Part shown: positions 1 to 64,000 of the stretch, one piece after another | Position numbering within the stretch: position 1 is the first letter of the stretch | Layout: each line of letters starts with the position of its first letter | Source of the DNA: an uncultured Spirochaetota bacterium | GTDB taxonomy: Bacteria; Spirochaetota; Brevinematia; Brevinematales; JAOACQ01 | Direction: 5' to 3' | Length of the DNA: 64,000 nt | NCBI GenBank assembly: GCA_963835575.1 | Contig: CAWIGG010000005.1 | Coordinates: forward strand, 384,001-448,000 | Notes under the pieces: generated by a model | The model's input: only the letters and a program-made list of their open reading frames with translations | Told to the model about the DNA's origin: nothing | The model's database searches: none | Made by a program: the position numbers and the translations under genes

Positions 1-467
1 GTGTTTTCCTGGATATCGAATTTCGTGAATGCCTTGAATATTTTATAAAAGAAGGACGCCGTAATTTTTTTAATCCAGGTTTCCCCCTTCCTTTTGATTC
101 TCCTGGCCGTCACAACCTCAAAGCCTTCCTTCCATTTCCGGAAAAGCTCCGGGATCAACTCAGGCGGATCCTGCAGGTCGGCGTCGATCGGAATGACAGC
201 CCTGCCGTAAGCGAAATCGATGCCCGCGCTTAAAGCGATCTCCTTCCCGAAATTACGGGACAGGTCGATGACCTTGACCCTTTTGTCTTTTTTATTCAGA
301 GCGGCCAGCTGCTCTAATGTATTGTCCTTACTGCCGTCATTAACGCAGATGATCTCATAGCCGGCGCCGAGCTTTTTTAAAACCGCGGAGACTTTATGAT
401 AAAACTCGGCGATATTCTCCGATTCATTGTACATCGGAACAACGATGGATAGTGTGATATCAGCCAT
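1..467 (-). CDS. Glycosyltransferase family 2, GtrB/polyprenol-phosphate glycosyltransferase-like (3' part outside window)
   Basis: Manual translation MADITLSIVVPMYNESENI..ICVNDGSKDNT..DLSRNFGKEIALSAG..IDADLQDPPELI; GGAGG upstream of ATG at 467. Confidence 0.9.
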   Translation of the reverse strand, partial: MADITLSIVVPMYNESENIAEFYHKVSAVLKKLGAGYEIICVNDGSKDNTLEQLAALNKKDKRVKVIDLSRNFGKEIALSAGIDFAYGRAVIPIDADLQDPPELIPELFRKWKEGFEVVTARRIKRKGETWIKKITASFFYKIFKAFTKFDIQEN

Positions 468-508
468 GACATCCTCCGATTATTTTACTGCCTGGGAATA
501 CGGGTTGA

Positions 509-1110
509 AACCACAGATTTCACTGATTTCACAGATATTTTCAAATAATCTGTGGTGATTACAGCCGAGCTCATCTATTTAGAATTATGGAATATATTTC
601 CTCTGCAGGGTTTTCATTCCAGGAATAAGATCCATATCAATATACAAACCGTTTAAATTTCAATGAGCTTTCTCCAAAGTTAATCAATAAACCAACTTTC
701 TTTCCTGAGTTCTTCAGACTGTTTATGATTTGAGCTTCATCCTCTTTCGTCAAACATCTTTCGGCTTTGATTTCAACAATAATCTCATCATAGACAATAA
801 AATCGGGAATGTAATACTTCTTCAATTCAACGCCTTTATAGAAAACCTTAAGCAAAGGTTGAGATTCGTATAATATATCTCTCTGTCTGAATTCAATTTC
901 AAGGCATTCCTGATATATCGCTTCCAGAAAACCTGAGCCCATTTCATTATGAACTTCAATTGCCGCACCAATAATTTCATATGTTCGCGGATCGTTCTTC
1001 GTTTCTTTTTCCATAATCTTAATTATAACATGATTACACTGATACTTTCAAAATTATAATCTGTGTCATAGTTCGGCAAGCTCACCACGGCGTCTGTGAA
1101 ATCTGTGGTT
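509..1110. mobile_element. Putative GxxExxY-nuclease element bounded by 9-nt-periodic inverted repeats
   Basis: AACCACAGATTTCACTGA (509-526) and TCTGTGAAATCTGTGGTT (1093-1110) are 17/18 inverted; each flank also forms a local hairpin. Confidence 0.6.
637..1014 (-). CDS. GxxExxY protein (PD-(D/E)xK nuclease superfamily)
   Basis: GFLEAIY motif, PDFIVYDEIIVEIK, C-terminal GLLINFG; 125 aa. Confidence 0.93.
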   Translation of the reverse strand: MEKETKNDPRTYEIIGAAIEVHNEMGSGFLEAIYQECLEIEFRQRDILYESQPLLKVFYKGVELKKYYIPDFIVYDEIIVEIKAERCLTKEDEAQIINSLKNSGKKVGLLINFGESSLKFKRFVY

Positions 1111-1133
1111 CCTTTCCGTCGTTCCTTGTCAAC

Positions 1134-2156
1134 TTACCATTTCGACTCATGCTCCTCTGTAAACCCGGCTGAGGACTTAATAGTATAGGTATTTTTACCG
1201 TCGCTGAGCGTCCCTGTAAAACTGCCGAAAAGCTGGTGGAAATAACTGGCTATCAGGCCGAGATTGAGGTTCGACGCCCTTTCGCCTTCCGGATGGAATG
1301 TCAGTTTCACCCTTCCGTCGCTTGAAACAATCCGCCATGGCGAAAGGATATGAAGGTCATCATAAATAAAATTGACCAGATCGATCTTTACCATTCTGCC
1401 GTTTATCCAGAACGCGTTCTCGCTGAACCCTGTCTCATTGATGCCCAGCGAGAAATTAAAGCCGATCGTTTTCCCCGCCTTATCCATGCCCGATCCGGAA
1501 GCCCAGTTCCAGAAGGTCATATGTCCGGGATAGCCGACGGTATAATCGATCACCCCCGCCGGGCTGCCGGTTTTTATTTCATACCTTTTTCCCTTCAAAG
1601 CAATAGCACCTCCGACGCCCAGGCCCGCTTCCTTGATCGTATAATTAAAGCCATGCAGTCCTTCCCTTGTCGCGAGGCAGAGCGGATTGGAAGCCCGCTT
1701 GAAACTGAGATCAACGTTTAATTCCCTGTTAATTGAAGCGATCAGACTGCTGTAACCGGTTTGATTATCGATTTTTATCGACAGGTCTTTACCTTTACAG
1801 CCGGTCTGTCCATGAACAGGACTCCCCCTGAAATAGGTTTTGTAACCGAAGGGACGGATAAAATTATATTCCTTCATTTTCTTTTCTTTCCTGTCAAAAA
1901 CATACGCGAAAATATTGCTGAGATAACCCAGGTGAACGACGGCGATCCCGAAGATCACCTCTTCATTACAGACGCCCATATATTCCCAGCGTTTCAGCTT
2001 GAGGGATTTATAAAGTTTTTTCTTGAAATTTGTCAGCTTGGGCATGGAGAGGGGACGGAAATCTTTGATGTTGATCTGCTGGAACGGACGGCTGTGAAGC
2101 CCGAGGTTCGGCCTGCCGTCCCGGCCGATAAGCCTGGTCAAATCATTTTTTTCCAT
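1134..2156 (-). CDS. DUF2804-family protein
   Basis: LKRWEY, WNWAS, ENAFWING, PWRI, FHQLFGSFTG, GFTEEHESKW pattern. Confidence 0.75.
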   Translation of the reverse strand: MEKNDLTRLIGRDGRPNLGLHSRPFQQINIKDFRPLSMPKLTNFKKKLYKSLKLKRWEYMGVCNEEVIFGIAVVHLGYLSNIFAYVFDRKEKKMKEYNFIRPFGYKTYFRGSPVHGQTGCKGKDLSIKIDNQTGYSSLIASINRELNVDLSFKRASNPLCLATREGLHGFNYTIKEAGLGVGGAIALKGKRYEIKTGSPAGVIDYTVGYPGHMTFWNWASGSGMDKAGKTIGFNFSLGINETGFSENAFWINGRMVKIDLVNFIYDDLHILSPWRIVSSDGRVKLTFHPEGERASNLNLGLIASYFHQLFGSFTGTLSDGKNTYTIKSSAGFTEEHESKW

Positions 2157-2436
2157 TGTTTAAATGCCTCCCCGTAATCTTTCTATAATAAAGCAAAATG
2201 AGAATCTTTTGATTGGATATTTTAGCTGATTACATGATATATTGCAAAAGAGACTATGTTAATATATCCCGAAAGATTATTATCCGTTTCAAAATTATCC
2301 GGTCTTCCATTAAAAGATGCCGTGAGGAACTCGAGCGCCGCCTCTGAAATTTATACTCACTTGAGAAATGGAAAAATGATACCATTCAAAAAGTGCAATA
2401 TATTTTTAAAGATGATATTATCTAAGAGGGCGGATT

Positions 2437-3204
2437 ATGCAGAAATATTCCGAAATAAAAAGCGGCGGTTTGACTTTAAGGGGTATGGTCCATATCCCCG
2501 AAACGGGAAAGAAGCTTCATCCTTTCGCCGTCATGTACCATGGCTTTACTGGCAACAGGCTTGAAGCCCAGGGTAATTTTGTCCGGCTTTCCCAAGAACT
2601 TGAAGCCCTCGGCATCGGCAGCGCCCGGTTCGATTTTTCAGGCTCGGGTGAAAGCGGAGGGAAATTTGAGGATATGACGGCCTCGGGAGAGATTGCCGAG
2701 GCGAAAATGATTTTTGATTTCGTCAGAAACTCGGATTTTGCGGATAATAATAATTTAATTATTCTGGGAATGAGCATGGGCGGCTTGATCTCAAGCCTGA
2801 TAGCCTATGAATTGCCGGGTCTTAAATCGATGGTATTATGGGCGCCGGCGGGGAATATGAAGAATATTATTGATCTGCTGATAAAAGTGAATCCGCATTA
2901 CGGTGACAACATCGAAACCAACGGGGTTCTTTTTAATAAAAAACTTCTGGACGATCTGAAAAAATACGACCCGTTCGCGGCGGCCAAAAAATTTTCCGGC
3001 AATGTGCTGATCGTCCACGGTACAAGGGATACGGCCGTACCGCTTAAAGTGCCCCGGCAATACCGGGAAAGCTTTCCCGGAAAATGTTCTTTAGTCGAAA
3101 TCCGGGACGCCGATCATACTTTCTCGAAATTGATATGGAAAAATAAGCTCATAGAAACGACAAAAGAATTTTTATTGAAGGAATTGCGTTCAGAAAACAC
3201 TTGA
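2437..3204 (+). CDS. Alpha/beta hydrolase
   Basis: HGFTG, RFDFSGSGES, GMSMGG nucleophile elbow, HGTRD, ADH. Confidence 0.9.
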   Translation: MQKYSEIKSGGLTLRGMVHIPETGKKLHPFAVMYHGFTGNRLEAQGNFVRLSQELEALGIGSARFDFSGSGESGGKFEDMTASGEIAEAKMIFDFVRNSDFADNNNLIILGMSMGGLISSLIAYELPGLKSMVLWAPAGNMKNIIDLLIKVNPHYGDNIETNGVLFNKKLLDDLKKYDPFAAAKKFSGNVLIVHGTRDTAVPLKVPRQYRESFPGKCSLVEIRDADHTFSKLIWKNKLIETTKEFLLKELRSENT

Positions 3205-3266
3205 AAAGTCATGAACGTTTTATTTCAGACTTAAAGAAGATATCTGAGAAATAATTCTTCCATTTT

Positions 3267-4365
3267 CTATTTATAAGTCTGGACGCTGATCAAACTGCCG
3301 TTTGTCATACCCTGATAAGCTATAAAGGGCTGGCCGGTGGACGGGTTTGACATCCATCGACAGGTTCATTCCCTGGTCAAGGTCGCTCCCGATCTGGTTC
3401 CAAACTGTTCCGTTATAGGAAAAAACCCGGATATACTGCATCGAATCCATGGTGCATGCGGCGTATATCGCATTGTTCCCGGCAGCAATGGCGGGACTGC
3501 CCACCATGTTCGCGTTCGTATTGGTAATATACCCCAGATAATTCGTGCTGACTCCATCATAACTGTATGTCTGCAGTGCGAATTCGCTTCCCCTCTTGAA
3601 AACGATGTAAGCCTTGCCGTTATTCACGGTCATCGCGAATTGAGACGCGTTTGGATCAATCAATATACCGGCGTCAATTGCAACTGAATCATAGCTGATG
3701 CCGCTTTTTATATAAAGAGAATTGCCTTTCAAGTAAGCAAGATAAATCCTGCTTCCGGCATTTTTAACAACAGCTTTAGTAATACTTCCGCCGCTGTCAA
3801 AATTGGAGGAACTGATACTCAGAGTTGACAAATTAATTTCATATATAGTACCATAGCTGCCGTTGATATAGGCTGCTAAATTCATCGTACTTGATAATAT
3901 ATCCATTGAAGGCGCAATGACACCTGAAGCCCCCAGGTTTGTTAAAGTATTCCAGCTTGAGGAATAATTAAGCAGCGTACCATAATTATCTGAACCCATA
4001 AAATAAGGTGTGGAACCATTATAAAGCGCAAAGGCAACCTCATTTACTCCGATAGGATAACTTATTTCAATCCAGGTGCTCCCACTAAACTGACATAGGT
4101 ATAAATAGGTCGGAGCGTATAAATAAGCAACTATGGGTTTTCCATCAGACATCACTTTTATTTGCGGCGTTCCTATGGATGATGAAAACCCTGCATTGCC
4201 GACAAATTGCCATGATTGAATGTTGCCGCCCTCTCACCCGCCGCCGCTGCTTTGTCCTTTCGCCACAATATTCTGGTAGTACTGCGGCGGGAATAAAAGA
4301 TCGCAGGCGGAAAAAGATAAAATAAATAAAAACATCAAAGCAAAGCTGTATCCCGGCATTTTCAT
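3267..4365 (-). pseudogene. Frameshifted beta-propeller-like lipoprotein
   Basis: RBS and ATG at 4365 with lipobox-like FSAC; frame breaks near 4235-4265 and ~3347; main ORF 3271..4155 has WQFVG/WNQIG-type repeats. Confidence 0.6.
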
Positions 4366-4502
4366 GCGTTCCTCCTTCTATAATATCAGCACTTGGATCA
4401 TAAATGCTGTCCGCAGGACAATCAAATTATATTTTTTCTGCCGGTATTAATTTTTATTAATATTAGCTCTAAACAGACAATTGTCAATAGTGAAAAGTTT
4501 TT

Positions 4503-5472
4503 TCATAAAGACAGCGTGATCTCCTTTTTTTCAAGTATGACAGCGATCCCGCTGAGAACTCCCAGAAGTAAAACAATCTGAATGGCCACGATCCACCAGG
4601 GCGCGTTAGAGTACCAGAAGCTGTTGTCCGGAAACACCATAAAGCCCAGCAGTATCAGATGCAGGACATAAAGGAGGAGCGGGTTTTTGCCCCAGCTTGA
4701 AAGAATATTTTCCTTTATTTTAAAAACCAACTCCAGAAGATAAAAGCCGTAAAACACAAGCGCCGAGATACCGAGGCTGACAAGGATATAACTGGATGAG
4801 ACCCTGTTCTTGCTGACCGGGCTGAAGTAAGAAAGAAATATTCCGGCGGCCAGAATCAGAAAAGAAAGCATCAAATACTTTATTTTGTATTTACTTTTTT
4901 CATCCCGGTGAAAAAACCTGCCGAGCGCGGATGCGAAGACCATCATGGACGACCATCCGATGGAACCGAAAAGCCCGCCATGAGGCGAGCGGAGGACAAC
5001 GGAAAGAAAGAATGAATCCAGGAAAAATTGATAGCCGATGAGGATGATGATGCCGCAAATCCACACAGCGAAATCAGGCATCAGCAGGAAGGGAAGCGTG
5101 ATAAGCCCCGCCGTGCCTATCGCCTGCAGGACGCCCCAGTCGAACCCGCTTTTATTCTGCCCTAACAGTGTTTCGCCGGCCGAAAGGATGCAGCCGATCC
5201 CGATGATGGAAAAATTCCTTTTCAGAAAATGGCCGGCCGTTCTGCTCAATCCGTCTCTTATGAGCCTTTTCCGGAATGACAGGCCGTAAGTCAGCCCGAT
5301 CGCGAAGATAAAGGCCGGCGCGATCACATCGATGACGGTCAGACCGATATCCTTCGCGTGCTTTAAATAGGGCGGGGCCCATGATATGCCGGCGATATAG
5401 TTGGCCAGGACCATCAGTACTGATGGTAAAGCCGCGGAAATTATCAATCGAAACAATCCTGTTCTTTTCCAT
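4503..5472 (-). pseudogene. Membrane acyltransferase-like protein (heparan-alpha-glucosaminide N-acetyltransferase/DUF5009-like) with a 5' frameshift
   Basis: N-terminus RIVSIDNFRGFTI joins VLMVLAN after a 1-nt shift near 5421; DVIAPAFIFAIG, GVLQAIG, PVSKNRVSSSY, GKNPL. Confidence 0.75.
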
Positions 5473-6203
5473 GATTAATTATAAATTAAAACCGGCGTTT
5501 GTGAATCCCTTTTTTATTATTCAATAAAATCCGGATTATTCTGCTTTTTGGATCTGCATTTAAAATATTTTTATAAAATACAGGGCTTTAAGAATAAATG
5601 CCTTCCATCCGCTTCGGGTTGTTTTTTTTGACAAAATGATTTTAATTATGTTATATTTAGCATCTCAGTCAAATCGGTTATAAAGGGGGGCTTTTTATGA
5701 AATCCTTTTCTCTCTTCAGTATTTTCTTTTTTATCCTTATTATTTCTCCTCTCTACGCTGATGATGGATCCGCGAACAGGGAAAAAATCCTCAGTTTCGA
5801 CAGCGTCGTCCAGGTGCAGAAAGACGGCAGTCTGGAAGTAACTGAACAGATCACCGTTTACGCAAACGGGGACCAGATCATCCATGGCATCTACCAGGAT
5901 TTTAAAAAAAATCTGCCTCTGGGCTGGGGAATGATAAAAAAAGTAGATTATGATTTTAATACCATCCTGAAAAACGGGCGTGAAGAGCCTTACCACATGG
6001 ACCGTGAGGACTTCGAAATCCGTCTTTACATCGGCAGCCGCGATAAAGAGCTCACACCCGGCGTTTATACTTATATCATCAAATATATAACAGGCCCGGG
6101 CATCCTTTTTAACGATAATTATGACGAACTGTACCTGAATATCACAGGCAATAACTGGAAGTTCCCGATTGAAAGCGCGTCCGCCGCACTTCTCCTGCCG
6201 GCC

Positions 6204-7878
6204 TTGCCTGTCGGTTATTTCATTTTCGAAGTCAAACCAGCCCCTTACAATAAGCGGGCAAATAAAAATTTTGTCAGCTTAGCTGATTTTAATAATAAAT
6301 TTCGAATAATCGATACTCAGACTATACAAAATCCTCTCTATTTTCTCAAATATTGGGCATATTTCATAAAATTATGCGCAAGGGATACCCAGCATAGCTC
6401 CAAATTCACTTTCCGTTGACCTCTGTAAACTGTCTGAACATAACCCTTCTGTGTTTTGATGTTTGAAAATACGTGTTCTTTACCTATCCTGCGGTTGTAT
6501 ATCTTTTGCCCTTCTTCGCTGTAAAGTTTTGTTAAATAAGCATCAATCTTAGACCGATTATTCAATTCAAACTCACTGAAAATTACTGTCTTTTGCTGTG
6601 TTTTCGGTTTGATGTTTTTATAACACTCACTGAAAAATGGACATCTTTCACAGCCCTTCCGTGAATACAAAAATGTATATCTTTGGTTATTTCGATCTAA
6701 ATACCCATTTTCCTTACGGCCGCCCCGGCATCCCAGGATATATTCGTCATCAATCTTTTCCAGTTTAAAGTCTCTTCGCTTCTGTGATTTATCACTGAAA
6801 TCCCGCTCTTTCGTATCCACATAAAGGTCTTTTCCTTCCTCCACCATCCGGATTGTCTCTTCCATGTCCTGAAAACCCGAATCAAAAAGGTATTTGCTAG
6901 CCTTATCAACTTTTAATTCCGCTTTTTTCTGTTCCACCCTCTTTACCATTTCTTCCGTATGCTGTTTTTCCGGTGTTGTGATTGCTTCAAAATCTATAAT
7001 CACATCATTATTACTGACCATCATCGCCGAATTATATCCCTGTATAAACACACTATGCGGATTTCCAGACATCAGCTTGCTTTCGGGATCAGTCAGGTTG
7101 GTGAATTCTTCGTCTGTCTTTTCCCCTCTCTCTACCTGTTTTTTGTATTCATCGATTTGGTTCAAAACACTATCGTAAATCTTTTTCCGCCTTGATACCC
7201 GCTTCTTCTCCGCTTCGTAATAAGGCTGCTCCAGCTTGCCTTCCCGGTAAGATTCTTCCAGTTCCAGGTCTTGTTTCACAATCTTTTCCGCCATCTTCTG
7301 GTAAGTGTCCATCAGCTTCCGGGTATGTTTCTTTCCCACATTCTTATTCTTACTCGCGTAGGCCTTGATCTTTGTGCCGTCACCCACTACCATGTCCCAA
7401 TCTATAGACCCCATTTCGTTGAGTATATATAAAAGCTGGCTGAACAACTCCTCGATCTTTTCCTGAAAAAGTACCTTGAACTCGCAAATTACCGAATGGT
7501 CAATTTTCAGCCGGTTTGAAACATACATAAACCCAATGTGTTTTTTCAGCAAATCTTCTATCTTTCGGCTGATACGATTTCCCGTAATGTAACCGTAGAG
7601 TACCGCACAGATCACATCCCGAGGATTTTTAATCTCTCTGCCTCTATGGTCGTTCTTATAGTAAGCCGCGAAATCCTCCAGTTTAATACGGTTTTTGATG
7701 AATTCTTTTAGTATAAATTCTCTGGAATTCTCATCAAACTGCTCGCCTATATTGATCGCGAGGAACTCACCCTGCTCCAGGCTGTTCTTTTCAAATCTTG
7801 CCATCTTTTTCTCCCGTTTTATTTTAACGGGAACCCTGCCGTATGTCCATGAAGCATGTTATAAAAACCGACAGGCAA
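6204..7878 (-). mobile_element. IS1182-family insertion sequence
   Basis: IRs TTGCCTGTCGGTT / AACCGACAGGCAA; GGCC duplicated at 6200-6203 and 7879-7882. Confidence 0.9.
6338..7804 (-). CDS. IS1182-family DDE transposase
   Basis: SRKIE..DHSVI, DGTKIKAYAS, TDPES, QGYN, DSGF, C..C zinc motif, EHVFSNIK, AHN. Confidence 0.9.
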   Translation of the reverse strand: MARFEKNSLEQGEFLAINIGEQFDENSREFILKEFIKNRIKLEDFAAYYKNDHRGREIKNPRDVICAVLYGYITGNRISRKIEDLLKKHIGFMYVSNRLKIDHSVICEFKVLFQEKIEELFSQLLYILNEMGSIDWDMVVGDGTKIKAYASKNKNVGKKHTRKLMDTYQKMAEKIVKQDLELEESYREGKLEQPYYEAEKKRVSRRKKIYDSVLNQIDEYKKQVERGEKTDEEFTNLTDPESKLMSGNPHSVFIQGYNSAMMVSNNDVIIDFEAITTPEKQHTEEMVKRVEQKKAELKVDKASKYLFDSGFQDMEETIRMVEEGKDLYVDTKERDFSDKSQKRRDFKLEKIDDEYILGCRGGRKENGYLDRNNQRYTFLYSRKGCERCPFFSECYKNIKPKTQQKTVIFSEFELNNRSKIDAYLTKLYSEEGQKIYNRRIGKEHVFSNIKTQKGYVQTVYRGQRKVNLELCWVSLAHNFMKYAQYLRK

Positions 7879-9391
7879 GGCCGGCATGAAAAAACTCCTT
7901 CTTCTTGAGGCTTACACAGGCGCTTCCGGCGAAAAGGGCGCAGACTGGACCCGGCAGAAAAACAGCGGAGGGTTTATCGTGCTCAAGACAACCCGGGAAT
8001 TATACGAAGGCGAGGGCTTCACAATACTTGCACGGTGGCCGAAAGGCATTATCAGCCGGCCTTCAGGAATGGAATACTGAAAAGAGCTGGCATACGACAA
8101 CAGCGCCCTTTTCAGCATTCTGGCAGGAACAATTGTTGTTTTCATATTTTATCTGCTGGTCTGGCTCGCTGTCGGCATCGACCCCAGGAAGGGGCATATT
8201 ATGCCGCTTTATGAAGCGCCGGACGGTTTGTCGCCGGCGGCGATCCGGTTTATCGAGAAGATGGGTTATGACAATAAATGTTTTGCCAGCGCCATTGTCA
8301 ATCTGGCCGTGAAGGGCTTTATTAAAATTGAAGAGGATGAGCTTTCCGCCGTCACGCTCAAAAAAGTCCCGGACGCGAAAGGGGAGCTTAAACCGGAGGA
8401 AAATCAGATCCTCAAGCGGCTCTTCGGCGGGAAAAAAGAAATGTCTCTCACCCGTTCTTTCTACAGTGAAATAAAGGACGCCCAGTCATCATTCCATACA
8501 TCGCTCCGGCTGAACTACGAAAAGCAGAATTTCAGGACAAACAGTTTTTATCTGATCCCGGGAGTAATCCTGACGCTGGCTGCTGTCGCTTCATGTATTA
8601 CCTTCGGTTTGATGAGCGGGACCATCAACTTTGTCGCCGTATTTCTCGCCGTCTGGCTGACAATCTGGACATTCGGCGTCGTTACCCTGCTCTCAACTGT
8701 TTTCAGCAGCTGGAAAGCCGTTCTGGCCCCGTCAAAAAGAGCATCAAAAATCGTGAGCGCGGCATCCGCCCTGTTTATAACAGTTTTCGCCCTTCCCTTC
8801 ATCGCAGCGGAAATAGCAGCTTCGGTATTTTTTGTCATTTACGGTTCCATCTGGCTTTTGGCCGGAATACTGGTCCTTGTCCTTCTGAATTTTGTGTTTT
8901 ATCATCTGTTAAAAGCCCCGACGCTGGGCGGGCGGAAACTGATGGACAAAATAGAAGGATTTAAGAATTTTCTGCGGATCACGGAAAAGTATTCGCAGAA
9001 TTACATCAACCCGCCGGATAAAAGCCCGAAAGTTTATGAGAAATTCCTGCCCTTCGCGATGGCCCTTGACACGGAAAAGACATGGGGCGCTTTCTTTGCC
9101 GGAGTTCTTGCCGGAGCGGCCGCGGGAACGGCGGCTTACTCGCCGTCCTGGTATCACGGCGGCGGCTGGACTCATTTCAATGCCTCAGATTTTTCATCAA
9201 GCCTCGGCAGTTCCATAGCCGGCGCGATCTCATCCGCCACGGCACCTTCCAGCTCCTCACCGGGCGGAAGCGGCGGAGGCTCGTCGGGAGGCGGCGGAGG
9301 TTCCGGAGGCGGAGGCGGGTGGTAGAAGTGAGGGCAGCACAGCTGCGCTGCGCTGCACACTGCAAGAATGTCCGCCCGGCGGAGGGTAGTC

Positions 9392-9731
9392 GGCCGGAAT
9401 TGTTTTTTTAAATTTTTGCTCGAGACTTTATATAGAGCTTCTTTATATATAACACATACCGCTTTTTGCTCCAGCGGCTTAGGCTGCAGCCATTCGCGGC
9501 CGCATGCGGGTAACTCGCCTGCCTCTTGTAAGCATTTTCAAGAAAATTCTTTATTGTGTCCGCCTTGATTCCTGATATACCGAAAAGAGGCGGGCTCGAA
9601 CATTACCCGCGTTCAAGCCGGCCGCTTATGGGCAGCCCTACGCCGCTTCCGCAAGACGCGGCGAAAATTCTTATCAGAGGCTTTTATATATTGATTGGTT
9701 AAGCAAAAATTTAAAAAAATCAATCCCGGCC
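9392..9731. repeat. ~340-bp nested palindromic element (MITE-like)
   Basis: Terminal imperfect IR GGCCGGAATTGTTTTTTTAAATTTTTGCT / AGCAAAAATTTAAAAAAATCAATCCCGGCC plus internal imperfect IR (~9475-9527 vs ~9585-9646). Confidence 0.65.
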
Positions 9732-9788
9732 TTAACAGGGAGAAACCGCCGGGGGACGAAAATGAAGAGAAAATAAAATAATAAATTT

Positions 9789-10381
9789 TTAATTAATATT
9801 TCTCAAAGGAACGTCTTTATACAATTCCCTGTCGCCTTCCGTGATCAGCGGTATAACCATTGACGGGTCCTTTTTTGAATAGATAATGTCGATATCTTGA
9901 TATTTATGGACCTTCTTATAATCCTCTTCATAAAGGCTTTTTGTGATTTTAATGTGTTTTCCCTTGACAGAATATTCCAGAACAACATTATATATCCCGT
10001 GATTACCCATGGTTTTTATTGAAAAAACTTCCAATGAATAACGATCCAGTACCATCGCGCGCGTGCGGGCGCCGTCTTTCTTCAGCAGGCCGATCTCATT
10101 AAACGTGAAATGCATATAAAATACGAACGGCATAATGAATCCCGGTATGATCATAAAAGGAGCAGCTTTCTCATTTAATGTCTCCTCTTTTGGAGCGGCT
10201 CTATTAAAATGACGGAAGGACTTAAAATCGCCCGTCAACTGGATCAGGAAAAAGAGACAAGAGCCGCGCCGATGAGCGAAATGACAAACGGGGCAATTTT
10301 GTAGACATGGGGAGGTATGACAAAATAAAAATAAACCAGGGTAAAGAACAGGCATATTGCCCAGAACAACCTTCTCAGCAA
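9789..10381 (-). pseudogene. Membrane protein, apparently frameshifted in its 5' part
   Basis: GGAGG then TTG at 10381 (LLRRLFWAICLFFTLVYFYF); two shifts at short homopolymers are needed to reach the 3' ORF. Confidence 0.5.
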
Positions 10382-10425
10382 GTTTCCTCCCGATAAATGA
10401 TATTTTATCTACAGCGTATATATTT

Positions 10426-10478
10426 CCCCTCACCATTTTGTCAGGCTGCACCGGAGAAGCTGACAAAATGGTGAGGGG
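10426..10478. repeat. REP-like hairpin CCCCTCACCATTTTGTCAG..CTGACAAAATGGTGAGGGG
   Basis: 19-bp perfect stem; related copy at 57514-57567. Confidence 0.75.
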
Positions 10479-10670
10479 CTATTATAAAGCTTTTGCTAAA
10501 AAAATCGATTGATTTTTGTTTTAAGCTATCATTATTATAAATTATTTAAAACATTAAATAAATTAACAAAGTATTTTCCGCCAAACATTGACTGCATACT
10601 ATAATCCCATTAAAATTATTTTCAGGCAGATACGAGCAGCTTTTGATTTTAAACCGGGGAGCGTTTTTTT

Positions 10671-11747
10671 ATGGCTTTAATCGAACTGATCAATATTTCA
10701 AAGGATTTCGGAAAACAGAACATCAAGCCGCTGATGGGGACGAAGGAAATAAAACAGGGATTTTCCATAAAAAATCTCAATCTGACGGTGCCTGACGGCA
10801 AAACAATGGTCATTCTCGGCCCGAGCGGCTGCGGAAAAACCACGCTTTTAAAACTCATCGCCGGGCTGGAACAGCCGAATAATGGGACGATTAAATTTAA
10901 CGGCACAGATATGGCCGAAATACAGCCCTCGGAAAGAAAGATAGGCATGGTTTTTCAAAACTACGCACTCTATCCTCATCTGACTTCTGAAAACAATATC
11001 ACATCCTTTTTCTTTTTTAAAAAAAAGACGCCGGAACTGGATGACGAAAAAAAGGCCAAATTCAAAAAAACCAGCGAACTCCTCGGCGTTGAGATGGAAT
11101 ATCTTCTTGATAAAAATCCCGCCCAGTTGTCCGGCGGGGAAAAGCAGAGGGTGGCAATAGGCCGCTGTATTACAAGGGACCCGTCCATATTTCTGCTGGA
11201 CGAGCCTTTCTCAAACCTCGACGCGAAACTCCGCGAAAAATACCGCGTCGAGCTTAAAAAACTGCTGAGGCAGTTCAGCGTCACCACGGTTTATGTGACA
11301 CATGACCAGCAGGAAGCCCTGATACTTGCCGACATACTGACGGTCATGAAAGACGGGGAAATACTGCAGACGGGCACTTATGAGGAGATTTATAATAATC
11401 CCGTAAATCTATTTGCGGCCGAATTTCTTAATCCCAACAGCGAGACAAAAGCGGTCAATATTCTGGACGGCGGAACAATTTCCGAAACGCTGAAGGAAAA
11501 ATTGATAGGCGTCCGGCCGAACGATATTGTACTGCATCATTCTCAAACGGAAAATTCTCTTAAAGGCGTTGTGACGTATATACAGCAGATCCCGATCAGG
11601 AACAGTGCGGTCGTCAGCATCAATACTTGCGGCGGCGAAGTGATGACAGGGGTCCCATTAACTTCCGATTTTAAGGAAAACCGGGAAGTCTGGCTCACTT
11701 TTAAAAAACAACTGTTGTTCGATAAAATCTCGGGGAACAGACTGTAA
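10671..11747 (+). CDS. ABC transporter ATP-binding protein (MalK/UgpC-like)
   Basis: GPSGCGKT, VFQNYALYPH, LSGGEKQR, LLDEPFSNLD, VTHDQ. Confidence 0.93.
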   Translation: MALIELINISKDFGKQNIKPLMGTKEIKQGFSIKNLNLTVPDGKTMVILGPSGCGKTTLLKLIAGLEQPNNGTIKFNGTDMAEIQPSERKIGMVFQNYALYPHLTSENNITSFFFFKKKTPELDDEKKAKFKKTSELLGVEMEYLLDKNPAQLSGGEKQRVAIGRCITRDPSIFLLDEPFSNLDAKLREKYRVELKKLLRQFSVTTVYVTHDQQEALILADILTVMKDGEILQTGTYEEIYNNPVNLFAAEFLNPNSETKAVNILDGGTISETLKEKLIGVRPNDIVLHHSQTENSLKGVVTYIQQIPIRNSAVVSINTCGGEVMTGVPLTSDFKENREVWLTFKKQLLFDKISGNRL

Positions 11748-11914
11748 GAAGAGAATAATAATAAAGCCGTATGAATAAAAAATTCCTTTTTCACAAAATC
11801 TGATTTACAATAAATAGAAGATTGTTTTCAAATACTATCGATTATTCTTTTTGTTATTATTGAGCTTCAGAAAGCAATATTATACTTTTTTACTTTACAT
11901 TTGTTACAAGGAGA

Positions 11915-12038
11915 CAGCCGCAGAATGACACGGAATAACACTGAATTTTTATATTATATATAAATATAAGATTCTACTTTAAATTGCTAAAGATATTAAT
12001 GTTTTATTTCTGTGCTCTTCAGTGAAATTCTGTGGCTG
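11915..12038. repeat. Gene-less 9-nt-periodic inverted-repeat element
   Basis: CAGCCGCAGAATGACACGGAATAACACTGAA ... TTCTGTGCTCTTCAGTGAAATTCTGTGGCTG around an AT-rich spacer. Confidence 0.8.
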
Positions 12039-12118
12039 AATAATTTAGAAGATTAATGTATGATCTTATTAATATTATTTTATTATTTTAAAATCTCTGA
12101 ATAAAAAGGAGAAAACCC

Positions 12119-12655
12119 ATGTTCAACAGAAAAAAGAAACAGTGGTATAATAATAAACCCAATTATAAAAAGAATAATCAGGGTTCGGAACAGAATAGCG
12201 AAGGTATAAATGCGGCTGATAATACCGGACAGAAAACACAGCCTGAAATTGTAAAAGAGGAAGCACAAAGCGCTCCTCCTCAGGCTCAGCCGGCGGCCCC
12301 TCAGCAGGACCAAAAGAGCCCCGCCGCGGCGCAGGTAAAAGCGGCCCCGGCGCCTGAAAACAGCGGGCAGGAAGCGCCCAAGGCCGCCGCAGTCGATGTC
12401 GAATGCACCATCTGCAAAATGCCGATACGGAACCACTATACCGCGGTCCGCCATAAAGAGTCCGGCAGTCTGGTCCATTTTGACTGCGTCCTCAGGGAGC
12501 TGTCAAAGGAAAATTCATCAAAGCTGGGCAAATTCAGAAGGATCTATTATATCGGCGCCGGCAATTTCGCCATTGTCAAGGAATTTTTTGACAAGCGGGG
12601 GCATCTCAAAAGTTACGAGATCATCGAGAAAATTATGTATGAAAATAAAGACTGA
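12119..12655 (+). CDS. Hypothetical protein with low-complexity N-terminus and CxxC..HxxC domain
   Basis: RBS AGGAG; CTIC and HFDC; translationally linked to recO. Confidence 0.7.
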   Translation: MFNRKKKQWYNNKPNYKKNNQGSEQNSEGINAADNTGQKTQPEIVKEEAQSAPPQAQPAAPQQDQKSPAAAQVKAAPAPENSGQEAPKAAAVDVECTICKMPIRNHYTAVRHKESGSLVHFDCVLRELSKENSSKLGKFRRIYYIGAGNFAIVKEFFDKRGHLKSYEIIEKIMYENKD

Positions 12656-12663
12656 ATACTGAT

Positions 12664-13368
12664 ATGGCCTTCCCGAAAGGTAAATTCATTTCTTTTTACG
12701 GAATCCTGATAAAAAAAAATGACTTCGGCGAGGGAAGCACAATCCTGACCGTCCTGGACAGGGAAACCGGCAGGCTGGAAATCGCCTCTTTCGGCTCGAA
12801 TAAGGAAAAAAGCACGCGGAGGGAAGCGCTTATAGTATCGTACCTCATCTCCGGCGTCTGCTATAAAAAAAACGAGGAATCCCTCCCGTCCCTCAAGGAA
12901 GCAAGGCAGGAAGCTTCGTTCGACGCCATCACTTCCGATCTCAATAAGCTTTCCTATCTTTTTCTCATTTTTGAAACGCTTGATATTATTCTGCAGAAGG
13001 AGGAGCCGTTCGGGCTTTTTGGACTTTTCCTGGACACCATCAAAAAAATGAACGGCCAGCCGGAAAGCGAAAAATACTGCTTTTTTTTCATTATCAAACT
13101 GCTGAAAAACGAAGGCCTTCTCCCTTCCTTCATCCGGGCTGAAGAATACCAGTCCCTTCTCGGCGGCAGCGGGAACAACCCTCTCAATCTGGGGAACGGC
13201 GCCATCCGTTTTATCCAGGATATAGAACGGAATGAGTCACCGCTCTTTCTGGAAAATAAAATAATTTCCCCGTCAGTAATTAATAATATGATAGAATTCA
13301 TTTCATTTATGATAGGGCATAATTATAACAGGGAGCTTAATTCGCTTTCTCTCATAAAATCCCATTGA
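12664..13368 (+). CDS. recO: DNA repair protein RecO
   Basis: GILIKKNDFGEGSTILTVLDRETGRL N-terminal OB-fold pattern; 234 aa. Confidence 0.8.
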   Translation: MAFPKGKFISFYGILIKKNDFGEGSTILTVLDRETGRLEIASFGSNKEKSTRREALIVSYLISGVCYKKNEESLPSLKEARQEASFDAITSDLNKLSYLFLIFETLDIILQKEEPFGLFGLFLDTIKKMNGQPESEKYCFFFIIKLLKNEGLLPSFIRAEEYQSLLGGSGNNPLNLGNGAIRFIQDIERNESPLFLENKIISPSVINNMIEFISFMIGHNYNRELNSLSLIKSH

Positions 13369-13449
13369 ACCGTCTATTGACAAAATTCCCGGCAGGTTTT
13401 AATATTTTTAATAATTCCCGTTTAATACGGATATACAGGGGGACATAAA

Positions 13450-14384
13450 ATGAAAATAATTATAATTGGAATTGCTTGTTTTATCGTTTTCAGCGGCTGC
13501 AGCGGTTATCTGGGACAGGATGAATCGAAAATAAACAGCGGAACGGCAGACCATCTGGCGTTATCCGACGGCAGCGGTTATCTCAGCTCGGACTAATACA
13601 ATGAAATAACGCCGTTTTTATACCGGGACACGGCCAGCGGCAGAGCATGGCTTTTCTTCGCGTCCGACAGGCCCGGCGGCAGCGGCGGGTATGATATTTA
13701 TTACGCCGAAATGGACAGCTCGGGAAAGTTCAGCGCGCCGGTCAGGATGGACACGAATATCAACACGGTCAGCAACGAAACATCTCCTGTCGTTTTTAAA
13801 GGAATTCACACTTTTATTTCATCACCACATAGTTCAACCAATACCTATATTACATTCATCAGCAGTCTCGGCGCTTCTACAAACGTGGTCACATATATTC
13901 TTGACACAGATTTTGGTTATACAAGCACAACATCCTCTTTCAGCACCAATGCCGTCCATCTGGGCCTCAAGAATAAATACCAATACGATCCGGCATTAAT
14001 TTTAGCATCAGGCACAGGTAATTGGGAGGAAATATCCTGGGCTATTCTGAACGGTGACTGGGGAACCGGCGCCGGCCTGGGCATCAGTAATTTATCGGCG
14101 ATATATGGGACTGACGGCTATCACGAAGGAATAACCAACTGGGTTGAAAAATATCTTTTTTGCGTCCGGAAGGGAAGTAAATACCAGCTTTACGCCGGAT
14201 ATACTGATTACCTGGGCGCGAACCAATCCGCTTCCATCAGCGCTTATTCCTCAGGATATAATGATAAAGACCCCTGCATCGACCTGGAAACCTTGAAGGT
14301 CTATTTCGCTTCCGACCGCAATGGTAAAGGAACTTTGATTTGTATAGATATAATGTAAAAACTTTTGATAAAATAAAGCCATAA
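13450..14384 (+). pseudogene. Lipoprotein with PD40/TolB-like repeats, containing a nonsense codon and a 3' frameshift
   Basis: Lipobox FSGC; in-frame TAA at 13594-13596; FFASDRPGGSGGYDIY and YFASDRNG repeats; 1-nt shift near 14331 restores FDLYRY. Confidence 0.7.
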
Positions 14385-14442
14385 AATCACCTTGAACCTG
14401 TCATAAATAAGTTATTCGAGATGAAAATGAAATTTACAGACC

Positions 14443-15645
14443 TTACTGCAGTACAACCCTGTTCCGTCCCCGTCTTTTCGCGTCATAAAGCGCCAGGTCC
14501 ACGCGCTTGAGTATGTCATGCAGGGTGTCTGAATTAAGAAGCGCGGCGACGCCGAAACTGCATGTGAGATTCCCGACCTTTTGAAAATGATGATCGTCGA
14601 TTTTTTTCCGCATTCTTTCCGCGAATTCCACCGCCCCGCATTTATCCGTGTCGGGAGAAAGGATCATAAATTCCTCGCCGCCCCACCTGGCAAAAAGGTC
14701 GGTGTCGCGGATCATCGGCTTGATGACCGAGACAACCGCCACAAGGACCGCGTCGCCGGTGTCATGGCCGAAGTTATCGTTTATTTTTTTAAAGTGGTCG
14801 ATATCGAACATGATGAGCGACAGGGCGTGCCCGTACCTGGCGACTTTATGAAATTCCTCATGGAGCACCTCGTTGAATTTCTTTCTGTTGAATATTTTTG
14901 TCAATTCATCCGTTACGGAAAGGATTTTCACTGTTTCCAGGGTCCCTTCCAGCCTTCTTGTCAAAAACATATAGATGACTACAAGCAGGGAAGTGATGAT
15001 AAAAGCGATTATGCTTATGCTCAGGGTAAAAGTCGTCGCCTGATAAAATGTTTTTAATATTTCCCTTTCCACAAATTCGATTACGATAACGCCGAGGGGA
15101 TAATTTGATGTTTTATTGTTTTTTGTGATTTTCCATAATATGGGATAGTAATAAACATAAAATCTTCTGCTGCCCCTCTGCACCACATTCAATTTCAGTT
15201 CCTTCAAACCCAGATAGTTCTTCATTTCCCCGCCGGATATTTTTTTCCCGATTTCATTATAATCCAGGCTGCCTATGATCTCGCCCTCGTAAGAGATATT
15301 ATCATCTTTATCTTTATTCCTGATATACTCGATAACATGCGTTTTATAAAGTCCTTCAATCGCCGCGCTCTTTAAATTTTTAATATAATCGTTGATCACC
15401 GCCTTTTTATCCAGGGTAATGGCCTCTATCGAAACGCTGGAAAGGCCGATGGCCGTGGATTTACACATGTCTTCAGTCTTCTGGATGATCGCCTGTCTTT
15501 CACTGTAAAGAAAAAGAGAACTTAATAGAAATAGTATGCTCAGGATCAGAAAAGAAATTATGGGGACAATTTTGTGCCTGACGCCGAAAAGTCTGTTTAT
15601 CAAAAAATCATTGATGAAGGCATTAATTTTACTTTGTTTTTTCAT
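14443..15645 (-). CDS. Membrane-bound diguanylate cyclase (GGDEF)
   Basis: Two TM segments; TDELTKIFNRK, DIDHFKKIND, ARWGGEEF, RDTD I-site. Confidence 0.93.
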   Translation of the reverse strand: MKKQSKINAFINDFLINRLFGVRHKIVPIISFLILSILFLLSSLFLYSERQAIIQKTEDMCKSTAIGLSSVSIEAITLDKKAVINDYIKNLKSAAIEGLYKTHVIEYIRNKDKDDNISYEGEIIGSLDYNEIGKKISGGEMKNYLGLKELKLNVVQRGSRRFYVYYYPILWKITKNNKTSNYPLGVIVIEFVEREILKTFYQATTFTLSISIIAFIITSLLVVIYMFLTRRLEGTLETVKILSVTDELTKIFNRKKFNEVLHEEFHKVARYGHALSLIMFDIDHFKKINDNFGHDTGDAVLVAVVSVIKPMIRDTDLFARWGGEEFMILSPDTDKCGAVEFAERMRKKIDDHHFQKVGNLTCSFGVAALLNSDTLHDILKRVDLALYDAKRRGRNRVVLQ

Positions 15646-15661
15646 TCAGCTTTTATTCTCC

Positions 15662-16774
15662 TTAACGGATATCGTCCCAATCCTTGAACAGAGGCTCATA
15701 ACCTTCCGCCGCTATAACCCCTGCTATTTCCGTGACGCTTCTATGGTCGGCAACCTCGAACTGCGGCGTTGATATTATTTCCTTATCGGGATAATATCCC
15801 CCGACGCTCGTGCTTGATCCGGCCGACATTTTCGTCACACCCAGCGGCAGAATTTGGTCGCGGAAAAGAGCGTTCTCCCTGGTCGACACGGTAATCCCCG
15901 CCCTCGGCAGAAAAAGCCGGAACGCGGTCAGAAATTGAACGAATTTTTTATCATTCAAAAGGTGAAGGGCTTTAAAATGCCCTTCCGCCTCATTCAGCCG
16001 GGGAAGTGAAACGCTCACTTCAGTTTCCGGGTAACTGTCCTGAAGGTATTTCGCGTGCAGGCCGCAGAAGAAGGCTTCTGTTACCGGTTCTCCCAGTCCG
16101 AACAGGGGCCCGATATTGACGGACCGCAGTCCGGCAATCGCCCCTCTTTTCGGGGCTTCCAGCCGGTACTCATAATTCCTTTTAGGACCGGCAAGATGGA
16201 CCCTGCCGTATATTTCCCTGTCATACACTTCCTGATAGATCGTCAGGCCGTCAATCCCCGCGTTTTTTAATTTTTTATAATCCCCGGTTTCCATGGGAAA
16301 CACTTCAATCGATACAGAAGCGAAATATTTTTTCAGGATGCCTGCCGCGTCCATTATATAAGAAAGCGGAGTGACTTCTTTCGCCTCGCCGGTAAGGAAG
16401 AGGACGTGCTTGATGCCCGTCCGCGAAATTTCCAGGGCGTTTTTTCCCACTTCTTCAAGTGAAAGTTTTGCCCGCTGAATTTTATTCTTATGATTAAAGC
16501 CGCAATAGGCGCATTCATTCGAGCAGTAATTCGATATATAAAGCGGAATGTACAGCTGGATCGTTCTGCCGAAATATTGAAGGGTCAGCCGGTGGGATTT
16601 CCTGGCCATTTCTTCCAGACAGGGTAAAGCCGTATCGGAAAGGAGATTCAAAAAATCGAATTCGGAAAGTTTGTCTTTATTAAGGCTTTTCCGTACATCT
16701 TCAACCGTTACTTTGCTGAAATAACCTTTAAAGTCAAAAGATTCCCATTTATTTAAAATCTGTATAAAAGACAT
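15662..16774 (-). CDS. thiH: 2-iminoacetate synthase ThiH (radical SAM)
   Basis: PLYISNYCSNECAYCGF, LTGE, YQEVY, STRE, SAGSSTSVGGY, QFEVADHRS, KDWD. Confidence 0.92.
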   Translation of the reverse strand: MSFIQILNKWESFDFKGYFSKVTVEDVRKSLNKDKLSEFDFLNLLSDTALPCLEEMARKSHRLTLQYFGRTIQLYIPLYISNYCSNECAYCGFNHKNKIQRAKLSLEEVGKNALEISRTGIKHVLFLTGEAKEVTPLSYIMDAAGILKKYFASVSIEVFPMETGDYKKLKNAGIDGLTIYQEVYDREIYGRVHLAGPKRNYEYRLEAPKRGAIAGLRSVNIGPLFGLGEPVTEAFFCGLHAKYLQDSYPETEVSVSLPRLNEAEGHFKALHLLNDKKFVQFLTAFRLFLPRAGITVSTRENALFRDQILPLGVTKMSAGSSTSVGGYYPDKEIISTPQFEVADHRSVTEIAGVIAAEGYEPLFKDWDDIR

Positions 16775-16850
16775 GATTTTCTCCAGTTATATTGTAATTC
16801 CACTTTAAAGCATTTAATGGAACCAATCATGAAAATTCTACAACCAGTCT

Positions 16851-17006
16851 TCCGCCAAGCCACGCGAATACACGCGAATTTCTATATTAGCTAATAATAT
16901 CAATATAACTTATTTTGCTAATACTGTCCATTGCTGATAAAGAAATAAGCCGGGTATAATTTACTATCCGCATTTATTGGGGCGTTTATCAGCGTGCATT
17001 AGCGGA
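16851..17006. repeat. Gene-less periodic inverted-repeat element (CACGCGAAT subfamily)
   Basis: TCCGCCAAGCCACGCGAATACACGCGAATT ... GCGTTTATCAGCGTGCATTAGCGGA. Confidence 0.7.
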
Positions 17007-17033
17007 TTACCCATAGATCATAACCAGGAAATG

Positions 17034-17870
17034 TCATCCCATCGAGTTATAAATTTTTTTAAGCAGAAGCGTGTCTCCCTCTCCGTTCGGGCTTTCACAG
17101 ACCAGTACTCCGCAGACTTCATAATCCCGCAAGGCCTTCAGGAACTCGCGCGTTTTAAAATCGCTCAAGCGCGTGATCACATGCTTCTGCTCCCCTCTGA
17201 GGGAATACTTTATCCCTGAAAAATGCATGTGCATTTCCTTTAAAGCTTCCTCGCCCAGCTCTTTTTTGATGTATTCGAACACCCCGGCGAATTCCTCATA
17301 GCTGTTGTATCTGCCGGTCCTCGCGTGCAGGTGCGCGAAATCGATGCACGGCTTGATCGGCCCGCCCAGGTCCTTCGAGAGGCTGACGATCTCCTCCAGC
17401 GTGCCGAACTGGGAGATTTTCCCCATCAGTTCCGGCCTGAGAGATACCCGAAGTCCTTCTTTTTCTATTATCGCGGAGATATGCTGTAAATGCTCGCGAA
17501 TGGCGGGATAGACCTCGGCCGGTTTTGTCCCCATGTAATAGGCCGCATGAAAAACAATACTGTACCCGTTAGCGCAGTCCAAAATTCTGGCAGTGTTGAG
17601 GATATGTTCATAGCTTTTATTGACCTTATGTTTTTCCCGGGCGTAGAGATTGATGTAATATGGGGCGTGGGCCGTTAAAACGAGCCCTGATTCTTTCGCT
17701 AATTTTCCGACCTGCCTCATCCTGATATAATCCACTATAACGCCGCGGACATACTCTATTTCCATACCGTCCAGGCCCAGCTCTTTAACGCGATTGAGCC
17801 CGTTTTCCATAGATTTATTGGGTTTTGTCGAAAGGGGAATACCCGGCGTCAGAAAATGAAGTTTATTCAT
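17034..17870 (-). CDS. Endonuclease IV-like TIM-barrel protein
   Basis: HAPYYINL, VFHAAYY, PELMGK, CIDFAHLHAR, HMHFSG, GEQKH, CESP. Confidence 0.85.
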   Translation of the reverse strand: MNKLHFLTPGIPLSTKPNKSMENGLNRVKELGLDGMEIEYVRGVIVDYIRMRQVGKLAKESGLVLTAHAPYYINLYAREKHKVNKSYEHILNTARILDCANGYSIVFHAAYYMGTKPAEVYPAIREHLQHISAIIEKEGLRVSLRPELMGKISQFGTLEEIVSLSKDLGGPIKPCIDFAHLHARTGRYNSYEEFAGVFEYIKKELGEEALKEMHMHFSGIKYSLRGEQKHVITRLSDFKTREFLKALRDYEVCGVLVCESPNGEGDTLLLKKIYNSMG

Positions 17871-17873
17871 TGC

Positions 17874-18305
17874 TTAATCCATATTCTTAAATTCCAGAAG
17901 CTCCAGGAAAAAATCCTTGGACGGATAGAAAATATCTTCCGATTCCAGAATACCCTCTTTAGTAAAAAACCGGACATCTTTAATTGACTCGTCAAGCGCT
18001 TTCACTTTAATGTCTTTCAGCTCTTCTTCAGACAATTCAGTCAGAAAGCCGATCTTGACAATATGCCTTGGGTTTTCCATATCGATAAACTCGTCCACAA
18101 AAACCAGCTCTTTCACTTCAGTATTTTCAAGACCCAGCTCTTCCCTCAGTTCGCGCTCTAAGGAAGATGAAAGCTTTTCGCCCTGTTCAACGTGGCCGCC
18201 CGGAAGGACCCAGTATGCCTTTCCTTTCTTTTTATGCAGGGCGATCAACAACTCGTCTGAAGAATTATAAATAACCGCTTCCACGCGTACCTGAATCTTT
18301 CCCAT
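17874..18305 (-). CDS. NUDIX hydrolase
   Basis: LPGGHVEQGEKLSSSLERELREELGL Nudix box. Confidence 0.92.
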   Translation of the reverse strand: MGKIQVRVEAVIYNSSDELLIALHKKKGKAYWVLPGGHVEQGEKLSSSLERELREELGLENTEVKELVFVDEFIDMENPRHIVKIGFLTELSEEELKDIKVKALDESIKDVRFFTKEGILESEDIFYPSKDFFLELLEFKNMD

Positions 18306-18319
18306 AATCCAACCTCTAA

Positions 18320-18352
18320 ATGTAGAGACGCACGAATCGTGCGTCTCTACAT
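18320..18352. repeat. GTAG-type REP palindrome
   Basis: ATGTAGAGACGCACGA-A-TCGTGCGTCTCTACAT perfect palindrome in an intergenic gap. Confidence 0.8.
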
Positions 18353-18356
18353 CTTA

Positions 18357-19961
18357 TCACCGTTTATTGGCTAATTCAACATGAATGCGGCGGCCTTTAT
18401 ATTGCGCGCCGTTGAGAGACTCCAGAAACTTTGAGGAATACTGGGACGGAACGCTTACAAAAGAGAATTTTTCAAGCAGGGCGATATCGCCGATATCCCG
18501 CCCGCTGATCCCGCTTTTCTGAAAGATCCAGTCAATAAGGTCTTTTACCCCGATTTCATCCTTCCTGCCGAGCGTCACAAAAAACCGGGTCGTTTCTTCC
18601 TCATCCGTCGAAAATCCGATGCTGGGTTCTTCCGTCCCTTTCCTGTCCAGCATCATTTTCATCAGCGCTGCCGCCACCTCGATTGAGGAATATTCCTCAA
18701 GTGTATCGGAAATCATGGTGATGTATTTATCCAGCTCGCCGCTTTCAATGTTTTCCTTGATGGAAGAAACAAAAGCCTGGCTCCGGATATTCTCGACATC
18801 CTTTAAAGTCGGTATGCTTTTTCTTTCAATCTTAGACTTTATGAAGATTTCAATATCCTTTAATTTCCTGAATTCTTTTATTGTGACAAATGTGATCGCC
18901 ATACCGTCTTTTCCCGCCCGCGCCGTCCTGCCGATCCTGTGCACATAATATTCCTCATCCTGGGGAAGGTCATAGTTAAAAACGATGTCGATATCATCCA
19001 CATCAATGCCCCTCGCGGCCACGTCAGTCGCGATGAGTATTTCAAAATCATTGTTGCGGAAACGCTTCATCACATAATCGCGCTGGGTCTGCTTCATGTC
19101 GCCGTGGAGGCCTTCAACGGAATAGCCCGCCGCGTGTATCTTTTCCTTCAGTTCCTCCACGCCGACCTTTGTTTTGACAAAAACGATGGCAAGTTTCGGA
19201 TTATAAAAATCAATAAGCCTCGTCAAAACCGCCGGCTTGTCGCTTCCCCTGACCTCAAAATAAAACTGCCTGACCATGGGAACGGTCAGCTCTTTATGGA
19301 CAATCTTTATAAACCGCGGATTTTTCTGGAATTTTTTCGCGAGCCTCGTTATCTCTTCCGGCATTGTGGCCGAAAAAAGGACCGTCTGCTTGTCCGGGTC
19401 TGTCGTGTTTGTCAGTATATCCCTCACATCGTCCAGAAAACCCATATCCAGCATTTCATCCGCCTCGTCAAGGACAACGGTTTTGACTTCGTCCAGATGC
19501 ATCGTGCCGCGCCTCAAATGGTCCAGGATCCTTCCCGGGGTCCCTATAACGGCATGAACCCCCTGCTTGAGCGCCCTGAACTGCCTGTCAATCGACTGGC
19601 CGCCGTAGATCGGCACAATATTAAATCCTTTGTGAAACTTGGCCAGTTTATTGATCTCTTCCGCGACCTGAATGGCAAGCTCACGCGTCGGCGTCAGGAC
19701 CAGCGCCTGAATGTGCTTGGAATGATAATTCATTTTCTCAATGATCGGTATGCCGAATGCCGCGGTTTTGCCCGTGCCTGTCTGGGCCTGCCCGACTATG
19801 TCCTCGCCAGTCATCATGGCGGGTATGGCCAGGCTCTGGATCGGCGACGGTTCGGCGAAACCCATCTCCTCAATCGCCTTAAGAGTTTTCGGCGAAAGGT
19901 TCATTTCATTGAACGACCGGATTTCCAGGCTGTTTTCTTTTTCTACTTGTTTCTCATCCAT
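18357..19961 (-). CDS. DEAD-box RNA helicase (DeaD/CshA-like, DbpA RNA-binding domain)
   Basis: AQTGTGKT, PTRELA, DEAD, SAT, HRIGRTAR. Confidence 0.95.
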   Translation of the reverse strand: MDEKQVEKENSLEIRSFNEMNLSPKTLKAIEEMGFAEPSPIQSLAIPAMMTGEDIVGQAQTGTGKTAAFGIPIIEKMNYHSKHIQALVLTPTRELAIQVAEEINKLAKFHKGFNIVPIYGGQSIDRQFRALKQGVHAVIGTPGRILDHLRRGTMHLDEVKTVVLDEADEMLDMGFLDDVRDILTNTTDPDKQTVLFSATMPEEITRLAKKFQKNPRFIKIVHKELTVPMVRQFYFEVRGSDKPAVLTRLIDFYNPKLAIVFVKTKVGVEELKEKIHAAGYSVEGLHGDMKQTQRDYVMKRFRNNDFEILIATDVAARGIDVDDIDIVFNYDLPQDEEYYVHRIGRTARAGKDGMAITFVTIKEFRKLKDIEIFIKSKIERKSIPTLKDVENIRSQAFVSSIKENIESGELDKYITMISDTLEEYSSIEVAAALMKMMLDRKGTEEPSIGFSTDEEETTRFFVTLGRKDEIGVKDLIDWIFQKSGISGRDIGDIALLEKFSFVSVPSQYSSKFLESLNGAQYKGRRIHVELANKR

Positions 19962-20877
19962 TATTTTTTCTCCATTTAATTTGATATTTGCTTTCTATAC
20001 TGAGATTAATCTCTTTTATCATCATTTTTTTACAGATCAGGGAGGTTTCCATATATGTTCCGTCTCCCCCGTATTTCATATCTCCTGCCACGGGATGTCC
20101 CGCAGCCCGGCACACAGCCCTTATCTGGTGATGGCGGCCCGTCCATATCTCAACTTCGCATAAAGTCATATCCTCGTTGTTTGACAGCGGCCTTATGATA
20201 GTCGCCGAAATTTCCGGCGAATAAATATATTTCTGCTTTAACCAGTTTTCCTTATCAGGGATTTTATTTGTCATGTTTAAATTCCTGACCTCCACAACAC
20301 TCCGGCCCGGCAGACGCGCGATATCAGCCTCAATAAACACTTCTTCCTTCAGGCTCCCTTTCAGGAGGGTATGATATATTTTCAGCACCTTCCCCGCCCG
20401 GAAATATTCCGAAAATCTCCTGGCCGCCTCATAATTCCGGGCGAATAAAACTATGCCCGCTGTATTTTTATCAATCCGGTGCACAGGGACAACAAATTCA
20501 TAAGATTCATTATTTTGATAAAGATAGGCTTTGACCCTTTCATTGAGAGAACCCTGACAATCCTTTTTATGAGAAGAATGGACCGCTGTTTTATCATCCT
20601 TATCGACTGCAATAATCTGATCATCAGAATAGAGAACGTCCAGATGCCCGGGCAAATTTAAAAATTTATCTTTCTTTTCCATCAATTCGAGAAACTTTGA
20701 GTATATCTCATCATTTTGCTTGACAACTGCCGAGCCTTCGGCTTTTCTTCCGTTTATCAGGATCAATCCTTTTCTGAACAGTTTGTATAGATAAACCTTC
20801 GTGCCGTCTGTCTTTCTCAGCAGGTATTTTATCGCCTTTTGACCGCTTTCGGAAACATCCACTATGATTTTCAACAC
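19954..20877 (-). CDS. RluA-family pseudouridine synthase
   Basis: S4-like N-terminus, VHRIDKNTAG, TGRHHQIR, PVAGDMKYG. Confidence 0.9.
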   Translation of the reverse strand: MLKIIVDVSESGQKAIKYLLRKTDGTKVYLYKLFRKGLILINGRKAEGSAVVKQNDEIYSKFLELMEKKDKFLNLPGHLDVLYSDDQIIAVDKDDKTAVHSSHKKDCQGSLNERVKAYLYQNNESYEFVVPVHRIDKNTAGIVLFARNYEAARRFSEYFRAGKVLKIYHTLLKGSLKEEVFIEADIARLPGRSVVEVRNLNMTNKIPDKENWLKQKYIYSPEISATIIRPLSNNEDMTLCEVEIWTGRHHQIRAVCRAAGHPVAGDMKYGGDGTYMETSLICKKMMIKEINLSIESKYQIKWRKNNG

Positions 20878-20900
20878 TTTCTTATTACCGGACCCCGAAC

Positions 20901-22862
20901 TTAAAATAAAGGATCCAGAACTCCTGAAATAATATAATTTTCTCTTTCTTTTTTTATTTTAAATATAACATATGAATAAGGTTTCCCGGCTATCAATTTA
21001 TAAGCCTGGATATACAGCTCATTATTCGTCTGATTCTGAGTATCATACAAAAATTGAATATTCGTATCAATTGCGGCGCTTCTTTCCCTGTCTGCCGGAA
21101 TAGTTTCAAAATCCCCGGATGCCTCATTTGTTTTATCAATTTTGACATTTTTACTATTTATTTTCTGATAATTATAAAAACTGTTTACGGCGTTAATGAT
21201 CATTTCACCGTTATTATTCGTTACAAATAAAATCCGGTTATCAGACAATTTTTCTTCAAGCATATCCATTTTTGATTTTGCTTCAATAGATAAAATATAA
21301 TATTCAACAATAATATTTGTATTGGAATTTTTAACTAATTCTATCGAATTGGTAAAAACACGATCCGGGTAACGTTCAATGAGCGATACCTTGAGCGGAA
21401 TGGGAAAATTGTTGTTTATAATAATCATTCTTTTGGCATCTATTGATATGCCTTTTTTAATTTTATTTGTCACAAAAACATTGATATAAGAAAGCTCAAT
21501 ATTATAGAGCTTATTATCCTTCCAGAGGGACAGAGCATCGCCGTTAATCAAATTGGTCATTTCACTGTCCGTTAAATCAGAAGCAGTCTGTATTAACTCA
21601 TCCAGCCCGACCTCAGTATAGGAATATTTCTGGATAAGCATATTGACATAATTATAAAATTCATCTTTATTCTCGCCGAATGCCGAATGAAGCACATTAA
21701 CGCCGTAGATGTAGTTGAATAATCTCAAATTTGTTTGATTGGCCAGCTGAAGATTAATCAAATCAATCCTGTTTCTTTGAATGAATTTATTATATATCGC
21801 CGGATTATAATAAGCTATGGTCGTCAGGCCCATATACTCGGCAAAAGACTCCGATTCAATATAATCTTTTTCCTCAAATTTTAAAAATGGAGGCACATAA
21901 GCATGGGAAAGCTCGTGCGCCAGTACCTCAAACAGCTTTGCATAGCTCTGCCTCGGGATATAAGGGATCGCAGAATTTTCAAGTTGCTCATCATCCAGAA
22001 GGCCGTCGGATGTCAATTCGGGAGATATCTGCACGATATTGGCCATCTTTTCGCCGTCTATGAATTCCTCGGTGTCCTTATACTGAAACAGCTCATTAAC
22101 CACATATGTCTGGGAATAAGGGTATTTCCACAATCTGTTTGATAAAAAATCAATCGTTTTGGATGTATCATCGAAAATCAGGCCGATATTATTCGTTTCA
22201 GTAGTATAAACGCTTATATTATCTTTCTTGATCCTTTCAAACAAGCCGATGAAAATGTCCCCGGTATGCAGGATATCATCAGTCTCGCTTTCCCATAATG
22301 TGGTTTTTTTATTGTTCTTTACGGACTCTTCCTGCTCTTTCCCGCCCATTACCGTATAATAATTATCCGGAGTTATTATCTTGATTGAATAAAGAAAGGC
22401 CGGCAAATCGGCAAAAGGGACCGGCAGCCATATTTTTTTAGCGTCCATAAAAACCGTATCCGCAGTCAGGAGAAAACGGTCTTCCTCCACAGGCCCGCTG
22501 ATATGGAACTTGATTTCAATTTTCGCCGACGCTCCGCTTAAAAGAGAAGCGACCCGGATCCTGTATATACCGCTTCCATAACCTATTCCCTGTTCAAAAC
22601 GGATTGTATCCCCGTTATAGCGGATGTTGTCGATTATAACCTGGGAATGGGATATGAAAAATATTTCCTGAAGGGTTTTATTCTGTTTATTTTTAATTGT
22701 ATAAATCAAATCCCCGGACATGGAAACATTATCCGGATCAAAACTGACATCGCCTTCCAGGAACTGGACAGAAACGGTTTTTCTGAGCATGAACTCGTCG
22801 CATGAGACAAAAATAAGACAAAAGCTTAGCGATAAACAGTAAAGAATTTTCCTGAGAAACAT
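20901..22862 (-). CDS. M1 aminopeptidase-like lipoprotein
   Basis: Lipobox FVSC; AHELSH followed by ESFAEY (gluzincin spacing). Confidence 0.7.
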   Translation of the reverse strand: MFLRKILYCLSLSFCLIFVSCDEFMLRKTVSVQFLEGDVSFDPDNVSMSGDLIYTIKNKQNKTLQEIFFISHSQVIIDNIRYNGDTIRFEQGIGYGSGIYRIRVASLLSGASAKIEIKFHISGPVEEDRFLLTADTVFMDAKKIWLPVPFADLPAFLYSIKIITPDNYYTVMGGKEQEESVKNNKKTTLWESETDDILHTGDIFIGLFERIKKDNISVYTTETNNIGLIFDDTSKTIDFLSNRLWKYPYSQTYVVNELFQYKDTEEFIDGEKMANIVQISPELTSDGLLDDEQLENSAIPYIPRQSYAKLFEVLAHELSHAYVPPFLKFEEKDYIESESFAEYMGLTTIAYYNPAIYNKFIQRNRIDLINLQLANQTNLRLFNYIYGVNVLHSAFGENKDEFYNYVNMLIQKYSYTEVGLDELIQTASDLTDSEMTNLINGDALSLWKDNKLYNIELSYINVFVTNKIKKGISIDAKRMIIINNNFPIPLKVSLIERYPDRVFTNSIELVKNSNTNIIVEYYILSIEAKSKMDMLEEKLSDNRILFVTNNNGEMIINAVNSFYNYQKINSKNVKIDKTNEASGDFETIPADRERSAAIDTNIQFLYDTQNQTNNELYIQAYKLIAGKPYSYVIFKIKKERENYIISGVLDPLF

Positions 22863-22887
22863 GACGTATTAACTCCCAGAGTATAAA

Positions 22888-23265
22888 CTACTTTAAACCA
22901 AACAATCTTTTTATGAAATTCCAGATCCTTATGAAAATATTCGGGGAAAGGAGTTTTTTCTTTTTCGCAAGCCCGTCGTTCAGTTCTTCTATGGTAAAAT
23001 CCTTTCTGACCATATTTTCATGCATTTCCATTTCCAGAAAATCCAGCCCGCTTTCCGGGATAATGACGCGCACCTCAATGTCCCTCCAGCCCAATTCCCG
23101 CGCGGCGCATAATCTTCTAAAACCGCTGATCAGATCATTCTGGGGAGTGATCACTATGGGATTGATCAGACCGTATTTTTCAAGGCTGGATTTTAAATTT
23201 GACAAGTCCCCGATTTCTTTTCTAACCCTTTTGCCGATTATAATATCATTAATGGCAATCTTCAT
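22888..23265 (-). CDS. ParB/Srx N-terminal domain protein
   Basis: GLINPIVI, LISGFRRL..ARELGW, ENMVRKDF. Confidence 0.85.
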   Translation of the reverse strand: MKIAINDIIIGKRVRKEIGDLSNLKSSLEKYGLINPIVITPQNDLISGFRRLCAARELGWRDIEVRVIIPESGLDFLEMEMHENMVRKDFTIEELNDGLAKKKKLLSPNIFIRIWNFIKRLFGLK

Positions 23266-23429
23266 AACGAACTCCGTTAAGAATAAAATAACTTAATATA
23301 GTATAATGAGTTAATGCAATAGTGTCAATTTGTTTAAAAGTATTATTTGTTCCATTGATTTTTATCCGGATGTGTTTTAAAGTAATGATCTCATCCCTAT
23401 GATAAACCATGGAAAGGATTTTTATAACT

Positions 23430-24251
23430 ATGATATACAATCCGTTTTCAGTCCAATTTTTAAAAGAAGCCCTTCATCAAAATAAATTATGGCTTTCACA
23501 GGAAAGAGGACAGAATTATCTCATCGACAGGAATAATGCCGTAAAAATAGTCTCATGCATTCCCCCTGCTTCAACAGTACTGGAAGTCGGAAGCGGTATG
23601 GGCGCTCTGACCTGTCTTATGATAGAAAGTCACAAGGTTTTTTCCATCGAGATCGATAAGGGAATTTTTGAATTCCTCAATTCTGAGCTGAAAAGCCCGA
23701 ACTTAATTCTCTTTAATGAGGATTTCCTGAAATTCGACCTGTCAAAGCTCAAAGAGAAAGATCTTTTTTTCGTATCCAATGTTCCCTATTCCATAGCGGG
23801 CGAAGTGATAAAAAAATTCATCGACAGCCCGGAGTTCAATGCCGGCATCATGATGCTTCAGGAAGAGCTTGTCGGGAGAATACTGGCCCGGCCGTCCTCC
23901 TCTCAGTTCGGCCCTTTTTCCATTCTCTGCCGGTATTATCTTGATATTGAAAAACTCTTCCCTGTCAGCAGGAATAGTTTTTTCCCGGCTCCTTCCGTCG
24001 ACTCCGCCGTTATTCAAATGAAAAAGAAAAAGACTTCCATTCCCCAGGACGCATTCAACCTTTTCCTGAGAAAGGCTTTCCTCGCGAAAAGGAAAACCAT
24101 CTATAACAATTTAAAAGATTCAGGCTTTTCGAAAGAAGCGCTCATTAAAACCGGCGTTGACCCTGCGGTCAGGCCGCAGGATATAACAATCGAGCTTTGG
24201 GAGAAGCTCTATTTGGAATTTGAGAAACTGCAGAAAGCCTTTCAGACATGA
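23430..24251 (+). CDS. rsmA: 16S rRNA adenine dimethyltransferase
   Basis: GQNYLID, LEVGSGMGALT, IEID, SNVPYSI, FFPAPSVDSAVI, KRKTI. Confidence 0.92.
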   Translation: MIYNPFSVQFLKEALHQNKLWLSQERGQNYLIDRNNAVKIVSCIPPASTVLEVGSGMGALTCLMIESHKVFSIEIDKGIFEFLNSELKSPNLILFNEDFLKFDLSKLKEKDLFFVSNVPYSIAGEVIKKFIDSPEFNAGIMMLQEELVGRILARPSSSQFGPFSILCRYYLDIEKLFPVSRNSFFPAPSVDSAVIQMKKKKTSIPQDAFNLFLRKAFLAKRKTIYNNLKDSGFSKEALIKTGVDPAVRPQDITIELWEKLYLEFEKLQKAFQT

Positions 24252-24260
24252 GGGTTTTTT

Positions 24261-24601
24261 CCGGCAGCAACTGCCGGGGGTTTTTACCGGCTGACAGCCA
24301 GGGGGATTGCTACCTTTCTGTCTTTTCGAAAAGACAGAAAGGTAGCACCAAAGAAAGAAAACAGGTCGAGGCCATTTTCATACTAAGCAGTCGGATAATA
24401 CCGAGGAGTGCTATCCGGCTTTTAATAAACTGTTCCTCATTGAAATAGCCTCCTCATGTCGCCGTCCGATGGCTTTATTCGTCGGTTTTGACATCCGTGT
24501 CAAAAGCATGTGCCTCTCTTCTATTATTATAGCAGCGGATGACACGTCAATAAATCGAGATATTTGATGTGCTGATTATGGCCAGGAGGAAAATGGCCTC
24601 G
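24261..24601. repeat. Multi-hairpin intergenic element
   Basis: 40-bp perfect palindrome at 24308-24347; 13-bp IR at 24367-24379/24589-24601; TTTTGACA-TCCG-TGTCAAAA at 24486-24505. Confidence 0.6.
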
Positions 24602-24679
24602 GGTTCGGATGGTTTTTTGAGCGGCTTTTTTGATTAATATTTTTTTCATTTATGATAAACCATTCTTTTTTATCCGGTA

Positions 24680-24701
24680 TAACAGACATTCCTGTCTGTT
24701 A
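24680..24701. repeat. REP hairpin of the RAYT-associated ACAGRCATTCCTGYCTGT family
   Basis: TAACAGACA-TTCC-TGTCTGTTA. Confidence 0.8.
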
Positions 24702-24848
24702 ATCTGTTCAAAATTCCTACGCCGTAGATTCTTACCTATCTAATGACTAAAATTAAAGAATTATTTGTTATAAGACTTTGGCTTAATCATTTGAAAAGAT
24801 ATATAATTAATGAATTAAACAACCCTGAATTTTTCAAAGGATTGAAAA

Positions 24849-27800
24849 ATGGAAATGAAGGAAAAGCTGAAATCGTTAAAAATACTTACGGATAATTTCA
24901 AAGCCAACATTAAACAATATAAAAGTCTTTCCTATGACGAAGCCAATACACGGGTGGATTTTATCGATAAATTCTTCGAGATTCTGGACTGGGATGTCAG
25001 AAACGAGCAGGGTTATTCCGAGGATTACAGGGATGTGGTGCGTGAAGACAGGGTCGTCATCGCCGGAAAACCGAAGGCGCCGGATTACAGCTTCCGCATC
25101 GGCGGCGGCCGCAAGTTTTTCGTGGAAGCCAAAAAACCCAGCGTCAACGTTAAAGAGGAAATCGATCCGGCCTATCAAATCCGCCGTTACGGTTATACCG
25201 CGAAAGTTCCCCTGTCAATCCTGACTGACTTTGAGGAATTCGCCGTTTATGACACCCGCATTAAGCCCCACAAAAACGATAAGGCAAGCGTCAGCCGGGT
25301 CTTCTACTGCATTTACGACGAATATGAAAAGCAGTTCGATTTTATTTACAATACTTTTTCTAAAAACGCCATACTCAAGGGGAGCTTCGACAGGTATATC
25401 GGGGAAAGCAAAATCAAAAAAGGCACTTCGGAAGTGGACAGGGAATTCCTCAAGCTTATCTCGGACTGGCGCGAGGAGCTGGCGAAAAACATTGCGCTCC
25501 GGAATTCCGACCTCGATATTTACCAGATCAATTACGCCGTCCAGAAAATCATCGACAGGGTCATATTTCTTCGGATCGCCGAGGACAGGGGCACGGAAAA
25601 GTACGGCAGTATCCGGGAAATGACCGGGCAGAGGAACGCCTACGCTTCCCTGAACTCATTATTTGTCAGGGCAAACGACAAGTACGACAGCGACCTCTTC
25701 AAAATCGAGCCGTTTCTAGTTAGCCTCTCCATAGACAACGATCTTTTGATTGATATTGCTTCACAAATGTACTACCCGGACTGTCCTTATGAGTTTTCCG
25801 TGCTTCCCATCGAGGCGCTGGGAAATATCTATGAGCAGTTCCTCGGCAAGATCATCCGGCTTACCGCCGGACATCAGGCCAAAGTGGAAGAAAAGCCGGA
25901 AGTCAGGAAAGCCGGCGGCGTTTACTACACCCCTCAATACATTGTGAATTATATCGTTGAAAATACCGTGGGCGCCCTATTAAAAGGTGAAACATGCAAC
26001 CCCGGTGCCACAGGCATTCCTGCCTGTGGCAATAATCCCGCGTTAAAAATAAAAAAGAGAAACCTGCCTCACTGGACAATCGATGACGCGACATATTTTA
26101 TCACTTTTAACAGCATTGACAGAAAACCATTATCATCAGAAGATCAGAAAATAGCAATGGATCATATTAAAGAGGGAAATAATAAATTTTATGATTTATT
26201 ATGCGTTGTAATAATGCCGGATCATGTTCATCTCATATTCAAACCCCTGGAAAAGTACAACCTGCCGGATATTATGAAAGGGATAAAGGGCGTATCAGCG
26301 CATAAGATTAACGTGAAAAACGGCGGCACAGGTTCGATCTGGCAGGACGAGTCTTATGACAGGATTATCAGAAATGAAAAAGAACTGATTGAAAAGATAC
26401 ATTATATGTATGATAACCCGAAAAAAGAAGGTTTAACAGAAGAAACTTACGATTATTCCGGCTGGTATTTTAATGAGGAATATTTTGGAAGCCCTGCAGA
26501 TCAGTCTGTTGATAAAGTCACAGACAGGAATGTCTGTAATACCGCTGGTAAAACCAGTAAAAGAAGTGGTACAGACAACCGTGCCACAGACATTCCTGTC
26601 TGTGGTTCACCAATGACCCCCGCTGAAATCTCCAAACTTAAAATCCTCGACCCCGCTTGCGGTTCCGGCTCGTTCCTGATCGGGGCTTATACATACCTCC
26701 TCAATTACCATAAAAAATACTACACCGATGAAAAGAGGATCGGCAAGGCCCTCAAGGAAGGGAAAATCTACCAGATCGACGAAAAGCATTACCATCTCTC
26801 TATAAAGGAAAAGCAGAAGATACTTCTGAACAATATCTACGGCGTGGACATCGACCCTCAGGCCGTGGAAGTGACCAAGCTTTCGCTCTATCTCAAGCTG
26901 ATGGAAAACGAGGCGTCCGAAACGGAAGAATTCCTCGGCGGGCATGAATGGAAAAGCGGAAGGGACAAACTCCTGCCCGGCCTCTCAGACAATATCAAAT
27001 GCGGCAACAGCCTCATCGCCAGCGATTTTTATGATGACTCAGGCTCCCTGTTCGATAAAGAGACGATCCGGTCGATCAATGCATTTGATTGGGAAAAGGA
27101 GTTCCCGGAAGTATTTAAAACTTCAACGGAAAAAGGTCCACGCAATATCAATGGTGCCACAGGCATTCCTGCCTGTGGTCAGGATCATCCCGGCGAGGGT
27201 AATAAAAAGTCCACAGACAAGAATGTCTGTGACACCAATGTCTGTGGCACCGTATCTAATACCGGCGGGTTTGATGTGGTGATCGGGAACCCGCCGTATA
27301 CCTACTTAATTTCTTTAGAGGAACAAAAATATTATTCTGAGAAATACAAACATCAGGATTATCAAAAAGACCTTTATTTATTATTTTTGGAAAGATACAG
27401 CAAATTATTAAAAATAAATGGGGTTTTAGGTATCATTATATCTAATACCTGGCTTCAATCGTTGACATATCAAAAAATTAGAATCTATATGACATCTTTT
27501 TACAAATGGAAAAAGATTTTACATATACCTGAAAAGGTCTTTAATGCCGTAGTTGATACTCATATTTTAATATTTGAAAGAAAAGATATTTTAGAAACGG
27601 ATGATTATAATTTTGATATTGAAATTTTAAGAAATAATAGTATTGTTCCTTCTCATACACTGTCAATTAAAGATATACCTCGAAACGGTGATTCAATCAA
27701 CATTGTGGCTGATAAATCAAAGAGAGTTATTTATAAAAAAATCATAGGAAAATCAAAACTTTTAAAAGAATTATATACTGTCTATAACGGAGTGAAACCT

Positions 27801-28472
27801 TTTGAAAAAGGTAAAGGAAATCCGCCTCAAATGGAAAAGACAATGAAAGAAAAACCATTTGTTAAAGAAGGTAAACGTCCCGGAAAGGAATGGAAACCTT
27901 TATTAAGGGGCAGTTTGATAAACCGTTATATAAATCTTTGGAATAAAGATTACTGGATTCTTTATGGTGAATGGTTGGCTGCGCCAAGGAATCCTAAAAT
28001 ATTTGATGCAGAATTAAAACTGCTTGTTAGGCAGACTGGAGATTCAATAATATCTACAATAGTACAAGAAGGTTATATCGCAAGAGATAATTTACATATT
28101 ATTTTATCGAGTAATAACAATAATTTATTATACCTATTAGGAATATTAAATTCTAAGCTAATGGATTTTGCTTATACTATTTTAAATCCAGAAAAAGGTG
28201 AAGCCTTAGCTCAAGTAAAGAAAGAACATGTTGAATATTTACCTATTAAAACAATAGATTTCTCAAAACATCTAGAAAAAGAAAAGCATGATAAAATGGT
28301 TTCACTCGTCAACAAAATGCTAACTACTCAAAATGAAATCAACAACACCAAAAACGAGCAGGATAAGGCGCTTTTACAGAAGCAGGCCGACCTTCTGGAC
28401 AGGCAGATCGACCGGCTGGTGTATGAGCTGTATGGGTTGACGGAGGAGGAGATCAAGGTGGTAGAGGGATGA
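24849..28472 (+). CDS. Type IIG-like restriction-modification enzyme (nuclease, N6-adenine MTase, TRD) with in-frame RAYT and REP insertions
   Basis: PDY..VEAKK, LTDFEEF, GNIYEQFL, GVYYTP, DPACGSGSFL, IYGVDID, GFDVVIGNPPY, C-terminal QIDRLVYELYGLT. Confidence 0.92.
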   Translation: MEMKEKLKSLKILTDNFKANIKQYKSLSYDEANTRVDFIDKFFEILDWDVRNEQGYSEDYRDVVREDRVVIAGKPKAPDYSFRIGGGRKFFVEAKKPSVNVKEEIDPAYQIRRYGYTAKVPLSILTDFEEFAVYDTRIKPHKNDKASVSRVFYCIYDEYEKQFDFIYNTFSKNAILKGSFDRYIGESKIKKGTSEVDREFLKLISDWREELAKNIALRNSDLDIYQINYAVQKIIDRVIFLRIAEDRGTEKYGSIREMTGQRNAYASLNSLFVRANDKYDSDLFKIEPFLVSLSIDNDLLIDIASQMYYPDCPYEFSVLPIEALGNIYEQFLGKIIRLTAGHQAKVEEKPEVRKAGGVYYTPQYIVNYIVENTVGALLKGETCNPGATGIPACGNNPALKIKKRNLPHWTIDDATYFITFNSIDRKPLSSEDQKIAMDHIKEGNNKFYDLLCVVIMPDHVHLIFKPLEKYNLPDIMKGIKGVSAHKINVKNGGTGSIWQDESYDRIIRNEKELIEKIHYMYDNPKKEGLTEETYDYSGWYFNEEYFGSPADQSVDKVTDRNVCNTAGKTSKRSGTDNRATDIPVCGSPMTPAEISKLKILDPACGSGSFLIGAYTYLLNYHKKYYTDEKRIGKALKEGKIYQIDEKHYHLSIKEKQKILLNNIYGVDIDPQAVEVTKLSLYLKLMENEASETEEFLGGHEWKSGRDKLLPGLSDNIKCGNSLIASDFYDDSGSLFDKETIRSINAFDWEKEFPEVFKTSTEKGPRNINGATGIPACGQDHPGEGNKKSTDKNVCDTNVCGTVSNTGGFDVVIGNPPYTYLISLEEQKYYSEKYKHQDYQKDLYLLFLERYSKLLKINGVLGIIISNTWLQSLTYQKIRIYMTSFYKWKKILHIPEKVFNAVVDTHILIFERKDILETDDYNFDIEILRNNSIVPSHTLSIKDIPRNGDSINIVADKSKRVIYKKIIGKSKLLKELYTVYNGVKPFEKGKGNPPQMEKTMKEKPFVKEGKRPGKEWKPLLRGSLINRYINLWNKDYWILYGEWLAAPRNPKIFDAELKLLVRQTGDSIISTIVQEGYIARDNLHIILSSNNNNLLYLLGILNSKLMDFAYTILNPEKGEALAQVKKEHVEYLPIKTIDFSKHLEKEKHDKMVSLVNKMLTTQNEINNTKNEQDKALLQKQADLLDRQIDRLVYELYGLTEEEIKVVEG
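25989..26612 (+). mobile_element. In-frame RAYT (Y1/HUH transposase) plus REP module inside the RM gene; transposase domain ~26052-26480
   Basis: RNLPHW..YFITF, MPDHVHL (HUH), K..SA..IN, WQDESYDRIIR, YMYDNP; REP hairpins at 26006-26031, 26520-26537 and 26584-26605. Confidence 0.85.
27153..27252. repeat. In-frame inverted REP doublet (REPIN-like) inside the MTase domain
   Basis: GGTGCCACAGGCATTCCTGCCTGTGG ... CACAGACAAGAATGTCTGTGACACC plus a half copy; translated as GATGIPACG..TDKNVCDTNVCG. Confidence 0.85.
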
Positions 28473-28518
28473 CGGCGTTGAACTTTTTTAGGCAAAATTT
28501 GCATAGAAAGGAAGTTTT

Positions 28519-28959
28519 ATGAGTTTGACTTACTCGCTTGATAATTCTGATGACTTGTTTGAAAAACTAAAATATGATTACAGTAACTTGAATAATGAAT
28601 TAAATGCTTATACTTTTTTCAATTTTATTATAACAGCATATCATTTGAAGCAGTGGATTGAAGAAGATGAATTAAAATCTGAAACTCGACAGCAAAAAAT
28701 AAAAGAATTTAAAAAATCCTCTTATTATAATATTTGCCGGGACATAACAAATGCAAGTAAGCATTTTAAATTAAATTATATCCCAAAAACACAAGATGCA
28801 AACTTGATGAGTGGATGTGGTGTTGGACGGTGCGGTCATGGCGCTTGCGGAATAGGCGAATGTTCAATAGAAATCATTATGATTGATGGAAGGAAATTTG
28901 ATGCTTTGGAAGTTGCTAATAAAGTTATGAAAATATATTCGGATATATTTGAAAAATAA
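28519..28959 (+). CDS. Hypothetical protein, possible HEPN-like fold
   Basis: RBS; AT-rich; FFNFIITAYHLKQW and CRDITNASKH (R..N..KH). Confidence 0.55.
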   Translation: MSLTYSLDNSDDLFEKLKYDYSNLNNELNAYTFFNFIITAYHLKQWIEEDELKSETRQQKIKEFKKSSYYNICRDITNASKHFKLNYIPKTQDANLMSGCGVGRCGHGACGIGECSIEIIMIDGRKFDALEVANKVMKIYSDIFEK

Positions 28960-28978
28960 AGTGATATTATTCCCCAAA

Positions 28979-29318
28979 CATCCGCGCGAAGCCGTCTCAT
29001 CCGCGTCATCCGTGTGGAATTGGGGTCTATAAACCAGCTTTAGTAAAAACAAAAAGGAATTATCAAACAACAGCTTTTCTATTACCGGCGCAGCCCTTAC
29101 TGCTTAACCACCGAACCCTTCCGTGCCATTCCGTGCCATTCTGTGGCCATCCCCTCTCCGTTCACCTTCCCGTCTTCCTACCTTCCTGTAAACCCTTAGC
29201 GTTCCTTCGCGTGGCTTCGCGGATTACCCCATTAGACCCCTTCCTGCCTTGTAAATTCCCAAATTCGCGTTCATTCGCGTGGCCCTTCGATACGCCCTTC
29301 GGGCTACTCAGGGCAAGC
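28979..29318. repeat. Stack 1 of co-oriented repeat half-sites
   Basis: Units TTCCGTGCCA x3, CTTCCYR..CTTCCTGT, TTCGCGT..GCGGATT, ATTCGCGT x2, CCTTCGATACG..CTCAGGGC. Confidence 0.75.
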
Positions 29319-29457
29319 CTTGCCGCAAGCATAGGCTTCGTTTCTTCTATTGCATTTACCCTTATGGAAAAGTATAGGAAAGTCGGAAATTGAAGACTTT
29401 TGATTAATTTCCAGTTATTGATCCCGGCGGACGGCGAACTGCCGTCTATGATCCGGC

Positions 29458-30384
29458 TTACTTCTCCGACAGGAACTTGATCATATCCCTAACGGACAAA
29501 TCGGGGGCCTCCTCCATCGAGACATGGCCGAGGTTGGTGTATATGACAAGTCTCGAGCCGGCGATATCCTGATGGAACCGGTAGGCGTTCTCCACCGGGA
29601 TGACCTTGTCCTTCATTCCCCACATGATCAGCGTCGGCGTGCGGATAGTTTTGATCAGACCCGAGCTGTCCGGTTCGGAGATCCGCATCCTTTTGCCGAT
29701 CTCGTCCCTGTTTCCTTCCCTCATGATAAGCTCATAATAACGGTCTTCGGTCTCCGGCGTCAGCTTGGACCTGTCCGCATAAGCGAGCTCGATATTCTTG
29801 ACCACCATCTTTTTGGTCGTCAAAAATTTTACCAGCTTGCCGAAAAAAGGGATTTTAGCCGATTTGAGCGCCGGCAATGTTGTCGCAGACGGGTAGCCGC
29901 CCGCGTCTTCCAGGACAAGTTTCGAGACCTTGCCGGGATGGGCGACGGTATATTCCCATGCCACCCTTCCGCCCATGGAATTACCGCAGAGAGCAAAATT
30001 GGAGATTTTCAAATACTCTGTCAGCTGGTCCACGGCCCGTACCGAGCTCTCTGTTGTCGGAGGATGGCCTTTCCATGGCCCTGTCAGGCCGAAGCCGGGC
30101 AGATCGAGCCTGATGACGCGGTAGCGGTTTGTCAGGTTCCGCACCCATCCGTCCCATGTCTGGAGCGAGGATGAAAAGCCATGCAGCAGAATGACAGGGT
30201 ATCCCGAGCCCTCGTCCCTGTAGTGAAAGGCTGTGCCCTCAAGCACGACGAATTTCGAGTCCTCGTTGGCGTATTTGGCCATAAGCCGGCTGACAGGAAT
30301 ATCCGGGTTTCCGAAATTAACCGTTAAGACCGCACCGGCAAGCAGGACAACGATGACAATCAGGACTACGGTTGAACGTTTCAT
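29458..30384 (-). CDS. Alpha/beta hydrolase with N-terminal membrane anchor
   Basis: LHGFSSS, DLPGFG, GNSMGG, WGMKD, GHVSMEE. Confidence 0.92.
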   Translation of the reverse strand: MKRSTVVLIVIVVLLAGAVLTVNFGNPDIPVSRLMAKYANEDSKFVVLEGTAFHYRDEGSGYPVILLHGFSSSLQTWDGWVRNLTNRYRVIRLDLPGFGLTGPWKGHPPTTESSVRAVDQLTEYLKISNFALCGNSMGGRVAWEYTVAHPGKVSKLVLEDAGGYPSATTLPALKSAKIPFFGKLVKFLTTKKMVVKNIELAYADRSKLTPETEDRYYELIMREGNRDEIGKRMRISEPDSSGLIKTIRTPTLIMWGMKDKVIPVENAYRFHQDIAGSRLVIYTNLGHVSMEEAPDLSVRDMIKFLSEK

Positions 30385-30600
30385 AAGTCCTCCTTAATAG
30401 GGAAAATTATAATTCTCGCATCCAAAAATCGCAAAAAATGGGGCCAGTGTCGGTACTGGCTAAGCCAGTACCTCCCAACGGAAAATCGTCCCGCCGGCCT
30501 TCGACACATAGGCTGAAGGCTTAGAGTTAATAATCCTCGAAAATCCGCGGGACTTGTGCCGAGTGCCTTGCCTGCTGACGCAGGAAGGCAGGTAGTCGAG

Positions 30601-30974
30601 TCATCCGCGCCCATCCATGTGAAATTGGAGTTTACTAAAAAGCTTAAACAAAGCCTGAAGGACTTCTCTCTTATTTTTCTCTGTATTCCAGTCTTAGCTC
30701 TCTGTACCCTCTGTATTTAAACACCGAATCATTCTCTGCAATGTCAGCCAACTTGAAATCCAATAAAACCGCTCCATAAATCATACCTTCGTACCTTCCG
30801 CCTTCCTGTGAACCCTTAGCGTTCCTTCGCGTGGCTTCGCGGATTACCCCGTTCGTGGTCCCTTCCGTGCTATTCCGTGAAATTCCGTGGCTAAACCCTT
30901 TCCGTCCTCTTCCCGTCTTCCCACCTTCCTGCCAATCCCCATTCGCGTCCATTCGCGTGCATTAGCGGATTACC
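30601..30974. repeat. Stack 2 of co-oriented repeat half-sites
   Basis: 30801-30850 is 49/50 identical to 29181-29230; same unit types in a different order. Confidence 0.75.
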
Positions 30975-30982
30975 AACTCTGA

Positions 30983-32977
30983 TTACAAACTCTTCAAAAT
31001 ATAGTCCATCGAGCTCGATATGGACAGGGCCCTGGAAATAGACATCGCCGCGATATTCGCGAAAGAGTCCAGATACCTGACTTCGTCTTTCGAAAAAAAG
31101 GTTTTATCATCCTTCTTTAAAATGGCAATGACGCCGATCACCGAATTGTTGGCCGAAAGCGGCATATAAAACCATGGGGATGAGGAAAGAGTGTCCGTGC
31201 CGCGGCCGGCTGTCTTATTATTTTTATAGACCCATTGGGATATGCCTTTTTCATTCTCGCCGAATACGGCCCTGTCCTCTGTTTCCGCCATGATCTTAAC
31301 ATTATCTTCCTTGCCGGGCAGGAGAACAATCACGTCGCTCTTGAAAAAATCCCCGATATTTTTAATGATTGAACCGAGAAGTTCGCTCAGGTTATTACGG
31401 CTCAAGAGCTCCTTGCTGAAATTGTAAATCGTATAAAGGAATTTTTCCTGCTTCTTGTAAGTATCTATTCTCCAGCGGACCATATCGGACAAAATGCTGG
31501 TCGTTACGCCGACGATAAAAAAGACGATGAAAATCGGCAGATACTGGATGTCGCTTATGGAAAAGCTGAAAAAAGGCTTGACAAAGAAAAAATCGAGAGC
31601 GGCGACGGATAAAAGAGAAGCCCAGACACCCTGCTTCCTGCCCCAGAAGAAACTCACTATCAGTACCGGCAGGAGCATCAGCATAATGATGTTTGTAAAC
31701 CCGAGTATATGAATGAGAAAATAACACACGGTTGTAACAGCGATCACAATTAGCGAAGGAACGATATATTTTGTCCATTCCCAGCTTTTCCCTGTCTCGG
31801 ATTTAACTTCCTGCCTTGAAGACTCCCCCGTTGTATCGACCAGCATCACATGGATAGGTTTTACTTTCCCGATCAGTTCCCCGACTACCGATCCCCGGAT
31901 CAGGTTGTCCAGACGCGACCGGGATGAAAAACCGATCAGGATCAGGGTCACATGGTTTTCCTTTGCGAACGAGGCGATCTCGTCAGCGATCCTGTCCGCG
32001 ATGAGTGTTACCGTTTTTGCTCCGAGGTCTTCGGCCAGCTTTAAATTCTTCGACAACTGCTGCCGCTGTACTTCCGTCAGGTTCCCGAACTGGGACAATT
32101 CGACAAAAACCGTAAACCATTCGGCATCCAGGTCTTCCGCCATGCGGTGGCCGCTCCGGATCAATTTCTGCGACGCGGGGCTCGCGCTTGCCGCGACAAG
32201 GATCCTCGAGCCGACGGGGATCGGGCTCTTGATCGCGTTCTGCCGCATATAATCCAGTATCTCGTCGCTGACCTGCCTGGCTGTATAGCGGAGCGATAAT
32301 TCCCGCAGTCCCATCAGGTTGCTTTTTTTAAAGAACTCCAGCATGGCGAGCCTGGCCTTATCGGGAATATATACTTTACCTTCCTTCAGCCGGGTTTCAA
32401 GCTCCTCTATCGGGATATCGACAAGTTCGATCTCATCCGCCTTGTCAAAAAAGCTGTCGGGAAGGATTTCCCTGACATGAACTCCCGTCATCTGCTCGAC
32501 TATATCGTTGATGCTTTCCAGGTGCTGGACATTAAGCGTCGTCGCGACATTGATCCCGTTATTGATCAGTTCCTCGATGTCCTCATATCTTTTATTGTGC
32601 CTCGATCCGGCCGCGTTTGTGTGCGCCAGCTCATCCACAAGGACCAGGGCCGGCCGCCGTTTGAGGATCGCGTCCAGGTCCATTTCCTCTAAAGTAATGC
32701 CCTGGTACTCTATTTTCCTGCGAGGGATGATCTCGAGGCCTTCCGTCAGCGCTTCCGTGTCCGCGCGCCCATGAGTTTCAACAATGCCGACTACAGCATC
32801 TATTCCGTTTTTCCTGAGCATCTGCGCGTTCTGGAGCATCCTGTACGTTTTTCCGACCCCGGCGGAATATCCCAGGTAAATTTTCAGGATACCGCTTTTG
32901 TCATTTACTTCCCTTTCCTCGCTCTGCATCATCTTCAGTATTGTTTCAGGGTCAAGCCTTCTGTGTTCCTGCGCCAT
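30983..32977 (-). CDS. kdpD: KdpD sensor (KdpD-N, Usp, TM, GAF) lacking the histidine kinase module
   Basis: IYLGYSAGVGKTY, LVDELAHTN, TLNVQHLES, LDFFFVKP, AGRGTDTL; no H-box or HATPase. Confidence 0.88.
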   Translation of the reverse strand: MAQEHRRLDPETILKMMQSEEREVNDKSGILKIYLGYSAGVGKTYRMLQNAQMLRKNGIDAVVGIVETHGRADTEALTEGLEIIPRRKIEYQGITLEEMDLDAILKRRPALVLVDELAHTNAAGSRHNKRYEDIEELINNGINVATTLNVQHLESINDIVEQMTGVHVREILPDSFFDKADEIELVDIPIEELETRLKEGKVYIPDKARLAMLEFFKKSNLMGLRELSLRYTARQVSDEILDYMRQNAIKSPIPVGSRILVAASASPASQKLIRSGHRMAEDLDAEWFTVFVELSQFGNLTEVQRQQLSKNLKLAEDLGAKTVTLIADRIADEIASFAKENHVTLILIGFSSRSRLDNLIRGSVVGELIGKVKPIHVMLVDTTGESSRQEVKSETGKSWEWTKYIVPSLIVIAVTTVCYFLIHILGFTNIIMLMLLPVLIVSFFWGRKQGVWASLLSVAALDFFFVKPFFSFSISDIQYLPIFIVFFIVGVTTSILSDMVRWRIDTYKKQEKFLYTIYNFSKELLSRNNLSELLGSIIKNIGDFFKSDVIVLLPGKEDNVKIMAETEDRAVFGENEKGISQWVYKNNKTAGRGTDTLSSSPWFYMPLSANNSVIGVIAILKKDDKTFFSKDEVRYLDSFANIAAMSISRALSISSSMDYILKSL

Positions 32978-32978
32978 T

Positions 32979-33548
32979 TTATTCCCCCTTGAGCAAGTCC
33001 AGGGCCATATTCAATTTCAGAACATTCACTTTTTCAATACCCCAGAAGCCGTATTTACCATTTTCTTTGTTATCCTCAATAATTTTTTTGATCTTTTCAA
33101 TTGAAATATTTCTTTTTCCCGCGATTCTTTTTGCCTGGATTTCGGCGTTCTCGATACTGATATCGGGATCAAGCCCGCTGGCGGAGGCAAGCGCCATATC
33201 CGGCGGAATTTTTGCCGTATCATCAAGCTTATTAATTTTTCTGATCTCCGCAATCCTGTTGCTGACCGCCAGGATCAGATTGGAACTGCATGGGCCTAAA
33301 TTAAAGCCCCCGGAATTAGTACTGTCATAATCCGAGGCGGAAGGCCTTCCCTGAAAATAGATATCATTTGTAAAAGATTGGCCTATTAATTCAGAACCGA
33401 TTATTTTGCCGTCCTTCACGATAAGGCTGCCGTTTGCTTGTTTGGGAAAAGCAAGCTGGGCAATACCGGTTATGAGAAGCGGGTAAAAGATCCCGGTCAG
33501 GACCGTCATAATGATCAATAAAGCAATGGACTGATAAATTAATTTCAT
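32979..33548 (-). CDS. kdpC: K+-transporting ATPase subunit C
   Basis: QANGSLI, GSELIGQ, YFQGRPSA, ASASGLDPDIS, VNVLKLNMALD. Confidence 0.96.
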   Translation of the reverse strand: MKLIYQSIALLIIMTVLTGIFYPLLITGIAQLAFPKQANGSLIVKDGKIIGSELIGQSFTNDIYFQGRPSASDYDSTNSGGFNLGPCSSNLILAVSNRIAEIRKINKLDDTAKIPPDMALASASGLDPDISIENAEIQAKRIAGKRNISIEKIKKIIEDNKENGKYGFWGIEKVNVLKLNMALDLLKGE

Positions 33549-33573
33549 AAAATTCTCCTCTGAGTTATATTTT

Positions 33574-33766
33574 AACAGGAAGGCACGAAGACACGAAGAT
33601 CGTATTTTTCCGAACTTCCTGTTTAGTTTGTTTTACTAGTATTTTTTTCAAAACTCCAAATTTATTTTTTTCTCTTCATTATTATATTTATCTTTATTCA
33701 TAAATATAAATTCTTTTATTTTTGACTATTCTCCTTACGCTCTTCACGCCTTCGCGTCTTCCTGTT
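33574..33766. repeat. Gene-less periodic inverted-repeat element (ACAGGAAG subfamily) between kdpB and kdpC
   Basis: AACAGGAAGGCACGAAGACACGAAGA ... TCTTCACGCCTTCGCGTCTTCCTGTT. Confidence 0.75.
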
Positions 33767-33774
33767 GATTAAAA

Positions 33775-35826
33775 CTATTTAAAAAGGCTCAGAAGCATAT
33801 CGATCAGCTTTATTCCGGGGAACGGCAGGATCACCCCGCCGAAGCCGTAAATCAATAAATTCCTCCACAATAATGAAACCGCCGTCTGCGTCTTGTACTT
33901 TACCCCGCGGAGCGCAAGCGGTATCAATAGCGGAATGACGATCGCGTTAAAAATAATGGCGGCCAGGACCGCCGATTCCGGGTTATTCAAATGCATGATG
34001 TTGAGTATTCCGAGCGCCGGAAAGGCCGCCATAAACATCGCCGGCACAATGGCAAAATATTTCGATATGTCGTTCGCGATGCTGAAAGTAGTCAGCGCGC
34101 CGCGGGTGATCAGGATCTCCTTGCCGATCTCCACAATATCGAGAAGCTTCGTCGGGTTGGAGTCCAGGTCGATCATATTCGCCGCTTCCCGCGCGACCTG
34201 AGTCCCCGCGTTCATCGCGACGGCCACATCCGCCTGTGCGAGGGCCGGGGCGTCGTTCGTCCCATCGCCGATCATGGCTACCAGGTAACCTTCAGCCTGG
34301 TATTTTTTGATCATATCCAGCTTGGTCTCAGGCCTCGCCTGCGCGATAAAGTCGTCAATCCCGGCTTCCGCGGCGATAGTGGCGGCCGTCAGCTGGTTAT
34401 CCCCCGTGATCATCACCGATTTGATCCCCATTTTCCTGAGGTGCGCCAATCTCTCGCTGATCCCCACCTTCAGGATATCCGTCAAACGTATGGCCCCCAG
34501 GACTTTGTCGTTTTCGGCCACAACAAGGGGGGTTCCTCCTTTTTCAGAAATATCTTTTACACTTGCTTTTACAAAATCGTCCATTTTTCCGCCTTTCCCG
34601 GTAATATAGGACTCAATTGCCTCATAGGAACCCTTACGGATTTGATTGCCTTCCATGTCAACGCCGCTCATCCTGCTTTCCGGCGTGAACGGAATGAATT
34701 TCGCGTCTTCCGGGGTTTTAATGTCCCTGCCCCGGATTTGAAGGGTTTCTTTTGCCAGTGTTAAAATGCTTCTCCCTTCCGGGGTTTCATCGGCAAGGGA
34801 AGCGAATAATGCCTTTTCCGCCAGCATCTTTATTGTAATGCCATCAGCGGGTATGAATTTCTTCGCCATCCTGTTCCCCAGCGTAATTGTCCCTGTTTTA
34901 TCCAGGAGCACTATGCTCACGTCTCCCGAAGCCTCGACGGCGCGGCCTGACAGGGCGATCACATTCCTCTCGATCAGCCTGTCCATACCGGCTATGCCGA
35001 TCGCGGGCAGGAGCGCGCCGATGGTTGTCGGCATCAGGCAGACCAGAAGCGCTATCAGCACCGGTATTGTCACATTGACACCGGAATATTTATTGTAAAG
35101 GATGAGTGTGACAACAACCACAATAAATAAAATGGTCAAACCGATCAAGAGGATTTCAAGCGCGATTTCATTGGGGGTTTTCTGCCGCTTCGCGCTTTCC
35201 ACCATGGAGATCATCGTGTCCAGAAAGCTTTCGCCCGGGTTGGAGGTGATCTTTACCCTGATCGTTCCCTCGATGATCTTTGTGCCGCCCGTCACGCCGC
35301 TCCTGTCGCCGCCCGATTCGCGGATGACGGGGGCCGATTCGCCCGTTATGGCCGATTCGTCCACAAGCGCCGTGCCTTCAACGATCTCGCCGTCGCCCGG
35401 GATCAATTCCCCTTTCCTGATGAGAACAAAATCGCCTCTTCTCAAATTAAGCGCCGGGATTTCCTTTATCTCACCGGGCTTCACAGTTGTCGCTTTTTCC
35501 GAAATCTTATGCGCCATGGTCGTGCTCCGGGTGCTTTTCAAAGCCTCCGTCTGGGCCCTGCCCCGGCTTTCCGCCACAGCCTCGGCAAAATTGGAAAAAA
35601 GCACCGTGAACCAGAGCCAGACCGAAATGCTCAGGTTAAAGGAGTAAGGCTGTGCATTCGTTATATTTAATATTGTAATAAAAGTCGTTATGACAGCGCC
35701 GATCTCCACGACGAACATGACAATATTGCGAATCATGACAGCGGGGTTCAGCCGGATGAAGGATTCTTTCAGGGCGTCCAGGAGGATCGGCTTCCAGTCT
35801 ATTTTTTTTGATTTATCATTATACAT
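33775..35826 (-). CDS. kdpB: K+-transporting ATPase subunit B
   Basis: [26 protein letters not shown]. Confidence 0.97.
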
Positions 35827-35836
35827 ATTTCACCTC

Positions 35837-37540
35837 TTAAAATAATTTTCCGGCGTTCATAAAAAGCTGATCGAGCACAGGGCCCAGGACAAACGGCATA
35901 AAGAATGTCAGGCCGCCGAACACGATGACGATGAATACCAGCATGACCACAAAAAGCGGCGTTGAAGTATGGAACGTTGCCGGAGTGTCCGCGATGGATT
36001 TTTTCTTTGCCAGCGACCCGGCAATGGCCAGCGCCGGAATGATCGTCGCGAAGCGTCCGATCAGCATGGCTGCGGAAATCGAAAGATTATAGTAAAGGGT
36101 ATTGGCATTCAAGCCGGCAAACGCGGAACCGTTGTTACCGAAGGGGGACGCATAGGCATACAGGATTTCCGACAGTCCATGAGGGCCGGCATTATTGAGG
36201 CTTGACAAAGCGACAGGAAGAACACTGGCCAGCGATGAAAAAATCAATACCCCCATCGGGGCCGCGAGCATACCGATGAGCGTCATGATCATCTCAAAAG
36301 GCTCCAGCTTTTTATTATATATTTCCGGCGTGCGGCCGATCATCAGGCCCGCAAGGAACATCGTCATAAAAGCGTAAAAGAGCATGCTGATGATGCCGAC
36401 TCCCACGCCGCCGAATATGATCTCGCCGATCCCCATATTGAACATCTGGACCAGGCCCGTCATTGGGAGCATGCTTTCATGCATCGAGTTGACCGCGCCG
36501 GTGGATGTAACCGTCGTCGCGACGCTGAAAAAGGCGGAAGTGAATATTCCGAAACGTGTCTCCTTGCCTTCCATATTGGCGCCATGGACTACACCCAGCT
36601 TCGCCAGATTCGGATTTCCCTTCATTTCAAAGTAAACTGCGCCGGCAAGGCCGGCGATGAGTAATATAAACATCGCCATAAAGATCGCGATCCCTTTGCC
36701 CCGGCTCTTCATGAGAAAGCCCATCATGAAGGGGAATGAAAATGGAAGCAGGAGCAGACCCAGGATCTCTAGAAAATTGGTCAGAAAGTTCGGGTTTTCA
36801 AAGGGATGTGAAGAATTCGCGTTAAAAAAGCCGCCGCCGTTATTTCCAAGTTCCTTGATAGCCTCCTGCATCGCGACAGGTCCGACGGCTATAACCTGTT
36901 CTTTACCCTGCAGTGTTGAAGCATGGACATAGCCGCCCAGCGTCTGGACAACCCCCTGCGAAACAAGAACAAGGGATAAAACAAGTGAAAGCGGGATCAG
37001 GACATAGAGGACCGTCCGGGTGAGGTCCACCCAGAAATTGCCGATTGTATTGGAATTTTTCAATGTAAAACCGCGGAAAAGAGCCAGAGCGGCGCCGAAA
37101 CCCGTGGCGGCCGAGACAAAATTCTGTACAGTCATACCGGCCATCTGTGTTAAATAGCTGATTGTGGACTCGCCGGCATAGGACTGCCAGTTTGTGTTGG
37201 TCATAAAGGATATGGCTGTATTGAGCGCGGTGTCCCAGCGGACCCCCCCGAATTTCTGCGGGTTCAGGGGCAGAACCCCCTGGATCAACTGCAGGATGAA
37301 CAGGAATAAAAAACCGGCCAGGTTGAACAAAATCAGGGCAAGGGCATACTGTTTCCAGTTCATCTGATCGGTCGGATTGATCCGGCATGATTTATAGATC
37401 AGATTTTCAACCGGCAGCAGGACAGGCGAAAGAAAAGTCTTTTCTCCGCCGAACACTTTTCCCATAAACCGGCCCATAATCAACGCCAGAACGATCAGGA
37501 CCGCAAAGAATAAAACAGTAAAAAGCAGATTACCGATCAT
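35837..37540 (-). CDS. kdpA: K+-transporting ATPase subunit A
   Basis: NTNWQSY, NGGGFFNANSSHPFENP, GAVNSMH, FGGVGVG, NNGSAFAGL. Confidence 0.97.
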   Translation of the reverse strand: MIGNLLFTVLFFAVLIVLALIMGRFMGKVFGGEKTFLSPVLLPVENLIYKSCRINPTDQMNWKQYALALILFNLAGFLFLFILQLIQGVLPLNPQKFGGVRWDTALNTAISFMTNTNWQSYAGESTISYLTQMAGMTVQNFVSAATGFGAALALFRGFTLKNSNTIGNFWVDLTRTVLYVLIPLSLVLSLVLVSQGVVQTLGGYVHASTLQGKEQVIAVGPVAMQEAIKELGNNGGGFFNANSSHPFENPNFLTNFLEILGLLLLPFSFPFMMGFLMKSRGKGIAIFMAMFILLIAGLAGAVYFEMKGNPNLAKLGVVHGANMEGKETRFGIFTSAFFSVATTVTSTGAVNSMHESMLPMTGLVQMFNMGIGEIIFGGVGVGIISMLFYAFMTMFLAGLMIGRTPEIYNKKLEPFEMIMTLIGMLAAPMGVLIFSSLASVLPVALSSLNNAGPHGLSEILYAYASPFGNNGSAFAGLNANTLYYNLSISAAMLIGRFATIIPALAIAGSLAKKKSIADTPATFHTSTPLFVVMLVFIVIVFGGLTFFMPFVLGPVLDQLFMNAGKLF

Positions 37541-37790
37541 ACTAAAATCCTCCTTTTCTCCATCGGGATGCGTTATTTAATGACATTCTTGAAAAAAACC
37601 GGTTTCCGGGCTTCTTGCAGGAACATCAACAGGCACAAAAAGGCTGTTTTAGTACATCAGTATATTGCTTCAAAGTTCATTATTAGAATTATGCTATAAG
37701 CCCCTTCTTAAAAAGTCAAATTTTTTAATTATTCAAGCCCGGCTTTCACATCAACGTTTCGAGCGTAGGAGACGTTTTTGGCGGAGCGAA

Positions 37791-37889
37791 CAGACTGTGT
37801 GAAAAGTCGGTGTTTTGCATCGTAATTCTATATTTTTCGTTCCGTAACTTCAATAAACACGTGGCGAAAAATAGTTTTCACACAGTCTG
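37791..37889. mobile_element. 99-bp MITE with IS1182-like ends
   Basis: 15-bp perfect IR CAGACTGTGTGAAAA / TTTTCACACAGTCTG; GAA duplicated at 37788-37790 and 37890-37892. Confidence 0.85.
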
Positions 37890-37956
37890 GAAGCGCAGCC
37901 AAAAATGTGGCGAAGCCCGAAGCGCGCTACTGCGCGCGATGCTCCTACGCCGTGTT

Positions 37957-39679
37957 GAATCTGTAGAAAAAGTTCCTTAATATGGTCAAAACGAGCATAT
38001 TACTTTAAAATAAAAGCACAGTAAAATCAAGAGGGGAAAGACATGGCGCGGTATAAATATGTCAATTACGAGCAGATGGAACTGATACCTGTTTCATTCG
38101 AAGAGCAAATTATTCCCGGTACATTTGAGTACACATTAAGCTATCTGATTGATAATAAAATCGATCTGAACATTTTTGAAAGTAAATATAAAAATGACTG
38201 TACCGGCGCACCGGCCTACAACCCGAAGGTTATGTTGAAAATCATCCTCTACAGCTATTCACACGGCATCTTCACATCACGGGAAATCGAGTATTTCTGT
38301 AAAACAAATATCATAGTCAAGGCTCTTTCCGCGAACACCATTCCACATTTCACATCCATCGCGGATTTTGTTTCGTCGATGAAGGATGAAATTTATCCCA
38401 TTTTTCTGAATATATTGCTTGTTTGCGCGGAGCTCAATCTGATCGGCGGGGATATGTTCGCGCTGGACGGATGTAAGCTGTCATCAAACGCCTCGAAGGA
38501 ATGGTCGGGGACTTTCGATGATTTAAGAAAGAAAAAAGAGAAGCTGGAAAATCTTGTTAAAGAGATGCTTTCGGAACATGAAAAGCGCGATCAGGACGGC
38601 GGAATCCCGGATGAAAAAGGAAAAGAAATGAAACGGATAGAAAAGATATTAAAAAAAGCGGAAAAAATAGAAAGGTTTTTGAAAACCGGACAGCCAAAGA
38701 ATAAATCGAGGCATGGAGAAAAGCAGTCCAACATAACGGATAACGAGAGCGCGAAGATAAAAAGTTCGCATGGAGTGATACAAGGTTATAACGGACTTTC
38801 TGTTGTGGATTCAAAGCATCAGGTGATTACCGCGGCGGAAGCTTTTGGTTTAGGCCAGGAAGGGGAAGTATTGAAGCCGATGGTTGAAATAACGGAGGAA
38901 AATTTAAGCGTGATAAAAGGAGAAACAAATCCGCTGGAAGGAAAAACAATACTGGGGGACACGAATTATTTCAGCGAAGAAAATCTAAAATATCTGGCGG
39001 AAGAAAAGAAGATGGAAGCTGTGATACCGGACAATCAATTTCGAGGGAGGGATGAACGGTTTACCGATCGGGGAAGGTTCAAGCCGAAACCGATGAAATA
39101 CCGGGAACACGATTTTGAAAAAAATGAAGCTGATAATACTTATATATGCCCGAATGGAAAAATATTAAGCTATAAGGGATACCAGAGGCAATTGAGTAAT
39201 TTCGGCCATAAATATCAGGCCAGGCAGGCGGATTGTTCAAAATGCGGGAAAAGGGGACAATGCTTAAAACATCCCGATAAGACAAGGCAAAGAACATTAT
39301 ATCTGGTGGACAAAAGAGGGGATAAAAACTATTCAAAAGAAATGGTAAATAAAATTGATCTGCCGGAAATCAGGGATTTGTACAGCCGGAGGATGGGAAT
39401 AATTGAGCCGGTATTTGGCAACATCCGTTCTTGTAAAGGTATGGACCGTTTTACGCTCAGGGGTAAGAGTAAGGTTAATATCCAGTGGCTTTTGTTCTGT
39501 ATAGTGCATAATATTGGTAAAATCCAGATATTTGGTAAGATTTAAGGGGGTGTTCATAGCCATAATACCGGCTTGAAATTGGAAAAATGGAAAATCCGGA
39601 TAGAGAAATGAAAAATGATACTCTATCCGGTTATCAGAAGACAGTTTTTATTCTCGTTTTTGGCTTTTTCGACAGGGTC
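37957..39679 (+). mobile_element. IS1182-family insertion sequence
   Basis: IR GAATCTGTAGAAAAAG / CTTTTTCGACAGGGTC (13/16); GTT duplicated at 37954-37956 and 39680-39682. Confidence 0.88.
38043..39545 (+). CDS. IS1182-family DDE transposase
   Basis: GAPAYNP, SREIE, DGCKLSSNASK, TDNES, QGYN, DTNY, YICPNG, IEPVFGNI, VHNIGK. Confidence 0.93.
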   Translation: MARYKYVNYEQMELIPVSFEEQIIPGTFEYTLSYLIDNKIDLNIFESKYKNDCTGAPAYNPKVMLKIILYSYSHGIFTSREIEYFCKTNIIVKALSANTIPHFTSIADFVSSMKDEIYPIFLNILLVCAELNLIGGDMFALDGCKLSSNASKEWSGTFDDLRKKKEKLENLVKEMLSEHEKRDQDGGIPDEKGKEMKRIEKILKKAEKIERFLKTGQPKNKSRHGEKQSNITDNESAKIKSSHGVIQGYNGLSVVDSKHQVITAAEAFGLGQEGEVLKPMVEITEENLSVIKGETNPLEGKTILGDTNYFSEENLKYLAEEKKMEAVIPDNQFRGRDERFTDRGRFKPKPMKYREHDFEKNEADNTYICPNGKILSYKGYQRQLSNFGHKYQARQADCSKCGKRGQCLKHPDKTRQRTLYLVDKRGDKNYSKEMVNKIDLPEIRDLYSRRMGIIEPVFGNIRSCKGMDRFTLRGKSKVNIQWLLFCIVHNIGKIQIFGKI

Positions 39680-39704
39680 GTTAGGCGATGGTTTGGCCAC
39701 CCTT

Positions 39705-40037
39705 TTATTTTCCAAGTAATTTTTCAAAAATAATATCTTCTATATTTCTTCTTCCATCTATAACCGCTAAAATAATCACTTCTTTATCTTGAACTCGATA
39801 GATTATTCTCCAAGGATTTTCAATTATTTCTCTATATATATCAATACTAAATATTTTCAATTCTGGTACAATTCGTCCTTTTAATGGCATATTTGATAAT
39901 GTAAGTGCTTTGTTCTTAAGTTTATGATATATAGATTTTGATAAATCCTTTTTATCATTAGCAATATAATCAATTATTTCCATTAAATCATTTTTTGCAT
40001 CCCGAGTTTTATTATTACAAACCTTTTTAGTTATCAA
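39705..40037 (-). CDS. RelE/ParE-family toxin (start uncertain, no adjacent antitoxin seen)
   Basis: AKNDLMEIIDYIA, P.KGRIVPEL, YREII..PWRIIYRV, ILAVIDGRR. Confidence 0.85.
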   Translation of the reverse strand: MITKKVCNNKTRDAKNDLMEIIDYIANDKKDLSKSIYHKLKNKALTLSNMPLKGRIVPELKIFSIDIYREIIENPWRIIYRVQDKEVIILAVIDGRRNIEDIIFEKLLGK

Positions 40038-40204
40038 TAGTCTGGCCTATACCTGGTTTTAATATCAAATTGCCCAATCAATTTATTAACCGAAGCGACA
40101 ATAATGGAATCGGTATTGTTTTCTTGAATTATTTCCTTCCTCAGGTTAGAATATCCAGCCATAGGCTGATAGTTAAGTAATATCATCAATTCGGGAGATT
40201 TGCA

Positions 40205-42016
40205 ATGAACGAAAAAAATAAAAAAGCAAAATCCGTCGAACCTTTTTTTCTGGTTGTTTTTATCCTGTCTAATTTTATTATGATTTTTCTTATTTTTGCA
40301 ATTCTGGAAATAATATTCAGGGCCGCCGGAATCGGCTATTCCACGGATGTTTTTATAAAACTGGAATATATGCAGGATTATTATATAGAAAACCCTTATT
40401 TTAATAAAAAATACAATAATGATAAATCTATTGATTTTTCTTCAAAACATCTTTTAAAAGAGGCTTCCCGGTGCATGTTCCTTGTAAAGAAACCGGATAA
40501 TTATTTAAGGGGATTTGTTCTCGGTGAATCCAGCGTACAAGGCTTTCCGTTCCAGTCCTTGTTTTCTTTTCCTAATATGACTGAAATTGTTTTGAAAAAT
40601 TCCGTAAATAAAAAGCATATTGAGCTGATCAATATGGGTTTTACGGGAGTAAGCAGTTTTTATATCGCTGACGCGGCAAAAAAGCTCCTTAAATACGATC
40701 CTGATTTTATTGTCATTTACGCGGGGCATAATGAATATTACGGTACATACAGCCAAACGACCGGGGGAAATTATTTTACCAAAAATCTTTCGCTTTTTTT
40801 GAAAGAATTCAGAGTCTATCAATGGATTTCTTCCCTTATCCCCTCGGAAAATATTTCCAATAAAACTCTTATGTCAAAGCGCTTTAATAATTTGAAAATT
40901 TTACCTGATCCTTCTATTGACAAAAGCGTCGCCGGGCAGTTTGTCGCAAATATCGGCAGGATAGTGAAAATTTACTCAAAAAGGAAGATCCCTGTGTTTA
41001 TCATCGAGCCGGTTTGCAATCTAATCGATATGCCTCCCTTTGAAGGAAAGGGTGATGAAGAATTAAAAGACTTGATTTTACAGTATTATAATTCCATAAA
41101 AGAAAAAAGAACAAATGAAACGGCTCTGCTCAGCGCTCAGATTGAAACAAACAAGCTTGCAAATGAAAATGCGAACATTCTTTATTTGAATGCAGTCAAA
41201 AACAAACAGGAAAAAAACAGTAATTATATAAATGATTTTATAACAGCTAAAGATAAGGATATCGTTCCTTTCCGGGTTAAAAGCGAATTGATAAATGAAT
41301 TACGGGATTTCTACCAGGCCAATAATAAGAAGTATCCGAATATGCGCTATATTCCGCTTTTTGATAAGCTGACAAACAGCTTTGGAGAAAAGATTCTGGG
41401 CAGCGACATCTTTATCGACCATCTGCATTTTAACCATAGAGGCCATTCGATTGTGAGCCGTTTCCTGGCGGAAAGCATTGCCGAATGCTTTTCTTTAAAG
41501 GATTCACTGAATGACATCCTCCGTATCACTGATAATCAGGCGCTTTTTGATAAGCTGAACTACTATTTGCCGGCTTATGAAATACAGGCTTACATAAACA
41601 TAGCTTACTTATTCCGGGATACTCCCTATAAAGAAATGCTCATTCAGTATAATATGGAGACTTCCCTTTTAAAAAATAATGAACTCATGCACGATAAAGA
41701 TTTCAGAAAAGAATTCGATCCTTCCAGACAAATTCTGGCCGCCAGTCCCCCTGAGTTTGTGGATTTTATGACGGATTTTTATGTCAGGAAAAATGACACC
41801 AATAACACATATAAATATCTTATATCCTTTAATATGATGTATCCGGCCGCTCCTGGAGGCAATATTAATCTTGGGATTTTCCTGGCTTCAAGGACAACGA
41901 ACAGCCGGAGAGCGATTGAGTATTTTACGAAAGGTTATTATCTTTCGGATAAATCCCCGGATGTTCTGGATGTATTTTCAATGTATTTTCCAAAAGAAGC
42001 CCGGAGTTTAAAATAA
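40205..42016 (+). CDS. Membrane-anchored SGNH/GDSL-hydrolase-like protein with TPR-like C-terminus
   Basis: LGESSVQGFP, INMG, IYAGHNEYYG, FIDHLHFN..GH. Confidence 0.8.
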   Translation: MNEKNKKAKSVEPFFLVVFILSNFIMIFLIFAILEIIFRAAGIGYSTDVFIKLEYMQDYYIENPYFNKKYNNDKSIDFSSKHLLKEASRCMFLVKKPDNYLRGFVLGESSVQGFPFQSLFSFPNMTEIVLKNSVNKKHIELINMGFTGVSSFYIADAAKKLLKYDPDFIVIYAGHNEYYGTYSQTTGGNYFTKNLSLFLKEFRVYQWISSLIPSENISNKTLMSKRFNNLKILPDPSIDKSVAGQFVANIGRIVKIYSKRKIPVFIIEPVCNLIDMPPFEGKGDEELKDLILQYYNSIKEKRTNETALLSAQIETNKLANENANILYLNAVKNKQEKNSNYINDFITAKDKDIVPFRVKSELINELRDFYQANNKKYPNMRYIPLFDKLTNSFGEKILGSDIFIDHLHFNHRGHSIVSRFLAESIAECFSLKDSLNDILRITDNQALFDKLNYYLPAYEIQAYINIAYLFRDTPYKEMLIQYNMETSLLKNNELMHDKDFRKEFDPSRQILAASPPEFVDFMTDFYVRKNDTNNTYKYLISFNMMYPAAPGGNINLGIFLASRTTNSRRAIEYFTKGYYLSDKSPDVLDVFSMYFPKEARSLK

Positions 42017-42195
42017 AAACCGGTAAATTGATTTCTTAAGAATAAAAGCGATGGAATAGCTCAATAATTTTCTAAAAGCCCGGGATGTATAGTTCTATAA
42101 TACATTTTTCATCAGAGAGATTGCCGGTAAATTTGATTTTAAATAGAAAGCGGGCTATTATAGGGCATCCATTATAAATGAAAACGATGGCATAA

Positions 42196-42241
42196 ATGAT
42201 TAAATTCCTACTAATAGTATGATTAAATTCATACTAAAAGT
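42196..42241. promoter_or_regulatory. Tandem 23-bp direct repeat, candidate regulator binding sites
   Basis: ATGATTAAATTCCTACTAATAGT / ATGATTAAATTCATACTAAAAGT (21/23) upstream of the CBM lipoprotein. Confidence 0.5.
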
Positions 42242-42316
42242 CCATACCTTTTTTTTAATTCATTTTTATAATAAAAAAGCGATTATAATATCATAATTTT
42301 AATATAGGAGGAAAAA

Positions 42317-42922
42317 ATGGAAAAGGTTATGAAGTTAGGGATTGCGGCTATTTGCTTAGTTGCTTTAATGTCCTTTGTTTCCTGCGGCGGCGCTGGAGTT
42401 AAAAAGGATTCAGGCGAGAAGCTCGGTGATGAAATGGTGAAAGACAGTAATTTCCCGGATAATAGTCTTGGAGATTACAGTGTTTACAATGCCTTATCTC
42501 AGACCATTAAGGAAGAGATCGGTGGGAAATGGAAATTGCTTCAAAATATGCCGGCAAAAGGCCATTTTGAGGTGAAAGACGGAGTCTGCAAAATAGTTAT
42601 TGAATCTCCCGGCAATGATAACTGGCAGGTTCAGTTGACACAGATGCCTGTGGTACTCAAATTCGGAAAGAAGTATAAGATGGCTTTTGATGTTAAAGCA
42701 GATAAGCCCAGAAAGTTTCAATTTAAAGTCGGAAAGATCGGCGGCGACTGGCTTGCTTATTCCGGTCAAAAAGCTTTTGATGCCACAGTTGACTGGCAGA
42801 CCATAGCTTTTGTTTTTAAATCACTCGGTACTGATGATGTGGCAAGAGTTGAGTTTGAATGCAGTAATGATCCGAATGCGCTTTATTTCAAGAATGTTAG
42901 TTTAAAACAGGTTTTGGAATAA
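42317..42922 (+). CDS. Lipoprotein with carbohydrate-binding (CBM4/9-like) domain
   Basis: Lipobox FVSC; GNDNWQVQLTQ..GKKYKMAFDVKA..R..W.AY..ARVEF..LYFKNVSL. Confidence 0.8.
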   Translation: MEKVMKLGIAAICLVALMSFVSCGGAGVKKDSGEKLGDEMVKDSNFPDNSLGDYSVYNALSQTIKEEIGGKWKLLQNMPAKGHFEVKDGVCKIVIESPGNDNWQVQLTQMPVVLKFGKKYKMAFDVKADKPRKFQFKVGKIGGDWLAYSGQKAFDATVDWQTIAFVFKSLGTDDVARVEFECSNDPNALYFKNVSLKQVLE

Positions 42923-42959
42923 AAAGAGCCGAGATCAATATCTGATTACTACGTAAGTT

Positions 42960-42997
42960 AAAATCCCCGGAGGATGAATCTTCCGGGGATTTTTTTA
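42960..42997 (+). terminator. Rho-independent terminator
   Basis: AAAATCCCCGGAGGATGAATCTTCCGGGGATTTTTTT. Confidence 0.8.
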
Positions 42998-43263
42998 TTT
43001 TCCGGGATATTCAATCTGATAAGAGCTCTTCTAAAAAAATCGAACATGTGTTTGGTTTTAAATATAATACTTCAGGTGTTTCAAATAACATTAATTCAGG
43101 AATTTTCTCTGTTAAGACAGAATATTTTATTAATCTTATAAATTATATTGAACCGCCCTAATTATGACAGTGTTTAATCCGTCCTGTAATAAATTGTTGA
43201 ATTATTTTTTGGATTAAAGCATACTATCGTACTGGCGATGGTATTATCAAAAAGAGGAATTTA

Positions 43264-45402
43264 ATGCTCGAGGAACGATCAACTCCATTAAAAAATCATT
43301 CCAAAAAAAAATTGACATTCGCGATTTTAAGCGATTGGATTGTATCACCGTATCATATCAGTATTATTAACAGTGTTCATACTTTTGCAAAACAAAACGG
43401 TCTTAATCTATTCTGCTTTATTACGGGAAGGCTTAATGCTCCCGATGATTGGGAGAAAAACCGCAATATTTTATTCGAATTTATCACCAAGAAAACCATA
43501 GATGGTTTAATTATAATGGCTTCTTCAATAGGCAACTATGTCGGTGTTGAACACTTTTCAAAATATATTGAACGTTATTCAGATATACCAATTGTTACTA
43601 TAGGTTCTAAAATAAACGATCAACCTTCCATTATAACGGATAATATAAAAGGAATGAATGATTTATTGGATCATTTAATTAAGGTTCATAAATACCGGAA
43701 AATCGCTTATATTACAGGTCCAAAGGGTAATCCGGAATCGGAAGCTCGTTTTAAGGTGTACTTGGATATTTTAAATAAATATAATATACCTTTTGATGAA
43801 AAACTTGTCGTGGAAGGTGATTTCCTTATATTTTCGGGAAGAGAAGCCGTCAAAATATTGCTGGATAATAGGAAAGTTAATTTTGATGTTATTGTCGCGG
43901 CGAACAATACTATGGCTCTTGGAGCGCTGGAGGAATTGACTCTCAGGAAGATAAGAGTGCCCGATGAAATTGCAGTAGCCGGTTTTGATAATATTGAAGC
44001 CAGCGGGCAAGCTTCTTTAACGACGGTAGATCAATCTCTTTCAGATCTGGGCAGAGCAGCGGCGGAAGTTCTATACCGCCGTGTTACAAATGACAGTAAG
44101 GAAACTGATGTCTGCCTTCCTACAGAATTGATAGTACGAGAGACTTGCGGCTGCCGGAAAGAAAAAGGTATGTCAAAAGAAATAAATTTGCCGGCCCGTT
44201 TATTTACAAACCTGAGCGAATCATATATGGAAAAACTGAATGACCTGGGAGAACAGCTTATCACAGCATTCGATATTGGCAAGCAATTGAGCATCCTGAA
44301 GACAGCCATACCGTTTTTTGAAATTCAAGAATGTTATATAGCGCTTTATTCAAACCCTCAGGAGCCCATGGAAGAAGCCCGCTTGATTTTTGCTATGCAT
44401 TCGGGCAAAAAGCTGCCCATTCCAGGGGAAGGAATAATCTTTTCTCCCGGCATGATTATTCCTGAAAAATATTATAAAGCTCTGGATAGGTCAAGCTATA
44501 TTATTCAAGGTATTTTTCATGGTTCAGAACAATTGGGTTATTTAATCCTTGATTTCGGAACAAAAGAAGGCGTAGTCTATGATACGCTCCGGCAAAAGCT
44601 GTCGATTGCCTTGAAAGCGTCAATGATGATCAATAGTATCCGGAATCAAGCACAGAATCTTGAAGAGGAAGTGAAAAAGAGAACTATTGAACTGATGCGT
44701 GTCAATAAAAAATTAACACAGGAAATTCAGGAAAGGAAAAAAGCCGTTGAAAATTTAATTCGGAGCGAAGAAAGGTTCAGGGAAATCGCTACATTCCTGC
44801 CGACTCTTGTTTTTGAAACGGACCTGAATATGAATTTTTTATTTGTCAATAAAGCCGGTTTTGATATTTTCCAGATTCCTGAAGAAAGCCCTCTTTACAG
44901 TTTTTCACTTTTAGATTATATCCATCGGGATGATGAACAGCGTCTTCATGAGTACTGTTCGCGTATTATTCAGGGAATATCGAGTAATTTTAATGAATTC
45001 AGAATTGTTAAAAAGGATAAATCAAAAGTAACGCTTCTTTGCAAAGCGACTCCAATCTTAAACAGTATGCATATTCAGGGGATGAGATGGAGCGCCATAG
45101 ATATTAAGCAGATTATGGCATCCATCACTATTCCGGAGGATTCGTTTTTTGTAAAATATAAGTTGAGTCCCCGGGAAAAAGAAGTGTTTTTGCTGATGCT
45201 CCAGGGATTTAAATCAAGGGAGATCGCTAAAAAACTTTTCATAACTGAAAGCACCGTGAAAAATCATATCGGGGCCATATACGCTGAAATAGGCGTGAAA
45301 AACAAAACGGAATTTTTTAACGCGTTAAAAGACTATCAAATTGCCCGCTTTGGGTACGAGTCGTTTATATTTTCAGTGCTGTCCAACCTGGTGAGGGAAT
45401 AA
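43264..45402 (+). CDS. One-component regulator: LacI-type sugar-binding domain, PAS and LuxR HTH
   Basis: DNIKGM..HL..H..RKIAYITGP, ANNTMALGA, VPDEIAVAGFDN; SEERFR; LSPREKEV..SREIAKKLFITESTVKNH. Confidence 0.88.
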   Translation: MLEERSTPLKNHSKKKLTFAILSDWIVSPYHISIINSVHTFAKQNGLNLFCFITGRLNAPDDWEKNRNILFEFITKKTIDGLIIMASSIGNYVGVEHFSKYIERYSDIPIVTIGSKINDQPSIITDNIKGMNDLLDHLIKVHKYRKIAYITGPKGNPESEARFKVYLDILNKYNIPFDEKLVVEGDFLIFSGREAVKILLDNRKVNFDVIVAANNTMALGALEELTLRKIRVPDEIAVAGFDNIEASGQASLTTVDQSLSDLGRAAAEVLYRRVTNDSKETDVCLPTELIVRETCGCRKEKGMSKEINLPARLFTNLSESYMEKLNDLGEQLITAFDIGKQLSILKTAIPFFEIQECYIALYSNPQEPMEEARLIFAMHSGKKLPIPGEGIIFSPGMIIPEKYYKALDRSSYIIQGIFHGSEQLGYLILDFGTKEGVVYDTLRQKLSIALKASMMINSIRNQAQNLEEEVKKRTIELMRVNKKLTQEIQERKKAVENLIRSEERFREIATFLPTLVFETDLNMNFLFVNKAGFDIFQIPEESPLYSFSLLDYIHRDDEQRLHEYCSRIIQGISSNFNEFRIVKKDKSKVTLLCKATPILNSMHIQGMRWSAIDIKQIMASITIPEDSFFVKYKLSPREKEVFLLMLQGFKSREIAKKLFITESTVKNHIGAIYAEIGVKNKTEFFNALKDYQIARFGYESFIFSVLSNLVRE

Positions 45403-45483
45403 AACCTTTAGTTATTTGTGATAATTCCAACTATTTTTGGTGAGAAAAATATATTGAAAATAAATCTGACATTAGCTTTTTCG

Positions 45484-45900
45484 TTAATAAAGATGCCTTA
45501 TCCTTTCGGGATCATTGAATTTTTCTTCTATATCAAGCCAGACTGGATTTTTCGAATATTTTCTTATTTTATCCTTACCGAAAAGCCTGAGCAGAAGGGA
45601 CAAAGGTGTAAATAAAAGATAAAATACAATCGTAAATATAGTGTTTGTCAATATAATACCGATGATTTTTCCTATTGAAGTGACCGTAATATAAAAAGGA
45701 AATACACCTTCCACATAAAAAAAACCGCAAATAAGATGATAGGCGAGTAAAAAAGAGATGATCGTTATAAAAACAACAGGGAAGTTTTTTAATAACGCAA
45801 TAATAAGTAAAAGAGCCATCCCCGCTGAAAATGAAAAAGCGAATTTTTTATAATTTATCAGTTTTTCTTTGATCAATCTTTTATCAACGATTTTTTCCAT
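45484..45900 (-). CDS. SxtJ-family membrane protein
   Basis: KKFAF, IFTIVFYLLFTPLSLLLRLFGKD; follows the carbamoyltransferase. Confidence 0.75.
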   Translation of the reverse strand: MEKIVDKRLIKEKLINYKKFAFSFSAGMALLLIIALLKNFPVVFITIISFLLAYHLICGFFYVEGVFPFYITVTSIGKIIGIILTNTIFTIVFYLLFTPLSLLLRLFGKDKIRKYSKNPVWLDIEEKFNDPERIRHLY

Positions 45901-47693
45901 TGCCCGATCTCCTTATATTCCGGCTGATCTTCTTTATATAATATATAGCTGCCGATAGCCAGCATATCAATATTTGTTCCCATAAAACAGCGGTAAGCGT
46001 CGGCCGGGGAAGAAACAATCGGTTCACCCCTGACGTTAAAAGAAGTGTTTATAATAAGAGGACAGCCGCTGGTTCTTTCGAACTCTTTAATCAGCTCATA
46101 AAACAGCTTGTTATTTTTTTCCGAGACAGTCTGCAGGCGTGCTGTGTTGTCCAGGTGCGTCACGGCCGGTATGACGGACCTTTTTACTTTCAGTAGTTCT
46201 AAACCTTTTTTTCCCGAAAGATCGGCGCGGATGAGCTTATCGGGTTTGACGCCGGCTGTAAAGAGCATATAAGGCGACGGTCCGTCCCAGATAAAGTAAT
46301 CGCGGGTATTTTCCTCAAGAACCGTGGGAGCGAACGGCCGGAAAGACTCGCGGAATTTTATCTTGAGGTTCATCTTGCTCTGCATTTCTTCGGAACGGGC
46401 ATCCCCGAGGATTGACCTGCTCCCGAGCGCGCGGGGCCCGAATTCCATTCTTCCCTGGAACCAGCCGACAACTTTCTGGTTATTGATTTCTTTCGCGGCA
46501 AGAGCGGCCAATTCTTTTCCGGATACTTTTTTATAAACGGCGCCCAGGCGCTTCAATTCTTCCTCAATCTCATCGTCTGTATAACCAGGGCCCAGATAAG
46601 ATCCTTTTTGAAAATCCCGCTTTTCGTCGGCGACGCGTTTATTATCCAGATAGCTGTAATGGACATAAAGAGCGGAGCCGAGGGCGCATCCGGCGTCTCC
46701 CGCCGCGGGCTGGACCCAGACATCTTTAAAAGACGCTTCTTCTTTAATCCGCGAATTGGCTACGCAGTTCAGTCCGACCCCGCCGGCTATGCAGAGTTTG
46801 TCCATGCCGGTTATTTTTTTTGCTTCAAGGGCGATTTTAACAAGTATCTCATTAAACAGCTCCTGGATGGAAGCGGCGATATCCATATAAAACTGATCGG
46901 GCTGTCCGTCAGGCTTTAAGGCCGGCCTGCCGAATAGCTTTTCGAAACGGCGGCTGATCATTTTCAGGCCGGAGATATAATTGAAATATTTTTCGTTCAT
47001 AAGATAAGAACCATCATCTGCCCTACAGATCAGTTCTTTCTTTATTAAATCGAGATAGACCGGCTTCCCGTAAGGGGCCAGCCCCATCAGCTTGTATTCG
47101 CCCGAATTGACGCGGAAACCGCAATAATAAGTAAAGGCGGAATAAAGCAGCCCTAGTGAATGGGGAAATTCTATTTTTTTCAGGAGTTTGATCTTATTGC
47201 CCTCACCGGCGCCTATTGTTGTGGTTATCCATTCGCCGGCCCCGTCTATTGTGATAACAGCTGCTTTTTCGAACGGCGAAGGGAAAAAAGCGCTGGCGGC
47301 ATGGGATTGATGGTGCTCGGTGAATAAAACCTCTTTCTTATATTTCAATTCCTTGCAGATTGTATCTTCCACCCAGAGTTTTGATTTAAGCCAGAGAGGA
47401 ACTGCTTTCAGAAAAGAAAGTAGTCCTTTCGGCGCGGAATGGATATAAGATGCCAGGATTCTGTCAAATTTAAGAACGGGCTTGTCGTAAAAGACGACAT
47501 GATCGACTTCCTCAGCCCGGATACCGCCCTCTTTCAGACAATACTCAATAGCCCGGACAGGGAAAGAAGCATCGCCCTTTTTCCGTGAAAAACGCTCTTC
47601 CTGCGCGGCCGCTATTATTTCACCATTCCGGACCAGGCAGGCCGCGGAATCATGATAGAAGGCTGAAATTCCAAGGATTGATACATTTTTCAT
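45873..47693 (-). CDS. Carbamoyltransferase (NodU/CmcH family)
   Basis: ILGISAFYHDSAA, EERFSR, EHHQSHAASAF, GEYKLMGLAPYG, EFGPRALGSRSI, KFRESFRPFAP, NTSFN. Confidence 0.95.
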   Translation of the reverse strand: MKNVSILGISAFYHDSAACLVRNGEIIAAAQEERFSRKKGDASFPVRAIEYCLKEGGIRAEEVDHVVFYDKPVLKFDRILASYIHSAPKGLLSFLKAVPLWLKSKLWVEDTICKELKYKKEVLFTEHHQSHAASAFFPSPFEKAAVITIDGAGEWITTTIGAGEGNKIKLLKKIEFPHSLGLLYSAFTYYCGFRVNSGEYKLMGLAPYGKPVYLDLIKKELICRADDGSYLMNEKYFNYISGLKMISRRFEKLFGRPALKPDGQPDQFYMDIAASIQELFNEILVKIALEAKKITGMDKLCIAGGVGLNCVANSRIKEEASFKDVWVQPAAGDAGCALGSALYVHYSYLDNKRVADEKRDFQKGSYLGPGYTDDEIEEELKRLGAVYKKVSGKELAALAAKEINNQKVVGWFQGRMEFGPRALGSRSILGDARSEEMQSKMNLKIKFRESFRPFAPTVLEENTRDYFIWDGPSPYMLFTAGVKPDKLIRADLSGKKGLELLKVKRSVIPAVTHLDNTARLQTVSEKNNKLFYELIKEFERTSGCPLIINTSFNVRGEPIVSSPADAYRCFMGTNIDMLAIGSYILYKEDQPEYKEIGQWKKSLIKD

Positions 47694-47699
47694 GACGGA

Positions 47700-47858
47700 T
47701 TAAAAAAGCGAATATATAAAAGGCGCCAGAGCCTGCGATTGTGAAATCAGGACCGCAATACCGACGAGGAAAAGGATTATGAGAAGCGGAATAAGCCAGA
47801 GCTTTTTATTTTCACGGACATACTGAAAAAATTCCTTTATCAAACGAGCCTTTGACAT
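47700..47858 (-). CDS. DUF5989-family small membrane protein (52 aa, not in the ORF track)
   Basis: MSKARLIKEFFQYVRENKKLWLIPLL..SQALAPFIYSLF with GGAGG RBS. Confidence 0.85.
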   Translation of the reverse strand: MSKARLIKEFFQYVRENKKLWLIPLLIILFLVGIAVLISQSQALAPFIYSLF

Positions 47859-47970
47859 TGTGAAACCTCCATTAAGCAATAAATTTTAACGTCCTGTAAT
47901 AGAATTTGCAAATTTTACATTTTATCCGGTTTACCCTATAATTTTTTTCTTAATTAATTGATCAATAGTT

Positions 47971-48311
47971 GGCCACAGAATGGCACGGAATAACACCGAA
48001 AGCAATTAGGGCAGTTCCAAAAACTCAAAATCAATCAGATATTTCCAACATAGGTTTTGGAACTGTCCCGGTTATAGAATCTCTTGTAAATTTAATTGAC
48101 GCTACCGTATAGAGTTCGCTGGTTGATGATCTTTTCAGACAGCGAACTCGGGCGGTAGCATGAACTCATATAATAGCGGCAGTTCTAAATATTTGAGTTT
48201 TTAGAACTGCCCATTAGTAATTGGCGTGATCTGGTTTTTTTGATATTATTAAGTGTGAATTTAAAAGGATAATATTTTTAATTTTGTGAGCTTCCGTGTG
48301 ATTCTGTGGCC
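47971..48311. repeat. 9-nt-periodic inverted-repeat element containing a nested MITE-like element (~48009-48212)
   Basis: Outer GGCCACAGAATGGCACGGAA / TTCCGTGTGATTCTGTGGCC; inner GGGCAGTTCCAAAAACTCAAA / TTTGAGTTTTTAGAACTGCCC. Confidence 0.78.
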
Positions 48312-48342
48312 GAATAACTGTTTATCAAAAAAGGAGAACTTT

Positions 48343-49620
48343 ATGCGGGTGGCCGTGCTGACAATCGGCAATGAAATACTGGACGGGATCATTACTGAAT
48401 CAAATTCTGTATTAATAGCAAATGAATTGGCGGCAATAGGTCTGGCTGTTCGGGAAAAATTATCGGTAAGAGATGAAAGCAAAGATATTCAACAGGCCCT
48501 TAAATTTCTCTCAAAAAACGATATTATCATTATAACAGGCGGGCTGGGCCCTACGGAAGACGATAAGACAAGGGAGTGCGTCGCGGGATTTCTGAAAAAG
48601 AAGCTGACAATGAACAAATCCCTGCTGAAGCATCTCAGCGTCCGCTTCATCAAGATGAAAAGACCCATGCCGGAGGAAAATAAAAAACAGGCTTATATAA
48701 TAGAAGGCTCAAAGATCATACCAAATCCGCATGGTACGGCGCCCGGGTTTATCATAGAGGGGAAATGCCTTATCGCCGCTTTTCCCGGTGTCCCGTCGGA
48801 ATTGAAAATGATGCTGCCTTTTTTTATAAAATATATCACCGGGCGGTTTCAGATAAAAGTGAAAAAATCAAGCGTTTATATTCAGACAATCGGCCTGGGG
48901 GAATCTTTTATTGATCAGGCCTTAAAAGACATCAATGACTCTTCCATTACTGTGGGTACGATAGCCCATTTAGGGTGGCAGGTGACGCTCCGGCTTGATA
49001 TCCCATCGCCTGATCCGGCGGCTGCTCTTGATAAGGCAAAAATAATCCTGAAGAAATTACCTTATATTGAGAAAAAGGTTTTCGCTTATGGGAGCGCTTC
49101 CACAATCCAGGAAACTGTTTTAACAAAACTTGTGAACGGTAATAAAAAAGTGCTCTTTGCGGAGTCATGCACGGGCGGTCTTTTATCCAAGATTTTGACC
49201 GATGTTCCGGGTTCTTCTGAAGCGCTTTTCGGCAGTATTGTTGTTTATGACAACAGGCTTAAGAAAAAGCTCCTGGGCGTTAAGGAAAGCGTTTTAAAAA
49301 AACACGGAGCGGTGAGTTTTGAAACGGCTTACGCGATGACAGAAGGTCTGAAAAAAATAGCTCCCGCGGATTATAATGTTTCCGTAACGGGTATAGCCGG
49401 TCCAACAGGCGGTTCTAAAGAGAAGCCGGTGGGAACAGTCTTTATCGGTTTCGGCAAAAAAGGCCGGACTGCGGTCTACAGATTCCAGTTCGCAGGATTA
49501 AGGGAAAATATACGCTTAAGGACAGCCATGAAGGTGTTTGAAATGCTCTGGGAAGACCTTACTTACGGGGTGGTTGACATTTCCAGTCATTATGGAATAA
49601 TTGACAGCAGGATTTATTAA
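48343..49620 (+). CDS. cinA: CinA-family protein (MoCF-like domain and NMN amidohydrolase)
   Basis: IGNEILDG, TGGLGPTEDD, GTAPG, PGVPSE, AESCTGG, GAVS, TGIAGPTGG. Confidence 0.92.
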   Translation: MRVAVLTIGNEILDGIITESNSVLIANELAAIGLAVREKLSVRDESKDIQQALKFLSKNDIIIITGGLGPTEDDKTRECVAGFLKKKLTMNKSLLKHLSVRFIKMKRPMPEENKKQAYIIEGSKIIPNPHGTAPGFIIEGKCLIAAFPGVPSELKMMLPFFIKYITGRFQIKVKKSSVYIQTIGLGESFIDQALKDINDSSITVGTIAHLGWQVTLRLDIPSPDPAAALDKAKIILKKLPYIEKKVFAYGSASTIQETVLTKLVNGNKKVLFAESCTGGLLSKILTDVPGSSEALFGSIVVYDNRLKKKLLGVKESVLKKHGAVSFETAYAMTEGLKKIAPADYNVSVTGIAGPTGGSKEKPVGTVFIGFGKKGRTAVYRFQFAGLRENIRLRTAMKVFEMLWEDLTYGVVDISSHYGIIDSRIY

Positions 49621-49640
49621 AAAATTAACCGGCAAAATCA

Positions 49641-49765
49641 GCCACAGAATTTCACGGAATAACACTGATTTTTAAAGTTTTTTTAATTAAAAATTCAAAG
49701 AATTTATTTTAAGATTTAAAATTTCTTAAAACTTCCTTCCGTGTACTTCAGTGTGATTCTGTGGC
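49641..49765. repeat. Gene-less 9-nt-periodic inverted-repeat element
   Basis: GCCACAGAATTTCACGGAATAACACTGA ... TTCCGTGTACTTCAGTGTGATTCTGTGGC. Confidence 0.8.
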
Positions 49766-49844
49766 AGTTTTTTTATGCATAATTGTAAACTTTGACTTAT
49801 GCCGGCACAGCCTTTAAAATTTTAACTCTGAGGAGCTTTAAATA

Positions 49845-50159
49845 ATGAAAATACTGAAATATCTATTTTTTATTCTTGCCATTCTTATTTTTGAAGTCGT
49901 ATTATCATATCTGCTTTTTCTTTTTTCCAATTCTTCGAAAACACTCTATGTTCTTTTTTCCCTCGCGGTATTATTATCACTATTTTTATACCTGATGTAC
50001 GGCCGTTACAGGGAAAGTATTAAAATTCATGAAAAAAAGGTAGTATTAGGCAAATACACAAAACGGGCCCTGCTGTTTTCTTTTATCGTATTAATTTTAC
50101 TGGTTATAATCATTATAATAACAGCCGGAGCATTTATTTTTAACAGCTTTTTAAAATAA
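49845..50159 (+). CDS. Small membrane protein
   Basis: Three hydrophobic segments; GAGGAG RBS. Confidence 0.65.
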   Translation: MKILKYLFFILAILIFEVVLSYLLFLFSNSSKTLYVLFSLAVLLSLFLYLMYGRYRESIKIHEKKVVLGKYTKRALLFSFIVLILLVIIIIITAGAFIFNSFLK

Positions 50160-50189
50160 TTATCAGCTGACATTTTTGGATTTTAACAG

Positions 50190-51074
50190 ATGAATAAAAA
50201 AAAGACCCTGGGTTTACTCTGGAAGGAATGGAAAAATTATCTAAAAAATAAAGGTGTGCCTTCGCCGGATATCGATGTCAATTTTATCATTTCACACCAT
50301 CTCCGTATGAAACCTTATGAAATTGCTTTGAAAAAGGACCGGCATATCCCGATCTGGGAGCGTTTATTGATAGACCGTTCCATCAGGGAGCGCGGCAAAT
50401 TTAAACCGGTCGCTTATATTCTGGGTTATAAATATTTCTACAGGGACAAATTTCTTGTCAATAAAAAAACGCTCATTCCCCGCGCTGACACAGAACATCT
50501 TCTATATGCGGCCGAAGAAGCGGAATATCCCTTTAAAAACATCCTGGAAATCGGCACGGGCAGCGGCGCCATAGCCGTATCGCTTTCCAGACTTTTCCCC
50601 GCCGCATGTATCACGGCGCTTGATATGGAAACTTCTATTGCGGGGAAAAATATTAAAAGGCTTAAAATAAAAAATATCCGTCTTTTAAAGGAAGATTTTT
50701 TTAAATATCCGGACAGGATGAAAAAAAAAGACAGCGAAGATAAGAATTTGAAGGGCAATAATCCCCTCTATGATCTGATCATTTCCAATCCGCCTTATCT
50801 TTCGAAACTTGATCTGAAAAATCTGGGCAGGGACGCGCTTCTTTATGAACCGATGCGGGCTTTTTACGGAGGGGAAGACGGGCTGGATTTTTATAGAGGC
50901 ATTGCCGGATTTGCGCTTGATTTTTTAATAAAAGAAGGTTTTATCATTGTTGAAACAGATTATAAGTGGGAAAAGGCTGTCGGAATATTTAAAGATGCGG
51001 GTTTTTCAAAAATAAGTGTAAAGAAAGATTATAACGGTCTGGAAAGAGTAATAACGATAAAGAAAGATTTTTGA
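50190..51074 (+). CDS. prmC: Release factor glutamine methyltransferase
   Basis: PVAYILG..F, LIPRADTE, EIGTGSGAI, SNPPY, GGEDGLDFY, KDYNGLER. Confidence 0.93.
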   Translation: MNKKKTLGLLWKEWKNYLKNKGVPSPDIDVNFIISHHLRMKPYEIALKKDRHIPIWERLLIDRSIRERGKFKPVAYILGYKYFYRDKFLVNKKTLIPRADTEHLLYAAEEAEYPFKNILEIGTGSGAIAVSLSRLFPAACITALDMETSIAGKNIKRLKIKNIRLLKEDFFKYPDRMKKKDSEDKNLKGNNPLYDLIISNPPYLSKLDLKNLGRDALLYEPMRAFYGGEDGLDFYRGIAGFALDFLIKEGFIIVETDYKWEKAVGIFKDAGFSKISVKKDYNGLERVITIKKDF

Positions 51075-51183
51075 TGTTTAAACCGTCTTATACTATAATG
51101 TTAATAATTAATTAGCGTTCGGCGGTTGCAGTCCGGGTTCATTTTTTTCGTACGGTATTACAACCGTTTTTGGAGTTGCTTTT

Positions 51184-51810
51184 ATGTCATATACAATTGC
51201 TCTTCCGAAGGGACGGCTGGGGAAAGAAGCGGAACTTCTTCTGCTGAAATGCGGCATTATGGAATCGCCTATTCCAGGGGATTCCCGGAAATTGATTTTT
51301 TCTGTGAGCAGGGATATAAAAATTCTTCTTCTCAGGGCCTGGGATGTCCCGGCTTATATAGAGACAGGCACTGCGGATATCGGGATCTGCGGAAAAGATG
51401 ATCTGATTGAACATGATGCGGATTTAATAGAGCTTCTTGACCTCGGCTTTGGAGTGTGTAAAATGGCTGTTGCGGCTAAAAAGAACAGGACAAAGGAAGA
51501 GATTTTTTCAAGGTCTTATTTGAAAGTCGCTACAAAATACCCGGGTATAGCCAGAAAGTTCTTTTCCTCAATTTCTGTTCAGGCAGAGATCATAAAATTA
51601 TACGGTTCTGTCGAATTGGCCGCTGTCACAAACATGAGCGACTGTATTGTCGATATTGTTTCAACAGGCAGTACTCTCAGGGAAAACGGGCTTTCTATTA
51701 TAGAAACACTTTTTACATCGAGCGCAAGAATCGTCGTAAACAGAGCAGCATATTACAGGGATCTGGAATTTATAAATAGTTTTATGAGAAAAATCCGGGC
51801 AGTAATATAA
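51184..51810 (+). CDS. hisG: ATP phosphoribosyltransferase, short form
   Basis: IALPKGRL, DVPAYIE.G.ADIGI.GKD, ATKYP, GSVELA, IVDIVSTGSTLRENGL. Confidence 0.95.
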   Translation: MSYTIALPKGRLGKEAELLLLKCGIMESPIPGDSRKLIFSVSRDIKILLLRAWDVPAYIETGTADIGICGKDDLIEHDADLIELLDLGFGVCKMAVAAKKNRTKEEIFSRSYLKVATKYPGIARKFFSSISVQAEIIKLYGSVELAAVTNMSDCIVDIVSTGSTLRENGLSIIETLFTSSARIVVNRAAYYRDLEFINSFMRKIRAVI

Positions 51811-51825
51811 AGAAGGTTATGCAAT

Positions 51826-52416
51826 ATGCGGGAAATATTATTGAGCTTTATAGTTTTATTAATTATTCATTTTACTTCTGTTCTCTCTTTTGGAGAAACA
51901 AATGCGTCATATTCGCGGTTGAATCATTTCGGTATAGGGATCAAAGCCGATGCCAATTTCAGCCAGCTTCCCAATGATTTTAAATTCGGGATCTGCGTGA
52001 ACAGTCCGTATTTCCTGGATAATTGGGTCGCCTTGAGATTAGAAGCGGATTATGGATTAATGAGTGGTATTCAAACCACTTCTATTTATTCAAACGAGAC
52101 CTGGGCCAACTATACTCTATACAAAGCAGGTATAGTTTTTGTGGCCAGCCAGAATGCAGATATATTAAGGCCTTATATCGAAGCGGGTTTGATCGGCGTC
52201 ATTCCTTCTTCTGATTTTACCGATGAAAAATTCGCATGGGGAACATATGGGCTTTTGGGAATGGACCTGATGCTGAACCCGGGGGATCTTTTCGGCTTCT
52301 TTTTTGAATTCGGAGCGGCGGGTCTTATATTCGGCGGTGATACCAGTAAATTCAGCAATAAGCCGGTTTATGTTAACGGCATAATCATTTCTATTGGATT
52401 GCGTTATTATTTGTAG
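51826..52416 (+). CDS. Secreted or outer-membrane beta-strand-rich hypothetical protein
   Basis: Signal peptide; amphipathic strands; C-terminal IGLRYYL. Confidence 0.6.
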   Translation: MREILLSFIVLLIIHFTSVLSFGETNASYSRLNHFGIGIKADANFSQLPNDFKFGICVNSPYFLDNWVALRLEADYGLMSGIQTTSIYSNETWANYTLYKAGIVFVASQNADILRPYIEAGLIGVIPSSDFTDEKFAWGTYGLLGMDLMLNPGDLFGFFFEFGAAGLIFGGDTSKFSNKPVYVNGIIISIGLRYYL

Positions 52417-52444
52417 GCCTGTCAAAATTAAGAGGCTCTTTATC

Positions 52445-53461
52445 ATGCGGAAAAAGAATACAATTATTTTTAATAATATCCTGTCTGATAGAAAGGAATT
52501 AAAAAAAGCCGCCGGCATTCTGAGAGAAGGAGGAACTGTCGTTTTCCCGACTGAGACTGTTTACGGGCTGGGCGCGGATGCTTATAATGAAGAGGCTGTA
52601 AAAAAAATTTTTACGGCAAAAGGAAGGCCCGCAGATAATCCTTTGATAGTTCATATTTTTAATTCTAAAAAGCTCTCACAGGCCGCGGATGATATAACTC
52701 CAGCCGCTTACGTTCTTTTTGCAGAATTTTCACCGGGTCCATTGACCCTTGTATTAAAAAAAAACAGCCGGATACCGGATATAGTGACAGCGGGGCTTGA
52801 AACTGCCGCGGTCCGCATCCCTTCTCATCCGATAGCCAGAGCATTGCTTAAGGAATGCTCTTTACCTATTGCCGCTCCTTCAGCCAACCGGTCGGGGCGT
52901 CCGAGCCCGACAACCTTTGAAATGGCATTTTCAGAAATGGAAGGAAGGGTTGATGCCATAATAAACGGCGGTGATTGCGAAATAGGTTTGGAATCGACGG
53001 TTGTTTACCTGGAAGAGAAAAAGCTTCATATTCTCCGGCCGGGCGCTGTCACAGAAGATATGCTTAAAAAAGCGCTCGCTTCATATCGCGATATGGAAGT
53101 AATATCTTCAGAAGCGCATTTTAATAAACCTCTTTCACCCGGCACAAAATACAGCCATTATAAGCCTTCCGCGGATGTATTTATGGCGGACCGGATCGAC
53201 AATGCGAAAATCATGTTAAATTTTCCAGGTAAAAAAATCGGCCTGATTATAATAGGAAGCGGCGGTGCTGTTCCGTCCGGAATGAGTGTGATCTGTTTCA
53301 AAAATATCAGGGAATATGCGCGCGGATTATACAAAAGCTTTGCCGAACTGGACGGGGAAGGCATGGATATCATAGTTACGCAGATTGTGAAGGACAAAGG
53401 CCTGGGAAAGGCGGTCATGAACCGTCTGTTTAAAGCAAGCGGTGGACGATTTATTAAATAA
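52445..53461 (+). CDS. sua5: Threonylcarbamoyl-AMP synthase (Sua5, two-domain)
   Basis: FPTETVYGLGA, KGRPADNPLIVH, APSANRSGRPSPT, GLESTV, PGTKYSHY. Confidence 0.93.
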   Translation: MRKKNTIIFNNILSDRKELKKAAGILREGGTVVFPTETVYGLGADAYNEEAVKKIFTAKGRPADNPLIVHIFNSKKLSQAADDITPAAYVLFAEFSPGPLTLVLKKNSRIPDIVTAGLETAAVRIPSHPIARALLKECSLPIAAPSANRSGRPSPTTFEMAFSEMEGRVDAIINGGDCEIGLESTVVYLEEKKLHILRPGAVTEDMLKKALASYRDMEVISSEAHFNKPLSPGTKYSHYKPSADVFMADRIDNAKIMLNFPGKKIGLIIIGSGGAVPSGMSVICFKNIREYARGLYKSFAELDGEGMDIIVTQIVKDKGLGKAVMNRLFKASGGRFIK

Positions 53462-53475
53462 AAGTTGAGTTGATT

Positions 53476-53531
53476 CCACAGATTACACAGATTGTGATTT
53501 TGAATATCAATGAAATCTGTGAAATCAGCGG
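53476..53531. repeat. Short periodic inverted repeat of the GxxExxY-flank subfamily
   Basis: CCACAGATTACACAGATTG ... CAATGAAATCTGTGAAATCAGCGG. Confidence 0.75.
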
Positions 53532-53585
53532 TTCCGCCCTTTATACATACAGGGAATAATATCTTTCAATTTTTCAATATTAATT

Positions 53586-55274
53586 TTAAAATTTTATTCT
53601 TTTCAAAACCCTGTTGCTGCCTTTAATAGTTTTAATGAGATCAAAAACAACAATAATGATGGCGGCCAGCATAAAAAATGGCACATACGCCATTGGAATT
53701 GATTCCTTTCCGAAAATGAATGGACCGTAGCTGAAGAACGAACCCAGCTGGACCAGGATCGCTACGATAAAATAAGCGGGAAAATAGAAAGCATAAGCGA
53801 TTGAAAAGACGTCCGCAGGGAAAAAATACCTTTCATGCATGGATGGAAGGGTAAACGGGATGATCAGCAGGAAGAGCAGGGACAGCTTAATGATTATCTC
53901 TTTTGTGACCCTGACTTTATTGACGAACAGCAGATAAAAGACCAGCAAGACAACCGATAATGAGAGCGTCACCCCGGCATAAAGGAAAATTTGATCGTTG
54001 GAGAACCATTGATAAAGATTCGGCGCGTATAATGTCAATTGGGTATTATAAGTACTGGTTTGATGGACATAAATCATGAATAAATCGGTCAGCGGCCTTC
54101 CTAGAAGGGCATTGGGCAGAATAAACACAATATAGCAGACCGGTATGATAAACAGGTATTTGAAATGGAACTCGTTTTTAATCAGCAGGGCTATATAAAG
54201 AGGCAAAAGGAAAACCGCCTGCAGTTTAAGCGAAAAAGCGATTCCGTAGAAAACAAAAGCGGAAAAATGTTTTTTCTCGATCATAGCCAGGACTGAAGCC
54301 AGAAGAAAAGCTGTGAAGATGCTGTCGCACTGGGCCCAGTATGCGCCGTTTAAAAAGACCGTCGGTAAAAAGAGCAGGATGGAAAATGATATGACGGTCA
54401 GCCATTCCTTATTGAATTTTTTCTGTATGATCTTCGCGATTAAAGCTGCGCAGATAAAATCAAAAATGACGGATATCATTTTCAGAGAATAAATGTCCTG
54501 GAACGGAAGGTAGGTGATAAAAGCCATAATATAAAGATAAGGCGGAGTATAATCAGAAAAGCTGTTTTTAAGCGCTAAAAAACCTCCGTTATTCCGGATC
54601 TGGGAGAGCCATGGGGAGAGGAAATTTCCGAAATCCCCGGATATTTCATTAAACATGAACAATCTGAGAATAAAACCCAGAGTCATAAATAGTAATAGAG
54701 CCAGAACATTTTCTATTTTCTTCAGATTCATAATTTTCAAAATTATTGTATAAAATATGATGCCTGATGCGAGCAAGAAAATTGTTAAATACATGAAATA
54801 ACCGATGTCCCGGAAAGTATTTTCCACTTTCAAACCTGTTTTGCCGCCGTTATCAAATACTTTTATTTCTATTTGATTCTCGCCGTTAGTGAGATATTTG
54901 CCCAGATTAAAATTAAATCCGTTCATCCAATCCCTGAGTGAAACCGGATTAATGTCGTTTAGAAAAGTGTCTTTACCGTTTACTTTAATATAAGTAACGC
55001 CGTCATCAGGAATGATCCTGACCCATTTCTGGGAAAAAATATTAAAATGAACTATTCCTGAATAAGTGTATTCCTTGATATTCTCATTCGATGGGATGTT
55101 AAAAGGAAGAGTGTTTTTTTGAGTATTCCCGGATGAATCTGTTATATTAACGGTTGTTAATTTAATGGAAGTGATATTCATCAGGACAATCGTAAGTATG
55201 ATAATGATACCGAGAATAAAATATAAATTTTTCAGTATCTTGAAAAGCGAATCTTTGAGTAAATGCATGTTCAT
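53586..55274 (-). CDS. GT-C membrane glycosyltransferase (Gpi18/PIG-V-like) with N-terminal soluble domain
   Basis: DYTPPYLY, NGAYWAQCDSI, KLQAVF, APNLYQW, PSMHERYFFPAD. Confidence 0.75.
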   Translation of the reverse strand: MNMHLLKDSLFKILKNLYFILGIIIILTIVLMNITSIKLTTVNITDSSGNTQKNTLPFNIPSNENIKEYTYSGIVHFNIFSQKWVRIIPDDGVTYIKVNGKDTFLNDINPVSLRDWMNGFNFNLGKYLTNGENQIEIKVFDNGGKTGLKVENTFRDIGYFMYLTIFLLASGIIFYTIILKIMNLKKIENVLALLLFMTLGFILRLFMFNEISGDFGNFLSPWLSQIRNNGGFLALKNSFSDYTPPYLYIMAFITYLPFQDIYSLKMISVIFDFICAALIAKIIQKKFNKEWLTVISFSILLFLPTVFLNGAYWAQCDSIFTAFLLASVLAMIEKKHFSAFVFYGIAFSLKLQAVFLLPLYIALLIKNEFHFKYLFIIPVCYIVFILPNALLGRPLTDLFMIYVHQTSTYNTQLTLYAPNLYQWFSNDQIFLYAGVTLSLSVVLLVFYLLFVNKVRVTKEIIIKLSLLFLLIIPFTLPSMHERYFFPADVFSIAYAFYFPAYFIVAILVQLGSFFSYGPFIFGKESIPMAYVPFFMLAAIIIVVFDLIKTIKGSNRVLKRIKF

Positions 55275-55324
55275 AGAGGGCTCCTTCCTTTTATTAGTAA
55301 TATTAAACCGGATTTTTCAAACAT

Positions 55325-57214
55325 TCAAAAAAGTAAAGAAATAAAAAATACGGCGCTGAACATGGAGAAGAGCAGTCCCATGCCGTAACCCGCGTATTCC
55401 AGTTTTTTCCAGCCTCTTTTTTTATACTCTGAAATACTGAAAGTGAATAAATAGATAAAAGAAATTAAAACGGGAAGAATCAGGCGGAAATCATTGCTGC
55501 CGGATGCCGGCATGGAAATTCGGAACAGCGCCGCGCCGGAGAGTAAAACAAAAAGATTTACCAGCATAACGCCGTTGAATAATAATTTTTTATAATCCAT
55601 CAGCAATAATCCGCCCAGCATATAGACGATCATCCAGAGATAGAAATAACTCATCAGGGCGGCCATATTGACGGAAACCGGGTTTATAAATTTAAATTCC
55701 CCTGCGAGGCTGGTTTTTAAAAGATAATTCCAGAAATACTGCCTGCCGCCTCTATCCTCCAGGGGATAAACATAAGGCTCATTGATGAAGTCTGAAATAT
55801 TGAAAAAGAGATAATTCCTGGCCGAATTCCCGACTTCTTCCGATTTTAAGCCTCCGCTGCCGGGGACAGTCGCGTTAATTTTTTCGCCTCTGATCCCGCC
55901 GATCACTCTATTCCCAAAAGTGACAGCAAACCCGGCGATGAATATAAGGCCGAGAAACAGAGCGGTTTTAAGGTAAGAGGCGTATTGCCTGTCGCGGAAA
56001 AAATGATAGATGTATGTTATGGCGATGATGATAAAAAGGAGAAACCCGCTGTCTTTTGTAATCAGCGTCAGTACCGCGAAAAGAACGGAAAGGTATATTT
56101 CTTTTACCTTTTTTGAATTATTCCAGGAGAAAAGATAATAGAGACTGACTGCAAAGAGTAAATAAAAGAGGCAGTCATTCCCGATCCTGACGGAATGGAT
56201 AATGGATGAAGGCCAGAAAGCGGCGAGGAGTGAAGAGAGGATGAGCATCAATCTCAAACTGCTTTTGGAATAGGAGATGATTTTTCCCTGCCGGCCGGGC
56301 AGTATGTCCGAGGCTTTATTGTTTTCGAATGGGTTGTTTTGGAATACTTTTTTAATAAAAAGATAAGAGACAATCATAAAACCTATGGAGATCAATAAAG
56401 AAAAACATTGAAGAATAAAATAAGCGGCATATTTATCAGCTGTAAATAAAGCCGAGATTTTGTAGATAACAGCCGAAAGGATATAATAAAGCGGAGGCTG
56501 GTAAGTCTCTGGGCCCAAATTGGCTGGAGGCAGCCAGAAATGCGCGGCGATATATTCGATATACCCTATATGCCCGCCGGGGTCATAGCTCCGCACATCG
56601 AAAGGCGTTACCAATAAATAGAGGACACGTATCAGAATACCGGATATTAAAATCCAGAGTATCACATTGTCTTTAGAGCGGCGCTTAAAGAGGGAGAAAA
56701 AAAGATAAGCGGCGATGAAAAGCAAAAGAAATATGGGGACTATGAACTTTAAATCGCTGGTTGATCTTTCTATTTTAAGCCCGGTTTGTCCTCCGGGGTT
56801 TTTTATAGTGAATTCAAATTCATTTTCCCCGGACCGCAGGTACCGCCCGATATTATATTGGGATCCATTTTCCTTGTTAAACAGAATGTCACGGGAATAA
56901 TCTTCTAAAGGCAGGTTGTTCCCGTTGAGTTTAATAACCATGATGCCGCCGGCGGTGATATGCAGGACATCGGGCGAGAAAAAGGGATCATAATGAATAA
57001 TTCCCTTTATGACATAATCAATCTGAGACGCTTCAGCCGAATAGGGCAGTTTTACAGCCTGAACATTCCCATTTTTTCCGACTATGGCTGTGTCTGTTAT
57101 CCGGATATTCTCTTGAAACAGGTAGATAATTAATAATACAGCAATGATAAAAAGATAAATGTACGGTTTTAATAAAAGCTTTATGAAAAATTCTTTTGTG
57201 TTTTTCTTTTCCAT
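55325..57214 (-). CDS. GT-C (ArnT/PMT-like) membrane glycosyltransferase with N-terminal soluble domain
   Basis: YDPGGHIGYI, YQPPLYY, RIGND, many TM segments. Confidence 0.7.
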   Translation of the reverse strand: MEKKNTKEFFIKLLLKPYIYLFIIAVLLIIYLFQENIRITDTAIVGKNGNVQAVKLPYSAEASQIDYVIKGIIHYDPFFSPDVLHITAGGIMVIKLNGNNLPLEDYSRDILFNKENGSQYNIGRYLRSGENEFEFTIKNPGGQTGLKIERSTSDLKFIVPIFLLLFIAAYLFFSLFKRRSKDNVILWILISGILIRVLYLLVTPFDVRSYDPGGHIGYIEYIAAHFWLPPANLGPETYQPPLYYILSAVIYKISALFTADKYAAYFILQCFSLLISIGFMIVSYLFIKKVFQNNPFENNKASDILPGRQGKIISYSKSSLRLMLILSSLLAAFWPSSIIHSVRIGNDCLFYLLFAVSLYYLFSWNNSKKVKEIYLSVLFAVLTLITKDSGFLLFIIIAITYIYHFFRDRQYASYLKTALFLGLIFIAGFAVTFGNRVIGGIRGEKINATVPGSGGLKSEEVGNSARNYLFFNISDFINEPYVYPLEDRGGRQYFWNYLLKTSLAGEFKFINPVSVNMAALMSYFYLWMIVYMLGGLLLMDYKKLLFNGVMLVNLFVLLSGAALFRISMPASGSNDFRLILPVLISFIYLFTFSISEYKKRGWKKLEYAGYGMGLLFSMFSAVFFISLLF

Positions 57215-57246
57215 ATTACTGACATTATCTCCCGAATGGATTTTCT

Positions 57247-57290
57247 TAAGGGCAGTTCTAAAAACTCAAATTTTTGGGACTGCCCTTAAT
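57247..57290. repeat. Short hairpin of the GGGCAGTTC-AAAAACTCAAA family
   Basis: TTAAGGGCAGTTCTAAAAACTCAAATTTTTGGGACTGCCCTTAA; same end sequence as 48009/48212. Confidence 0.7.
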
Positions 57291-57513
57291 TGGTTTTTCA
57301 TCATATCATTTCCGGTTAATCTGCTGTATCCAAGAATGCCGATTAAAAACAATTCAATTACTTTAGCGGTGCATCCTGTTTTTCTGATGAGATATCAATA
57401 AACCGGGATCCCTGCTGAGACGCTTTCAGAATTTCAAGGCTGCTGCGATCTCTAATAACCGGCACACCTCTTAAATTGATAAATATTTTACTCTTCAATT
57501 TTAAAAATGGCAA

Positions 57514-57567
57514 ATCCCTCACCAGTTTGTTTGCTTCACTGGCGGGCCTGACAAACCGGCGAGGGAT
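57514..57567. repeat. REP-like hairpin (CCCTCACC..TTTGT family)
   Basis: ATCCCTCACCAGTTTGT..ACAAACCGGCGAGGGAT; resembles 10426-10478. Confidence 0.6.
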
Positions 57568-57659
57568 GATTGAGCCGGGTTGATTTTAATATTTTATTCA
57601 TTTATAATTGATAGTCGCCTTTTTTATTATTAATATTCATTTAAATTTGAGGACTAATT

Positions 57660-58892
57660 ATGCCGCGGAAATTTATCCCTTTTTCGCCGCCGGATATCAC
57701 CAGGCTTGAGATTAAAGAAGTGATCGATACTTTGAAATCAGGCTGGATCACGACCGGACCTAAAGTGAAAAAATTCGAAGAAATGCTCCGCCGCTATTGC
57801 TCCGTGAAAAAAGCGGTCTGCCTGAGTTCGGCGACTGCGGGCCTTGAGCTGATTTTAAGGCTTTTTGAAATCAGCGAGGGTGATGAAGTCATCACAACGC
57901 CTTATACATACGCAGCCACGGCCAATGTCATCCTTCATACTGGAGCCAGGCCGGTATTTGTTGATGTTAAAAAAGGGGGATTTAATATCGATCCGGATGC
58001 TGTGGGCAGAGCGCTCACACCGCGGACAAAAGCCGTTATCAGCGTGGATTTCGGCGGCTTGCCCTGCGATTATGACAGGATCAAGGAAGTACTCGATCAG
58101 TATAAAAATAATTATAATCCCAAAAAGGGCACTCTTCAGGAAAAACTGCAGAGGCCCCTGTTCCTGTCGGACGCCGCCCATTCCTTCGGCGCGGAATATA
58201 AAGGGAAAAAACTCGGGGGCTGCGCCGATTTCACAGTCTTTTCATTCCATGCCGTTAAGAACCTCACGACGGCGGAAGGCGGGGCCGTTGTCTTTGATGG
58301 TTTTGAGAATGACGGCGGGGAAGAGATAGAAAAAACATTGCGCCTGCTGCTTCTGCATGGGCAGAGCAAGGACGCATTGTCCAAGATGCAGCTTGGCTCC
58401 TGGCGTTATTCGATTGAACTGCCGGGGTATAAATATAATATGACCGACATCCACGCGGCGCTCGGGATCGCCCAGCTCAGAAGATTTGAAAAAGAGATGA
58501 TCCCAAATAGAAAAAAAATCGTACAGATCTATAAGAAAGAATTCGGGGATGATGAGCGGCTGTTGCTGCCGGTTTTTAAAGATAAGGACAGGGAATCATC
58601 CTATCATCTTTATCCCCTGCGCCTCCGGTACGCGGGTGAAAAAAAGCGGGATTGGCTGATAGAGGAAATGGCAAAAAATAAAATCGCTTTAAATGTTCAT
58701 TTTATACCGGTGGTGATGCATCCGGCCTATACCCGGCTGGGTTATTCCATTAATAATTATCCCAATACCTATAATGCCTATCAAAGCGAGGTCAGCCTGC
58801 CCCTTTATTCGACCCTTACGGCCAAAGACGCTCGCACTGTATGCTGTGAATTAAAAAAAGCCCTCGATTTGCTTGAAGGATTTGTTGTATGA
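57660..58892 (+). CDS. DegT/DnrJ/EryC1/StrS PLP aminotransferase
   Basis: SGWITTGP, SSATAGL, DAAHSFG, SFHAVKNLTTAEGG, GYKYNMTD. Confidence 0.94.
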   Translation: MPRKFIPFSPPDITRLEIKEVIDTLKSGWITTGPKVKKFEEMLRRYCSVKKAVCLSSATAGLELILRLFEISEGDEVITTPYTYAATANVILHTGARPVFVDVKKGGFNIDPDAVGRALTPRTKAVISVDFGGLPCDYDRIKEVLDQYKNNYNPKKGTLQEKLQRPLFLSDAAHSFGAEYKGKKLGGCADFTVFSFHAVKNLTTAEGGAVVFDGFENDGGEEIEKTLRLLLLHGQSKDALSKMQLGSWRYSIELPGYKYNMTDIHAALGIAQLRRFEKEMIPNRKKIVQIYKKEFGDDERLLLPVFKDKDRESSYHLYPLRLRYAGEKKRDWLIEEMAKNKIALNVHFIPVVMHPAYTRLGYSINNYPNTYNAYQSEVSLPLYSTLTAKDARTVCCELKKALDLLEGFVV

Positions 58893-59908
58893 CAATTCTC
58901 GGCATCGAAACATCCTGCGATGAAACATCAGCGGCACTGGTTAAAGACGGAAAAATGATCCTTTCCAATATTGTCTATTCTCAGATCGAAATTCATAAAA
59001 AATATAACGGAGTTGTTCCGGAAATCGCTTCCAGGAACCATCTTCTTAAGATAACGGATATACTGGATGACGCTGTAAAGGATTTCCCGCTTAAAGACAT
59101 AGACGCCGTCGCCGTGACAAACGGGCCGGGCTTGATCGGAAGCCTGCTTGTCGGGCTTTCAACCGCCAAGGGAATAGCCTATTCCCTCAATAAGCCCCTT
59201 GTGCCGGTGAACCACATCGAGGCGCATATGTACGCCCCGCATCTTTTTTATGAAATACCGTTTCCCTATATCGGCCTAGTTGTTTCCGGAGGGCACACCC
59301 TGCTTTTCCTGGTGGAAAATTTCGGTAAAATGGAAATGATCGGCTCGACGATTGACGATGCCGCCGGCGAGGCGTACGATAAAGTGGCAAAACTTTTGGG
59401 CCTGGGTTATCCGGGCGGGCCCGTCATTGACCGGCTGGCGCAGGAAGGCGACGCTGCCATCCTGAAAGAATTCGAAGACATGCCCTATCTCCTGCCGGAC
59501 ACTAAAAGGGACAGGTATAACTTCAGCTACAGCGGTCTTAAAACGGCCATTGCCTACCGCCTCAAGAGGCTGAAAGATCCGGAAAAAGAAAAAAAGAATG
59601 TGGCCGCCGTTTTTCAGAAAGCGGCCGTGGATATGCTCGCCAGAAAAGCCAAAAACGCCATTCAGGATTATAATATTAAAACGCTTGTCATTTCAGGCGG
59701 CGTCGCGTCGAATTCCTCGCTGAGAAACCGGTTTAACGAAATGAAGCGGGATGGCGTTTCGGTGTATACAGCCCCTATTGAATACTGCAGCGACAACGCC
59801 GCGATGGTGGCCGGCCGCGGTTTTATCGACCTGAAACTCGGCAGGACCGGCGATATGCGGACAGAGGCGTATTCGCGGCTTGAGTTTATCAGAAAGGGCA
59901 AGAGGTGA
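58889..59908 (+). CDS. tsaD: tRNA threonylcarbamoyltransferase TsaD
   Basis: GIETSCDET, GVVPEIASRNH, NHIEAH, VSGGHT, DDAAGEAYDK, SYSGLKT, DNAAMV. Confidence 0.96.
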   Translation: MTILGIETSCDETSAALVKDGKMILSNIVYSQIEIHKKYNGVVPEIASRNHLLKITDILDDAVKDFPLKDIDAVAVTNGPGLIGSLLVGLSTAKGIAYSLNKPLVPVNHIEAHMYAPHLFYEIPFPYIGLVVSGGHTLLFLVENFGKMEMIGSTIDDAAGEAYDKVAKLLGLGYPGGPVIDRLAQEGDAAILKEFEDMPYLLPDTKRDRYNFSYSGLKTAIAYRLKRLKDPEKEKKNVAAVFQKAAVDMLARKAKNAIQDYNIKTLVISGGVASNSSLRNRFNEMKRDGVSVYTAPIEYCSDNAAMVAGRGFIDLKLGRTGDMRTEAYSRLEFIRKGKR

Positions 59909-59919
59909 ATACCATTCGA

Positions 59920-61495
59920 CCTAAATTCCCAGAGTTCCGCGATTTCCGCTTGAAATCAGCCTTGCGCGGCACTGCTTGGCATCGGTTTATCATCCCAGTC
60001 TCGCGGCTGTTGCAATTACAAGCCTTGGCGATGCCTGAATACTCGTAAATCCACAAATTCCGCTGCTCCGGGCGCAACACACCCTTGTGGCGGCCTTCAC
60101 ATCATCCGGTTGGGAACTCGCTATATCTGCAGCTCACATAAGTGGCAGTAAAATTTCCGCCACCGGTCCTTATCCGCAAAATAACGGCTCAACACCAGTT
60201 TTACCTGATGGCCCTGTCTCACGATTTTCCCCGCAACCCGAATAAACCACGCCCGGAATGTTTCCGGTTCTTCCCGATGACTTTTCCGGTCAACCAGATA
60301 CCGCAGCCAGATTCCAACGTTATACGCCAGCACGCTGCAGCTCCACAGAAAATCATTCACCCAGAAATCTTGCGTCAGAAGCATCCCGGCGAACATCTGC
60401 TGCTTCACGGCTTCGATCCAGTTTTCACACGTACCCCGGTCACCGTAAAATTTATGGCCCTGCCAAGGTTTCAAACGCATATTCGTACAATAGCAAAAAT
60501 AGTCATAAACCGCTTTCGGGAATACCAGCCCTTCCGTTTCTATCCGGATCAGCTTTCTGACAGCTATGAACCGCCTCGCATGTTTCCATCCATGCGCCCG
60601 GTACTCAAATTCCGCCTGTTCCCAGCCGCTTCGATCCGGAACCGCTGTCCAACCCCTGTTTTCCAGAAACGCCGCGAGGTTTTTCATTTTGGCTTTGACC
60701 AGAAAAAAAGCCCCTTTCATTTCTTCGATGACATCGAAAATCCTTCCGTCGAAAAATCCGCTGTCCATCCGGAACACAAGTTTTTTCCAGCCGGTATGGA
60801 GTATTCCGTAAATGTGCCGGATAAATTCAGGCGCGTTATTCGCTGTGTAAGCGTCGCCCGGCCTGAAATAGGAGAGAATACATTCCCTTGTGCTGTTCAG
60901 GAATGCCAGAAGCGGATGATAGCTCTTCGCTCCCTTTTTATGCGGATTGTAGCCTGCCGCCGCTCCTTCCTGGCTTCCGTAAACCGTCTTGACGGTCGAA
61001 TCGCAGTCCACGATTTTCGTTTTTACCCGGAACTTCGCGTGGACTTTGCGGGAAAGCTTTCCGTTCAACTCATTCATCGCGTAAGATTCTTTCATACCAA
61101 CGTTTTCAATCCGCTTGATGATCGTAGAATCACTGATCGGCCCTTTCAAGCCCAGAGCTGCCCGGAACAATGGATCTTCAGTAAAATTCTCGACCTTCTT
61201 GATCCGGTTATACCCTGCCATCAGCGCGCACACGATTCCCGTAATAATTTGCTCGAACGAGAATTTCTGGTTACAATATTCCCGCGCTGGAATAAATTTT
61301 TTGAGCAACTGATTGAACCCAATCTTTTTCAAAAATACCAGCACGGGATAAATCCCGCTCACGCTGCTCAAATCCTGCGCCGTAAAACCAACTTTGATAT
61401 TTTTCACCATTTGGGTGCTCCTTCTGTTGTTTTGTATCGCAATATATTATAACAGATTGGAGCCCCATTTGGTACTTTTACTTTGGGAATTTAGG
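59920..61495 (-). mobile_element. IS1380-family insertion sequence
   Basis: IR CCTAAATTCCCAGAGT / ACTTTGGGAATTTAGG (15/16); flanks TTCGA / TTCTA. Confidence 0.88.
60121..61410 (-). CDS. IS1380-family DDE transposase
   Basis: DCDSTV..VYGSQEGA..GYNP, YHPL, RPG, RMDSGF, Y..RG.CENWI, AYN. Confidence 0.92.
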   Translation of the reverse strand: MVKNIKVGFTAQDLSSVSGIYPVLVFLKKIGFNQLLKKFIPAREYCNQKFSFEQIITGIVCALMAGYNRIKKVENFTEDPLFRAALGLKGPISDSTIIKRIENVGMKESYAMNELNGKLSRKVHAKFRVKTKIVDCDSTVKTVYGSQEGAAAGYNPHKKGAKSYHPLLAFLNSTRECILSYFRPGDAYTANNAPEFIRHIYGILHTGWKKLVFRMDSGFFDGRIFDVIEEMKGAFFLVKAKMKNLAAFLENRGWTAVPDRSGWEQAEFEYRAHGWKHARRFIAVRKLIRIETEGLVFPKAVYDYFCYCTNMRLKPWQGHKFYGDRGTCENWIEAVKQQMFAGMLLTQDFWVNDFLWSCSVLAYNVGIWLRYLVDRKSHREEPETFRAWFIRVAGKIVRQGHQVKLVLSRYFADKDRWRKFYCHLCELQI

Positions 61496-61548
61496 TTCTA
61501 TTATTCACCGGAAAGATACGCCGTTAATTTATGGAGGTCTGAAATCAT

Positions 61549-62863
61549 ATGAGAAATAATATAATCCACCCGGGAGCGGATGAGCTGACCTATGAAATCC
61601 GGGAGATCGTCGAGATCGGCAATAAAATTGAAAAAACAGGGGTCAATATCTACTGGGAGAATATCGGCGACCCGGTAGCCAAGGGGGAAGAAGTTCCGGT
61701 ATGGATCAGGGAAATCATCGCCGGTCTGGTGAGAAACGATAATCTCAGTTTCGGCTATTCGCCCACAAAAGGCTTGCTGGCAACCCGTGAATATATCGCC
61801 CGGGAGCGCAACCTCGAGGGAGGGGCGCAGATCAGTCCGGATGATATCCTGTTTTTTAACGGGCTGGGCGACGCGATATCTACCGTTTATAACTATCTCA
61901 ATAAAAACGCCCGTGTGATCGGTCCCAACCCCGCTTATTCAACGCATTCATCGGCGGAAGCGGCGCACTCGGGTTCACAGCACATTACATACCGCCTCGA
62001 TCCGGATAACAACTGGTACCCGGAGATCGGCGATCTGCGCGCGCAGATCAAGAAGCGCCCCGAAATCAGCGGCATCCTGATCGTCAATCCGGACAATCCG
62101 ACAGGTATGGTTTATTCGAAGGATGTTATCAAGCAGGTGGTGGATATCGCCCGGGAATTTGATCTTTTTATCATTTCCGATGAGATATATTCCAACCTGT
62201 TCTATGGAGGTTCTGTCCACAACAAGCTGGCTTCCGTGATCGATAAAGTACCCGGCATTGCCATGCGGGGTATATCCAAGGAGTTTCCCTGGCCCGGCGC
62301 CCGGCGCGCGGTGCGGCTGGGTTGAATTTTACAACCGTGAAAGGGACGCCTCGTTTGCCCGTTATGCCAAGACCATCATAGACGCCAAAATGCTCGAGGT
62401 TTGTTCCACTACGCTGCCTCAGAAAGCGCTGCCGGAAATCATGTCGGACCCGCGCTATTATCCCTATCTGGCAGAGCGAAACGCCCGTTACTGGGAAAAG
62501 TCGCAGCTCGCGTACAGCCTGTTCTCGGAAGTGCCCGGCCTCAAGCTCAATAAGGCTTACGGCGCTTTCTACATGACGGTGCTTTTTAAGGAAGGCTCGC
62601 TGCGAAAGGGACAATATCTCAAGCCGGCCAATAAAGCGGCAGGGGAGATTATCAAGCCTCTGGCTGATTCTCCCGGTCTGGACAAGTGCTTTGTATACCA
62701 CCTGCTGGCCTCAAGGGGCATCTGTATCGTCCCGCTTTCATCGGGCTTTAACTCTGATCTGTACGGTTTCAGAATTACGCTCCTTGAACCGGATATCAGT
62801 AAATTCAAATTTATTATGCGCGAAATCGCTGACGCGGCAAAGGAGTATATGAACTCAAAATAA
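61549..62863 (+). pseudogene. Class I/II PLP aminotransferase (AlaA-like) frameshifted by a 7-nt duplication
   Basis: LTYEIREIV, ENIGDP, NPDNPTG, SDEIY, SKEFPWPG; CCCGGCG repeated at 62293-62306, and removing one copy gives PWPGARCGW. Confidence 0.88.
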
Positions 62864-63064
62864 CCGGTGAAGGATCCCATCCGGCAAGCTGAATATAAAC
62901 ATAGTTTTCGTTGAGTTTTAATTTTTGCGGCATGGCGAAAGTGCGGTCATATTCCGGATAATGGTTGAATCATTGCCTCTGGGATTTCAAATTCATTTTC
63001 TTTGCTGATATCCCGAGAAAAATCCATGAATAACCGAACGCCGGCGCGAGTCCGCCGAAAATGT

Positions 63065-63320
63065 CCGCTACATAATGCTGTTTGATAAAAACCGTTGAAA
63101 GGACGATGCCCGCCGCCCTGAATATTAATTCCAGTATTGCAAAAATAAGAAATATAATTATAAAATTAGACAGGATAAAAACAACCAGAAAATACTGGTT
63201 TGACGGATCCTACTTTTTTATTTTTCCCGTTCATTGCAAATCTCCAGAAATGGTGATATTATTAAGCTGTCAGCCTGAGGCTGGATATTTTAACCGCGGG
63301 AAGGAAATAATTCAAGAAAA
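63065..63320 (-). pseudogene. Degenerate copy of the upstream region and 5' end of the SGNH gene at 40205
   Basis: Reverse complement matches ~40120-40370; ATG at 63234, early frameshift, then truncation. Confidence 0.8.
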
Positions 63321-63493
63321 AGGAAAATTATACCGTTATAATTACCGTAAACGGAAATATGCTCTTACTGACGGCTCATAATATTAATGTTTATTAGATT
63401 CCCTTAATAAAAATTCCTTCCGCTTCTTTGCAGGTTTTATATATCTATTATATAATAATTCTCAGCAAGTTATTTCATTAGAGGAGATCTCAT

Positions 63494-64000
63494 ATGCTGA
63501 AAAAAGGAAAATTATCTGCTATATTTTTCATAACCGCGTTATTATTCGCTTTTTCTTTGGCATTCGCGGAGAATAAGGCTTTTAAAAATTACGCGATAGG
63601 TTTTGACAGCACTTATACGTTCCCCGCTCTCTATTATGGAGGGTTTGGCGGAGGGTTTGAGGCTGAAATGCTGGCTTCCGGGGTTATATCATTAGCGGCC
63701 GATTTCGGGTACGAGTATGTCAGGTATAATGAAACCGGAGCGACAAATAATAACCAGCTCATATACGCTTCCATCGGCGGCCGCCTTTATATGTCATATG
63801 ACGCCATTAAAGGTCCTTTCCTTGGATTGCTTGTTGGGGTCCGGTTTGATATAATAAATGGGGTTACCTATCCCCGTTTTATAGCGCCGCTTGAATTCGG
63901 CTGGAAGATCGTTTTTGATAATACAGGCGGGCTTTATATTGAGCCGCTGGTTAAAGTGGTCATGTTGCCTTACTATGACAGCGTAAACGTTTCCTTACAG
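63494..64000 (+). CDS. Secreted or outer-membrane beta-barrel-like protein (runs off the window)
   Basis: GAGGAG RBS; MLKKGKLSAIFFITALLFAFSLAFAE signal peptide; frame open to the window end. Confidence 0.7.
   Translation, partial: MLKKGKLSAIFFITALLFAFSLAFAENKAFKNYAIGFDSTYTFPALYYGGFGGGFEAEMLASGVISLAADFGYEYVRYNETGATNNNQLIYASIGGRLYMSYDAIKGPFLGLLVGVRFDIINGVTYPRFIAPLEFGWKIVFDNTGGLYIEPLVKVVMLPYYDSVNVSLQ

Follow-up and report, generated by a model that had tools for sequence, protein, structure and literature searches.

A RAYT (TnpA-REP) transposase domain bounded by translated REP hairpins was identified in frame inside a type IIG restriction-modification (RM) enzyme of an uncultured Spirochaetota bacterium, in a stretch of 64,000 nucleotides called the window here. 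This insert, designated insert 1 (25989..26612, + strand), is probably a mobile REPtron that is kept as a non-splicing passenger domain in a tolerant loop of its host. The unbroken frame, the motifs, the predicted folds, the recurrence of the arrangement, the repeated arrival of RAYTs in the loop and the purifying selection on embedded relatives were observed directly, and mobility, expression and activity are presumed for the copy in the window. The first-pass annotation had described a RAYT with its REPs fused in frame inside a type IIG enzyme, which is borne out by Y1_Tnp, NF047646, the 4ER8 fold and the type IIG model of PADLOC. It had, however, treated the fusion as singular, and the arrangement turned out to be recurrent, being present in 54 other long proteins and in 19 of 96 loci.

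The type IIG enzyme and its two inserts

The RM gene (24849..28472, + strand) encodes 1207 aa, and zero internal stops are present in its translated frame. It was assigned to REase_MTase_IIG by PADLOC (PDLC03604, E 3.3e-175) and matches HSDR_N, Eco57I, N6_Mtase and TaqI_C in Pfam, with the domain order nuclease, helical domain, N6-adenine methyltransferase (MTase) and target-recognition domain (TRD). It combines a nuclease, a gamma-class N6 MTase with motifs I and IV, and a TRD in one chain with the motifs intact, like other type IIG enzymes. Unlike the usual members of 950-1000 aa, the gene is about 250 aa longer and carries two in-frame, putatively mobile inserts. The nuclease motif, which we take to be of the PD-(D/E)xK type, is intact (D79, E93, K95; 25074..25139, +) and is also present in the family consensus. 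The two MTase motifs, presumably to be numbered I and IV, are ILDPACGSG (26643..26669, +), immediately 3' of insert 1, and an intact NPPY (27288..27299, +). The C-terminal MTase part with the target-recognition region (27294..28343, +; TaqI_C match) has a GC content of 28% between segments of 48-54% and is probably a swapped specificity module. In a model of residues 9-1207, the MTase strands flanking the insert were predicted with confidence, and the nuclease region and part of the TRD with low confidence; alignment versions with misplaced RAYT rows (15-24% identity) were excluded as input for this model. By structure comparison, its MTase part resembles CamA, BrxX and M.TaqI. A promoter scan was uninformative, with 21 sites found where shuffled sequences averaged 13.4 (sd 4.3). 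A frame of 146 aa 3' of the RM gene (28519-28959) has no Pfam match and a weak NCBIfam match below the cut-off.

The genes flanking the RM locus, which we take to be rsmA and kdpD, are adjacent in three of four genomes of the same genus and separated by one gene in the fourth, and neither the insert 1 RAYT nor the IIG flank was found in these four genomes. This places the RM gene in a 6.7-kb insertion that is specific to its lineage. At the left edge of this insertion, 3' of the rsmA-like gene, a perfect palindrome of 40 bases is present (24308-24347).

In the RM gene, the loop between the motif-X helix and ILDPACGSG has a length of 228 aa, compared to 20 aa in 74 of the 109 homologues parsed (the best 120 were fetched; 11 were not parsed). 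Since the modal length is 20 aa, insert 1 comprises 208 extra codons, and the stop-free stretch of this size proposed earlier was recovered in the alignment to insert-free IIG homologues. Its junctions are exact only to a few codons, because no close empty allele was found. The GC content is 39% in the insert and 36% in the RAYT core, versus 47-48% in the flanking host segments.

Insert 1 is organized as REP, RAYT, inverted REP and REP. The left REP (26005..26030, +), a perfect hairpin with a GTGC foot that is translated as GATGIPACG, adjoins the position of the ATG in free relatives. It is followed by the RAYT domain (26049..26492, +; residues 401-548), by the right inverted REP (26518..26542, - strand) with a GTAT foot, which is read as TDRNVC in the + frame, and by a third REP (26581..26605, +) with a GTGC foot, translated as ATDIPVCG. 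The three translated hairpins of the first-pass annotation were thereby all located at the DNA level. As had also been stated there, the sequence has no in-frame ATG, GTG or TTG upstream of the domain within insert 1 and no stop after it, so that the RAYT would be produced solely as a domain within the RM protein. Neither a target-site duplication nor a terminal repeat was found by eye at the junctions, and the copy has no twin in the genome and no sharp ends. The RM protein is known from one contig only; in one public read run, 5% of the sequence words were present, and the contigs obtained from it at 80% likeness were mostly foreign, with none spanning the junctions.

The segment matches Y1_Tnp in Pfam (E 3.9e-9, 37.1 bits, cut-off 23) and passes REP_Tyr_transpos in NCBIfam (NF047646, 88.9 bits, cut-off 80), and the IS200 model of NCBIfam reached 27 bits, below its cut-off of 55. 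The catalytic motifs are intact, with MPDHVH containing His459-Val-His461 (codons at 26223-26231, +) and YMYDNP containing Tyr519 (26403-26405, +). Y---NP is the class-2 signature of RAYTs according to the available text of 10.1101/279083. An IS200/IS605 insertion sequence, typified by a Y---Q motif, multiple copies and often a tnpB gene, was considered and rejected, the motif being Y---NP and one copy of the group being present in the genome. The RAYT matches 4ER8 by sequence (E 5.1e-7), and when it was modelled alone (pLDDT 89.9), 4ER8 was the best Foldseek match (E 1.7e-8, TM 0.73, rmsd 2.7). In the full model, pLDDT is mostly 85-97 in the RAYT and below 50 in both linkers and in insert 2. 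The model shows the RAYT accommodated as a folded domain on low-confidence linkers, with the MTase core predicted to be unbroken.

A second, REP-only insert had been missed by the first-pass annotation. Insert 2 lies in frame just before motif IV (about 27120..27260, +), with 47 extra codons (loop of 54 aa versus a modal 7), and holds a REP (27154-27178, +), an inverted REP (27211-27235, -) and a partial third copy. Inserts 1 and 2 precede the strands carrying motifs I and IV, respectively. In a Rossmann fold, a position preceding a strand lies at that edge of the sheet which is remote from the catalytic loops, and both inserts would be located there.

Among 137 members of the IIG family, 19 have an insert in loop 1, the loop of insert 1; of the 135 parsed, 116 have none. 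Four of these inserts are large, namely the RAYTs of the RM gene, P0142 and P0216 and the DUF559 domain of P0020, and in 15 members small inserts with REP-like peptides are present. The DUF559 domain of P0020 is flanked by its own repeat-like peptides, and another member of the family, P0066, carries a Fic domain. The loop 1 carriers cluster on the host tree (12 changes versus a shuffled mean of 18 and minimum of 14) and are spread over several separate clades. Identity to the insert 1 RAYT is 40-43% for the RAYTs of P0142 and P0216, which lie on the opposite side of a branch with a support of 99/93. A single clade of the three was rejected (p-AU 0.00012) on a tree of 55 of 260 cores; the group had been fixed by host and site before the first tree, and the test itself was run after that tree had been seen. 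The closest same-site relatives of the insert 1 RAYT form a polytomy. Judged by these trees, the same IIG loop has received RAYTs at least twice. In loop 2, five members of the IIG family hold a different Y1 domain (29% identity over 83 aa). This domain (L010, L011, L013; P0324, P0325) starts with FETKYSR, mostly has Y---NH, is confined among long proteins to loop 2 of the IIG family and has no obvious REP at its left junction. Loops 1 and 2 behave as landing places with exchangeable cargo.

The REP family in the genome

Sixteen matches to the REP repeat were identified in the genome at up to 2 mismatches, compared to 1, 4 and 3 in three shuffles. Three of them, with two mismatches and no foot, were excluded as chance, leaving 13 credible copies: five in the RM gene, two in frame in a second IIG gene and six elsewhere, of which the four that were checked are all outside long frames. 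One intergenic REP of the family lies about 150 bases upstream of the RM gene (24677..24701, +). It is preceded by a second repeat of about 60-100 bases (24540-24710), which also accompanies other intergenic REPs and has 8 matches at up to 3 mismatches and more by blastn. The fourth base of the foot is C or T in 10 of 10 counted REPs of the genome and G in 23 of 33 of relatives. The own-genome feet are hence GTRY and deviate from the GT[AG]G of REPtrons, and deviating feet were also seen in the free relatives L036, L037, L061 and L062.

The second IIG gene (C2:249432-252524), in which motif I has D-L in place of D-P, contains its REPs in the same loop 1 as the RM gene. The two genes share 16 identical bases at the left junction that are absent from the closer paralogues of the second gene, although these are mostly 85-95% identical to it near the junction. 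Such a pattern in the sequences points to the transfer of a loop cassette between divergent IIG paralogues. Three insert-free IIG paralogues surround an integrase and a replication-like gene in an RM-rich island (C2:13600-35500). A second copy of the insert 1 RAYT, or another RAYT of its group, was not found in the assembly, and the other RAYT-like genes are 25-38% identical and have a different palindrome inside their own frames. At C4:784587-788245, a free RAYT of another group with an in-frame palindrome overlaps the stop codon of an IIG-like RM gene; similar RAYTs are present at C2:500549 and C2:256997.

RAYTs of the same group in other host proteins

In a search in which the insert alone was scored against long proteins only, RAYTs of this group were identified as internal domains of 54 other proteins (663-2113 aa, among 756 candidates). 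The hosts are 37 RM or DNA methyltransferases (IIG, ISP, N6/N4), nine ValRS, four RecG, one each of PurH, PurL and AlaRS, and one other protein. Further methyltransferase-Y1_Tnp fusions and recurring sites, which the first-pass annotation had raised, are thus represented by these 37 proteins and by the shared loop of P0142 and P0216. Without the length limit, 96 loci were obtained (80 of them metagenome loci, the best 80 of 355 confirmed), namely 66 free genes, 19 internal fusions (three of them cut by a contig end), six C-terminal fusions and five ambiguous cases. Only two of the 19 internal fusions are in RM genes. The other hosts, named from the flanking sequence, are AlaRS, ThrRS, ValRS, MetH, RecG, PriA, PurH and an HrpB-like helicase, and the best 150 representatives, of which 25 are joined to a recognised host family, add DnaK, MurB, TsaD and ThiE. 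The C-terminus of thiamine-phosphate synthase is fused to a RAYT several times (L056, L057; P0188, P0193, P0194).

The nearest embedded relatives of the insert 1 RAYT (57-61% identical) are in IIG and ISP enzymes; among free genes, the closest relatives (50-55%) belong to ordinary REPtrons that have the same REP core. Footed hairpins were found on both sides of 49 of 64 free genes, compared to 5 of 59 control stretches, and in 33 of the 64 the RAYT frame runs through a REP on at least one side. On inspection, the HUH motif is present in 90 of 90 embedded cores and the Tyr in 89 of 90, figures that are biased upward by the similarity-based searches, one seed of which contained the HUH motif. 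Junction residues and lengths differ among the embedded relatives. Long vertical inheritance is seen in clades that share one host (PurH, most ValRS, ISP). Cores from ThrRS and AlaRS are 72% identical to each other, as are cores from MetH and the HrpB-like helicase. For the RecG pair P0135/P0136, a host identity of 92% and a core identity of 53% mean either cargo exchange or fast divergence. In several RM pairs the cores are more conserved than the hosts. A dN of 0.11-0.45 with a dS above 1.3 or saturated was obtained for 13 of 13 pairs computed, dS being saturated in most, and in most same-host pairs the dN of the core is close to that of the host. The embedded RAYT domains are under purifying selection.

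In a sister clade of 17 members (support 100/96), 15 RAYTs are embedded, with hosts from five families, and nested among them are two that lie in short free frames. Five elements of this clade measure exactly 577 bp between their terminal inverted REPs at three different sites, two being in MetH, one in the HrpB-like helicase and two in the short free frames, where start and stop both lie outside the unit. No in-frame ATG precedes the core inside these elements. At a second MetH site, two elements of 575 bp are present; of the remainder, six are longer with extra REPs and two did not match the end pattern. Outside the ends, CC or CT was found in 10 of 13 cases on the left and in 9 of 13 on the right. 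As far as the accessible parts of PMC3479197 and PMC8266576 state, TnpA-REP cuts at C|T, selected by the foot. The 577-bp unit corresponds to two REPs in inverted orientation with a RAYT between them; such a pair is a REPIN as the term is used in the available text of PMC3116915.

Readings of insert 1 and known systems

For the passenger REPtron, it is proposed that the element entered a surface loop of the RM protein in frame and lost its own start and stop, the RAYT staying unspliced on two flexible, REP-encoded linkers. The tethered RAYT would still nick single-stranded DNA beside its REPs. It could work in this position because TnpA-REP is a monomer, unlike the IS200/IS605 transposases, according to the part of PMC3479197 available. 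As the sole RAYT of its group found in the genome, it is a candidate keeper of the 13-copy REP family. Cleavage by the RAYT and strand transfer at the REP ends may have spread the cassette; alternatively, REPs and conserved flanks may have recombined. Survival would be limited to insertions that land in frame in a tolerant loop, aided by REPs that are stop-free in all frames; the host gene would give promoter and start, and an RM gene would add horizontal transport. REP-only alleles may derive from deletion between REPs, or from REPs that arrived first. Counterpoints are that the insert 1 copy has no twin, sharp ends or close empty allele and that the fixed-length unit is known from the sister lineage, that the REP family is small and its feet non-canonical, and that insert carriers cluster on the host tree beyond chance, with long vertical descent in same-host clades. 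The further-reaching proposal is of an autonomous protein-embedded element, a REP-bounded cassette devoid of start and stop that is expressed only as a permanent host domain, uses this domain to transfer itself with its REPs from gene to unrelated gene, and crosses between phyla on RM genes. To this, slightly less than even weight is given.

The single copy, the few REPs and the non-canonical feet would also suit a RAYT that was relocated by a rare accident, no longer moves or cuts, and is kept for a benefit to the cell, as has been proposed for free RAYTs, or for host-safe folding. RAYTs are described as non-jumping and domesticated in the available parts of 10.1101/2021.07.10.451892 and PMC8266576, vertical same-host clades exist, and folding alone can explain purifying selection. 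Fixed-length units at unrelated sites, cores of 72% identity in unrelated hosts, one loop hit repeatedly and catalytic His and Tyr in nearly all embedded cores, even if this count is biased upward by the search, argue against such an accident, which is considered rather unlikely. A domesticated defence domain, in which an HUH single-strand nuclease widens the targets of the RM enzyme, had been put forward by the first-pass annotation. It would account for the preponderance of RM or DNA methyltransferases among the long relatives (37 of 54), for the closest embedded relatives being IIG and ISP enzymes and for cores that outdo their hosts in conservation in several RM pairs. This preponderance, however, comes from long proteins only and falls to two of 19 internal fusions when the length limit is removed. 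Moreover, the same RAYT group occurs in housekeeping enzymes (tRNA synthetases, MetH, PurH, RecG), the REP substrate travels with the domain, and loop 1 is mostly empty or holds other cargo, cargo and position both varying, so that the defence role appears improbable.

Excision of insert 1 as an intein or an intron-like (IStron) element would fit an in-frame insertion in a conserved enzyme with a length that is a multiple of three. It is very improbable, since no Hint or intein family was found in Pfam or NCBIfam, no His-Asn end is present, Rfam matched no intron family at E up to 1, the junctions of relatives differ in residues and length, and the model fits the domain without a break of the core. 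On the RM locus, Rfam gave nothing at the gathering score and four sub-threshold microRNA matches on an upstream hairpin. The parasite inserting without breaking the frame, which the first-pass annotation had proposed as intein-like, is accordingly retained as a non-splicing passenger. An assembly chimera is hardly credible: the junctions are without independent read cover and the protein comes from a single contig, but the frame is kept at both junctions, there is no second copy of this RAYT to mis-join, P0142 and P0216 likewise carry RAYTs in this loop, and a paralogue carries REPs there.

The passenger REPtron resembles the E. coli REPtron (4ER8; PMC3479197, PMC8266576 and 10.1101/279083, in the parts available) as a class 2 HUH-Y1 transposase of the same fold with inverted REPs on both sides and more REPs in the genome; three cognate REPs surround its core. 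It differs in that its RAYT has no own start and stop, is internal to a 1207-aa enzyme and not a stand-alone gene with extragenic REPs, has translated REPs, and carries a GTRY foot at these REPs instead of GTRG. For a model RAYT, a GTAC foot was reported to abolish cleavage in the available text of PMC8266576. Embedded cassettes were moreover found in many unrelated genes, whereas the accessible literature states that there is no evidence of tnpA-REP mobility. Like intragenic REPs and the Rickettsia palindromic elements (PMC3733652 and PMC10969869, as far as available), which are in-frame palindromes in loops of DNA-repair, replication and tRNA-synthetase genes and to which insert 2 corresponds, insert 1 is translated in its host; unlike these non-autonomous elements of 20-80 aa, it places the transposase gene itself inside the host frame. 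The ShiLan element and the lone LAGLIDADG (PMC11855218, in part) are likewise stop-free insertions of about 200 codons in a DNA methyltransferase without a splicing domain, and such an insertion is proposed there to loop out of the methylase. The ShiLan case, however, concerns an HNH homing endonuclease, out of frame, at one site and in phages, whereas the RAYT is an in-frame HUH transposase, REP-bounded, at many sites in many cellular enzymes. With inteins that carry homing endonucleases (general knowledge and the available part of PMC11855218), insert 1 shares the life style of a host-translated selfish domain in a conserved enzyme, but it has no splicing domain, occupies variable loops and not conserved active-site motifs, and uses single-strand transposase chemistry.

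The cited papers, including PMC5581495, as far as their available text goes, describe REPtrons, REPs inserted in frame, RAYTs that do not jump and, in phage methylases, nuclease insertions without splicing. A RAYT embedded in a host protein was not found described in the literature searched, which contained few subscription papers; the supplements of 10.1101/279083 may list some. This family survey, in the part available, set long fusions aside, attributing them to gene fusion or faulty annotation, and the arrangement may have escaped notice for this reason.

In the literature, RAYTs count as non-jumping, domesticated transposases with unexplained function and spread. The recurrent cassettes in unrelated enzymes suggest that RAYT genes do move and survive as a translated passenger. 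Since the insertion site of an embedded copy is preserved in the host protein, insertion events become datable and comparable, and the unit of the sister lineage has defined ends that make it suitable for assays of excision or insertion. Two loops of IIG methyltransferases that tolerate cargo have been mapped, and the finding shows how entire nuclease domains can become part of conserved enzymes without splicing. If the embedded cassette is indeed an autonomous element, it would amount to an intein-like way of life that needs no splicing, and would be direct evidence of RAYT transposition.
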